Shown: piece by piece, positions 1 through 64,000 of the stretch
How the letters are laid out: each line of letters begins with the position of its first letter
Position numbering within the stretch: position 1 is the first letter of the stretch
Assembly (NCBI RefSeq): GCF_963506605.1
Contig: NC_083282.1
Span: 62,868,001-62,932,000, forward strand
Direction: 5' to 3'
Origin: Zootoca vivipara
Lineage: Eukaryota
Length of the DNA: 64,000 nucleotides
Notes under the pieces: model-generated
Seen by the model: only the letters and a program-made list of their open reading frames with translations
Database searches by the model: none
Told to the model about the DNA's origin: nothing
Position numbers and translations under genes: made by a program

Positions 1-739
1 GTCCATATCGGAAGCCCCCCCCCCCCCCCGCAAATTTCCTGAAGAATAGCTTAAAAACTTATTCTTTTTTTAAAAAAAGATTTTGCAAAGCTCAACAAAG
101 TGTTGTGTCCGGATATATGGCAACCCTATCTTGTTTTCTCTGATCTGCACTTCATCCTATGATGCCTTTTAGAAATATATTGCTTGGGCTAGGCAAAGCC
201 AGCACAAGTAAATCTTAAAGCTTTTACATACAACTCACAGCCTTGTTGGGCTTCTCAGGAGCCTACCAACTCATGAGAAAATAGTTCCTAGTCTTCTTGG
301 TTGCAAATACAGTTGCCAGCACCCGCTCCCACTTCGGCAACAATGATTCTTTTTCCAGGTTCTCCATAAACTACGGAGGTATATTGCAAGAGAAATCCCT
401 CCCATCATGCTGAGGTTTTGACAGAAGCAGTGACTGAGGCATGCACTGCTTCTGTTCTACTTTCAGCAAAATTCCTGCCCAAAGTGAGGTAAGATCCACC
501 CAATTCCCCCTCATCATCGGGCAGCAGACTGTTGGGGGAAATATTTTCCATCACTTTGTGCCCTGCCTTGAAAACTGAAAGAACTGACAGGAATCCTCCT
601 TGCTATTTCCCCAGTGCATGATGTGAAGCGGAAGTAAAGTCTCTTTGCAACAAACAGTGGGGAAAGGAAAAGCATTAAAGGGGCATAAATGTCTTTCAAT
701 TTTTGTAGGGTTGCAAGAAGTGACAGATAAGATCTACCC

Positions 740-1060
740 CAGGGGTTCCCAAACTAAGGCCCGGGGGCCGGATGCGGCTCAATCGCCTTCTAAATCTGGC
801 CTGCGGACAGTCCGGGAATCAACATGTTTTTACATGAGTAGAATGTGTCCTTTTATTTAAAATGCATCTCTGGGTTATTTGTGGGGCCTGCCTGGTGTTT
901 TTACATGAGTAGAATGTGTGCTTTTATTTAAAATGCATCTCTGAGTTATTTGTGGGGCATAGGAATTCGTTCATATTTTTTTTCAAAATATAGTCCGGCC
1001 CCCCACAAGGTCTGAGGGACAGTGGACCGGCCCCCTGCTGAAAAAGTTTGCTGACCCCTG
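740..1060. mobile_element. hAT (Charlie/OposCharlie-like) MITE
   Basis: CAGGGGT...ACCCCTG termini; perfect 8-bp TSD ATCTACCC; internal ~65-bp tandem duplication. Confidence 0.9.
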
Positions 1061-2475
1061 ATCTACCCCACCCTCAAATCCTCTTGTGTATTGCTGCTGC
1101 TGCTGCTAGGAGTAGACATGTTAGACGATTCTTAACAGCTCCTATAAGGAAAGATTTGTGCAGTTATGTCACTCCTAAGCCTTTCAAGGGTAATGTTTTA
1201 GGGACAGTAGTACTTGTGTCTATCAATGAGACTTTTTGAAATGGTTCTTTGAAGACTGGGAATAGAGAATATGGTAAAGCATGCATAACTGTGTAATCCT
1301 AGCCATGTCTACACAGAAATCAGTCCTGCTGAATGCAATGGGACTTACGGCTAGGTAAATGGGGTTAAGATTGCAGCTTAACTTATCACCTAAAGTTCAC
1401 TGCAGAAAAGGGTTTGCACTGTTACATGAAAAAATGAGTTTGCCTCAACCATAACTACTCCCCCCCACCACTTCAATAGTTTAAATAAACTATTTTTAAT
1501 CACAATGGACCTAAGTCGGACCAAGTAAACTAACTCTAGCAAATAATTTCTAAAAGTAATTAACTAACTCTTTTTTAAAAAAAAACAAAAAAAATTGTGG
1601 CACCTTAAAGACTAAAACTGTTATTGCTACCTGCATTTGTTTTATATTTAATTTAGCCCCCTTGGTTGATGAACGGCAAAAGAAATATGATATAAATTTA
1701 TTGTGACATACAGCTTTTATGGACTTGAGTCCACATAGTCAGGTGCCTGAAGGATTTCCTTGAGCTGCTGGTATACACATGCATAGCTTGCCAGTGGGGT
1801 GGGGGGAGAGGAGACTGTAAAATGCAAAAATTAAAAACTGTTACAATGGCATTATTAACAGTGTTTGTGGGAGTGATAAACATTCTGGCACCGGCAATTC
1901 ACGCGGATGAGAATTGGCAATATATTTCTACCGGTATCTCTTTGGATGGATAACTGCACTATTCACTTACTTCTGATTCAATGAGTAGATGATCAAATAA
2001 AACTTTAGATCATATCCAATGACATCAGCAAGCCAATAAAATGTTTTAAATTGTTTCAGTTTCCATGCCAACTCATATATATGTTTTATGAAGTTAAGAG
2101 AATGTTTGAAAAGCACATTTCTCTTTTTTATAGCATTGAGAAAAACAAACAAGGAACATAAAGCACACATGGGAAAGAGAAACATTGTTGTCACTAATGG
2201 GATCTGGCCCAAAATCAAAGATCTGAAAGCAGCAGGCAAGGGGTGACATAACTGGGCTTCTGAGCCCCCCAGAGGTGCTGCAGAAAAAAATGTAGTTGGT
2301 CAAGTAAGCCACAGACTCAAAAAGGTTGAAAATCTCTGTCTTACATCATGAAGTCAGGAGACTGACAGGTGGGTTAACCTACCCACTTGCTGAAGCAGCC
2401 CACGGACGGGGGTGGGGCTAAGAATGTAGCCCACCAGCTGGATCCTATTCCCCACCACTGCTCTAGGCCAGGGGT

Positions 2476-3427
2476 CAGGGTGGATTTGATTTAAATCACC
2501 AGTCAGTAAGGCTTGATTTAAATCATAGTTTTCTACATAAAGACTAATTCTTGCTGGTATAACTTTAATATGCTAGTAGATGAAGATTTTTAGAATAACA
2601 ACTTTTCATATTAGTTTTTTATCCCCCAGTTTAATAGGTTAATCATTCATATTTGGACAACTTTTCTGTTGTACTTAGGAAGGAGAAAAATAATCATTAC
2701 CTTAATAATAACAATTTAAATACTGTACAGTAGATTTATTCAACTGAAACAATAACATTACAGCATATGTTATTTGCTTAAACAAACATCCATGTTTGTT
2801 AACTAATTTGGCTAAACAAAAACAAAATATATATATTTTGAGAAACTTAGACTGTCAGCCCAGCCTACACATGAAAAACTTAAATACTGTCTACTCCAAA
2901 CAATCAGAAAAATATTGTTTCTATTCTGTTCACTGAACTTCTTGAAACTTAGCACTGAAGGGGTTGATTCTGTATTCATAGGTTTGTAGAACAATAGGAT
3001 TAAGGTCTTTTTCTCAACTCTGTTCATGTTATAACATTTTTGCTGTGAAGAAGAGGCATGTGATCTCTGCTGAGTCAAATTCAGTTTTGAGAACTGCAAA
3101 AGTAAACCAAGCATTTGTGATAATATCTTGTAGGCAAAGAAACTGCCCAGTAATCTTACAAAAACCTCTGGAAGAGCATGACATTGTGAATGGATTAATG
3201 GAATTTATTTACCAAAAAAAATTAAACTTATACAACCTTATTCTACATAATTAAAAAACTAATCTCTATTTCATGATGGAATAACCTTTGGATGGTAATA
3301 TATTTTCCTCAAAAAGCATTTTATTTATAAAAATCGATTTAAATAAAAAAAATCCGATTTAAATTTTAAAAATCCGATTTTTTTGATTTTTTTTTTAAAA
3401 AAAATTCATTGATTTTTATCCACCCTG
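2476..3427. mobile_element. Non-autonomous hAT element (952 bp)
   Basis: TIR CAGGGTGGAT/ATCCACCCTG; subterminal GATTTAAAT repeats; perfect 8-bp TSD CCAGGGGT. Confidence 0.9.
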
Positions 3428-3520
3428 CCAGGGGTTATCAACGGTTAGTGGGTAGGACAGCTGGGTGGGGGAAATCACATCTGGCAACCCATGCACCCCT
3501 TTGGTTTCAGATAGTACATG

Positions 3521-3842
3521 GGTAAAAAGGTAAAGAGACCTCTGACCATTAGGTCCAGTCACAGATGACTCTGGGGTTGCGGCACTCATCTCACTTTACT
3601 GGCTGAGGGAGCCGGCATACAGCTTCCGGGTCATGTGCCCAGCATGACTAGGCCGTTTCTGGCAAACCAGAGCAGCGCACAGAACCGCCGTTTACCTTCC
3701 CACCAGAGCGGTACCTATTTATCTACTTGCACTTTGACGTGCTTTCCAACTTTGCCTACAAGCTCACCCCATCACGGGGATTCGAACCCTGACCTTCTGA
3801 TCGGCAAACCCTAAGCTCTGTGGTTTAGACGACAGCGCCACT
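3521..3842 (-). mobile_element. Sauria SINE
   Basis: (ACCTTT)-type tail and body homologous to the copy at 36301-36657. Confidence 0.85.
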
Positions 3843-3942
3843 CGTACACCGCATACATGGGTGGATGAGTCTAAAAAGCCTGGGACACAATTTTTCACTG
3901 CTTTCTAGAGGCTATGGTGGCTCATCTACTAGAAATAATGTA

Positions 3943-4680
3943 CAGTGGTGCCTCGCTAGACAAATTTAATTCGTTCCAGGACTCAATTCGTCCTACGAAA
4001 AATTCGTCTAGCGAGTCCTGGTTTCCCATAGGAATGCATTGAAACTTAATCAATACGTTCCTATGGGCTGCGGGGGACTGGTGGCGGGGAAGGCAGGCAG
4101 GCAGGCAGGCAGGCGCTTGCTCTCTTGCCTGCCTGCTTTCCCCAGCCAAGAGAGCTGTGTGCCAGACGGCGGGGGGGGAAGCGGGGGAACGGATCGTTCC
4201 TCCGCTTCCCCCCCCCGCCCGACAGAGCCGGCGGGCACTGCTTGCCGGGGCTTGTTAAGCAACGCCCACCGCACTTCGGCGCCAGGGGATGGAGCCAAAG
4301 CGCGGCGGGCGCTGCTTGAAGCCCCGGCAAGCAGCCGCCGCTCTTCAGATCCGTCCCCTGGAGCCGAAGAGCGGCGGGTGCTGCTTGCCGGGGCTTGTCA
4401 ACCCTGGCAAGCAGCGCCCGCCGCTCTTTGGCTCTGTCCCCCAGCTGTGTGACAGGCGGGGTGGGGGAAAGGCGGAGGAACAATACATTCCTCCACCTTT
4501 TCCCCACCCCGCCTGTCACACAGCCGGGATCAGACGAGGCTTCTCAAGCCCCGTCAGGTCCCCGCTGTGTTGGGCGGGGTGGGGGGAAAGCAGAGGAAAG
4601 ATCCTCCGCTTTCCCCCCACCCCGCCTGTCACAGAGCGGGGATCGGACGAGGCTTCTCAAGCCCCGTCAGATCCCCGCTT
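3943..4680. mobile_element. Tc1/mariner (Tigger-like) non-autonomous element with GC-rich internal palindromic repeats; right end not found
   Basis: TA-CAGTGGTGCCTCG left terminus followed by CpG-rich repeated units. Confidence 0.65.
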
Positions 4681-4928
4681 ATGCAGAATCTTTAGAGTGT
4701 GCAATGGATTAATGGTGTTAAGCCCTCAACTAATGCAGTCAAATTTCTGTATTAGCACCTATTCAACTATCTTGCATTCCAAACTGAAGGCCACCATCTT
4801 AGCCCTGTCCTTCACTGTGCTAGCAACAGTAACTCCCCAACATACACACTGCACAGGCACATGTGGGAACAGGAACTGATTAAAAAGAGAAGCTGATACA
4901 AAGTTGGAGTGGAGAAAGTAAAGAAGTA

Positions 4929-5181
4929 CAGTGGACGCTCAGGTTGCGAACGTGATCCGTGCAGGAGGCACGTTCTCAACCCGCAGCGTTCGCAACCCGC
5001 ATCTGCGCACGCACAGGTCGCGATTCAGCGCTTCTGCGCATGCACAAAGTGTGGTTTTGGGCTTCTGCACATGCGCACACGCCGAAACCCGGAAGTAACC
5101 CATTCCAGTACTTTTGGGTTCAGCGTGGAGCGCAACCCGAAAAGACGCAACCTGAAGCGGCTGTAACCTGAGGTATGACTA
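4929..5181. mobile_element. Tigger-like MITE
   Basis: TA-CAGTGG...GAGGTATGACT-TA ends; related to 30057-30295. Confidence 0.8.
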
Positions 5182-5775
5182 TATAGAGGAAACAACAAGC
5201 CACTCAGATTCATGTGAATGCAAGGGCACGCTAAGAAAGAAGGAAGAGGAAAGCAGCAGGAATGACTGGACTGAAAAGGGGAAATGTCAGAGGTGTTGCT
5301 GCACATTCTGGCCCTTCCCTGTCATACAACCTAACTCTTGCCATCATATCAAGTCCTCCTTCTAAGCCAGGAAGTCTCTCCTGATCAACTCCAAGGCAAC
5401 AACTCTTTTAATAGTACCTCAAGCTTCATCCAGTCACTACTTTTTGGAAGACTTCCTTTAGGTTACTCCTACCGGTATAACATGTTCCTTTATAAAAGTT
5501 AACCAACATACATCAGAAAAAAATAATAACATTGCACACATGGTTTTAGTAACCATCTTCCATAAGTTATTAGTTTTCTTACATGTTTACTATACAATGT
5601 ATAAAATCTTATTTGACTGCATTTTGTCATTGTCACCATCATTTTGTATTCTAAAGTATTATAGATCTTACGTGGCTTCCGAGCTGCAGTATACCACTGT
5701 GAAACTTATCTTAAAATAAATCACTATTGCATGATAATTCTCAAAACTCTGAACCCAAACAGCTTTTCCTAACTG

Positions 5776-6348
5776 CCGTATTTTACGCTCCAGAGGATGC
5801 ACTTTTTCCCTCCCAAAAAGGAAGGGAAAAAGTCGGTGCGTCCTATGGAGAGAAGGCAAGAGCCAGAGCCAGAGCCTTCCTTCCTCCCCCCCTCTCTCTT
5901 TCACCCCTTCCTTCCTTGTCTCTCTCTCTCTCTCTCTCTCTCACTCACCCCTTCCTTCCCTCCCTCCCTCTTCCAACTTGAATAAAATATGGGGGGGGGC
6001 AGGTAAACCCCACCTCACATACCGTATCAGCCTTTCTCAACCTGTGGGTCCCCAGATGTTGTTGAACTACAACTCCTATCACCCCTAGCTAGCAAGGCCA
6101 GAACTCAGGGATGATGGGAGTTGAGGGATGATTGCATGCACACTATATGAATGGCAATGCCCATCAACATGGGGGCAATGACTTCCTCAAATATTTAATG
6201 AGGGGCAGGGGCAAAAGGCACCTAGGCCTTTAGGAGTTGGCTGCTATGCCTAGGACAATTCAAGGAAGCAATTTTTTTCCTTGTTTTCCTCCTCTAAAAA
6301 CTAGGTGCATCCTATGGTCAGGTGCATCTTATGGAGCGAATAATACGG
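5776..6348. mobile_element. Mariner-type MITE containing a CT microsatellite and a nested hAT/URR1-like fragment (~6028-6125)
   Basis: Termini CCGTATTTTACGCTC / GAGCGAATAATACGG-TA. Confidence 0.65.
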
Positions 6349-9199
6349 TATCTTTTGACACTTCTTTAGTGGCTTTTTCTACCATCATTTCCCAGATCAG
6401 TGGGGTGTGTGCCATGTGCAGACATGATGGGCAGCAAAACTGGGGCAAGTAATTTAATAATGAAGAAGATGCCCTAGCTGTACAACAAAATTGTGCCAGC
6501 CACAAGTCTATTAGTGAAGAGACAGTGTGGAGGCTTCAGAAACAAAAGAGAGACCTCATGCAGGTTCGTGTGGAAGGAGATGCCTCCTTAGGAGTTAGTC
6601 CATCTCAAAAGGTTGCTGCAATGATAAAATAGGCCAGGAGACAACCTCCCTCCCTTGAACTTGTTATATTAAAAGGATTATTTCACTAGATGTAGCCTTG
6701 GGCTTAATGTTTAGCCTTAGATGTAATTGGGAGATGACTATCTCTGAGTATGTGGCCTCATTATTAAGGAACATCGTGCACAGATCTGGTATGAGAGAGT
6801 TTCTGCTCTGATGAACATGTTCTCAGTCCCAAAACTTCTTTCTGAAGAAATGTTCTCATCCCCACTCCCCTTCATTTAATGCCTCTTTCCCTAGTTATTT
6901 CCACTTTGGTATCTTTCACTGAGTCCAAACACTATGATAGAAAAATGGAACAGATGAAAGGAATGCTTTCCTGAAGCACTTTTGAACAGAGACAGCCCTG
7001 GTATATCTCAAAGGGGAAGTATGCCTCCATAGATGCTATGCAGCCACTTCTTTAAAGCAGAGCATTTGTGTACGGCACGGTTTTTAAAAATAATAATAAT
7101 AATTGATGCACCTATGAAGCACTGAGTTTGTTACAGGTTTTAATGATAGCATAACAATAGCAAGAGTTCTAATTAATCCCTAGAGAAATTGTAATTATGT
7201 TTATAACAACTATTTCTTAGCAAGGCTGCCAATTATTTACTACTCACATTTCTTACATAACAGCAACTGTGCTCTGAAGCTGCAACTATTGTCTTAGTCA
7301 ACTATAAAGTTCACTGAGTGATCTTAGGCAGGTCACTATTTCTCATTCAAGCATTTATCACAGGTTGTGGTGAAGATACAATGGAACAGCGCCCAACCGG
7401 TGTTCGAAATTAGCCTGACTATAGACCACTTGGGACCAAGTGAAGATGCCCAGGTGCCAGGATGGTGTCCGACATCTCCGCATCTGGAGGTGTATGCCTG
7501 CAGATCATTGGATCTTGACTGTTTTCACACACTAATACCACATCCTGCAGAATTCTATCAGTTATATTTTATCTGCACAATCAGAATGAATTTCAGGAAC
7601 CAAAATGCTTTTTCTGTGCAGCCTGAGGAGCAGTGAACAACATTACTATATAGTTAATTGTTGTCACTTGTCTTCACTTACCCCACTGTCCTGCTCACAG
7701 CTGTGAAGAATATTCTTAGGTTATGAATGGTCTGTGTCACCATTAAGAAAAAGAAGTAGGAATAGACCAATATATACCGTATGTGTGCTGTCCCTGGATA
7801 AAGTAACTCAAATTTCTTAACTTTGCTCAAGGTTGTCATACAACTAGCCAGATGTTTAACTGAGAATCAATCACAGTTAGTCCATCATTTAAAAAAATAA
7901 GACTTTATAGTCTTGCCCCCAAATGACAACTAGATATTTTGTTTATATTGTAATCTTGGTTTAAGGAACCATTTGGTGCCTAGCTTATAAATCTGAGTTT
8001 CTAATACAGTCCCCAGTACACCATGCCCCTCAAGCTCCTTGGAGAGCAACAAAAATAAAAATTAAAAAATAGACAAATGTTAAATAGGAAAGTAGTTGGT
8101 GGAATCATTGCAATATTGGACATGAGTATTAGGCATCTTTGGGAGACAAGCATTGCTGAAAAGTCGGGTATATACAATAAATAAAATTATTAGAGTTTAC
8201 CACTGGCCCTATCCATCTCATAAGAAATTGATTCAGTCTCTCCCATAAATTCCAGGCTCATGTCTTTGACACCACAGTTCTATTTATTGATTGATTTACT
8301 GGAATTGATTTGAATTAATTTATATAATCCCCTTCATCAAAAGATATTGGGGCAGTACACAAATGCTTATAGTTTTTGAGTGCTTCTAAAGTGTAAGGAG
8401 AAAAGGAATAGTCAACATGACAGCCAGGTTTTGGACCTTTAATCATCTATACAGTTTTACTTGGAAGTAAGCCTTACTGAGCTCAATGGGGGCCACTCCC
8501 AGGTAGAGGGGAGCAATTTTGAATTTGCTGCAATCCTATACCCACATTGAAAACATACATTTGATTGTTTGTTTGGTTTGCAAGTCAAAGCAGAAAACAA
8601 ACAAATGTCACAGTATTGTGGGATAGGAAAGGATATATTTTTTAATTTAAAAAAACTAAAAACTAAACAAACCTCATCAATTTAGTTCTTTATTCTTTAA
8701 CCATCTAACCACAGAAGAACTATTTTTATACTCATTACTAGTAAGGATGAGATTAACAGTGCAATCTTGTATACATCTGCTCAGCAGTCAATGGAATGTA
8801 CTCCCAAGTAAATTTGTACAAGACTGGATCCTAAAGAAATATAACAGGGTTGCTTTAATTCATAGTACCGTATGTGTAGGAATGTGAGGTAGTATAACTT
8901 TGTGTGATCTGGCAATTTGAGGAGACTTATTTGCAAGGCAGGATTAAGCACATGAGATATTTTATCACATAATGCTGTTACATTATCCTGGTAACCAGTA
9001 ACTGCAAAAAGGTGGCTTAACATTTCATAATGAAACCATAGGAAGATAATTTTTTGTATGCAATGAACAAAAGGAAGAACAATTGTATTATTCTTTGTAC
9101 TAGTTTCAAAATGTGATAGCTACGTGTGGATTAGAAATCATTTCCCCAAACCTTCAATGTTAAGACTGGGGGGAAAACTCCACTTTATTGCATTCAGTC

Positions 9200-9340
9200 A
9201 GCAGAAAACGAGGTACCAGAACTCCCCATGTGGGTGAAAAAGAGGTGCCAGAACTCTCTCGTTCTCTTAGAATGGCAATGGTGCTCACCTGAGAGGTGCC
9301 AGAACTGAGTTCCTGGGAGTTCCCTCGGGAAAAAAGCCCT
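9200..9340. mobile_element. Degenerate Harbinger-like MITE (similar copy ~29707-29840)
   Basis: GAACTC/GAGTTC internal inverted motifs and an AAAAAAGCCCT terminus. Confidence 0.45.
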
Positions 9341-9379
9341 AACCGTCTGATTTCTGGTCCAGTTTTGGCACTGAAACAG

Positions 9380-10670
9380 CCTTGGTCACCGTGATGGCCT
9401 TTATCAGGAGAGAGAGGGAGTGAAAATCTGTTGGTACTCCCTTTACTTCTCAGTGGCTTTTGACACCATTGGCCATGGTGTCCTTCTGAAGAAACTTGAG
9501 GTGGAAGTTTGAGGCACTGAATTATGCTGGTCCCACTCATGCCTGCAGGGACACTATGCAGAGAGTAGCATTCGGATATTGTTGCTCAGCCCTGTAGCTT
9601 TTGAACGGTGAGGACTTGCAAGGATCCATTCTGCCTCCTATGCTATTTAACACCTAAATTAAACTGCTGAGAGCTGTCATCTGCAGATTCTGAGCATGGT
9701 ATCTTTGGTATGCTGATGACACGCATTTCCAGTTCTCAATTCTATTGGAATAAGGAGACACTATGAATGTATTATACAGATGTCTGGAGACACTTATGGA
9801 CTGGATGGAGGCCGATAAACTGAGCCTGAATCTTGTTAAGATAGAAGATCATGAGTAGGTGATTCCCAAGTCCTGAAGTTAGGTGTAGGACCTGTTCTGG
9901 GAGAAGCTGCACTCCTGTTGAAGAAACAGGTTTGTAGTCTGGGAGTACACCTGGATTCTAACTTGTCACTAGAGTCTTGTTTGGCTTCTGTGGTTATGAA
10001 TGCTCATGCCCAGCTTTGTTGTGATATGTTAACTACAGCTGTTTCTACACCAGGATAGCTTGGTCTCAGTTTTCCATGCTCTGGTGACCTCCCATCTGGA
10101 CTATTGTAATATACTGTATATGGGGTTGCCCTTGAAGATTTATGAAAGGTGCAGTTAGCACAGAATGTGGCTGCTAGGTTGTTAAAAGCAGTAGTCCAAT
10201 GGGACCAAGTGTCACCAGTCCTGAAAGTGTCACCAGCTGCCAGTGAGCTACTGGGTCCAAGTAACATAGTTAGTTGTATCAAGGCCTAAGCAGGTTAGAA
10301 GCCAAGTATCTAAAAGAGCATGTTCCCCTGTATCAGCCATGTAAGATCCTACGATTGGGAGGTAAGGCTTTGTGCTACTACTTGTTCCTGTCTGGTTGGC
10401 ACTCACCTGTGATAAAGCCTTTTCTGTTCTAGCCCCCCATGGTGACTGAGGTGCATTTGCCTTCATTATTACTGACTTTCCGGAGGAAGTCTAAAACATT
10501 CCTGTTTCCCCAGATATTTGGTGGCTAAAAATATTTGTTCCTGGCAACCCTGAGATCATTGTTTGAATGTTTTGCTTTTCATTTTAACTGATAAAAGTTG
10601 TTTTACTGTGATTTTTGCCATCCTGGGCTCCTTCAGGAAGAAGAGCGGGTAAATTGCATAAATAAAATCA
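9380..10670 (+). mobile_element. Old degenerate L2 LINE (RT region to 3' end)
   Basis: Decayed AFDT (GCTTTTGACACC), YADD (TATGCTGATGAC) and LDYCN (CTGGACTATTGTAAT) motifs in correct order. Confidence 0.75.
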
Positions 10671-11116
10671 ATCCAGAACACAAACACAGACGGCACTAGG
10701 AGAGAACTTTAGAAAAAAAGGAGATGTAAAAAAGGGGGGAAGTGATTACGGTACTTCTCCAGTTCTCACTTGATTTTCATGCCCTTCGCCAAGAAGGAAA
10801 GGCACAAGACTGACCACTACTATTGTTGCCGTTCCCTATCTACTTGTGCCACTCTCAGCTGCCATCACAGCGCTGTGCTTTCTCAACTGAGAATACACAG
10901 CAAGTCCCTCTGTTGGCTGCAATCCTGCCCCAGCAGGCAAGGGTGAGAAGAAAGCACAGTGAGGAATATAACAGCCAAATGCCCCTTGCTGTATTTCCCT
11001 TTGCCAAGCAGAGACAAAGGGGCTTTTACTTTGCTGCCTTCACCCCTTTTTCTCCTGGGGAGGAGGAGAGGTGGAGAGAGACAGCGTAGTAGTAGCAGTA
11101 GTAGTAATTTTATTTA

Positions 11117-11281
11117 CTGTATTTTTCCGTCTATAAGACGCCCCCATGTATAAGACGCCCCCTATTTTGGGGGACTCAGATTTAAGAAAATGGGGGGGTG
11201 TATCCATGTATAAGATGCCCCCTAATTTTTAACATTATTTTTTAGGAAAAAGAACCTAGTCTTATACACAGAAAAATACGA
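11117..11281. mobile_element. Mariner-type MITE
   Basis: CTGTATTTTTCCGTCTATAAGAC / GTCTTATACACAGAAAAATACG inverted termini. Confidence 0.75.
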
Positions 11282-11759
11282 CATATGGGTTGGCCCAGTC
11301 ACTCTGGCCGATTTCCAACAATATATTAAACACATATAGTTGCAAGGGAAAAGTCAAGAGATCTGAGCCATGGTGGACAACTGTACTCAAATACTTGTTT
11401 GCAAGTGAAGTGACAGCATTCACACAATAAAGAAAAACACAATAAGAACATTTCTGAAAACTATGTAACACCAAAAATTATGGCAGCTAGTTTTACTAGT
11501 TTATTACTTTTGACAACACCAAAAGTAGCTACCCCATCCAAAGAGACGGTTGTGAAACATGTAATATGCACAGTAGGGCCCATGAATAAACACTGAACAC
11601 ATTTTATTATTTCTACATAACTATGCTTAGAAGGACAGCATAAACATGTTGCTTTAAGTACCGCAATGTAAAGCTAATATAGAGCAGATCATATTCTGTG
11701 CACTACTTCCAGAATATTTAATTAAATGGCTTTAACTTAGCAAGCATCCCTACCAAGTA

Positions 11760-12090
11760 CAGTGGTACCTCAGTTTACAGTTTACAAACACAATTGGTTC
11801 CGGAAGTCTGTACTTAACCTGAAGCAAACTTTCCCATTGAAAGTAATGGAAAGTGGATTAATCTGTTCCAGACGGGTCCACGGAGTACTCAACCTGAAGC
11901 GTAGTTAACCCGAGGAATGAGTGTAATTGGTTCCGGAAGTTCATACTTAACCTGAAGCGTACTTAACCTGAAGCGAACTTTCCCATTGGGGAAAGTAATG
12001 GAAATTGGATTAATCTGTTCCAGACAGGTCCGCGGAATACTTAAACTGAAAATACTCAAACCGAGGCGTACTTAAACGGAGGTATGACTG
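11760..12090 (+). mobile_element. Tigger-like MITE with internal tandem units
   Basis: TA-flanked CAGTGGTACCTC...GACTG; same family as 12702 and 15465 copies. Confidence 0.85.
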
Positions 12091-12701
12091 TAATACATGC
12101 CACATTGTAAAAAGCAAAGGGCTCTCTCTACAAGAGACTCTGCCATGCTATGCCTTTATGGCCTAACTATTTCACCATTCACACTACAGCTTGTTGCACC
12201 TGAAAGTGGGCAGTCACAACTACAGAACTGTCTGCTTCTGGGAAAAACCCCATTATAAAGCAGAACCTGGCATCTTGCAAGCAGCACCCCAGTCCAATTA
12301 CACACACACACAAAATATATTTCAGTCGTTTTAGCCTTATTGTTTATCACTTCTATCAAGAATTTTTAAGCCCTTTAAGCCCTTGCTCAAATCTTTAAAA
12401 TTCTACAAATCTGTTGTTAAATGCTGGCTAAATCAGCCTCAAATTTATCCAACGAGAGCACTGAACCACAGACAGAACCAAGAATTAGATAAGCCAATTC
12501 ATTTTGAAGGATTACTACAGCTTTAATGACTAGCTTATACTAAACTTCTCCTGAAAAAACCACAGATGTATGGCTCATTTGAATACTCATATGAACAGAA
12601 GAAAACACAGTGTGTTTATTCAGCGAACGTAACCAACAGCTTTCCAAAAATAGATCTGCTCCATACTCAACTGAACTGGACAAGACCACCTTGACAAACT
12701 A

Positions 12702-13118
12702 CAGTGGAACCTCGGGTTATGAACACCTCGGTTTATGAATTTTCGGTTTATGAACTCCGCGGACCCATCTGGAACGGATTAATTCACTTTCCATTACTTT
12801 TAATGGGAAAGTTTGCTTCAGTTTATGAACGCTTCAGTTTATGAACAGACTTCCGGAACCAATTACACCCATGTTTCAGTTTATGAACGCTTCAGGTTGA
12901 GTAGTCCGCGGACCCGTCTGGAACGGATTAATCCACTTTCCATTACTTTCAATGGGAAAGTTCGCTTCAGTTTATGAACAGTTACTCTGCGGACCGTCTG
13001 GAACGGATTAATCCACTTTCCATTACTTTCAATGGGAAAGTTCGCTTCAGTTTATGAACGCTTCAGTTTATGAACAGACTTCCGGAACCAATTGTGTTCA
13101 TAAACCGAGGTACCACTG
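12702..13118 (-). mobile_element. Tigger-like MITE (inverted relative to 11760 and 15465 copies)
   Basis: TA TSD; CAGTGGAACCTCGG / CCGAGGTACCACTG TIRs. Confidence 0.9.
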
Positions 13119-14019
13119 TATTTATAAAATTCACTCCTGCTACCCTAAATCTTTGACTCAATTGTCTGGAATGGATCTATCCATGTATCAAATTACTTTC
13201 AACACAGCAGATCCTGAGTTACACCAAAATTTGCACCTTAGAAACAATAACATTCAAGTGCACAGTAAAGATGATATTACTTACTTTACAGTGCTTTGTT
13301 TTTGTTATTTCAAATCTGCAAAGAACACACAGGAAAAATCTCCTGGACCTGTGTAATGAAGAGCCAGAAGCACAAACTGGTTACTCCCCAAATTGACACC
13401 GTAGGATAGCTTAAATGTTACTTGCTTTCCGTCAATCCAAAATTTGTATGCCAATTGATAGGCATTCTCCTCCTAAAGTCACAAGTTGTAGCTAAAGGTA
13501 CAAAACATAAGCCTTTACTGAAGACACCTGTAATCTACTAGACTGACTTTTACAAGGAAGGGAATAACCGCACACTCTTTTGCACATATAATGTTCCAAA
13601 TTGAATGTATGGCATCTCCAGGTAGGACTAGGAAAGACTCTTTTATTGATTTTTCTTTTTCTTTACGTCTATTTTACAATTTTAATATTGATAAGGTTTA
13701 ATTGACTTTCATCACTTTTCATATGCTTCTTGTCTATCCAAGGACAAACTGTGATTTGTTTTAAATATGGTTTGTGCAAAAAAAAGCCAACTTCAAATTG
13801 TGGCTTATGATCCTGAGATTACTCAAACAGAGCATAGTTAAAACCAATCACTGTTAGCCTTGGTTCAGACATGACAAAAAAAAAACTGGTAGTGGATGCT
13901 TCTAATATCCTTCTTGTGAAAATGTCAAACGCCTTAGATATTTTTATTTTTAGGTGACTAATTAATTAATTATATTCACACAAAACAGACATCATCATAG
14001 TTGAAGAGGCAGCCTCTCT

Positions 14020-14023
<4 letters not shown>

Positions 14024-14087
<64 letters not shown>
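14024..14087. repeat. (CT)n(CA)n compound microsatellite
   Basis: Seen directly. Confidence 0.95.
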
Positions 14088-14090
<3 letters not shown>

Positions 14091-14428
14091 ACCATTCCAA
14101 GACTTTCACTTCATGGCAGACCAGTTGCGAGAGTTCTGAACAAACAGCTACACTTGCAGGACTATGTTAGCGCTACCACCTTTTTCCTGATAGAGGCTCT
14201 GTCCCATTAGTAGAACAAAAACTCAAAAACTGTGGCTTTCCCTGTCTCCATGCCAGAACAAATGATGACTTGAATTTATGCCTATTTTATCAGTTGATGA
14301 TACAAATATTCTTGTTTGGAAAAGAAAAAAGGCAACCTTCTATTGAAGGTTCTATATTTTAGTAAACACAGTACTGCTTTCACTTTAATGACTCACTAAA
14401 GGCAGCCCTCCTCTACATTTGTCTATGT

Positions 14429-14560
14429 CAGGCATAAGGCAACCTCGGCCCTCCAGATGTTTTGGGACTACAACTCCCATCATCCCTGACCACTGGTCCT
14501 GTTAACTAGGGATGATGAGAATTGTAGTCCCAAAACACCTGGAGGCCGAGTTTGCCTATG
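14429..14560. mobile_element. URR1-like palindromic hAT MITE (related copies ~37940-38050, ~56790-56910, ~62005-62135)
   Basis: GGACTACAACTCCCATCATCCCT...AGGGATGATG.GA.TTGTAGTCC hairpin. Confidence 0.75.
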
Positions 14561-15464
14561 TACTTATTTGCAAGGACAAATGCTCCCCACCCCCCACCCC
14601 AACCCTCATATATACATAAACTGGAACAGTGTTGAAATACAGTGCTTATATTCAAAAATAACACTAACTCATCATATAGTACTACATAAGCAAACAGGGC
14701 TATGCCCACATCCTTCTCCCTTCCCATCTAGGGCAGCTACTTGGAGATCAGAAGCATTCGCCTTAGTTTTCAACTACATGTAACTGTGGTTTATGTTATG
14801 TATGAACTGGAACAAACAGATTAGTTTTAAGCATTCCCCCCCCCAAAAGCCAACTCCAAACTATGGTTTACGACCCTGGACTGCACAGAAAAAACGCAGT
14901 TAAAGGTAAATTTCCACTTCCTCAAGGGCATTCATAACAGAACATAGCACTAAACTTTGGTTTAACCTTTTATCCAACCAGGTCATTGTATTGCAATCTT
15001 CTCAGGATCCAAGACTAGCACATCCCATTAAAGTATGCTATTTATTCACTTAGGTTATTTGTACACTGCCCTTCATAAAAGTTAAGTCCAGGCTTGATAG
15101 TCTTGTAATATACTGTACAATGAATCCTGACCACATTGATTGTAATCTGAAAACTAACCATAGAAATATCAGCTTTCATTTTTTTGAAATTTCAAGCCTG
15201 TATGGTCACAGAAAATGAACGTGTTAGATTTTTTAAAAGTCAAAATACATATAAGATTAGCTGGTGCAGTATAGCAGTTGAGTCCCCAGTTTAAATGTCC
15301 TCTCTGCCATGAATTCACTAATGTCCTTCAGCAAGCTACTGTATTGTAACCTCAGATCCCTTCTGCAGTATGGCTATAATACTGATTAATTTACAAGGGT
15401 GTTGTTGAAAGGATATCAAGAGTGTCCAAAGTGCTACAAACACATTAATAGTGCTATATAAATA

Positions 15465-15880
15465 CAGTGGTACCTCGGTTTATGAACACAATTGGTTCCG
15501 GAAGTCTGTTCATAAACTGAAGTGTTCATAAACTGAAGCGAACTTTTCCATTGAAAGTAATGGAAAGTGGATTAATCCGTTCCAGAGTACTTAAACTGAA
15601 GCGTTCATAAACTGAAGCGAACTTTCCCATTGAAAGTAATGGAAAGTGGATTAATCCGTTCCAGACGGGTCCGCGGAGTACTTAAACTGAAGCGTTCATA
15701 AACTGAAGCATGGGTGTAATTGGTTCCGGAAGTCTGTTCATAAACTGAAGCGTTCATAAACCGAAGCGAACTTTCCCATTGAAAGTAATGGAAAATGAAT
15801 TAATCCGTTCCAGATGGGTCCACGGTGTTCATAAACCGAAAATTCATAAACCGAGGTGTTCATAAACCGAGGTTCCACTG
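15465..15880 (+). mobile_element. Tigger-like MITE
   Basis: TA TSD; near reverse complement of 12702-13118. Confidence 0.9.
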
Positions 15881-16172
15881 TAGTGAGTATTAGAACAGTT
15901 TCCATATCTAATATATGCTACATTTCTTTATTTAAAAAATTATACCATAGTCCATTTTGGCTCATTGTTCTGGATAACTACGAAAATCTTAGATCAAGTC
16001 AAGCAAACAGACTACTGAACAAGTAGATCATTTTATAAGCTGACAATAATTATTAGTTAGTTATTTCTCTGAAATAACTAACAAAATTGAAGTTGGAAAA
16101 CACAATGGGATTGTGACCAGGCCTATTTAAAGTATATGCAGTTCATAGACACTGCTGGTAAAGACAGATTTA

Positions 16173-16336
16173 CCGTATTCACTCAAGTGTAATCCAACAT
16201 TGAATCTAATGCGCACCTCAATTTTCAGAACCTTGAAACCAAAAATGTAAATGTGCCATTGACTCTAATGCACAACTTAATTTTCGCAGTGTAATTTGGC
16301 ATAAAAAGGTGAGCATTAGATTTGAGAAAATATGGT
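16173..16336. mobile_element. Mariner-type MITE
   Basis: TA-CCGTATT...AATATGG-TA termini. Confidence 0.6.
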
Positions 16337-16953
16337 AGATATGACAACTAAACACTACTAAGCATTTTCTTGTTTTAAAAAGTGCATAAAAGCTGCATGT
16401 ATACCGCCATACGTGATATTTATGTGTTAGAAAGCAACAAGTTTCTAAGCACATACAGGCTGCTAAAAAAGAAGCATACACAACTGCCAGCTGTGACCTA
16501 TATAATGCTGTAGTTCCAAACATTTTCTTATTGAGTATGCTTCAATGTAAGAAAGGCACTCTCACAGCATCAACGCTTAGAGACCCCCAATCAAATAGGT
16601 CCCAATAAAACAAAAGCCACAAAAGACAATAAAATATCTGCTGCTTCATACCCAGCCACTTTATGGAAATATATACTGGGCAAGTCTCCTTTAACATCTA
16701 CTTAACTTGCATCTCCAAAAGCTGTAAAAACAAACATAACTACCATACTGCACCATGCCCGTATTACATATTTGTATTACATAGTTCAGAGACTCTGGAT
16801 TCAAAAAGACAGTGATTCAGTCCACACACAGCCCTCCAATTTTAGATTCCCCCAGACATTTTATCTTGAGCTGATGAGCAATGGCCCTATTTTTATTCCC
16901 ACAGTCCCCAGTGTGGCTTGCCCCAGTGTGCGCATATTGAAAATAATGGTGGA

Positions 16954-17512
16954 TGTTGTTATGAGTTTATGGGTGCCAGACTCCTATAATCCATGGATCC
17001 AGCAAGTGTTAGAATTTAATCAATTATTGGGGTCTTAAACTGAGGGTCACATCTAATCCCTAGATCCAGCAAGTGTTAACAGCTAATTAAGCCAGCCTAC
17101 CCTCCTGTGCTGAGGAAATCTCCTGGATGGGTTATTAAGAAAACAAAGGATCAAGGGGCTCCTTGGAGATGGCAAATGGGTGGGGGCACCCACCAGCAAC
17201 ATATAAAGCCGGAGTTTAGAGAAGAGAGGTGAGGAAATCAGTGATATGATGGGGGAGAGAGTCAGAGAGCAATGTTTAATGCCTGCTTTAATCCAATACT
17301 GTAGTTATAGAGAAACAAGACCCTTTTGGTGTGTTCGATACTGTGAACCTGTCCATTGTAGGCTCAGGTTGCATATATGTGTAAATAAACCATGTCACAA
17401 AGACACCACAGTCTCCACTGTGCCTCATTTCCAAAAGGAAACACAAACATTGGGTGAGCACCTGCAACCCCTGGAATCTTGCACTACTCAGAGATTGGAG
17501 TGGAGTACAACA
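16954..17512 (+). mobile_element. Possible solo LTR
   Basis: TGTTGT...ACAACA ends, TATA-like ATATAAAG (~17201), AATAAA (~17384); no TSD found. Confidence 0.4.
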
Positions 17513-17660
17513 ATATATTGAAAACAGGTTCAGAACAAGGGGCACCTAGCAATACTAAAGAGAAGTGATGTGAAGCAGAAAATTCTCCAAAACAGAAAAG
17601 TTTCCAATGCTTTATTTTTCTGCAGAACATTTAGCATTTCAAAAGTTGATTAGTAATAAC

Positions 17661-18020
17661 CAGGGTTCCCCAAACTAAGGCCCGGGGGCCGGATGCGGCC
17701 CGTGAGGCTCATTTATGCGGCCCCCCGCAACCCCCACCACCACCTGCTCTCACCGGCGCGGCGTGGCTGCCCACTTCTAGGTCACCAGAGCATCAGAAAT
17801 AGCTTGTGAGCATGTGCAAGCGTCATTTCCAGTGCACTTCCAGGCTGGAGGAAGCTCATGTGCATGTGCACAAGCTATTTCCGGTGTTCTGACAACCCAG
17901 AAGTGCACCGGAAATCGCATGTGCACATGTGCATGGGCGCACGCTCCCGCCTTCCCCCGGCCCACAGCACGATCGGCACTGGTGGCACCGGCCCTCAGCG
18001 AGGTAAGTCTGGGGACCCCG
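17661..18020. mobile_element. hAT MITE (360 bp)
   Basis: Perfect 8-bp TSD GTAATAAC; left end shared with the 740-1060 element. Confidence 0.88.
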
Positions 18021-18759
18021 GTAATAACAAATGGATGCCATATACAGTACACTATTAGGCAAACTTGACATTCAATGCTTTTAGCTTTGTTTACTAAGTA
18101 AAACAAGCATTCTAAATTAGATCTCAGGCATTTAAAAAGTTCCGATGTAAGTTGCCATATGCAAATTTCAATTCTTTTCCAGAAAACCTACACCACAGCT
18201 ATAGAGAGAGATTGAGAACTGCTGCAAAACCTTCGAGTTCACAAGGGCAATTTCCACGAAGGAGAATGCATTACTGTATTACAAATGATAAACCCAGCCA
18301 AGTTTGACAAACCTTTCACCACATGTCATAAACTGTATTGCATAGAGTAGCAAGAGTACTATCTCCAGTTATTAATATTCTTACTTAACTGCTTTTAAAA
18401 TATTGGCTAGAGATCCTAATTTCTTTTCTGTACAACTGATTCAACATGTGCTTTCTCTCTACAGCTGACTGTCTAGAAATTAAGATACTGTACACATAAC
18501 ATTCTTCTGTGCATTGCCCTGATGATGCGAACCCGCCTTCTCCCTGCTGTAACCAACAAGTGCACCACAACATCTGCACGGAAAAAGACCGCCCAGGGTA
18601 ACTCCAGCATATCGGTCCTCGCTACTCAACATCACTCCCTAATCTCTATTTCCCTGGACCGCAACCTTCTTCCTATAGCTCTTCCCACCTTGCCCTTGCT
18701 TGCTTTCCTCCCCGCTTCCCCGCAGCCTCTCATGAGAACCGGGCTCCTGGTCTTCACCC

Positions 18760-20050
18760 TCCACACCCCACACTCGCGACTCGAGCCAGAGCTGTCGCAG
18801 CTTAGTAACGGGGCGCCTAGCAACCTGGCCCGACTCCTCCAGCCGGGGCAGCGGGGCATCCTCCCCAGCTGGACCTCCGCCCATGCCCGGAGCCTCCCCA
18901 CTCACCCTGCTGGATGTCCCCGTTGGCGCCTCCGGGCACGGGCACGTTCAGCTGGCGCTCGGGCTCCGGGAGGCAGCGCCGGCAGAAGGAGTGCAGGCAG
19001 GGCAGCAGCTTCGGCTCGGCCTCCCGGCTCTGCAGGCTCTGCGCGCACACTGCGCAGGTGTCCAGCAGCGACAGCGGGCCCGGCGCGGCGCTGGAGAGGG
19101 CGGGGGGCGCGGGGCTGGGGCCCAACGGAGCCAGCGGCACGGGGCCCGGCGCCGGGCCTACGCTCACCAACACGGGCGCCGCGGCCTCCGCCTCCCCGGG
19201 GCCCTTGTCTGCCGCCACAGCCGCCGCCACCGCAAGGACCACCGCACCGGGACTCTCCCTCTCCTCGGGCGCGGCGGGGGCTGGAGGGGACGGGGACGCA
19301 ACGGCCGCCGCGGCTGAGGTGACAACGGCCGCCACGGCGGAGGTGACAGACTCGGTACCACCCCCGGCCTGCCCGGCCTCCCCAGCCCCCTCCCCGCCAC
19401 CGCCGCCTCCTCCTCCTTTGTTTTCCGCCATATTTCCTCCTTTGAACCCGACTCCCCGCTTTGCTAACGCACAGGACCGCGCATGCGCCCGCAAGCACGC
19501 TAGCGGCCTGCGCGCGCGCGTCCGAAGCACATCTGGCGCGAGGGCCGCGGAGGGCCGCCGCGTCCAGTGGGGAGGGGGCGGTGCTGGGTGTGTGCGTGCG
19601 CGCGCTTGGACGGTAGTAGCATACGAGGAAGGCGGTGGGAGAGGCCCGAGGTTGAGAGGCCAGCGAAAGGGGGTCAGTTTTTTTCTCCCTCTCTGTATGG
19701 TGTTTAAAGGAAATTGCACGGACGTAAAGGGGAGAGCGCAAGCGCGAGCGCGCACGCTCAGGTCTGTAATAGAAGCGGCGCACGCGCAGACAGAGATTCA
19801 CGTTCTAAGCGTGGGTGTCTTGAGGGCGGTTGGCGGTTGGTGTGTGGAGGGAAACGCGGCTCGTGCGGGGGGCCGAGAAACGGTGCGGCGGGAAAGGAGT
19901 CGAGGCAGGGCGAGGGCGGGGCGGACAGCGGCCTTTCACACTTGCCGGCTTCTCATCCCCGGTGTCTCTCGCTGAAAGAATTGGGCTCCTGAGTGGGAAG
20001 ATAGGAAACATAACGCGGGGCGGTTCTAGTCCGTTATGTGCGCCTTGCAA
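18760..20050. promoter_or_regulatory. TRIM33 CpG-island promoter; NRF1 palindrome GCGCATGCGC (19479-19488), YY1-like CCGCCAT overlapping the start codon
   Basis: Very high GC and CpG density around exon 1; motifs read directly from sequence. Confidence 0.85.
18906..19431 (-). CDS. TRIM33: TRIM33 (TIF1-gamma) coding exon 1: Gly/Ala/Pro-rich N-terminus plus first part of RING finger
   Basis: ATG at 19431 (MAENKGGG...). Motif [54 protein letters not shown] matches the TRIM33 RING. Donor CAG G|GTGAGT at 18905, phase 1. No downstream exon recognised in 1-18905. Confidence 0.97.
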
Positions 20051-21314
20051 AGAGGGCAATATTTGAATCTCCTCAGTTTGCACTGGGTTAGTTGATTTTG
20101 TGCTTGGCTTGCCGCGTTTCGAAATGATTTACAGCGCAGTCCAAACTTTGCCTACTCAGAGGTAGGCCCAGTTGAGTTCATTGGGGCTTACTCCTAGTTA
20201 AGTAGGGCTATCGTTACACCATGTGTGTATGTGTCTGTTTTAATTAGATGTATTTTATTGTACCATGTGAGTTGCGTTGACCTGAATGTGTTTTAATGAA
20301 GTAGGGAATAAATCACAGTGCCAAGTCGGGGAACAGGTAACCTTGTTGCATTGTCACCAGCAAGGCAGAACTGAGACCTCTGCCCATTTCTGGTCTCAGG
20401 ATTTTATTTTATTTTTTAAGTTTCTCTCCCGCTCCACCTCCTGCAATTGTCTTCAAGGTTTGGACACAGTCAAAAGCATGTTTAAATTATCTCCTGGTTT
20501 GAAGGCGAGTCATGGGGCTTAAAAAGCTTAGGCTCTCTTGGGTTTCTGCTGCTTTCTGGAGTGTCCCCTTTTGGCCCCAACCCTTATTGGAGTTCTAATA
20601 TTTGTTGGGTTTTGGCTTCTGAGAAGGAACAGATGCTTTTACGGGGACCATAGGGTTGTACCCTGGCTCTTTGGTCTCAGAAAGGGAAAAGTAGCCGTTT
20701 GATATCACCTAGGTAAAAATTAAGAGAAAAGTAAATGAGATACCATTATTTGGGTGGCATACGGTGAGTAAAATGTTTTTGGAGTATGCACCAATGGCCA
20801 GCCATTGGGTGGCAGGAGAAGTAGTGATAATGACTGCTGCATGTCAGGTCGTGAACAAGGTTATAAGGAAACCTTTTTCACAATCATTTCAAATGTATTG
20901 GTGTTCTGTCTTTGCTTAATGATACAAAATAAAACCAAACAGAATAGCTGTATGTGTAATGGTGGGAAAAGAAATTTTGCTAATGTTCGCCATTTCTTTT
21001 AAAAATTGAGTTGGGGAGTAGAAAATGGACAATCTTGAAGTAACATAATTGGGGGGGGGGACAATACAGCACAAGGTAATCTGCCAGTTGACTGATTTTG
21101 AGTAGGAGCTGTTAAGAGTTATCTACTCTTGGTCATAAATTACATCACAGAATGTTCCCAATCATATACACAGTCACATGGGACTAAGTCTCATTAAGCT
21201 TCTGGTCTGAATAGATGTCTATCAGGTTGCACTATTGTGAAACCCAAATCACACCATGTTTGTAAAGGCTGTAAATTCAGTGCATTGCCTTTGAAATATA
21301 CCCCTCTTTTTCAG

Positions 21315-21557
21315 ATACCAGGCAGAGGGCCTTCTCGGTAGTGGCACCCGCCCTGTGGAATGCCCTCCCATCAGAGGTCAGAGAGATAAACAACTACCTG
21401 ACATTTAGAAAATACCTAAAGGCAGCCCTGTTTAGGGAAGTTTTTAGTCTGTGATATTTTAATGTATTTTGATGTGTGTTGGAAGCCGCCCAGAGTGGCG
21501 GGGGAGACCCAGCCAGATGGGCAGGGTATAAATAATATATTATTATTAATAATAATA
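21315..21557 (+). mobile_element. L2 LINE 3' end
   Basis: RAFSVVAPALWNALP-type end plus (ATT)n tail; homologous to 51084-51776. Confidence 0.85.
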
Positions 21558-22445
21558 TCGCAGCTAACTAAAAAAATGTGGTGCCCTATAACGAAAGTGT
21601 ACCTTAGTCAATTTAAGCGGAAGTAAGGGAATCATATCCATATTTTGCCTAAAATAAAATACAGAGGTCCACAGTGACAGTGATTTAAGCTCTCCCATGG
21701 AAACAATGGGACATGTTTGATTGGAGGGTTCTCCAAATTCTTGCACATTGGGTTGGGTTGGGAGCTCTTACAGATATAGTTAGCTGGGTTCTAGGGCTGC
21801 TAGGAAGGATGTACAGGTTACTGCGATTGTAGGCCCAATGCAAGTCAGCAAAGTGATGATGTTGCAAAAAAGAGGAAGAAGCAAATCCTGTTTTGAATTT
21901 ATTAAGAGAAGCATGCAAGACATAAGAGGTAATGACACTTCTCGCTGTGACGCTTATTATAGGTCTCTGAAGTGCTGCATCATGTGTTAACATTTTAATT
22001 ATACTAACACATGAGAAGATTCTGAAGACAAATTCAGAGTTATAGCATGCAGAAGGCACTAGACATTTTCACTTAGAGAAAAGTAGCTTGAGGAAGAGGA
22101 TGTGGAATTAATTTTTATATATTTAATGGATTCATTTGAGAAGAATGAAAAATGAGTTGAAGTTTTAACCAAATTTAGGTTAGATTATATGTATAACCAA
22201 TTATAAACAGCTGAGCAGTGAAATGTTGCTCTAGGAAATAGAGAAGGGTGGAAAATAATACTTCACCAATGCTATAGAAAGGTGTGAATCCAACATGAGT
22301 CCAGCCTTTGCTTCAACTATAATTGGATTAACTGGAATTATCTCGCCAAGCTAATTTCAAGATTTCTTTGCCTTTGAGGGTGTAAGTGATGTGGTTTTGG
22401 CTACAGCTGTGAAGTACTTCTGAGACAACTAATTTTGCCTGATCT

Positions 22446-22585
22446 AGTTACAGGTGGGTAGCCGTGTTGGTCTGCCGTAGTCGAAACTACAGTATCTGAA
22501 GAAGTGTGCATGCACACGAAAGCTCATACAAATGACAAACTTAGTTGGTCTCTAAGGTGTTACTGGAAGGAATTTTTTTATTTTG
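22446..22585. mobile_element. Penelope-like (PLE) mini-insertion
   Basis: Flanked by direct repeat TTTTGCCTGATCT (~22433-22445 and ~22586-22598); resembles squamate PLE pseudo-LTR sequence as recalled. Confidence 0.75.
22492..22529 (+). ncRNA. Minimal type I hammerhead ribozyme motif
   Basis: GUAU-CUGAAGA-A-GUGUGC.AU.GCACAC-GAAA-GCUC-AUAC: both catalytic boxes, stem I (GUAU/AUAC), stem II and a CUC cleavage triplet. Confidence 0.75.
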
Positions 22586-22832
22586 TTTTGCCTGATCTGG
22601 AACAGTTTTGCATTCTTATTTCTGAATTCACACCCATTTTCAAACTTTTTTGTGGACTACTTGAAGCTTGAAGATTTACTACCTATCTGTTGCCTCAAAC
22701 CACATGGACTTGGACCTTGTGCGTTGTGTCACATGCAAGGCTCCGGCGGCTATTTTAAGTAAGGGCAGTCGTGCCCCTTTTAACCTAGGCTTTATACTAT
22801 TCTCATGTTCTGATTTAAATAATAATAATTAA

Positions 22833-23139
22833 ATATATGAAAATGTTCACGATGCATGCGCAGGGGCCAATGTATACAGGGGGGACAACAGGGCTCAGAC
22901 AAAAGTGTATGCTGGGAAATAGAACCCAGAACCTAACAGTTCCTTCTCCAAGGGTGGGGGCCAAGGTATGGCGATACATGGGGGAGGGGCCAACACTCCC
23001 CAGGGACAACACGGAAGGATATCCTACCAAAACACAGGGATGAGCCGAGGGGGAGGAGGGGCGGGATACATCATGGATCAGGACAGGGTGGGGGGAATCA
23101 CAGGGATGACCCACAGCAACGCGTGGCCGGGCCAGCTAG
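22833..23139 (+). mobile_element. Non-autonomous Helitron (5' end degenerate)
   Basis: 3' hairpin CCACAGCAACGCGTGG then CAGCTAG|T, shared with 35452-36060. Confidence 0.7.
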
Positions 23140-24129
23140 TCCTATTAATAAACAAAACATCTAACATCTGGTCTATTTTTAGATTTCACAGAGGAATCTG
23201 CTTAATATATATAATGACTCATGAGATGGGGGAAATCCCCATAAAGGTGTTATGTATGCATCCAGAAAGCTGAGAATAAGGAGGATTTATTGGTCATTTG
23301 GGGGTGGGGGGGGAGGACTAATACAACCACTATAGTCTGCAGCATCACCTGGGATCGGTAATGTGGGACAGAAAATCTTCCAGTGCTTCATTTTTTCTGT
23401 GGAAAATGTTCTGCTTCATAGATTAATTAGTAACTGTGAATCTCAATTACAAATAAGTGTTAGACAAGCTGGCAATTCCATTTTTTCCCCTTTACAAGCT
23501 AAATTAGATCACTATAAGGCATTTCTTATTTCTCTAAGTGAGCCAGTTCAATTTTTTTGGAAAACCCACATCACTGCCTGTGATCTTTTTTTAGACACTG
23601 CCATCTCCTTCAAAAGATTCAAGGTTTACGAAAGAAAAGAAACCTTATTGTGGGTTTTGTAATATAAAATTTAGATAAATGGCTGCATAGTAAGCTACCC
23701 CAGTTGGATTCCACTCTGCAGCATATTGTGAAAGGATTCATATTTCCTAGTAGAAGCTTTAAGTTTTGCATCAATATGACAAAAAATTCTAATCTCAGTG
23801 GTGAGAAGATGTATAATCTCTTGGACCTTTTCCAATTTTATTTGAACATAAGGTTCCCTCACATTTTGAAAGATGCATTTCTCCCCCCCCCCCCGATCAC
23901 CGGCATTGACTACCCAGAGAGCTCACACATCCTTTGTTGCCCAACTGCATCACAACAGCCCTGCTGCCAATGGGTCTAACTCTCCAGGAATTGCTGCCAC
24001 CACCCTCCCACTTACTCCTCCAGTCCTAGAAGAGAGAGAACCTGGAATGCACTAAAGCAATTATTTTTAAAAGGGTTCTGGACTAATGCCCCAGCACTCC
24101 TCAGCTCAATCTGTACCTTAGCTTACCTG

Positions 24130-24226
24130 CCATGGAACAGTAGTAATGTTTGATGTTTTACTGTTAGATGTTTTAAGCCACCCAGAGTGGCAGGGGCAAC
24201 CTTGTCAGATGAGTGGCATATAAATA

Positions 24227-24278
<52 letters not shown>

Positions 24279-24780
24279 TGTGTAGGGAAATCATATATAG
24301 AATGGCCTTGATCATTGTAATAATTTCTCCTTAATATCTGAATCAGGAGTGTTCATGGACCAGTGCCTGGATGGAGTGGCAAGATGGAGGAAAAACAAAT
24401 AGAGCTTGAATCCAGGCAAAACATAGGCACTGTAGGTAGAGTGGTTCTCATACCTGAGAAATTGGTTAGTTGCCTACCCTGGGTGGGGTTGCACTCTCCC
24501 TAAAGGAGCAAGCTCACATTCTAGGGGTGCTTCTGGATCAAGTTGTGTCACTGGAGGCCCAGGTAGCCTCAGCAACTAAAAGCTGCCTTTACTAACTGGC
24601 ACAATAGCTATTCCATTTCTGGACTGGGAAAGTTTGGCTAGAGTAGTTCATGAATTGGTTACTTAAGAGTACATTGCAGTAATCCAATATTTTAAGTGGG
24701 GCTTACCCTGGGCTTGATATGGAAACAGCAGCTAGTGCAGAATGTTGTGGCACAATTGCTGACGGCAGTGTGACCTCTGC
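24130..24780 (+). mobile_element. Degenerate L2 fragments with (TTA)n tract (24228-24276)
   Basis: L2 3' end GCCACCCAGAGTGG...AAATA(TTA)n followed by decayed RT-downstream sequence. Confidence 0.6.
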
Positions 24781-25124
24781 CAAGAAAACCAACAGCAATG
24801 AGTGCTTCTGAACAACAATTAAGGATGAGTTTTCTTACTTGGCCAAGTCTCCTAGCTCAGTGATACACTGTTGAAGCCAGAAAGTTGTTATGTGAGGAGG
24901 ATGTATCTTCCTGCAGAACATCCACGCCAGCTTCAGTTACACACCCTCGAGTGGGTGCAGGTACTATAACTGCCTGGTATGTTCTTGGATTCTGCCCAGA
25001 TTTCGCTTAGAAATGTCAGTAATCATTCATCACCAGTTCAAGTGTTACACAGGTCATCATAAGAAACAAGCCATTTTCTCTCTAAAAGCCAGAACCATGA
25101 AAAAGAGACCAGAGATGGTTTACA

Positions 25125-25371
25125 AGAAGAGGAGGAGGAGTTTGAATTTGATATCCTTGCTTTATCACTACCGGAAGGAGTCTCGAAGTGGCTAACATTC
25201 TCCTTTCCCTTCCTCCCCCACAACAAACACTGTGAGGCGAGTGGGGCTGAAAGACTTCAAATAAATGTGACTAGCCCAAGGTCACCCAGCAGCTGCATGT
25301 GGAGGAGCGGAGACGCGAACCCGGTTCACCAGATTACTAGTCTTCCACTCTTAACCACTACACCACACTGG
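25125..25371 (-). mobile_element. tRNA-derived SINE (POMSINE/Squam-type)
   Basis: Reverse complement of the 44946-45200 family. Confidence 0.85.
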
Positions 25372-27139
25372 TGGAAGTCATGTAGAAATGTTAGTTGGGC
25401 AACCCCGGCAGCAAAGCGCAAAAGTGTGGGTAGGAAGGCCACTAGTCAGGAAAAGAAACGAGATATAAATGACAAAAAAACACATCAGTTGAGATCAAAT
25501 AAACATATCAAGTCCACTTGGTATAGCAACTACACAGTGGGCTTGGGTGAAGGTATTTGCAGATGACATCAAACTGAGAGGAGTAACAGTTAAGGTAACA
25601 GTTCCAAGGCTAAGTTTTTTATTAAAGACAGATTTTTAAATTAAAAATGCAGGTGACACTCTTTTGCCAAGTATTGGTGGAATCCAGCAATGTCTATCCA
25701 TCAAGAAAACAGATGTCACCTTCCTCCTGCCAGTTGGTTCCCAATTATCAGGGGTTAGTAACATGCTTTTGGAAACTGGACTTACTGATGAACAATCCAG
25801 AGCCTCCTAGGAAAAACTTCTGATTTTGCTCTTGTGGTATGTACACAGACAAGTGCAACCTACTTTCCTGCTTAAAGTGTGGACAGCGGAAGCATTAACC
25901 TTAAGAGGGCTAAATCCAGATCTCCTGTTGACGCAGGCAGTGCAGATGGAGAATTAAAATTCCCCAAGCCCTTAAGAAACCTCTGGATAAGGAACTGTGA
26001 AAAGATGGCTTGTAACTGATTAAGTGATAAGCTGCTAATATAGCTAAGTGGATTGTAATGGATGAAATAGATAGGTCACCACCTTTTAGATCCTAGCAAC
26101 AAGGACACCCAAGCCAACCCCAGTGAACATTTCAACTCATCTCCCTTTATATCCCCCACTCACTTTCCCTGTTCCTCAGAAGTCCACCTTCTCTTACTTC
26201 TTGGTGTCATACCTTCTGCAATACTGTCCAGCACTTGTAATTTCCAATTATTTGGCACACTTTTTCATATTTTAGTCCCTTCTTAAAGTCGTCTTCAGTA
26301 GCATAACCTTTCCCAAACTTGCCCAGATAAAGACTACCATTAGAGACTACACTTATCAACCTGTTCCCTTTTACTTTGACTAGTACACTGCCGTAATTAG
26401 GGATGAGACTGATACTAATGACATTTGAAAAACTGATCTCAAAATGGGAAGTCTTCCAGCCACCACTCCCTTAATTCCTCCATGCAGATCAAAATCTGAG
26501 TGCTTGAGTCCTGCCCCAGTTTTGTCCTTTCACAAACCCCTGCCCTCAATCCATCAGTGGGACATAGGAGCAGCAGTGTGTCTTGTGCAAAGAGCTGTGC
26601 AGTAACTCATTTTTTATACAGTACAGTATATAAAAACTTCCTTCCCGTAGTACACGATCACTTGAAACCTGAGTGAGGGGAGCCTCCCTTTCACCAGCTT
26701 CATTGCCACTGCTGTTCTTGCACCCTGCCTATTGACAAGGGAATGGTTTGGGGGAGTGGAAACATGATTTTTCCTAGCTAATTTGAGAGTCTTCCCATCT
26801 GTAGTTGGGGACTAGAACAAGTACAGTGGTAAAGACTCACCAAATATAGTTAAATGAACCTGCAGCTAAGAAATAGCAGAGCATTTCCTTTTATTCTCAA
26901 ATATTCTACTGCATTAAGATTGAAATCTAAGAGAAGACAGATTTAAAAGTATCATACAAACTTTGATTAAGAATGGGGATGAACACAACTACAGACACCG
27001 GATAGTGCTGCTGTACACTCAAACACTGGCTGTGTCTCAAGCATGTAGAGACCAGCAGAGTGGGATGGGATATATATTAGTTTATTATATCCTACAGCAG
27101 CACTGTCCAGTGTCTATAGTTGTGTAACTACTAGAAGAA

Positions 27140-27403
27140 ATTCCTGCCAACCTAGCAGTTCAAAAGCACGCCAAAAAGTGCAAGTAGATAAATAGGGAAG
27201 GTAAATGGCCTTTCCATGCGCTGCTCTGGTTTTGGTGTTCCTTTGCGCCAAGAGGGGCTTAGTCATGCTGGCCACATGACCCAGAAAAACTGGACAAACA
27301 CCAGCTCCCTTGGCCTGTAAAGCGAGATGAGTGCCACAACCCCAGTGTTGTTTGCGACTGGACTTAACTGTCAGGGGTCCTTTACTTTTACATTTACCTT
27401 TAC
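27140..27403 (+). mobile_element. Sauria SINE 3' portion
   Basis: Ends in a TTTACCTTTACC tail. Confidence 0.75.
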
Positions 27404-28243
27404 CAGAAGAAATAGGCTTAGGGACAGCTGACAACAAAGTTGTCCACTTTCTGTCAATGTTTCTACAGACCAGGAAACATACTTGGTAACTTTTTTGAAG
27501 TTAGTGATTAGTGAAGTCAATGAGTCAGGGCCTGGCTTACCAAGAGATGCACTTTCTAATATTAGACATTAGAGTGATACGCAAGCATAACCCATTCTTT
27601 ACCTGCTGTTGAATACTTCTATTCACAGATCCATTGATGTCCTTAATGTTAACTAAACATACTTTCCCACAGTAACATGTGCTAAGAATGCTCTTCAGTA
27701 AATTACTATGAATGCATACTATTACAGTGGCATAGTAAAGATTTTGAGACTACTGTACTGTATTACCAAACTTCACAACCAACTCTGCTCAAAATACTAG
27801 TAGCCTACCATCAACGTGTTCGGCAGCTATGGCAGAAGGGTCATGAAACAGGCTCTCACTTTTGTAACCCATTTTTAGAAGCAAAGGTATACCTTTCACT
27901 TTTTAAGTAAGGACACATTAAGAATTCCACCAGTTATACAATTTTAACCAACTGCTTGATGTTAACCAACTCCTGAATGATACATATATTTGGTCTCACC
28001 TTGCATATTTCTAAAAAATATGCAAGTTACATTTTTTTATTACGTTTGTCTTGGTCAAGAGCTACAGTAGTGCAAATAATTGAAACTGAAGAAATCAGAT
28101 TTGACAAAGACCCTTTAACACCCGAAAGCTTGTATTCCTTCCCAATAGCTACAGCTGGCAGTATGGCCAGCACTAATATAACATAGAAGTAGTAACTTTT
28201 CATTTCTTTGTTTTTACTAGAACACAAATTAAGTTGGAAAATG

Positions 28244-28249
28244 TTTATT
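28244..28249 (-). terminator. Putative BCAS2 polyadenylation signal AATAAA
   Basis: AATAAA on the minus strand ~240 nt after the stop codon. Confidence 0.65.
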
Positions 28250-28488
28250 TTTAGTTATTTTAAAAAAATGGAAACATACACAAACAAAAAAGCTGCAACA
28301 TTCATGGCAGAAATTGGGAAACTGAGTAAATCCTTTTAGGAGCAGTTCTGTTCCTTGCAATCAGTTTTTCAGCAATCGGTTGCACAAATGACAGCTCCCC
28401 ACCCACAATACATACGCACACTAAGAAATTAGAATTTACAGCCATGCATAGACTGCAGTTTTTGTGCAGCTAAAGGCCAATGCAAGTC

Positions 28489-28615
28489 TCAGAAGTCCTG
28501 TTGGATGTTTTCTTTGTTTGCCTCTCCATGTTGCTGCTTAATTTGAGAAATTTCATTTTCCAGTTGCACAATAGTTCTTTCAATCTCATAGTTTTTACTG
28601 ACCAGGGACACCCAC
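28489..28615 (-). CDS. BCAS2: BCAS2 exon 7, terminal ([21 protein letters not shown]...QDF*)
   Basis: CAG acceptor; TGA at 28491-28489; the seven exons sum to 678 nt = 225 aa plus stop. Confidence 0.97.
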
Positions 28616-28811
28616 CTGAGGGGGGAAAGAGAACAAAAATTAAATTACTATAGGCTTCCTTAATGCTAGCTTACCAATTAAGGGAACAAATTGGAAGTGC
28701 TGTGGTTGAGAGAAGTCAATCTCAATTGAGACTTCCAACTGGTTTTGTATGAGGTTGTGTTCATCTCTGAAAGACAGAGAAGAGGTAGGGAGCAAAGTTC
28801 AAGAAACTCAC

Positions 28812-28892
28812 ATGGATTCCATCTCTCGGAGTTTAGCACCAGCTGTGAGCTGCATGTTCTTCCGCTGCCAGTTAAGGTCTTGAATGTGTTTC
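28812..28892 (-). CDS. BCAS2: BCAS2 exon 6 ([26 protein letters not shown])
   Basis: CAG/GTGAGT sites; 81 nt. Confidence 0.96.
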
Positions 28893-30056
28893 CTGAAGAA
28901 AAGGGTGACATACTCAATCACTTGTCATTTATTCTACTGCCCTCCCAAGTCCACAGTCAAGTGGAATAGACTGTACAATCACATATTCAGACCTAAAAGC
29001 AGGAGCTTGACAACTATTTTGGACTATCTCGGAAGCAATGTTAGAGTTCTAAGAGACTCTAGATTCAACACTTCAATGCTTTGGCCATCACTGACATGCA
29101 GCCCTCAGAGTTGGCTGACAAGGAATGTGATCCTCAAGCTAAAAAGACCTGTTAGCCACACCTGATCTTGATCCATTATCCAGAAGTAGCACCACTTGTG
29201 GACACCATCACCATTCAGATCTCTAAGAAACCATGTACATATGCTTCTTGAATTAGTCCTTGTATGGCACACCTAATTCTTTTCTTCTGAATTTCTTCTC
29301 AAAAAGCATTTTATCAGTAATTATGAATGACCTTTTAGTTTTAATGGTGGCCCTAGCTAGCCACGCAACTTAACAGACAAGGATTCAAGAGTAGGAAACA
29401 TGAGCTCATCCCTGCAATTTGGATCTCTACAATATTTTATGCCACTGGAGGTAGAAAAAAGGAAAACTACATTTTTTTCCAAAGTAAATCATGTGCACAC
29501 TGCCTGCATTAAGAGAGATCCAGGAAAGAGTTCAATGTAGCGCTAAGGAGATTGTCAGTGATCTCCCTTTCTCCTCCCCCACAAACTTTTTAGGGGTTCT
29601 CCCAGCTCCTCCAGAGCAAATTTGGGGGAGGTGTGGAAGCATGTAGAAGGAAGGGGGGAAGCTCCACTATACTAGCATAAGTCCTTGGATGGGGTTCTGC
29701 TAGAAGCAAGTCTTTTTTTAAACAGAACTCGCCAGAACTCAGTTCCAGCACCCCTCAGGTGGGCGCCATTGCCATTTTAAGAGAACAAAGGAGGTGTTCA
29801 TGGGGACTTCCAGCATGTCTTTTTCTAGAAAAATAGCACTGGCTAGAGGGACCTATTAGTTGAATCTGGCCCTCTGATCCAAACTACTGACAGATCTAAC
29901 TTCGTGTAATTCAAAAAAATAATCTACGACAAACAGCTTCACTCCCAGAAACAAATATCATTCTTGAGCTGTTACTTGGTATGCTGCTTCTCAAGGAGTA
30001 GTATCCAGAAAATTATCTAAGGGGAATAGAACAATCTGACCTTTTTGTATCTATTA

Positions 30057-30295
30057 CAGTGGTACCTCATATTGCAAACGGGATCCGTTCCGGCAGCCCG
30101 TTTGCAACATAAAAAGGCCGCAACATGAAGCGCCGCATCTGCACATACATGTGATGCAATGTGGCGCTTCTGCGTGATTTAGTGCTTCTGCGGACGCCCC
30201 AAACCCAGAAGTAACCCGTTCCGTGACTTCCCGTTCTGGCACATCCGTAACCTGAAAAGACGCAACATGAAGCAGACTGTCATGAGGTATGACTG
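30057..30295. mobile_element. Tigger-like MITE
   Basis: TA-CAGTGGTACCTC...GAGGTATGACTG-TA. Confidence 0.82.
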
Positions 30296-30574
30296 TATTT
30301 GGAAACGATGAACTAGTGAGACCTTCCTAATAACCAAGAGAATGTCTGAAAACAGCAGCAGTAACCCCAAATTCCAAAATGAAAGAAAAACATTATATTT
30401 AAATGTTTATTTCTTGCAAAAATCCCATATGTACATGAAGAACTCAAAATGCACACTGTACAAGAATGCATATTTTACAATCTGTAACAAAGACTAAAGT
30501 CTTATACACTATCAGTGCCCCATAAATTATAATTCCATTTTTATTCCAAAAGGCAACTGAAAAACAGGACTCAC

Positions 30575-30625
30575 CTCAAACTCTGCAGCTCCTTTTGTGC
30601 CTGTTCAATCATATGAACCAAATGC
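30575..30625 (-). CDS. BCAS2: BCAS2 exon 5 (HLVHMIEQAQKELQSLR)
   Basis: TAG/GTGAGT sites; 51 nt; frame-consistent. Confidence 0.95.
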
Positions 30626-30976
30626 CTATCAGCAAAGAAAAATACTAGTTCAAAAAATGATTCCAGTAGAGAGTTCAAGTAATGCAATGTACTGATCTAT
30701 ATTTTATCTTAAGCATAACTTAAGCTAACTGGGGGCCTTTAGCTTAACTCTGTTCACATGCCTCTATACAGTATTGTAACACTATTGATCCCTGAAACAT
30801 AAGAATAAAATTTGGCACACAGGGCACTATGTTTGAACTTCAGATACCAACTTAATAGTAGTTTAAAGGAAATCAATTATTTACCCAAATCACATTAATT
30901 GGCCCATCCCATATTCCCTTTAATGCTAATATGGTAATTGGTGTCAGTTCTTGTTTAATTAATTACTAGTTAATTA

Positions 30977-31222
30977 GAGAACCAGTGTGGTGTAGTGGTT
31001 AAGAGCGGTAGACTCGTAATCTGGGGAACCAGGTTTGTGTCTCTGCTCCTCCACATGCAGCTGCTGGGTGACCTTGGGCTAGTCACACTTCTTTGAAGTC
31101 TCTCAGCCCCACTCCCCTCACAGAGTGTTTGTTGTGGGGGAGGAAGGGAAAGGAGAATGTTAGCCGCTTTGAGACTCCTTCGGGTAGTGATAAAGCGGGA
31201 GATCAAATCCAATCCAAACTCT
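30977..31222 (+). mobile_element. tRNA-derived SINE (POMSINE/Squam-type)
   Basis: Pol III A-box TGGTGTAGTGG; near-identical to 44946-45200. Confidence 0.88.
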
Positions 31223-31439
31223 AGTAAATCAAGCTGACATGAAACATTTTTTCTAGATTACCAGCAGATACTTTTAAGTCATGAAAATTCAATATTTTAC
31301 TGAGAGAAATAAATATGGTAGGATTCACAGTTAAGCATGCTTTATGGGGCTGCTGTGTGGCATTCCTGGTCTATGATGTGTATGTCTCATGTAGTTTTAT
31401 GAAATGCTTTCCGTTGTTGTATACCACTTTGATACATTT

Positions 31440-32635
31440 TGTAAAATGGCGAAAAGAAATATCAAAATTTGTTTGGAAAGGGAAGAAACCGAGAATAAAA
31501 TATAAAATATTGGTAGATACGAGGGAAAGAGGAGGCTTTGGCTTACCAAATTTGGAAATTTATCACGATGCGGCGGGTTTAGTTTGGATTAAAGATTGGA
31601 TGGAGCTCAAAAATGATCGGATATTGGATTTGGAAGGAGCAGGATTGGGTTTTGGGTGGCATCTCTATATGATGAAAGAAAAAATGGAAAATCAAAACAT
31701 CTTTTTAAATAATATAATAAGGAAATCCCTATACAAAATTTGGAAAAAAATCAGAAAATATTAGAACCAAAAACACTGTGGTGGGTGTCACCATTTGAAA
31801 TGATAGCAGTAAAAAGAGTAAATATGGGAACAAGGTGGCCAACTTATAAGGAGGTAGTAGAAGAATCTAATGGAAATTGGAAATTAAAGGAATTTGAAAA
31901 AATTAAGAATATGTGCAGTGTTTCGTTGCAATACTTCCAAATCAGGCAAAGGTTTCAATTGGATAATAGAATTGGATTTGAGAAAGAAATGTCAAAATTT
32001 GGAAAAATTATGCTGGAAGGGAAAGGAAAATACATAAAAAACTATATGAATTAATTTTGGAACGGGAGACAAAAGACGAAATGACAAAAGAAATGATGAT
32101 AAAATGGGCTCAAGACCTTGGGAAAACAATTACAATTGAAAGATGGGAAAATTTATGGAGGCGAGATTTGAAGTATGTAATAAATTACGATTTGCAAGAA
32201 AATTTTCTAAAAATGCAGGACAGGTGGTATATGACACCCACAAAAATAGCGAAAATGTATAAAGGGTCAAAAAATGTATGTTGGAGATGCCAGGAGGAGC
32301 GGGGAACCTATATGCACATTTGGTGGAATTGTAGAAAAATTAATAAATATTGGGACGATATATATAATGAATTGAATTTTTTTAAAAAATATTCTTTCAA
32401 AAAAGAGCCGGAGATATTCCTATTAAATGAAGAAATAAAGGCAAAAGATAGAGTACTAATGATGCATGCGACGGCAGCTGGCAGAATGCTCATCGCGAGA
32501 AATTGGAAGAGTGAAATGCTACCAAAAATGGAGGATTGGGTCGAAAAATGGATAAGCTATCAAAATTTAACGATTGGAGTGGGGAGGGCTAAAGGCATAA
32601 AAGAAGAAAAGTTAGAAAAAAGTTGGAGTATGTGA
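31440..32635 (+). mobile_element. L1-clade LINE ORF2 C-terminal fragment (frameshifted), BCAS2 intron 4
   Basis: FVWKGKKPRI, GGFGLPN and the cysteine-rich CWRC...TYMHIWWNC motif across ORFs 31315, 31740 and 32057. Confidence 0.9.
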
Positions 32636-32825
32636 AAGTGCTAAGGAAGGAGAGATAGGTTCAGTTCTCAGTAGCAGGAAAGACAGCATTCCATTGACTT
32701 CAAGATTGGTTTTTTAAAAAGGTTTTCAGTTATCACTTTGGAAGCATTTCACAACTAAAAAAAGTCATAAAACCTTCCAGCTAGCCCTTTTTAAGAAATG
32801 ACTTGAGGGAGACACAATATCTTAC

Positions 32826-32987
32826 TCATTATACATTTTCCAGGCATTGCAGCCATACTGAGACATCAACTCCAAATTCTCAATTCGGACTGCCTGGTGC
32901 TCCAGCTGAGCCATTGAGTTATTAACACATTCTTGCCATGCTGTGATGTCATTCTTCTGCCCAGAGGATGGTGCAGGCAGCTCATAT
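32826..32987 (-). CDS. BCAS2: BCAS2 exon 4 ([13 protein letters not shown]...AWKMYNE)
   Basis: Within ORF 32822-33070; CAG/GTAAG sites; 162 nt. Confidence 0.97.
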
Positions 32988-33494
32988 CTGTGGAGAAAAC
33001 AAGAGAAATATTGTTCAGGAACATTAGGTGGTTTGAAGTTTAAGAGAATCATTGCACTGATCATGTCCATGACTAATTTTTATCAGTGAAATAGATGTGT
33101 ATCAACAGCGTTCAATAGCTCAATAAATGCTAAAGGTTATTTAAAATACCTGGAGAGCACAACAATTTTGGTTCATTTGACTGGTTTCAGCACATGTAGT
33201 CCTATTTGTAGAAGTATGACCCAATGTCTGCTTTCTCCAATGCTATCAATCAGCACGAAGAAATTTAATCTCTTTTGCTAAAGTGCTGAATTATAACTCC
33301 ATAAACAGACCTACAAGTTCCTTTAAGGCATAACAAATCCCTGACTATTGTTCCAACAGAGTAGACTGCCACCCTGAGGCAAGAACTAGAACATCACATT
33401 TTAATACTTTTCAGAATCATGCATCCAAACCTTAGTTCTTCCTAGATTTTGACTTCACATAGATGGTACGCCCCACAGAAGGTCCCTGAGTTAC

Positions 33495-33565
33495 CTTTTC
33501 ATGCTCAACAGTTCTATGGGCTGTCGCGCTGCTAGGCGTTCAAATTCATTCCGCATTATTTCAGT
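33495..33565 (-). CDS. BCAS2: BCAS2 exon 3 (TEIMRNEFERLAARQPIELLSMKR)
   Basis: TAG acceptor, GTAAC donor, 71 nt, phase 0/2. Confidence 0.96.
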
Positions 33566-33985
33566 CTATGAAACACAAGTCAAGAATTACTTGCAGTCTG
33601 GAAGACAATAACCTGAAAATTCTAAATATGATCACACGTAAGAAACAAAGGTCTAGACCTCAACCCTACACCAAAGAAATAACCTTGTCCTAAGAGATGT
33701 TCCGTGTGTCCCTGGAACTCCTGAACAAATTCTGGGCTCTTCATGTATTCTAGGGCTCAGCCCAGGTTTTGGAAACAAATAGTATTTTTCAAAGCACTGC
33801 TAGGACTTAAAAATCAGGGAGCTCTCAGTTCAAGTTTTACCTAGTCCAGAAAGTCACAATGTGACTTTAGGCAAGCTACTTTTCTCTCAGTCTCTACCAT
33901 TTACAATAAAGAGATAATATACTATCCTACCTTACAGAACAGCTGAAAAGACAAAGATTTCCAAGTAAACATTGCACAAATCTAT

Positions 33986-35446
33986 GAAGAAGAGTTTGGA
34001 CTTGATATCCTACCTTTCACTCCCCTTAAGGAGTCTCAAAGCGGCTAACAATCTCCTTTCCCTTCCTCCTCCACAAAAAACACTCTGTGAGGTGAGTGAG
34101 GCTGAGTGACTTCAGAGAAGTGTCTAGCCCAAGGTCACCCAGCAGCTGCATGTGGAGGAGCAGAAAATCGAACCTGGTTCACCAGATTTTTTTAAACAAT
34201 TTTTTAAATCTTTATTAGCAATTCACAAAAATTTACAGAAATTATAAAGCAAATTATTGCAAAATTTGCAATTTGCAATCAATAACCAATTAATAAACAA
34301 AACATTAAAATAAAATATTCAGAACTTAATTAAGGTTAACTGAAATACAAACTTAACTAAAATACAAAATTGACTTAGATACAAACTTATATTCTCCCTA
34401 CCACCACCAACCCTCCCCACACCCTTTAGTGCTTCCAGCCAATCTCATATTGCACCTTTTTTTGTGTGCATGTATATACCTAATTTCTGATTTTATCTTG
34501 ATATATATTTTTGTGAGCCTTCATAATTCTTTTGAGAGGTTGGCATTTTCTATAAAATTTGCTATATAACGTTTAATTTTTTCCCAATCTTTATTTCCCC
34601 CCCCCCTTCCTTTATCCCTTTAATTTCTGCTTCTTTTGTTGCCAGGTTATAATATGAAATCATTTTCAATTGCCAATCCTCTTTCGTTGATACCGTTTTG
34701 CTCTTCCAATTTTTCCCTATTAACAATCTCACTGCTGTCGTTGCATACATTAAGATACACCTGTCATTTGGTAGAATCTCATTGTCTAACATATCCCGTA
34801 AAAATAATTCTGTTTTTTTCTTAAATGGTTATTTTAATATCTTTTTAAATTCCTTATAGATCATTTCCCAGTAAGGCTTTATTTCTTTGCATTTCCACCA
34901 GATATGGATGTATGTACCGATTTCATTATGGCATCTCCAACATGAATCATTACTTCCCTTATACATTTTTGCAATCATTTCTGGCGTTAAATGCCATCTG
35001 TATTGCATTTTTAGTAGGTTTTCTTTTAGATTGTAATTAGGGGTAAAATTCATATCCCACTGCCATAAATTCTCCCATTACTCTAGCATAATTGTTTTTT
35101 CCAAATCTTGTCCCCACCGTATCATTGTCCCTTTTGTTATTTCCTCCTTAGTTTCCCAATCCAATAGCAAATCATACAACTTTTTTATATATTTATTTTT
35201 ACTCTTTAATAATATTTTATCTAATTCTGAAATTTCTTTATTGAAGCCATTTTTTATCAATTTGAAATCTATGATTTATTTGAAAATACTGAAGTTTTAC
35301 CTCTTCATACTTCTTTAATTTCAATTCCCCATCAACTTCTTGCAATAACTGTTTAAATGACGGCCAATTTATAGCCATATTCCTTTTTTTTTAACTGGTT
35401 CACCAGATTACGAGTCTACCACTCAACCACTACACCACTGGCTCCC
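33986..35446 (-). mobile_element. tRNA-SINE split by an L1 insertion (L1 34189-35394, minus strand)
   Basis: 15-bp TSD CTGGTTCACCAGATT at 34174-34188 and 35395-35409; L1 CWRC..HIWWKC motif, AATAAA and A-rich tail. Confidence 0.9.
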
Positions 35447-35451
35447 ATATA

Positions 35452-36060
35452 TCTATATAAAAATGTAAAAGGTACATGGAGGTGACACAGCACCTTTCTC
35501 AGAAACCGCTTGACCGATTCTGCTCAAATTTGGACACAACGTTCCATTCCACTGTGCAGAGGTTCCTATACAGGTTGCGTAGACAGATGTCACACCTCTG
35601 CAGGTGAAACCCCCCAAACCCCGTGTTTCAGAACTCACAAATCATACGAAAGTGCCTGTTGGGAGTACAAAAGAGATTGCAACACAGGACCCTCTAGCGA
35701 CGGCTACACTGGTACTGCACCTAGGAAAGCTTTCCTATCCACAGTATCTTCGCCTTTGCAGACTAGGCCGAGTGGAGGTAGGGACTTGCCTGGGTGGGGG
35801 ATGGGGGGCGAATAGGTCATGGGTTGGGACAGGATGGGCCCAATCATAGGGATGAGCTGGGGGTGGGGGGAGGGGCCGGGATAGGTAATGTGTCGAAACA
35901 GGGTGGGGGGAGACACAGGGATGAGCCTGTGTAAACAGAACACGTGTAAAACATTTCAACAAAATGAAGGAGGACTCTGAAGGTGAGGGGAGTTTGAAGG
36001 GGGACTCTGAGGCTCCATTTAACAGACTGAGCCACAGCAACGTGTGGCAGGGTCAGCTAG
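35452..36060 (+). mobile_element. Non-autonomous Helitron (609 bp)
   Basis: A|TCTATATAAAA...hairpin GCCACA-GCAACG-TGTGGC...CTAG|T; no TSD. Confidence 0.88.
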
Positions 36061-36300
36061 TTACATATATTATATGTAATATATGAGATATTCTCCATTC
36101 ACTTCCCCCTTAACACTCAGAATCTTTTTCTATTTTTGCATCTTTCCTTATATGTTTTGAGGAAAACAACACTTATACTTCAATTTCTTTTCAAGCGAAA
36201 TATACTTATCCCTGCCTGCACATTTTTTAAGATGAAACTTATATCAGTCCATAAAATCAGACCTCACAATTAGTGTTCTACTTTTATTTTAAGTATCCAA

Positions 36301-36657
36301 TAAAGTAAAGGTAAAGGTAAAGGGACCCCTGACCATTAGGTCCAGTCGTGACCGACTCTGGGGTTGCGCGCTCATCTCGCATTATTGGCCGAGGGAGCCG
36401 GCGTATAGCTTCCAGGTCATGTGGCCAGCATGACAAAGCCGCTTCTGGCAAACCAGAGCAGCACATGGAAACGCCGTTTACCTTCCCGCTGTAGCGGTTC
36501 CTATTTATCTACTTGCATTTTGATGTGCTTTCGAACTGCTAGGTTGGCAGGAGCTGGGACCAAGCAACGGGAGCTCACCCCATCACAGGGATTCGAACCG
36601 CCAACCTTCTGATCAGCAAGCCCTAGGCTCAGTGGTTTAACCACAGCGCCACCTGGG
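36301..36657 (-). mobile_element. Sauria SINE, near full length
   Basis: tRNA-like head with B box GGTTCGAATCC on the minus strand; (ACCTTT)n tail. Confidence 0.9.
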
Positions 36658-36788
36658 TACTGCTACTTAAAATGTATTAAGCAAGTTAACAGAAACCAGA
36701 GGTGGTTTCATGTTTATACTTAAAACTGGTAACTCAGATTAAGCTGTTACTTTAGAAGTTTTTGCTATGCAATACAAAATAGTTATAG

Positions 36789-36805
36789 CAGTGCCCTCTA
36801 GTGGC
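36789..36805 (-). promoter_or_regulatory. CTCF consensus site (GCCACTAGAGGGCACTG) in BCAS2 intron 2
   Basis: Close match to the CTCF core CCACYAGRGGGCRC. Confidence 0.6.
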
Positions 36806-37259
36806 TTGATTTCTATTAAAATATTATTCATTGCTCACTTTGAGACACACAGGAAAAACTGTTTTACATTTGTTGGAAATACAGCTAACTACTTCTGAAG
36901 TTGAGCATTGGCTTATTTTTATCCGTACCTTTATTGCTGTCAGAGTACAGTTAACTGGTTTCTTATGGTATTTTTAAATATATGGTGTGTGTGTTTTTCT
37001 TTCAATGAAATAATGCTATATACAATAGAAGAAGTTTGCAATGTCTTGACCCTAAAAGGCAGCCTAGAAATTTCTTAAATAAATACTTTAAATAACTTTT
37101 CTAGATTAACATCCTTAAACTGCTTTTTATTGTGTATTTTTAATTACTGTAAACAACCTTGGATATTTTATAAACTGGCTACCCATGTAAAACAAAAACA
37201 ACAAGCACTTCAAACTTTTGCCTACTGAGACAATTCCAAAAACCAAGAGGTGCGTCTTT

Positions 37260-37512
37260 AATAATAATAATAATAATTTATTATTTATACCCCGCCCATC
37301 TGGCCAGGTCTCCCCAGCCACTCTGGGTGGCTTCCAACAGAAGAATAAAACACAGCAATCTATTAAACATTAAAAGCCTCCCTGAACAGGGCTGCCTTCA
37401 TATGTCTTCTAAAAGTCTGGTAGTTGTTTTCCTTTTTGACATCTGTTGGGAGGGCGTTCCACAGGGCAGGCGCCACCACTGAGAAGGCCCTCTGCCTAGT
37501 TCCCTGCAACTT
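37260..37512 (-). mobile_element. L2 LINE 3' end
   Basis: Homologous to 51160-51400. Confidence 0.85.
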
Positions 37513-38065
37513 CAAGACTCAACCCTGACTTTAAGATTTAAAAAAATGGGGGGGGTGATAGGTCCCTCCCCCTAGCTGTATGCCGGGCGGTGGATTTCGG
37601 GGAATCTCGCTACACTGCAAAAACAAGCACGCCCCAGCAAGGTAACTTCTCAAGGACTACCATATGTGGGAAGCATTGAATCTGCTATTTTGGCCCACCA
37701 AGGCTTGTGCCCCATTAAGCCCATTAGACCTTCCTTGGAGGTTGTGAAGCAGACGTTGGATGGCCACCTGACATGGATGCTTCAGCTGAGATTGCAGGGG
37801 GTTGGACTAGATGACCCTTGAGGGTCGCTGCCTACCCTACAGTTCAATTATTCCATCATGACCAGCTAAAAGTCTGTTTCATTGTCTTTGTGGGCATCTG
37901 CAAATACCCGCACGGCCACTTCTCGTAGTTCCTTGACAGGGATGGGGAAATTATTGCCCGCCAGAGATAGTTACAACTATCATTCCCATCAGCCCCAGCC
38001 AGCTGCCATGGATGCTGGGAGCTGCAGTCCAGGTACCGGCAAGTCCCAGCTCTGAACCCAAGGAC

Positions 38066-38455
38066 CAGGGTTAGATTTCGGTTTGATGAGGCCCTAAGCT
38101 ACAGAAGGTAATGGGGCCCTTTATATGTCCAGCTGTCCTTTGTATTTCTGCTCCAGTTACTTTGATAAAATACATATTTTGTTATGTGCAAATGGCTTTA
38201 GCTCCATAAATTACCATATAGCATATATTCAACACAAAAACTGTGACAATTTGTTGTTGACAATTACTTACATCATAAGAGGCTACACAACACAAAACAC
38301 TGTTGCTGTATGTAGGTTTTATTTCATTTAATTTTTTATCTTATATTTTGGAAGTGTACAACCAGCTGTGTTTTTCCTTTAATTTTTGGGGGGATCCCAA
38401 AGAGAGTGGGGCCCTAAGCTTTAGCTTGTTTAGCTTATACGTAAATCCGGCACTG
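38066..38455. mobile_element. hAT (Tip100-like) MITE 36 nt from the BCAS2 exon 2 donor
   Basis: CAGGGTTAGATTT / AAATCCGGCACTG termini; imperfect TSD CCAAGGAC/CGGAGGAC; GGGCCCT subterminal motifs. Confidence 0.7.
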
Positions 38456-38491
38456 CGGAGGACACTTGAGCCTGGCGGGCGCCTTCCTCAC

Positions 38492-38584
38492 CTCGAAAGC
38501 GATGTAGTCGGGCGCCGTCAGGTAGCTCAGGTAGTTCTTGGTGGGCCGGTAGCGCCGCGTCTCCTCCTCCACCAGCGCCGCGGC
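38492..38584 (-). CDS. BCAS2: BCAS2 exon 2 ([31 protein letters not shown])
   Basis: CAG acceptor, GT donor, 93 nt, phase 0/0. Confidence 0.97.
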
Positions 38585-38687
38585 CTGAGGGGAGACAAAC
38601 GAGCGAAGCGGAAGACACTCGGTCAGAGGGACGCAGGGAAGACCCGGCGTTCTCGCCCCCTGTCCCCCTGTCCCCCGCCCCACTCAC

Positions 38688-38780
38688 CGCCTCTCGCACG
38701 CCCGGAGCCTCGTAGCCTTGGTCGAAATAGGGCAGGGCGTCCACGGCGACTTCGCCGGCCACCAAGCCCGGACCAGACAT
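38688..38780 (-). CDS. BCAS2: BCAS2 exon 1 ([31 protein letters not shown])
   Basis: [11 protein letters not shown] motif of SPF27; 93 nt; donor GTGAGT at 38687. Confidence 0.97.
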
Positions 38781-39549
38781 GCCGCAGCTCCCACCGCCCG
38801 CCCGCGCGCCTCAAACTTCCGTCGCGTTAAGATTGCGCAGCCGCCGTCTCCCCGACATCCACTGGTGTCACTGCGGCTGCGCAAATTTAGCTCTCTGGCG
38901 CGAAAGGAACCGCCGCGGCTCCCGGCGCCTGCGCCTGCTCGACTACACGGCCCAGCAAGTCATGCTGCTGCTGCTCCCCCTGCAGGGCGGCGTAAGGAAC
39001 AGCGGCGCCGAAATAACAAATAGAGTTATAGATTAATGCAAACAACAACAGTGATTCAAGCGGTGTATTTTTTTCAATGCTGCCTGGAGAGTAACACTAC
39101 ATACCATACATACACACGTTCTCCTTTCCAAGGCCTCTGGTTAATGGATAATTTTCCCTCTTACACGTGCCCACAGCATAAATGGTTTCCCCAGCGGCTG
39201 GGATTTTTATTTTTCTCTCCTTTCAGGCCCACTTCCCCAGCGCACACACCAATCCGGTTTAATCTGTTGCCACAGTGCAGTGGACTTTGCACAAGCTCTC
39301 TATATGGTATTATTGTTTTAACGACAGACATATTTTTCACTGCAGAAACCTGTAACTTTTTCCAAAAATGGTGTCCCCTTTAAGCAAAATTTATTACATG
39401 TTAACTGTGTTTTTTCTACTTCACACTGTTCATTACCAATTCTCCACTGACCAAGGTCATAGCCTGCAGTCCATTTCCTTATTCCATTACAACCCATGAG
39501 GGAAGGAGCGAAGCAGTCATAGGCTGGAGTTAAGAAATAATAGGAGCAA

Positions 39550-39550
<1 letters not shown>

Positions 39551-39583
<33 letters not shown>
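39551..39583. repeat. (CTG)11 trinucleotide repeat upstream of BCAS2
   Basis: Seen directly. Confidence 0.95.
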
Positions 39584-39586
<3 letters not shown>

Positions 39587-40081
39587 TGAGGAAACTAGTG
39601 GGCACCCAGCACTGCTAGAGCCACAAGTGGTTCCGAGAACTGGTCTGCAGTTCATTCACTTTCTGCAAAGGGTTCTGTGCTACATGATCTCTGCTTACAG
39701 ATGAGTATGGAAAACCGCTTATTTGAATGTTTGTGGGGTGGGGGAGAGGCTCTGTTAATTTCACTGTACACAGGTTGTACATTGACAATAAATGTATTAT
39801 TGTTGCTGAGCTCCGTTGAAAACAGCTCCATATAAACCAGGAAGTGACCACTCCAGACAATGGAATGACTCTTATTTTGTTATCTCTGTTTCCCCTCCTC
39901 CCGTTCCATTGTGTGGCCCCTGGGTACTGGAAGCCCATGCTATACCACTGCCACTGACCCATCAAGCTCAACAGTCCTAACGAAAGCTCCCCAGGATTTC
40001 AGAGAGGGTCTTTCCCAGCTGTATCTGGAGAGGAAATGATTGAAACTGGGATCTGCTGCTTGCAAAGCATGTTGTTTACCA

Positions 40082-40262
40082 TCGTAGCTCAGTGATAAGA
40101 GTATCCGTCTTACAGAAAGGCCCAGGTTCATCCCCAGTATCTCACAATAGGACTGGAAATGTCCACGGTCTAAAACCCTGGAGAGCCAGTGCTTGTCAGT
40201 GTAGACAATACCGAGCTAGACAGAGCAGTGATCTGACTCTGTATAAGATAGCTTCTTACGTT
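40082..40262 (+). mobile_element. Older tRNA-derived SINE (family copy at ~53025-53210, minus)
   Basis: TAGCTCAGTG A box, CCAGGTTCATCCCC B-box-like; body matches the reverse copy at 53025. Confidence 0.65.
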
Positions 40263-40593
40263 CCACTGAGCTGCAGTCTTTCTCTGCTCCTAAAATTGTT
40301 GTCTATATAGCTATACAAGGCAGCAGGTTCAGTGATGTCATATTGGGGTGATGCACTTCTGGTAACCAGTACTTAACAGATAAACACACCACAATATTCT
40401 GCACAAGCTGCCCTTCCAGACATGCATCCAGGCCCTTCCGTTTACAATGTTACAAGTTCTACTTCTGGCAAGGGCACGACTCATTCCTCTAACATTAAGA
40501 GCTCAGTCTTTCTGGAAAAACGCACTGATGGTGTCATTATCATTGACAGACAGAGGAAAAAGAGATGATCCGATACACAAAAACACAGCATAT

Positions 40594-40630
40594 TTTATTT
40601 GAACCAGTTCCTTAAAGAACTTGGTTTATT
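40594..40630 (-). terminator. Putative DENND2C polyadenylation site (two AATAAA: 40625-40630 and 40594-40599)
   Basis: Tandem AATAAA on the minus strand with upstream TGTA and a downstream GU-rich tract (TGCTGTGTTTTTGTGT). Confidence 0.6.
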
Positions 40631-41177
40631 ACAGATCTGTAACTGTACATATAGTTTTGGTTTCATCTAAACACCACAAAATATGGCTTTATCCAGAATG
40701 AGCAAACAGGCTGCAAAACACACACAAAGGTGCTACACAGGAGAAAGACAACCACTGAGAAGAAGTACGCAAGGTCTGGAGGAAAGTTTTTTTATGGAGA
40801 TAAGGGAAAGATGCATGTTTCCCATCTAGGATTGTGCAACAGGAATTATTAAAGTGGTTTTCACACTTTGAGGGCTAAAGTAACCCAGACATTTCCCAAA
40901 TGTGGATATGAATAACAGAATCGCAGGTGAACTCTTCTTCCTCGTCTTCTGATCAAGTGCAATAGTCTTAAGTGCTGAAAAGCTCCCACAAAATCAATGA
41001 CCAGATCTTCTCATCAAGAATCTAGTTCTGTAAGGGTGGAAGCATGAGAGATTCGAAACAGAATCGCAGCAATGGTTCTAAAACATGCGAGAACAGAAAC
41101 TGAACAAAATCACTTCCTTTGTGTTTGGGACCCACTTGTTAAAACGTGGTCCTGTGCATAATTACTCAGAAGTATGC

Positions 41178-41522
41178 TGGTGGTCAACAAAATAGGTTTA
41201 AAGACTGTCTCAAGGCAAATCTTTAAAAAATATAGTATAAACATTGACAACTGGGAAACACTGGCCTTCGAGCGCTCCAGTTGGAGAACAGCCTTTACCA
41301 AAGGTGTCATGGGCTTTGAAGACACTCAAACCCAGGATGCAAGGGAGAAATGTGCTAAGAGGAAGACACGCTTGGGAAATCCACACCGTGATCACTCCCA
41401 CCCAGAAACCAATGTCCCCACTGTGGAAGGACGTGTGGATCCAGAATTGGCCTCCACAGTCACTTACGGACCCATTGTGGAAGACAATCTTACTCGGCTA
41501 TGAGTGATCATCAAAGAAGAAG
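41178..41522 (+). mobile_element. RTE-clade LINE 3' fragment
   Basis: Decayed ORF end (FKDCLKAN...WETLAFERSSWR...CPHCGRTCGSRIGLHSHLRTHC); GAAGAAGA tail; 14-bp TSD ACTCA(G/A)AAGTATGC. Confidence 0.85.
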
Positions 41523-43526
41523 ACTCAAAAGTATGCACATCCCTGAGATTTACTTGCTCCCCAATTGGTGCACAAAGGATTTTAGCCTTAGGCTGAAATC
41601 CCAAATGCTTTCTAAGGAGAAAATCCCACTGAAGGCCAAGGGACTTACTTCTGAGTAAACATATGGGATGGGCTGTTGGCCTTGTATGACCAACTCAAAT
41701 TTAAATGTCGAAAGTTCTCTGATGTTATCCTCATATATACATTTGATGTTTTGTCTTCATGTTTTTTGGCACAGCAAAAAGAAAAAGAAAAATCAGGAAC
41801 TCTCCCCAGTGAAAGCAGCACCTTTCAGATACAAGCAATAATATTTTTTTAAAAAAAACCCATGAAGACCTGCAATTCATGTTTCACTCAAATCCAGAGG
41901 TCAATCAGACTGTAAGGAAGAGAAAAGGCAATTTGGTACATCAGCGCTCTGTACGTCAAAGGAATTCCTTGTGTGGTCATTTGTTATGATTCCAAGGCTG
42001 TACAACAGTCCCATGCATTAATCCTGAGTCTATTTCCTACATGTAAACATGGTAAAGCGCCACTGGAGTGTATTCTCTGGCTACATCCAACAGGTCCACA
42101 GAGGCAAGAGTAATTGGAGTAGTCTAATACTGCCTTGTAAATAAGCCCTCAAAAGTTACCAGCCCCCCCCCCCACAGTTAATAGTCTACTGGGGGCTGGC
42201 AAAAGGATGGGGAGCTGCATTTCTAAGGGACTTTCCCTCCTCTTGGTTTCTATGCTGGGCTCAAAGAAGGGACAGGGTGCTCAGTTCCTGCTCTGCCAGC
42301 CTGCTCACCTGTGCCTGCAAAGTCCTTAAATACAAAACTGGTCCAATAAGAAAATGACATGCTGTGTCATAGTTGATAGTTAAGTGACACAGGTATTTGC
42401 CTTTACATTCTAAACAGCTATTGGAAATAGTGTGCAAGCTACCAGGAGGAATAAGGGTTCCCTAAAAGCAGATAACAACAGACCTTGGTGTAGATGAAGA
42501 AGAAAATGTTTTTGATGAATGTTCAGCTGCGGTAAATTAGAGCGATGCTTTACAGAGAAGAACCCATTTCTATCCCACCCATTTCACAACAAAATGCAAT
42601 GGTAAGAAACTCACTTTTCTTTTACAATAGCTCTGTATCAAACCAAAACCAACTCATTTTAAATTCCACTGTTCGGTTTTCTTTTTCTTTTTAAAAAAGT
42701 CTTCATATTCCCAAATTGCGTTTAAACGGCATTTTCTTGGCCAGTAAACACCAGTCTTGACTGAGGTATATCCCCATACGTAGCAGAAGCAGGTCTGCAA
42801 AAAGGCACAGAAGTTGTATATTTGCAGCAGGTTGAAGTTTGCAGTATAAAAACCAATAGAGCAAACAAAGGAGTGGGTGTTCTTGTCTTGCTTTCAATAT
42901 TTGAAAAACAGAAAGCTTTGAAAGACATAAGTAAAGCCAATAGTTAATAAGAGAATGTGGCTAAACCTGGGCTAGTAACAGAGGACCTAACAGGAAGACG
43001 GGTGAACAGGCCCTAAGAGTACAGGTTTGCCTTTCCAGTTTTAGAGGAAGTTTCCAGGTGCAGAGAATCTCTGCAGTGCAGTATTGCCATAGGTCAGTTT
43101 CTGAATTCATTTTCTTTTTAATTTCAGGTTCATTCCTCTTATTAAAAGGTATCAGCTTAGCCCTCAGGGCTAATTTGAGCAGGAGTCATTTATAAAAACA
43201 AGAGGGCATAGGAAGTCTCTTCAGGCCAAGCAGCATAAACAGGGATAGTTCACACAGCTAATTGGATTCTCCTTTGTAGACCAATTCTACAAAGACACAG
43301 AAGCCTAGTTTCTCCCAGTAAAAGTCCCGTTGGACTAGGCACAGCAAAGATTTGAGAATTCCACTCAGATCTTACGCCCTTTCTTCCAATCATTTGAAGG
43401 GTATCTGAGCTTGAATTCAAGCCATCCCATCTGACGCTGCAGCAACAGGCAACGTGGTGCCCCCTTCTGACAGCCAAGTGAGAACTTGAAACCACTCTTA
43501 GCAGCAATTTTGTACTCGGCTTCTTC

Positions 43527-43558
43527 TCACTTCTTTTGCAAAAATTTCATTTTGCTAC
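43527..43558 (-). CDS. DENND2C: DENND2C terminal coding exon (GSKMKFLQKK*)
   Basis: TAG acceptor; TGA 43529-43527; matches recalled human C-terminus GSKMKFLQKK. Confidence 0.95.
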
Positions 43559-44207
43559 CTAAAAGGAAAAGCATAAAGAAAAAATTGTAAGGTTGAGGCA
43601 TGCCTGGGCATGGCTATTTCACTGAGTTCATTAATCGCTTCCCACGAAACACCCCGAAGCAGTCAACCATAAAAACGTCAGCAATGAAAACGTACATAGA
43701 AATAATTTAAATCCAATACATAAACAGGCTGGGATAAGAATCTCCACTTTAAAAGCTTGTTGGGAAATGAAGGCCTTCAGCTAGTGCCAAAGAGATAACA
43801 TTAATTACACTTGTCTGGAGGAAGTTCCAAAGGGGAGATTCCATCACACCAAAAGCCAGATTTCTACATTGTACAGAATGAACCTCAGGATGAGATGGTA
43901 TCTGCACAAACTTTAACCAGAGGGTGCTCTAAACACTTCTACAGGGTCTACATCAGCTGTGGTGTGGATACGGGTGATTTTGACGCGAAAGTATTTTGTA
44001 AAACTCTAAGCTTCCAAGCAGTTGGTTGCATCCTGTCCAGGGCTACATCTCACCAGCCCATTCACCATTTGGAAAAGCTCCACTGCAGGTGCAATGGAGG
44101 AAGAGAAGGAGGCTTATTATCAAGGCTGAAAGGTTTTCTTGGTAGTTCATAGTTACACAAATTACAAGCGACCAAGGCAGGCAAGAGCAAGACTGAGCAT
44201 TATTTAC

Positions 44208-44294
44208 CCAGACTACGGAGGATTTTGTTCATCCCGCTTGGCTCAGACTCTGGAATGGTCTCCAAATACTCCAAGGCACGGACTTCAAACAAGC
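44208..44294 (-). CDS. DENND2C: DENND2C exon (GLFEVRALEYLETIPESEPSGMNKILRSL)
   Basis: TAG/GTAAA; 87 nt. Confidence 0.95.
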
Positions 44295-44638
44295 CTAGAA
44301 AAAAAAGGAAAGCATCACTTAGACATGCATTTCTCTCTCTCTCTCTCTCTCTCTTGGGGTGAAGTTTCAAACAAGATTACACATGAGAAAGCCCACATGT
44401 GCCCCAAAGAAGGGAAATACCTGTACATTGCCTAAAAGAAGGGATGAGTGCATGGATGCAGCCAGGCATCCTGTTCATAGCCTCTTATTCTGGGTTGGAG
44501 ATGCTCTCACGTTCTCCAGCCTTTACCTCCTCCATGGCAAGGAGGAGTTTCTTAAATATTTCCCAGTGCACTACCCAGGCAGTTAGTACAAGAGCTGGAA
44601 GAGAGTCTGAAGGTTTTCCATCACCTCCAATTCTGGTA

Positions 44639-44876
44639 CAGTGGTACCTCGAGTTACAAATGCCTCAGTTTACAAATGCTTCAGGTTACAAACTCCGCTA
44701 ACCTGGAAGTTACCTTGAGTTGAGAACTTTGCCCTACGATGGAATGGAAATCATGTGCCGGCGGAGCAGCGGCAGCAAGAGGCCCCATTAGCAAAAGCAC
44801 ACCTCTAGTTAAGAACAGTTTCAGGTTAAGAACAGACCTCCGGAACAAATTAAGTTCATAACTAGAGGTACCACTG
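44639..44876. mobile_element. Tigger-like MITE
   Basis: TA-CAGTGGTACCTC / GAGGTACCACTG-TA. Confidence 0.85.
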
Positions 44877-44945
44877 TATTAACTTAAGTGAAGGAAAGGG
44901 GCCTCCTCTCCTGTCCATCATGCTGACAGCTACCTGTCTAATTCT

Positions 44946-45200
44946 GGGGAGCCAGTGTGGTGTAGTGGTTAAGAGCGGTAGACTCGTAATCTGGGGAACC
45001 GGGTTCGCATCTCCGCTCCTCCACATGCAGCTGCTGGGTGACCTTGGGCTAGTCATACTTCTTTGAAGTCTCTCAGCCCCACTCCCCTCACAGAGTGTTT
45101 GTTGTGGGGGAGGAAGGGAAAGGAGAATGTTAGCCGCTTTGAGACTCCTTCGGGTAGTGATAAAGTGGGATATCAAATCCAAACTCTTCTTCTTCTTCTT
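44946..45200 (+). mobile_element. tRNA-derived SINE (POMSINE/Squam-type), full length
   Basis: A box TGGTGTAGTGG, B box GGTTCGCATC, (CTT)n tail. Confidence 0.9.
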
Positions 45201-45810
45201 TAATAAAGTAAAGCCAAGCAGGCATTTGAATTTCATTACAATCTCGTTTAAAAGTTAAACAGTTTATCTACAATTCCTTGCAAGTGTGGATAAGCCCTCA
45301 CCCCACTTTCCTAGAACTAAATAAAGAATGCATTTGGGGAAGTCAGCAAAGGACTGTCACTGTTTCCAAGCTCAGAACATGGAGGGGCTCACAACTGAAG
45401 GCAGCAGCACCTTCCCAATCCCAGAAGAAGAGCACAGAACATTCTGCAGGCACAAAGTAGCTCTGCATTTCTACCATTTTCACTTGGTTTATTTTAATCA
45501 ATTTTCATTGAAAATTCCCAAAACCTAACAAAGCACAGGGTTGTAAAAAATAATAATAATAAAAAAATCACCATACACAATATGGCCAAGAAAACAAATG
45601 GCCATCCAAAATAAATGAGTCCCTCCAAAATGAGGAGAAAGCAGGTGGTAAATGGTCCTGGTTACCTCCAGTAGCAAAACATTTTAGAAGGTACCAGATA
45701 TTGAAAAACAATCCAACTTTGATTCCTCTTTGGCTGTTTTAAATTCCTGTGCAAATACCACAATTGTTCTACATAAAACAGTAATAAGGACTGGATTTGG
45801 CAAGCATCAC

Positions 45811-46050
45811 CTTTAACCCCGCTCTTCCGTAGCTCTCGATCCTGTATGAAACCAGCGAACATTTGCGTCTCCATGAAGATGTCTAGGAAATGGCGCACGT
45901 TGCGGGAGGTGTGGGACTTCCGGAAGGGATCTCGCTGGAACACCCGCTCCCCTTTCTCAGTGACATGCATGTGCAGGGAGTAGTGCCCCACAATCTCCAC
46001 GAAGAAGCGCACAAAAGCCTCCGATACCAACAAGTCCAGAGTCACATCAC
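45811..46050 (-). CDS. DENND2C: DENND2C exon (GDVTLDLLVSEAFVRFFVEIVGHY...METQMFAGFIQDRELRKSGVK), dDENN
   Basis: dDENN F.ETQMF..FI motif; TAG/GTGATG; 240 nt. Confidence 0.96.
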
Positions 46051-46579
46051 CTACCAAAAGGCACAGAAAGCAGTCACATCTCAACCTTTGGAGAGATCGA
46101 CCTCGGCTTCGTTCCCAAAGGCTATGGAGGGACTGCGCATCCTGCTGGGTGGGTCAGAGCCTAAATCGCTACCTACATATCTCTGTTTAAACAGAGATAA
46201 CGAAACGTGGAACATAGCTCAGGATGTCAACAGCTTCAGTAGGTACAATAACTGCACTCTCAATGGGGAGCTAGGCAACCATCAACATGGATGCGCAGAA
46301 GCAAGGGTGGGTCTGGGAATCCAAACAACCACTTCTCTGTTGCCAAGCAGTAGGATGCGTGTGTAGTTTGCTGGAAGTGGGAAGCACTGTGCACATGCTT
46401 TTCCCAGTCACCGTTTCCTCACTGCAACCTCCTCTCCTCCCCATCAGCCCTGGGGGTTAAAGCCCCTTCCTGACACTTTTTCCTCTGCCAACCAAATTCC
46501 CCACCCCCACCCCACTTTGCCACTTTGCAGTGGAGATGTCTGGAGATTTCCACACCACCATATTCTCATGGATGTCTAA

Positions 46580-47142
46580 TTTCCTTTTTCATTGTTATGA
46601 TTATTTTATTTTTTAAGTTTTCCAGTTTTACAATTACACCTTTTTCCTATTCTTATACAATAACTGCTTGACTTCCCACTCAGCATTCCATGACAGTTCT
46701 TTTTACATCTTGCTTAGCTGCATATACATTAATTCCTTCACCTTATTTCCCACACTCTCATATCTCTCATATTATCAACTGTTGGTCACAAAGTATCCCT
46801 TCATCTGGAATCTATATCTGAGGTCATTTTTTTTTTTGGTAAATATTCCCCTAGATACTCCCACTCACTCATTGTCTGTTTATCATCTTGATTTCTTATT
46901 TTAAATGTCATACTGGTATCCTCTGCATATTCAATTAGTTTGTATAGCCATTGTTCTTTCCCTGGGGTCTCTCTTTGTTTCCAGTATCTTGCATCTACTA
47001 TCATTGCTGCTATTGTTGCATATAAAAATAGGTTGTGGGCTTTCTTTGGTAACTCATTCCCAAGAACACCTAGAAGAAACGCTTCTGGTTTATTGGGGTA
47101 AGTAAATTTGAAGGTTTTCTTTAACTCATTGTACACCATCTT
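46580..47142 (-). mobile_element. 5'-truncated L1 (ORF2 C-terminus plus 3'UTR)
   Basis: MVYNELKK...KPEAFLLG...YATIAA...ARYWKQ peptide homologous to the other two L1s; AATAAA at 46605-46610. Confidence 0.82.
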
Positions 47143-47157
47143 TCTGATCCAAGTCAC

Positions 47158-47263
47158 CTTGTGTGTAATTCCGCTCCCGAGACAAGATTTCATTTCTCTC
47201 TTCTAAGATCTGTACGAGTGCAGCCTGGAGCTTGTGAGGTAGGATTTCATCTTCATCTGAAAC
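47158..47263 (-). CDS. DENND2C: DENND2C exon (VSDEDEILPHKLQAALVQILEERNEILSRERNYTQ)
   Basis: AAG acceptor; donor G|GTGACT; 106 nt. Confidence 0.93.
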
Positions 47264-48377
47264 CTTTAAAATAAAAGGGGAGGAAGCAGAATGGTGGTAG
47301 TTAACACGTATTCCAAAACAGGGCCATGTGATGCCACTAAAATGTTTCATGAAGTAATTATGTCAGCTACCACATGAAATTATTTCAACATGCAGTTTAA
47401 GAGGGCACACCTCATGGCTATACATAATTAAAGTGTGGAACCAATTAAATTTTATGTTTAAAGCAGGTGGGGTGGTTTCCAATGTTCATCATACACAGAG
47501 CAGACCCACTGAAATCAATGGACTTAAGTAAGTGAAATCCATTTATTTCAGGGGATCTACTCTGGGTATAACCTAGTTGTATACCACCCATTATCAAAAA
47601 TATTTTTAGAAAAGCATTGCAGATGTTGATACAACCACTACAGATTCTAGCCTCTAGAAGCAGAATTCAAAAACTAAACAAAAATCTAATAAATATCATA
47701 AGGTCACATCTTAAGATCCTTTGAATAACCAACTCCCATGCATTGGCTCCAATGCAGAACACACCAGTGGAGAGAAAAAAGGAGAACTGCTTGGTGTGAA
47801 TGAAGAGTGTGAATAGGGAGAAGTTATTCTTCCTATATTGTTATATTAGAAACTGAGGTCATCTAAAGTAGCTGACTGGTGGAAGATTCAGGAAAAGGAA
47901 AAAGGACATGCTTCTTCACACATCGCATGAACTACAGTCTGCAATTTGTTACCATAAAATGTGGCAATGGCCACTACCATGAACAGAGAATCAGATAAAC
48001 AGACACAGGATAAGAGAAACTGATGTACTCCTGAAGATATTTATAGCTTTCAATAATTGAAACCGAAACAAATCTTAGCAAATTGCTTCTATTTAACCCT
48101 TTGGGCCTATTTAACCCTTTGGCCTGAACTCCTTAATTCTTGTCCTCAGTTGGATCAAAATCTAGATAGCTGCCTGCTTTTGCTCTCATACAAGCCACCC
48201 ATCCTTCCTTCCCTCTCTGCCTGCTGCCTCTCCACCCACCTTGGCCACTGCTGAAGTTTAAAACTGTAAATTCCTCTGGGAAAAGATCCTGTCTTTTGCC
48301 ATGGACAGAGATACCATTACACAAACAACGGCCTGAGATTAGCAATGTCTTAAAAAACATTCTACTGTACTGAAGAA

Positions 48378-48532
48378 CAGTGGTACCTTGGTTTAAGAAC
48401 AGCTTAGTTGCATTAAGAACACTGCAAACCCGGAAGTAGGTGTTTTGGTTTGTGAACTTTGCCTCGGAAGCATAACATGCTTTAAAAACGGACTTCCGAA
48501 ACGGATTAAGTTCATAAACCAAGGTACCACTG
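48378..48532. mobile_element. Tigger-like MITE
   Basis: CAGTGGTACCTTGGTTTA / TAAACCAAGGTACCACTG TIR. Confidence 0.8.
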
Positions 48533-49167
48533 CACTAGATACTGGGCAAATGTAATGACCCAATTACTTCTGACTACTCCTTAACCAGGAATTGTGCACT
48601 AGAACTAAAAAGACCAATGACACTTAATTTTGCTTGGTGGAATGTTGCATTGAACAGTTTGTCAGCCTCCCCTTGCTTTGCCTGGGGGAGCACCTTCGGG
48701 CAACAGGGGAAAAGGGAAGCCAGCAGAGAATGACAACACTAGATTATTTTAATAACAGCTGACTACAGGAAACTCTTGACTGTCTAGACCCTAGACAATG
48801 AGGAGAAGAACTCTTGTGGAGAGGAAACACAGAAAATAGAAGCAGCAAGATGCTAGAGAGACAATAGCTTTCTAAAGACCAAAATTCAAGTCACATTACA
48901 AGTATAGTTTTTCCTTGTGCATTTTTGCTTCAGAACAGCAATCATGGGGCAGGCGGCAACTATCAGGACTAGGACTGAAGAAAGTGGAGGAAGGAACTTA
49001 AATCTTTAGCACCCATCCCCTTAAAGCTATTTGTGTGAAAAGCAAAGCTGTCATTGGTCCCAGCAAAAGCTTCTTTCTGATGCAAACAGAAACTCAAGGG
49101 GAGGGGGGATTTTCAGCAGAACTATGCATGGGAAGAAAAGGTTTAAAAAATCTCCACCCATGCAATT

Positions 49168-49423
49168 CTCCAATACTTTGGCTCCAATACTTTGGTCATC
49201 TCATGAGAAGAGAAGACTCCCTGGAAAAGACCCTGATGTTGGGAAAGATTGAGGGCACTAGGAGAAGGGGACGACAGAGGACGAGATGGTTGGACAGTGT
49301 TCTCGAAGCTACGAACATGAGTTTGACCAAACTGCGGGAGGCAGTGCAAGACAGGAGTGCCTGGCGTGCTATGGTCCATGGGGTCATGAAGAGTCGGACA
49401 CGACTAAACGACTAAACAACAAC
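49168..49423 (+). mobile_element. BovB (RTE) LINE 3' end
   Basis: LQYFGHLMRREDSLEKTLMLGKIEGTRRRGRQRTRWLD...KSRTRLND*; (AAC)n tail; 14-bp tandem duplication at the 5' junction. Confidence 0.93.
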
Positions 49424-49457
49424 TATCAGATCTCCTAAATCTGTGGGATTTAAGGGA

Positions 49458-49506
49458 TTGTTGTTGTTGTTGTTGTTGTTTTGTTGTTGTTGTTGTTGTT
49501 GTTGTT
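49458..49506. repeat. (GTT)n microsatellite
   Basis: Seen directly. Confidence 0.95.
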
Positions 49507-50559
49507 ATGTTCCATGTTCCATGCAATTCCCAGCATCTCCAGATAGGGCTGGGAAAGAACTCTGCCACAAACCTGATCTAGACAGGCAATCATCTGTCTT
49601 GATATAAGGCAGCTTCCTATCTTCCAAGAATAACCACAGTTTATGGATTGGACAACACAGTAAACTGAGGTTAATTTAAAGCAGAAGCTTCCAGTCTCAT
49701 TGGAGCCATGCTGGGAGTGGGAGAGCAATGGAGAGCACAGAAGTCCAAGGGGAGCTAGGCTCTTTCTTATCATGCTAAACCATGATGACCATGGGCTCAA
49801 GCAGTAAGAAGCCCCATTGAACTTAAGACTCATATGCTCATCCGCCTTCTTCCCAAGCGTGTCTAGGAAAGTGTTTAGTTTCACTTTCCATAAAACCTGG
49901 CTTGTTAGGTGCAAACCAAATATTGTGGTTTAAAAAACCCTCTGGTTAACTAAGCAAGCCAGCTTTGCAATTGATTATTTGAAGTTAAGTTTGTTTAGAA
50001 ACTGACTAAAGTCTGGGAGTCATGGTGACTACTTCCTGCTCACGCACATAGTTTGAAACAATGCTATCTCATCATGTGAGAAGTGGGCCAACTGGAAATT
50101 TTGGCCACAACCCCCTACTAAATTTCAGCTGTCTTAGGAAATACCACTTCCCCATAGAAAACACTTGTTGTTACCTAAGCCACTCAAATGCACAAAGAAA
50201 AACTCCCTTGGGCAATCTTATCTCCCCAGAAGCCCAGCATTCTGCAGTCCCTCTTCCCAGTCCTCAGAACCACAAAATGACAAGACTAACCATCCTTGAT
50301 GTCCTTTTTCCTCGTCAGTGTAGACAGTTTTGGGCAGAGGAAATCAGGTAAATAGCAAATGGGAACAGATTAAACCCTGACTTCTCCCAGCTCTGCAGTC
50401 TCAATCCAATTTGTTCCCTGTTGCTTTTAAGCTTAAACAAAGAGTCAGCAGATCTGAACATGGATCTCCAATATGCATTTTGGTCCTTAGCTTCTTTTGT
50501 GTATTTATCCCCATTCGGATTGCTTGTGAAGCATCCAGTAGCTAAGTAATTTGACTCAC

Positions 50560-50601
50560 CTGTTGTAAAAATGTATCTGCGCACAGATCAACAATCAGTA
50601 C
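50560..50601 (-). CDS. DENND2C: DENND2C exon (VLIVDLCADTFLQQ)
   Basis: TAG/GTGAGT; 42 nt, phase 0/0. Confidence 0.93.
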
Positions 50602-51081
50602 CTAAGGAAAGAGATAGACGGTTACTCCATATAATCCACAAACCCCTTGTGCAACCCACAGTCCTCCTATGCTGATTCATATGACACTGACAACAAGCTA
50701 TTGTCTGGCTGCACAGAACAGATAACACAGATCAGATAACATAAGCACAACCCTTCTTATCAAGTGACCGCGGTGTCCATCAATCATTGGCAATCCAGGA
50801 TAGGACAAAGTTATCACTTCATAGCTCTGACTTCAATTCAAGCACTTTGGTGGAAGCTATTGCGCATGAAGGGGGCCACATCTACAATGGCAGCACATTC
50901 CAACTGAGAAGAGAAGGAAGGGGGAGCGGTGTCTACAAATGAAAATTCAGATCCCCGGCTCCATCTTTAAAAAAGTTCTTCTGTGAAATGGGCCATTGAG
51001 CAAACAGTTGTGTTGGTACCAATGGAGAGCATTCAACTAACATGTCCCGTCAGGACAAGAATTGCTCTGGAGGGGTTGGGG

Positions 51082-51083
<2 letters not shown>

Positions 51084-51164
<81 letters not shown>

Positions 51165-51776
51165 ATTATTTATACCCCGCCCATCTGGCTGGGTTTCCCC
51201 AGCCACTCTGGGCGGCTTCCAACAGAAACATTAAAATATACTAATTTCTTAAACATTAAAAGCCTCCCTAAACAGGGCTGCCTTCAGATGTCTTCTAAAA
51301 ATCTGGTAGCTGTTTTCCTTTTTGACATCTGATGGGAGGGCGTTCCACAGGGCAGGCGCCACGACCGAGAAGGCCCTCTGCCTGGTTCCCTGCAACTTGG
51401 CTTCTTGCAATGAGGGAACCGCCAGAAGGCCCTCAGAGCTGGACCTCAGTGTCCGGGCAGAACGATGGGGGTGGAGACGCTCCTTTAGGTATACTGGACC
51501 GAGGCCGTTTAGGGCTTTAAAGGTCAGCACCAACACTTTGAATTGTGCTCGGAAACGTACTGGGAGCCAATGTAGATCTTTCAAGACCGGTGTTATGTGG
51601 TCTCGGCGGCCGCTCCCAGTCACCACTCTAGCTGCCGCATTCTGGATTAGTTGTAGTTTCCGGGTCACCTTCAAAGGTAGCCCCACATAGAGCGCATTGC
51701 AGTAGTCCAAGCGGGAGATAACCAGAGCATGCACCACTCTGGCGAGACAGTCTGCAGGCAGGTAGGGTCTCAGCCT
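51084..51776 (-). mobile_element. Young 5'-truncated L2 LINE with intact 162-aa ORF end and (TATT)n(ATT)n tail
   Basis: ORF 51249-51737: SRLDYCNALY...QNAAAR...HITPVLKDLHWLPV...RAFSVVAPALWNALP. Confidence 0.93.
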
Positions 51777-52050
51777 AGATCAGATTTAGGGGTGGGTGGG
51801 AGGAGGGGGACAGAACATTCTACTGCACAAGCAGAAATCCTTGGGCTGATGAACATTCATGTAGCACCACACTGGATACACTGATGGACTCAAGGTTTGT
51901 GCAAGTGTAAGAATTAAGCATATTGTCTTAAATGAATAGGTCATCCCAGAACACACGACTAAAGCTTTCACCGCTTCCTCACTAATATGGTGTAATAACT
52001 GGGGCACCACCATCCCTTACATTTCCTCCTGAGGTTTTCTCAGATCTCAC

Positions 52051-52228
52051 CTCTTCAATGGGCAGGTCCTGGAGCTGAGTTAAGGAGCAGGAGAGGATGC
52101 CAATAAGGAAAGGGGTAGGTGAGCAGACAATGTCTATCATAGAATCTGGCAGGACAGGGATATAAGTGTGTTGCCAGGTGAACGGGTAGAGTGCTGCAAC
52201 CACAGCATGACCACATTTGGACAAGGTG
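52051..52228 (-). CDS. DENND2C: DENND2C exon (TLSKCGHAVVAALYPFTWQHTYIPVLP...DLPIEE)
   Basis: LYPF.WQH.YIPVLP and SPTPFLIG DENN motifs; TAG/GTGAG; 178 nt. Confidence 0.97.
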
Positions 52229-52259
52229 CTAAGTGAGGAAAATAAAACACAAAAGCATT

Positions 52260-52636
52260 AGAATCATAGAGTTGGAAGAGACCACAAGGGCCATCCAGTC
52301 CAACCCCCTGCCAAGCAGGAAACACCATCAAAGCATTCTTGACATATGCCTGTCAAGCCTCCGCTTAAAGACCTCCAAAGAAGGAGACTCCACCACACTT
52401 CTTGGCAGCAAATTCCACTGTTGCAGCTTTTACTGTCAGGAAGTTCTTCCTAATGTTTAGGTGGAAGCTTCTTTCCTCTAGTTTGAATCCATTGCTCCGT
52501 GTCCGCTTCTCTGGAGCAGCAGAAAAAAACCTTTCACCCTCCTCTATATGACATCCTTTTATATATTTGAACATGCCTATCATATCACCCCTTAACCTTC
52601 TCTTCTCCAGGCTAAACATACCCAGCTCCCTAAGCC
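52260..52636 (-). mobile_element. CR1 LINE 3' end
   Basis: MFSLEKRRLRGDMI..FKY...RTRSNGFKL...RKNFLT; CTATGATTCTA terminus. Confidence 0.9.
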
Positions 52637-53455
52637 AGTATAGTCAGTATATAAAGTCCCTGGCTGACGAAAAGCACCCCTAATTTAGAGAAATTAATTT
52701 AGATCAGGTAAAGGCTAAAATGTGATGTATGCCATGGTCCCATGCAAGAGGAAATATGTACTACTTTTGGAATGGCACCACTGCAAAATAGAGGTAGTTA
52801 ACGGAAAGAATGAATGCCGTCCCATAATAAATACTCCCTGGTTCTGGAAAGCCAGAAAATTAGCAGGAAAGAATACAGGCTTTTCCATGGCATGAAAGTC
52901 TTCTAAGTGCAATTTGTGTTTTTTATGGAGGAAAATTCACACATGCTATCTCCCACCACAATTATGAAGTTGTACAGTTCCAAGATGACTGTGTAATGCA
53001 CTTTTCCCGAATACGAAGGGCATAGGAATATAGGAAGCTGCCTTATACCAAGGCAGACAATTGGTCCATCTAGCTAAGCATTGCCTGCACTGACTGGCAG
53101 TGGCTTTTCAGCATTTCAGACAAGCATTTCAGACAAGATTTGAGATGCCAGGGATTGAACCTGGGACCTTCTGCATGCAAAGCAATGCTCTACCGCTGAT
53201 CTACAGCCCTTCCCCAGCTAGCCCTGCCATTCCAGATTTTGGTGTCAGGTTCCATGCAAGCTACACCATATGTGCAAACTTATGTAGACCAATAGTATTT
53301 TTTCCAGTAATTCATGAATATCTGTTTCATGTTTCCAGAGTTTGCATTTTATGGTGGCTGAATTTCAATGATGATGATGATGATAGTCTATATATGCATT
53401 AACAAGAAAAGTTGCAATTATTTTGTGGCATGAAAGGTTCCAAAAGGGCGGTGGG

Positions 53456-53490
<35 letters not shown>

Positions 53491-53533
53491 GATCTTGCCA
53501 AGCCAGGCAGGGGACTTGTCGTTTCAGTCTCAC

Positions 53534-53682
53534 CTCAAATTGTCAGCAACGAAGATCACCCTCCTTTCCAGCAGGAGAGAAGCGCAGACTTGGATCAAGT
53601 GAGAGATGCTGAGGCACTTAAACAGGCATTCAAAGTCAACATGTTCCAGACGCGAATCCAGGGGACGGCAAAGCTCAATTAC
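53534..53682 (-). CDS. DENND2C: DENND2C exon (VIELCRPLDSRLEHVDFECLF...SLLLERRVIFVADNL)
   Basis: cDENN LLERRVIF motif; CAG/GTGAG; 149 nt. Confidence 0.96.
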
Positions 53683-53768
53683 CTGAGAGCAGACAATTGT
53701 AAATGAGTTATGGACAAGAACTGAGCCATTTTGTTGTTGTGTTCTCTCCTGAAACCCAAAATGTTGAG

Positions 53769-54017
53769 GTGGTACCTTGGTTGTCGAACTTAACCCGTTC
53801 CAGGAGTCCGTTCAACTCCCGGAACCGTTCGAAAACCAAGGCATGGCTTCCGATTGGCTGCAGGAGGTTCCTGCACTCAATCGGAAGCCTCGGAAGCCGC
53901 GTCAGACGTTCAGCTTCCCAAAGACGTACACAAACCGGAACACTCACTTCCCGGTTTGCGGCGTTTGGGAGCCAAAACATCCGAGTACCAAGGCGTTTGA
54001 CAACCAAGGTATGACTG
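53769..54017. mobile_element. Tigger-like MITE
   Basis: GTGGTACCTTGGTTGTC / GACAACCAAGGTATGACTG-TA. Confidence 0.8.
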
Positions 54018-54495
54018 TATTCACTTAAATAATTATAGGAGCAGAATGGCTTCCTCTCCCCCCTCCACACATGCACTATGCCATCCCCAAATCTGCTACA
54101 AGGGTTGGGGGAAAACCCAGAACAGAACAGAAGGGGTGCAGATAGGGGAAGGGAAGTCCCACTGTGCAAATGGAAGTCGTTCCACTCATACATTTATTTA
54201 GGTGTGTGCTCAAAGACTTGGCAAGCTCTGAATTGTGTCCCAAAAGGACCATAGCTGCCAAGTTTTCCCTTTTCTCGCGAGGAAGCCTATTCAGCATAAG
54301 GGAAAATCCCTTTAAAAAAGGGATAACTTGGCAGCTATGAAAAGGACAGATAAAGGATGCCAGCAACCCAGCAACCCTCTGGAAATTGCTTTATGGCTTG
54401 CACATTCTGGGCAGTGAAGCAAGCATTCCCCCAGTTTCCTACTGCAATCATGGTGATCATTCCTCACGCTAGGCAACAATGCCTTTTGCCGTTAC

Positions 54496-54636
54496 CTCAT
54501 TTCCTGCTCCCGGCAGGAAACTCTTCACAGTGATGGTGCGCCCAGGAGCAGGGAATGGTGCCTCCATGACGCTGCGCATGAATGGGTGCACCAGGGCTGG
54601 GGACATCTCACGCCTCTTCTCCACTTCATCCAATAT
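54496..54636 (-). CDS. DENND2C: DENND2C exon (ILDEVEKRREMSPALVHPFMRSVMEAPFPAPGRTITVKSFLPGAGNE)
   Basis: CAG/GTAAC; 141 nt. Confidence 0.96.
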
Positions 54637-54699
54637 CTGCATGTGAAGAATTTACTGTTACAAGACTGGTTCTTCCTGGCCACAACACAAGTGAGAAAC

Positions 54700-54847
54700 A
54701 GCTGGATAGCTCTGCTGGTTATAGCGTAGTGCTTATAGCACCAAGATTGCAGGTTTTATCCCCGCAAGGGACAGTTGAATATTCCTGCATTGCAGGGGGT
54801 TGGACTAGATTATTCTCAGAATCCCTTCCAACTCTATGATTCTATGA
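54700..54847 (+). mobile_element. tRNA-head/CR1-tail SINE
   Basis: tRNA-like head; ends CCTTCCAACTCTATGATTCTATGA. Confidence 0.7.
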
Positions 54848-55994
54848 AAGCAGAGAGGATTGACACTTCAGCACTTCAGCTGATGTCCTCTCACTTTCAA
54901 TGTGTAAGATGTGCTGTGTTATTGGCACATGATATGAAGGCATGTTCATTTCCCTCCCCCAGCACAGATGTGCCCTTCATTGTAATGGCACAACCATCCA
55001 GAGAAACCAGTTTTCCAAGTTAATTCACCAGAAAAGTAAGTAAGTGAGTAAGTCACCGTGTCACCAAGTGTGGGCATTCCCCACCCACCCAGGACACACC
55101 CCTAAGTGCATCCCCCCCCCAATTCTACCTTCCTCACATTCAATTCATCATTCCTTCACCTCCTCTAGCTCAGTGTGAGCCACTTTCAAAGTTTGTCAGC
55201 ATTCTTCCAGACTCCAGAGCCGCCTACGCTTCCTTCACAATACTTTATTAAGTCGCGTAATTGCGTATTTAAATGCACACACATCCCATTTGTTTTCCAT
55301 TGCTGTCTCTTTCACTTTTCTAAGTGGCCGCTAGTGTGCTTGGAGTAATACTGATCGTGTAATGAGATCTGAGATCTTACTGTATGTTACACTGTGCATC
55401 TCAAGACAAATGAGGAGGCGGCAGTTTTACCCTGGGGCCAAAGCAGAAGGCAATTCAGTTCAACCCCCTAATCCTACGAAAAGCAATGAGTGCGCATTTC
55501 CTCATTGTTCATGAATTCATGCCTAAAATCCATCAATATGGCACATGGAGGTTGTAAATGGTTCAAAGAGAAGGCCAAAATATGCTTAAAATTGAAATGC
55601 TAATGTTCTATTATAGATTTCCTTTATATGACTGGTAATATTGCAGAGAGCAGTTAACAGCACTTCACAGGTAACAGTTTTTCAAAGCGAACATAAGAAC
55701 TGCCCTGCTGGATGAGACCAATGGCCCATCTTTCTCTCACGGGGGTCAACCAGATGCCTTGAGAAGCCCACAAACAAAACATGAGCACAACAGCACTTTC
55801 CCCACCTTTGATTCCCAGGAACTGGCATTCAGAGATATACTGCCTCTGACACTGGAGGCAAAACATAGCCATCATGGTTAGTTGCAAGCCAGTTGCCTAT
55901 GGGATGTCCAAAACATTGCAGGCAAACAATCAGGATGCTTTGTGCAAATCTCAGATAAGTTTGGCAATGCCACAACGACTATGTATAATGAAGG

Positions 55995-56420
55995 ATGTGA
56001 ATCCGAGTTCTGGTTTTGACCTATAAAGTCTTAAACGGCTCAGGGCTGCAGTGCCTTGAGGACCGTCTGTCCCCATATGAACTGACCCAGACCCTGAGAT
56101 CACCATCTGAGAGCCTTCTTTGTGCACTTTCTCCACAAGAGGTCCAGAGGGTGGCAGCACAAGAACAGTACTTTTTTGCAGTGGCTCCCCATATGGAATG
56201 CTCTTTCCGGGGGGGGGGGGGTGTTAACTGGAGCCTTCATTATGTATATTTAGGCACCAGGCACAAACGTTTCTCTATAACCAGGCCCATAACATTCTAT
56301 GTCCTTTAAAACGTGTCATTTAAAATTTGTTGTGTTTTGTTTTATTATGTATTTTGTCTTCTCATGTTGTACTTTTATGTTGCAATCTTCAGATGAAGGG
56401 CAGTATACAAATTTAATAAC
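55995..56420 (+). mobile_element. Degenerate L2 3' fragment
   Basis: TYKVLNG.G...L..RL.PY...R.LRS remnant. Confidence 0.6.
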
Positions 56421-57034
56421 TGACAATGAAATGAATGGCAAGCAACAAGCATTCTAGGGAGTGGACAGCTGTTATGTGATGAAGTCTCTTCAGAATACGT
56501 TACAAACCACATTGAACAAATTATTGTCATTTTGCCAGTCTACAGCCAGCAAGGCAGTTTTCTCTGCAGTCTTCCTCAAAGCATTGCCCTTCTCTTCCAG
56601 TAAGAAGGGAACTGAAAGCTTGTTTCTTAAGAGCTTCTTTAAATCAGGAGACCACATCCTTTCCAGCCATAACTCTGGGGGCTGGGGAAAGGGGTTGGCT
56701 TTGGATTAACCTTTACTGGTGCTGATTTTGCTTCCACCTCACTAAAGGTGCATTTAAGGTACAACCCTTCCCCTCATTTCCTTTACTACAGGGCTGGGGA
56801 GCCTGTAGCCCTGCAGATGCTGCTGGACTACAACTCCCATCATCCCTGGCCTGGCCCTGCTGGCTGGAGCAGATGGGAGTGCAACTAACTGCTGTAGACC
56901 CACAGGCTCCCCACCTTGGTTCCTCTAATGTTTGGCAGGTGCTGTGAAAAGATGTGTGCCATCCCAACAACCAACAGCAACCCTAGAAAGGCATTTTACC
57001 ACTTTCTCTATGAGGTTCAGGGCAACCCACTCAC

Positions 57035-57112
57035 CTTAGAGAAAAGGTTGAAGCAGCCGAGGCGACTCACCATGCAATATACCTCAGGTAGTCGTTTGCC
57101 TTTCCCTTCTGG
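57035..57112 (-). CDS. DENND2C: DENND2C exon (PEGKGKRLPEVYCMVSRLGCFNLFSK)
   Basis: TAG/GTGAGT; 78 nt. Confidence 0.96.
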
Positions 57113-57408
57113 CTAAAAAGGAGACAAGAGCAGACCTTTAGGTGCAAAGCAGTGGAACGTGCAAGAAGGCCAGACTGCTAAGGATCTCTCACCCTACCGT
57201 CACCTGAGCACCCCTGGTTTCAGCTTCTAATAGTGCGTCTTCCCTCCACCCTCTTTTTCCTTCAATATGCCAGCCTTAAGAATTATTTGAAGCTGCTCAG
57301 GCATCTAGGCTGCTAGCCAATCCATCCACAGGACTGTGGACATGCACTCATCCTTAACCTGCAGCTGCAGAGCTTTCATGCTAGCATCCAAGACAGGGAG
57401 CTACTTAC

Positions 57409-57478
57409 CAGGAGCTTCTTGCAATATCCGAACCAGCGGCTGCCATCCTCACCAGTCAGCACAAAGGAAAACGTTTCG
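57409..57478 (-). CDS. DENND2C: DENND2C exon (ETFSFVLTGEDGSRWFGYCKKLL)
   Basis: DENN FSFVLT..DG.R.FGYC motif; CAG/GTAAGT; 70 nt. Confidence 0.96.
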
Positions 57479-58692
57479 CTGGGAAAGAGAGAAAAAAAGT
57501 GCCATGCTGACTGAGCGAGCACAGCAGGAGTTAGCCTACCCTGCAGAGGGCCCCATCTTCACAATGTGAATTTCACTGCTGGGCACAAATGACACAGAGC
57601 TTGTCCAGTTCCTAAATCTGTTTACAGCAGATATTTCATCAGTGTGCTGCCTTCCAAGATCTCCACCCACCCAGAAATGACTAGAACTGGCCGCCAAGAG
57701 ATTACCTCCTTACCCCACCCTTGTTTGCAAGGGTCCCACTGGGGTAGGTAAGCAGTTCATGGTCAGCAATATCTAGGTCACTGTGACACTGCAGTGAATT
57801 GGGGGAAGGGTGGGCAGAAAGTAACAAGCAGATAAAAAGATTGCTACAGGGTTGTAGTTTTATTTGTGCTTTTAAACACTCATTTCAAGGAAGGGTATTT
57901 TTAAAAAATAATCAAATCAATTTCTTCAACTAGCCAAAAGGACACGCTTCCTAATGCATCTCAGTCTGAGAGCAGCAAAACCACATGAAAGGGGAGACAT
58001 GTTGCCCTTACCAAGGGCAACCAACCCTACCCCTCGGTGCTCAACAAGAGATACTCCAAGAGATGGAAAACCAGCAGCAAGGGACCTCGGGCATGCAAGA
58101 CCATTTCCCATAAGTCAGGCCCAACACCTGTTGTCATCATTTGTTTATGTATTTGAACAATTTGTATACCACTTAATCAGTCATCTCCAAGACCCAATGC
58201 AACAAGACTAAAAATGTGTTAAATTTGTAATATCAGAATTCAGTTTAGAAGCCTGCTGGAAATGAAAGAAAAAAGGCTTCATTGAGCACTGGAAGTTCAA
58301 GAGGAAGTGACATCGGGTGTGGGGTGGTATCCTGGATTGTAAGGTGCCACTGACCTACTGATCATAGGTGCCTCTAAACCCCTGTGCCTTTGCAAACTGA
58401 TTTCAAACCGCCTGGGCAAAGGAAGTGGGGTGTGAAGACACCAACAAACAGCCTGTTTACCCCTGAGCTTTGGCCACGCTGGCAATGAAAATGTTATGCC
58501 TGATGTCATGGTGACATTGGGTAATTGACAGGTTGGTAGCCATACCGATCTATCAAAATGCCACACAGGGGTTGGAGGAGGTCTGACCCAGGCCCATTGG
58601 CTAGGTCCAGTTCCCCACTGCTGCTCCCAAGTAATCCAATTCTTAGCCTAGATCCTCACTAAATAAAAATAATCCATTTTACAGTCTCTCAC

Positions 58693-58802
58693 CTCTTTGA
58701 CTCTGATGTTGGGCACCAGTCTTTGGGGTCAGGAAAACAGAATTTGGGGATGACCTTTAGCCTCTCTTCCGTGTCCTTAGATTGCCGAAAGGGGTGGTCA
58801 GG
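58693..58802 (-). CDS. DENND2C: DENND2C exon (PDHPFRQSKDTEERLKVIPKFCFPDPKDWCPTSESK)
   Basis: uDENN IPKFCFPD motif; CAG/GTGAG; 110 nt. Confidence 0.95.
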
Positions 58803-60308
58803 CTGCAGAGGGAACACACACCACATCACTGAACACAGCCAGGCAAGCAAAGAGTTTCCTCTCTGGGTGCAGACATGGGAGACTATCCTCCAAGTATACC
58901 AAACACCAGCCCCCCCCCCCATCAATTTTCATCCTCTCCCTCCAAGAGCTGCTTTTGACATGAATACCTTGAAAAAGGTACCCCACTCCCCCCAAATAAA
59001 AATAAGTTACAATTTTTCAAAGGCAGAGGAACAGTTTCCAGGTATGATCAGATCAATTCTGCAGTAAGAGTATGCAGGTTATTGATTTCCTTAAGAATTC
59101 ATTAACCAATTTCCAACAAATGTTTCCAAAGCAGTGCTCAATAAAAATATCAGAAAACAGAGTATATAATAAGAAAAAATAGGCATACAGTATGAATAAA
59201 GTATATACATGCCTTGCTATTTCCTGATTAATTTACAGCATGGCCTTCGTTGTAAAAAAAAACACCCCTGCCCACTCCAGTCTAGCTTGCTTTACTGTTG
59301 AGACTAGTAAAGGCTTTCCAGGAGCTTTGCTTCACTGCAGACTCCCATGCAAGGGAGTGACTGGCACATTGTTTGGAAACAGCACTATTTTCGGAGCTGG
59401 TGATAGCCTGTAATCACTGTGCTCATGTTATAATCATTGCCTTGTAATTACTAGGGCAATGTTTCCTGCTGGATCCCAGCCTCAAAGACCCTCCCGTGCA
59501 AATCTTGTTAACATCCTACCAAATATCTCCCAGGCAGAGGGAAGGCTAGCAGACTGGCAGGGCGCCACCCACTTTGTCAGCAGTGGTACAAAGAGAGGCG
59601 GTGGGATGTTGCTCACTGTGCCTCCTGAGCAATGTAGGCCAACACATTCCCCCTCCCTGTTTTTGTTATCAACAAAAACCAGGATGAAGTCAGCGCTGTT
59701 CTGGGATTACCATTAAAACTCTGCTGCACTTCCTCTCTCTGTCTGTGAGCCGACGCCAGCAGCGCAGCACTAGAAACTGGTGCATGTTTTGCCAAAACAA
59801 AGCTGAGCTTCTTTTCTGGCTCTCTGGCAAAGAGCTGAGCAATCGTTCAAGCCCAGATTTTGCACAGGGGCTTGGGCACAGCCAGCTAGGTCAGCACTTG
59901 GGCATTTCCACTTGACCACAGTCCAGCAGGCAATGTTTCAGCCTGAGGACGGAAATACATGTTGCTCCCTAATGCATGTAACATGTAAAGCCCAATGGTT
60001 GCTTTTCTTAGGAGGGAGTTTTGGACTGGGGGGGTGGAACTGGAGAGGGAGCATTTAACCCTTTCTCTGCCCCCAAATCAATTCTCCATCCAAGCCACTT
60101 GCATCACAACACCTCCGTCAGATTCCAGATATACTTTTGAGGAAGCAAGCATGCATTTTAAACCCCACAGGATATGTATTTTGGAGGTGCAATTTATTTC
60201 AGGTGACGTAGGCCATCTTTGAGTGTTTTAGAAATAAAACAGAAAGGTGGGGTTAAAACATCACTTACAGACAGATAGACTAGAGATTTATAGAGGTTTA
60301 TAGGGAAA

Positions 60309-61159
60309 CTAGTGCCATTCAGCCCGTTTAATAAACGGGCGCTAGAACATTCGGCCTTTTTCAGTGGCAGCGGCGCGTGGGGGGCTTTTATTCCTTGTCT
60401 AATTTATTGTTCCTCCCCCCTCCCTTTGATCCTTAATTTATCCCTAATTCCCCCCCCCCCGTTCCCAAACCCCAAGCCAAAGTCCCCCCCTTAACCTTTA
60501 CAGCCCGGGCTCGGCTGGGGGGTGCGGGGGATATTTCTTCCTTTACCCCCTCCGAAGCTTGTGTTTGGAGTGCGGATCCCTCCCCACCCTGTTTTCGTGC
60601 GTTTTTTGCGCCTGCCGTTTGGTTCCTAATTTTTCCCCCTCAATAGTGCTGCTGCTGCCAGGGCCCAGTGGCCGAATTCTGGCTCCTGGACGGCCCGGGC
60701 GGCTGCTCCGGGGTGTACGCCCAGGTTTTCGGGGGTGGGGTGGGGGTGGCTCCCGCTACTTTTGTTGGCCTCCGCGGCTGTTTTTCAGTCGCCTGCTGCG
60801 TCCAGGAGGGAGCTTTGCCGTCGGGGGGCTTGCGCCCACCCCGGCGCTTTCTGAGGGTCCCGCGGTTGGCGCTGAGCATTCGGTGGCCTCCCCGCGCCTT
60901 TCCTGGCCGTTCCGGCCCAGCGGGGGTCTCCCGGTTGCTTGCGCTGTTTGGGCCTCAATTTCGGGCCTGTTACTGAGGAGAAGCCGGGGCCTCGATTTTT
61001 TGGTCGTCCCAGCTTCCTCCTCAGGCCCTTGGGCACGTTGAGAGAGGGCCTGCCCTGCTTAGGGGCCTTGCTGCCTGCTCCTGCCTTCCACCTGGTGGCC
61101 TCTGTTTTAACTGCTTATTGAGCCAGTGCAGGGCAGAGGGGTGGGGGGGTGGGGAGAGC

Positions 61160-61190
<31 letters not shown>

Positions 61191-61297
61191 CAGTCTCTGC
61201 GTCCAATCCCTGTGTCCCTGGGGCACATGCTCAGTAGCACGGAAAACGGGACACAGGGAATCTGGACGCAGAGACACTTGCACTTTATTATATAGGA
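60309..61297 (-). mobile_element. Non-autonomous Helitron (989 bp) with CpG-rich cargo and (CA)n
   Basis: Minus strand A|TCCTATATAATAAAG...hairpin GCCCGTTT-ATT-AAACGGGC (60322-60340)...CTAG|T; AT target, no TSD. Confidence 0.9.
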
Positions 61298-61714
61298 TGG
61301 TGTAGTTTGCATCTCCCTCCTGAAGCTGCATTTTTTAAGGGAAACAGCTGTCGGACTCTTTTGGCACATATTTTGCATATAGCATGCAATTAGGCTCCAA
61401 GGATGCTCCAGTTCCTGAGGGGCCTAGGACGAATCCCGATGACTGCCACAAAATCAATCTCAGTCACCCACTGTGATGGGCCTTTGATAAGTCTCATTCC
61501 CTTACAAGTCACTGAAACGGCACAGTGGAATTATTTTAAGAGATACAAAAACGTCAACCAAGGACTCACAGACCAGATAGTATACTTGTGCTTCTATTCA
61601 TCTCAATGTGTATTATACTGCTATGACAAGAGCAACGGGACTCACAATGCATATTCACAATAACATTAAGCTCTGGACAATGGAGACAGACGTCTGCATT
61701 GCTATGCCACTCAC

Positions 61715-61902
61715 CTTGCTAGGAAATTGCTGTATAATCTGTGGGGTGTATGTTGCATCTGATGGCTTCTTCTGTAGTGACACCACCACAAAGAGCTCAA
61801 AGAGCTGCTGCTCCTGGAACTCAATGAGGTCCCGCTCCAGAGTCTGGTAGTGTGGATTTCTCTTGGACTGAGCCTGTACCTGCAGCAGGCGCTTATGGCG
61901 AC
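61715..61902 (-). CDS. DENND2C: DENND2C exon (RHKRLL...YQTLERDLIEFQEQQLFELFVVVSLQKKP...QQFPSK), start of uDENN
   Basis: ORF 61655-61915; TAG/GTGAGT; 188 nt. Confidence 0.95.
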
Positions 61903-63913
61903 CTAAGAGAGACAAATGACCCTTTAACTGCTAAAGCCTTTTATCCTAAGTGAAGGAAGGGGAGGCAGCAACAGAGAGGAAGAAGGTTGAGGGGTTAGGG
62001 GCAGATTAGCCAACATGGTGCCCTTCAGTTCTTGTCGAACTCCACCTCCCATCAGTCCCACGCAGCATGGCCAAAACTCAAGGATTATGGGAGCTGCAGT
62101 TGGACACACATTTGGAGGGCAATACATTGACCTGGCCTGGATTAGGGAATTTACTCAAGGTCATGCAGATGTTCAGTGATAAAGTTGGGAACAAGGCAAT
62201 CTCTGTTCTCCCGCAAACCAGTAAAGGTTGGAGGAGCAGTAAGCAAGAGACTTACTTGCTTGGTAGCAAATTAGCTACGCTGCCCAATCTGAGGCAAAAC
62301 ATACTAACATCTGAAAGCTATAGCACAAGAACAGAGCTGGTTTCCTCCTCTCCACCACAGTGAGCTATCACAAAGCATCCCATTCTGAATGAGATTTGAG
62401 CAGTATTCAAAACTGCACCAACTGCAGTGACTTAGGCTTCATGCAGCCTGCATTTAAAAGTCGCACTTCCTTTATTCCAAACCTGACTGCAATGTCTTCC
62501 CTTCCCACCTCTAGCACCTAAGAGAGGGTGCTTATCTGAGTGCCCACACAAGACAGTTTGCAGGATGGATGGAGAAATGACTTGACATGGGTGGGCACTA
62601 CTGAAGTGTGTCTGTGCTAGGCTACAGGCAAAGCTTTGCAGGCATGGAGAGCAGGAAATGCTGGTGTGTCCAGAGCCACTGGTGCCAGCTAGAGCAGATG
62701 AGTCATGACACAGATCCAGTTTGGAGCCTGTTGCTCTAGTTGTTCTTCCTCCAGTGCTTATATGCAAGCCTGGGATAAAGGGCCAAACTCATTATGTATA
62801 ATCTCACTCCAGTTACTCCTTTTTTTCCCAGGAAAGGGTGTTTCACAATCTTGCAGGACCATACAGAGTACAGAAATGAATGGGCTAAAGAGGCAACACT
62901 GGAGATGCCTTTGGGAGGGGCGTGTGACTAGCCTCTTGATATATTTTACCACAAGAAGCTCAGTGATTACTTTGTAGCACCATGGAACTGGAGAGAAGCA
63001 GCTTCTGCAGCATCTAGATGCCCTAACTCTAACCTTTTTCTTTTCGGATGTTTTCTCTTCACTTTTGGAAAAGGACACAACTGCTTTGGATGGAATCTAT
63101 TCCCTAAAAGAGTTGGGGTTTTTGAGGGGAAACCTCCCTCCTTTGAGGGAACTCGTTCCATACTGGCTTATGTGCAGCAACACCCATTCATGCCTGCCAT
63201 GTGATTACCAGGTTTCTCAGAGGATTCTGGCCCACTTTCAAGGTTTATGCGGAGCAACAGCTAAGTTTGTTGGGCTTTTCTGTTGCCCTGTAAAAATCAA
63301 ATGTGCCCTAGAACATGTCAAACAATGCAAGAAAATAGTAAAGCTTGATGATTTTCCCATCAAGCAACTGGAACTCCAGAGTTCAAGGGGACACAGTTTG
63401 AAAGCCACCACCTGAGCTCTAAACATGCCCACTTCCTGCAGATATTTTTTTCCTATCGGTCACCCCAATCCTTTATTCTCTTTATTGGGATCCTAGGCAT
63501 GAAGTCCTCATGCCAAAGTTTTAGTAGACATAGCTCCCAAGCAAGCTATGCTCTCCCAGGTGCTGGAAGAAATATGCATCCCCTGAGCTCCACAAGCAGC
63601 CAGGAATGGGGAACCGGTGGATCTCCAGTTGTTAATGGTCTACATCTGCCACCATCCCTGATCACTGTCCAACCTGGCTGGAGGTAACATGAGCTGGAGG
63701 CCAACAACATCCAGAGGGCCACAGCTTCCCATCCCTGCTCTAAGCATTCATAGTGAGCCCACTTTGCCACAAACAAATGGTCAATATTCCAAATACTCAA
63801 ATGGTTCACAGAAGCTATACGCAGCCTGGCCATTTCTAGTAAATATACCAGCAGGTGATCCAGCAGCTATAATTATGCCCCATGAGCTAGCTCAGCCCTT
63901 GTGACTCACTCAC

Positions 63914-63958
63914 TTTTTGGCAGATTCTCCGGTTCACTGTCATACCCATTGGTTTCAC
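63914..63958 (-). CDS. DENND2C: DENND2C internal exon (GETNGYDSEPENLPK)
   Basis: CAG/GTGAGT sites; 45 nt, phase 1/1; joins the next exon as LPK-SRHKR, like recalled human GETSGNESDAEYLPKNRHKR. Confidence 0.85.
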
Positions 63959-64000
63959 CTGAAACGATAGAGAATTTCCATCAGAATTTGCCAGCTGGGT

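What the first reader, a model, noticed from the sequence alone, without database searches (positions are those of the whole stretch)
22446..22585. Hammerhead ribozyme in a ~140-bp Penelope-type mini-retroelement upstream of TRIM33
Seen: stem I GTAT/ATAC, core CTGAAGA, palindromic stem II GTGTGCATGCACAC, GAAA and a minimal helix III (AAGCTC) with a CUC cleavage triplet, in an insert bounded by a 13-bp direct repeat. Established: Penelope-like elements carry minimal type I hammerheads that can cleave as dimers, and non-autonomous 'retrozymes' exist. Inference: this is a very small ribozyme-bearing retroelement whose first ~41 nt appear inverted relative to the rest. It points in the direction of divergent transcription from the TRIM33 CpG island ~3 kb away, so it could cleave promoter-upstream antisense RNA.
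Basis: partly seen in the sequence, partly recalled or inferred. Interest (0 to 1): 0.72.

Follow-up and report, generated by a model that had tools for sequence, protein, structure and literature searches.

The report
Penelope retrotransposon stub with passive hammerhead
This 140-base insert is a one-off stub of a very common jumping gene that carries the same small RNA-scissors motif about 32,000 times in this genome, so the motif is real but likely a passive passenger here rather than a switch for the neighbouring gene.

Summary
The sequence observations hold. There is a minimal type I hammerhead at 22492-22529 and a 13-bp target-site duplication, confirmed by an empty site in a related species. 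The first 41 nt are inverted. The insert is not a mini-retroelement family or a retrozyme. It is a stub of an abundant, ORF-bearing Penelope-like element (RT, zinc linker, GIY-YIG). The 37-nt hammerhead has 14,579 exact and 32,289 near copies. The inverted piece is the element's known 'tail'. Head-to-head copies carry it on exactly one arm (13 of 13 long, 28 of 28 sampled pairs), and this junction occurs once. The stub likely arose when both ends of a staggered cut primed on the element's RNA leader. 5' ends drop sharply just upstream of the hammerhead, where a TATA-like box predicts the RNA start, with no peak at the cleavage site. Genomic cores decay at a CpG. A copy this near a promoter is expected for about 3% of genes. 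Transcription was not tested. This scan reported the same kind of stub in other genomes.

The parts
22433..22445 (+). Left copy of the 13-bp target-site duplication
   Evidence: D7; empty site in organism B keeps one copy
22446..22486 (-). Penelope 'tail' (about 41 nt, the end of the 5' leader just before the ORF's ATG), inserted inverted
   Evidence: In full elements it follows the hammerhead arm directly and precedes the ATG (L101); 40 of 41 identical to tails in L294, L273 and L129
22487..22585 (+). Tail-less arm: 3' part of the pseudo-LTR, from about the predicted RNA start to the first priming site; lacks the upstream TATA-like box
   Evidence: (native match starts at -4 relative to 22492)
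22492..22529 (+). Minimal type I hammerhead: stem I 4 bp, core CUGAAGA, bulged A, stem II, GAAA, G15.2-C16.2, U16.1-C17; predicted cut at 22525/22526
   Evidence: fits the min-HHR description in PMC4209133
22586..22598 (+). Right copy of the 13-bp target-site duplication
18906..19431 (-). Context only: first coding exon of a TIF1-family RING gene (TRIM33 by recall) in a CpG island, 3.1 kb from the predicted cut site

Best explanation
The insert is a 140-bp, TSD-flanked stub of an abundant ORF-bearing Penelope-like retrotransposon, likely made once at this site when both ends of a staggered DNA cut primed reverse transcription on the element's short RNA leader, and its hammerhead is likely a passive passenger. 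Shown: both pieces are the element's pLTR end and tail, head-to-head, with a 13-bp TSD and an empty site in a related species. Inferred steps: (1) the element's GIY-YIG endonuclease cut both strands 13 nt apart; (2) the top-strand end primed at the tail's 3' end (3-nt microhomology, AGA) and copied 41 nt; (3) the bottom-strand end primed at the tail's 5' end (3-nt microhomology, TTT) and copied about 99 nt through the uncut hammerhead to the RNA's 5' end, just downstream of a TATA-like box; (4) repair joined the two cDNAs. The two arms tile the leader with only 1-4 nt of overlap, which fits one RNA primed twice. The hammerhead likely works, if at all, only on the element's own tandem transcripts with help from the element's protein.
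For: Source family: partial tandems with a 3,030-bp period and ORFs of 925-929 codons, with RVT_1 plus GIY-YIG; hammerhead and tail lie just before the ATG. Copy number: 14,579 exact and 32,289 with up to 3 mismatches. One-sided tail: 13 of 13 long inverted loci, with 12-13 bp TSDs in 10 of 13; 28 of 28 head-to-head pairs among 115 sampled arms. The same layout arises repeatedly with different junctions: 14 best non-self hits (12-14 bp TSD in 7 of 14) and 9 pattern hits, of which only this one has the TACAG linker and two are one duplicated locus. 5' ends in 100 arms of this subfamily: 27 at -10..+3 against 8 at -40..-11 (p 5e-8), and only 4 at +28..+36 around the cut site. Core decay: 34 of 47 intact; CpG changes 14 of 94 against 28 of 1,504 elsewhere; core and non-core non-CpG rates do not differ (5 of 470 against 23 of 1,034, p 0.15). 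Literature: the Anolis PLE protein cuts and extends both strands, starts RT at two internal sites bounding the tail, uses unprocessed RNA, and its hammerhead needs the protein (PMC11167929).
Against: The priming mechanism and the RNA start are inferred from genomic copies only; no RNA ends were seen. 42 of 100 arms end inside the hammerhead (+4..+27), at a density close to that at -10..+3, so the signal is a sharp upstream edge more than a peak, and palindromes blur fold-back breakpoints. In most pairs the tail arm runs well past the first priming site, which one RNA primed twice does not explain simply. 14 of 100 arms extend beyond -40 and need read-through templates. Both samples come from the first 14 Mb of contig C1 and overlap in part. 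Drosophila Penelope has a TATA-less internal promoter (PMC2377424), so an internal promoter in the stub is not excluded.
Confidence: 0.88

Rival explanations
1. The copy was co-opted to cleave promoter-upstream antisense RNA of the neighbouring gene, either alone or paired in trans with abundant element transcripts.
For: The core is intact and on the strand of divergent transcription, 3.1 kb from the ATG. The insert is present in 3 of 3 organism A samples laid.
Against: It is absent in organism B. There is no second hammerhead in the window. The active dimer is predicted at -14.1 kcal/mol, against -16.6 for two monomers and -33.6 for an inactive palindrome duplex. Single min-HHRs showed no cleavage in vitro (PMC4209133). 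A copy in this orientation and distance is expected for about 3.4% of genes. An intact core is the common state (34 of 47).
Confidence: 0.03
2. The insert is a member of a non-autonomous mini-element or retrozyme family that spreads as this 140-bp unit.
For: At least 14 other loci have an inverted tail directly ahead of the hammerhead, and 5 of these 14 share a similar junction. Retrozymes derive from PLE pLTRs (bioRxiv 10.64898/2026.07.22.740005).
Against: This junction occurs once. The other junctions differ in length and come from different subfamilies. The shared junction sits at a CTTCAGT microhomology present on both arms. The insert is a monomer without the upstream TATA-like box. Only 1 of 100 sampled arms had this compact layout.
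Confidence: 0.05
3. The insert went in as an ordinary collinear or longer fold-back copy, and a later inversion or deletion gave the present layout.
For: Long palindromes are unstable (established knowledge), and many fold-back junctions in the samples are scrambled.
Against: The TSD is a perfect 13 of 13 and of family-typical length. Both outer ends fall at the family's two usual end sites, and the inner ends fall at the tail boundary and the 5' edge.
Confidence: 0.04

Closest known systems
EN+ Penelope-like element insertions with an inverted 5'-truncated pLTR and a one-sided 30-40 bp tail (PMC8557442; Adineta vaga Pen2a, PMC3846280)
   Same: Head-to-head arms, tail on one arm, TSD, partial tandems in the source family, TATA-like and Inr-like motifs in the pLTR.
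   Different: An extreme short case: the inverted arm is the tail alone and no ORF sequence is present. The TSD is 13 bp, against 8-10 bp in the rotifer examples.
[quoted passage not shown]
   Same: Core, 4-bp helix I, bulged base between positions 9 and 10.1, G10.1-C11.1 pair, palindromic 15.2-16.2, no loop 3, mostly single dispersed motifs.
   Different: Stem II with its loop is a perfect 14-nt palindrome that favours an inactive duplex in the cofold. The family is very homogeneous (14,579 identical copies), whereas that paper stresses high variability.
PAc, the Poseidon element of Anolis carolinensis (Frangieh et al. 2024, PMC11167929)
   Same: Two internal end sites bounding a tail near the 5' end of the RNA; hammerhead just upstream; insertions made from uncut RNA.
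   Different: This family has the Neptune/Nematis-type zinc linker, and its ATG lies after the tail, not at stem II, so hammerhead and tail are non-coding leader.
Non-LTR retrozymes (bioRxiv 10.64898/2026.07.22.740005)
   Same: Non-coding, type I hammerhead, pLTR-derived.
   Different: Retrozymes are tandem arrays with at least two units. This is a monomer with an internal inversion and a unique junction.

Membership tests
PLE minimal type I hammerhead | Core CUGANGA, GAAA, UH with stems I and II | tested here: met
PLE minimal type I hammerhead | Unpaired base between 9 and 10.1, G10.1-C11.1, palindromic 15.2-16.2 with no loop 3 | tested here: met
   A22503, G22504-C22517, G22522/C22523, against the criteria
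PLE minimal type I hammerhead | Fold kept by compensatory change in diverged families | tested here: inconclusive
   Of 5 divergent hits inspected, L328 has two compensatory pairs in stem II and L329 one in stem I; the other 3 do not fit cleanly
PLE minimal type I hammerhead | Self-cleavage as a dimer or with protein | not testable with these tools
   Cofold disfavours the active dimer; needs an assay
Rfam hammerhead families (such as RF00163) | Covariance-model match | tested here: not met
   No hammerhead hit at gathering score or at E<=10
EN+ Penelope-like elements | [quoted passage not shown] | tested here: met
   L041, L045; the window copy itself has no ORF
EN+ Penelope-like elements | pLTRs from partial tandems, inverted copies, one-sided tail | tested here: met
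Neptune/Nematis clades | CX2-5CxxC zinc linker between RT and EN | tested here: met
   C-x4-C-xx-C just before the GIY-YIG; criterion from PMC8557442
Neptune clade | Placement in an RT phylogeny with named references | not tested
   Nearest named homologues are unannotated turtle proteins at 61-74% identity; 'Neptune' for reptile elements is recalled
Non-LTR retrozyme | Tandem array of two or more hammerhead units | tested here: not met
   Single unit in 64 kb
Non-autonomous mini-element family | Same unit and junction at many dispersed sites | tested here: not met
   Junction found once

The most novel reading that the evidence does not exclude
Tens of thousands of identical, individually inactive hammerheads are scattered through this genome. 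When the element is expressed, its RNA or protein could complete them in trans and cut host transcripts that run through a copy, including the antisense RNA upstream of this gene. That would make the family a genome-wide, conditionally armed RNA-cleavage system.
Probability: 0.05. Interest if true: 0.7.

Novelty: new member of a known kind. Interest (0 to 1): 0.2.

Why it matters
As a single locus it is ordinary. Its value is as a clean natural record of Penelope insertion. The two arms tile the RNA leader at the two end sites that were mapped in vitro for a different clade. The family is young, has uninterrupted ORFs and offers thousands of junctions for testing how both strands are primed and whether the hammerhead cuts in vivo, which is still an open question. 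If host transcripts were cut in trans, that would be a new way for a retrotransposon to affect gene expression, but nothing here shows it.

Tried and rejected
Rfam scans found no hammerhead model match. Folding z-scores were uninformative. Expression: no RNA holder was listed for 19300-22720, which is no evidence either way, and no RNA reads were laid, so plus-strand transcription and ends at 22525/22526 remain untested. I looked for a pile-up of 5' ends at the cleavage site, as an earlier scan note suggested for another genome, and did not find one (4 of 100 arms at +28..+36; 3 of 115). A search for other hammerhead families with a different stem II gave 287 hits; the 100 listed were mostly mutated copies of this family. 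An empty allele within organism A was not seen in 3 of 3 samples, but contigs show presence, not absence. Luense et al. 2017 was not held and is known here only through a review passage. Searches for prior description: 'Penelope + retrotransposon + twin priming' gave 3 papers, none on PLEs by title (listing only); 'Penelope, pLTR, transcription start, hammerhead, truncated copies' listed 2. I did not read supplements; those of PMC4209133 may list this very reptile motif.

Full report
Observation. No Rfam hammerhead model detects it, and the fold is no more stable than shuffles. A loose pattern would match by chance. Its reality rests on copy number and on fit to the min-HHR description: 4-5 bp helix I, a base between 9 and 10.1, G10.1-C11.1, and palindromic 15.2-16.2 (PMC4209133; parts 1-2 of 4 read). 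The 13-bp direct repeat is a true TSD. One contig of organism B, with 26 other letters over 733 nt of left flank, runs from 22432 straight to 22586. Three of three organism A samples have contigs that enter the insert from the left flank.

What it belongs to. The 37-nt hammerhead has 14,579 exact copies and 32,289 with up to 3 mismatches in a 1.44-Gb genome, with 0 for the control. About 1.4 copies are expected per 64 kb. The genome is likely a lizard's (inference; an earlier scan note says the same). Among the 30 best DNA hits, several extend upstream into a TATA-like region and two into a GIY-YIG frame on the hammerhead strand. That protein finds 8,415 candidates, several with open frames over 900 codons. 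Of 20 loci fetched, three are partial tandems, two with a 3,030-bp period. The ORF has RVT_1, a C-x4-C-xx-C linker and GIY-YIG, the Neptune/Nematis layout (PMC8557442 passages). The clade was not tested by a tree. In a full element the order is TATA-like box, Inr-like TCA(C/G)T, hammerhead, U-rich stretch, tail, ATG. Window 22487-22585 is the hammerhead arm and 22446-22486 is the tail, inverted.

The layout is the family rule in miniature. All 13 long inverted loci examined have the tail on exactly one arm, and 10 of 13 have 12-13 bp TSDs. The other three were one longer match, one in a microsatellite and one cut by the locus edge. Among 115 arms anchored on sequence downstream of the hammerhead, all 28 head-to-head pairs have one tail. 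This inverted, one-sided-tail structure is described for PLEs (PMC8557442, PMC3846280 passages). The 14 best non-self hits to the junction region share the layout but not the junction. An exact gapped pattern finds 9 loci; only this one has the TACAG linker, and two are a duplicated locus with shared flanks. So the 140-bp unit does not spread as such. Against this, 5 of the 14 share a similar junction; it lies at a microhomology present on both arms and involves different subfamilies.

Likely mechanism (inferred). PAc of Anolis cuts and extends both strands, starts reverse transcription at two internal sites bounding the tail, uses unprocessed RNA, and its hammerhead cleaves only with protein (PMC11167929; parts 1-2 of 4 read). 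Here the plus strand after the left TSD reads as cDNA of the tail and the minus strand after the right TSD reads as cDNA of the hammerhead arm. Each end has 3 nt of microhomology with the native continuation. The arms tile the leader with 1-4 nt overlap, as in L1 twin priming (recalled, not read). In 100 arms of the window's subfamily, 5' ends number 14 beyond -40, 8 at -40..-11, 27 at -10..+3, 15 at +4..+12, 27 at +13..+27, 4 at +28..+36 and 5 beyond; the window copy is at -4. The drop upstream of -10 is strong (p 5e-8) and matches a start about 30 nt after the TATA-like box. It is an edge more than a peak, the samples come from one chromosome end, and palindromes blur breakpoints. There is no pile-up at the cut site (+34), so templates were mostly uncut.

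Is the ribozyme active here? Probably not. Helix III cannot form in a monomer, and no second copy lies in the window. The active double hammerhead is predicted at -14.1 kcal/mol, against -33.6 for a duplex through the stem II palindrome. Single min-HHRs did not cleave in vitro, and dimers cleaved weakly. Across subfamilies the 38-nt motif is nearly invariant while the promoter region diverges, which suggests selection in the source elements. Inserted copies decay: of 49 arms reaching the core, 2 were dropped for indels and 34 of 47 are intact. Change is concentrated at the CpG spanning C11.1-G12, and the core shows no significant protection. The window copy has at least two substitutions against the family majority, both outside the core.

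The neighbouring gene. A minus-strand TIF1-type RING gene starts at 19431 in a CpG island; the name TRIM33 is recalled. A same-strand copy within 3.1 kb is expected for about 3.4% of genes, and the insert is species-restricted. Transcription across the insert was not tested, so the regulatory idea is unsupported rather than disproved.

Other papers seen: bioRxiv 10.64898/2026.07.22.740005, parts 1-2 of 5; PMC6765202 and PMC2377424, passages. No supplements were read. Earlier scan notes describe the same kind of stub in other genomes; my reading was noted before that look-up.

Verdict. A real but ordinary product of a known kind of element: new member of a known kind, interest 0.2.

Noticed in passing
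L224:820-3243 (G000:C1 about 2,777,300-2,779,750): Tandem array with a 598-bp period and four intact hammerheads. Each unit is the same element with almost the whole ORF deleted (ORF start joined to ORF end). It meets the tandem definition of a retrozyme and shows direct derivation from a PLE. The junction occurs only in these 4 units.
   Followed up: partly
G000, genome-wide: The source family looks very recently active: 8,415 protein candidates, many near-identical, several with uninterrupted frames of 898-951 codons, and several promoter subfamilies sharing one hammerhead.
   Followed up: partly
L328, L329, L137 (G000:C2:118,527,260; C3:89,641,879; C1:105,714,606): Rare diverged hammerheads with similar downstream sequence and different stems, likely relics of older related families; L328 shows compensatory pairs in stem II.
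   Followed up: partly
L322 and L326 (G000:C5:32.80 Mb and C8:12.70 Mb): The same stub with near-identical flanks on two contigs: a duplicated segment, not two insertions.
   Followed up: partly
window 22720-23140: Another dispersed repeat lies 120 bp downstream of the insert; part of it matches several unrelated loci.
   Followed up: no
window 38430-38810 (-): A second CpG-island gene on the minus strand, with an N-terminus I recall as BCAS2-like; its read-through would cross the insert antisense to the hammerhead.
   Followed up: no
window 31285-32635 (+): Broken frames resembling the 3' part of a LINE ORF2 (by recall, not searched).
   Followed up: no
window 53140-53210 (-): tRNA-like match at 35.8 bits with non-standard pairs, likely a tRNA-derived SINE head.
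   Followed up: no
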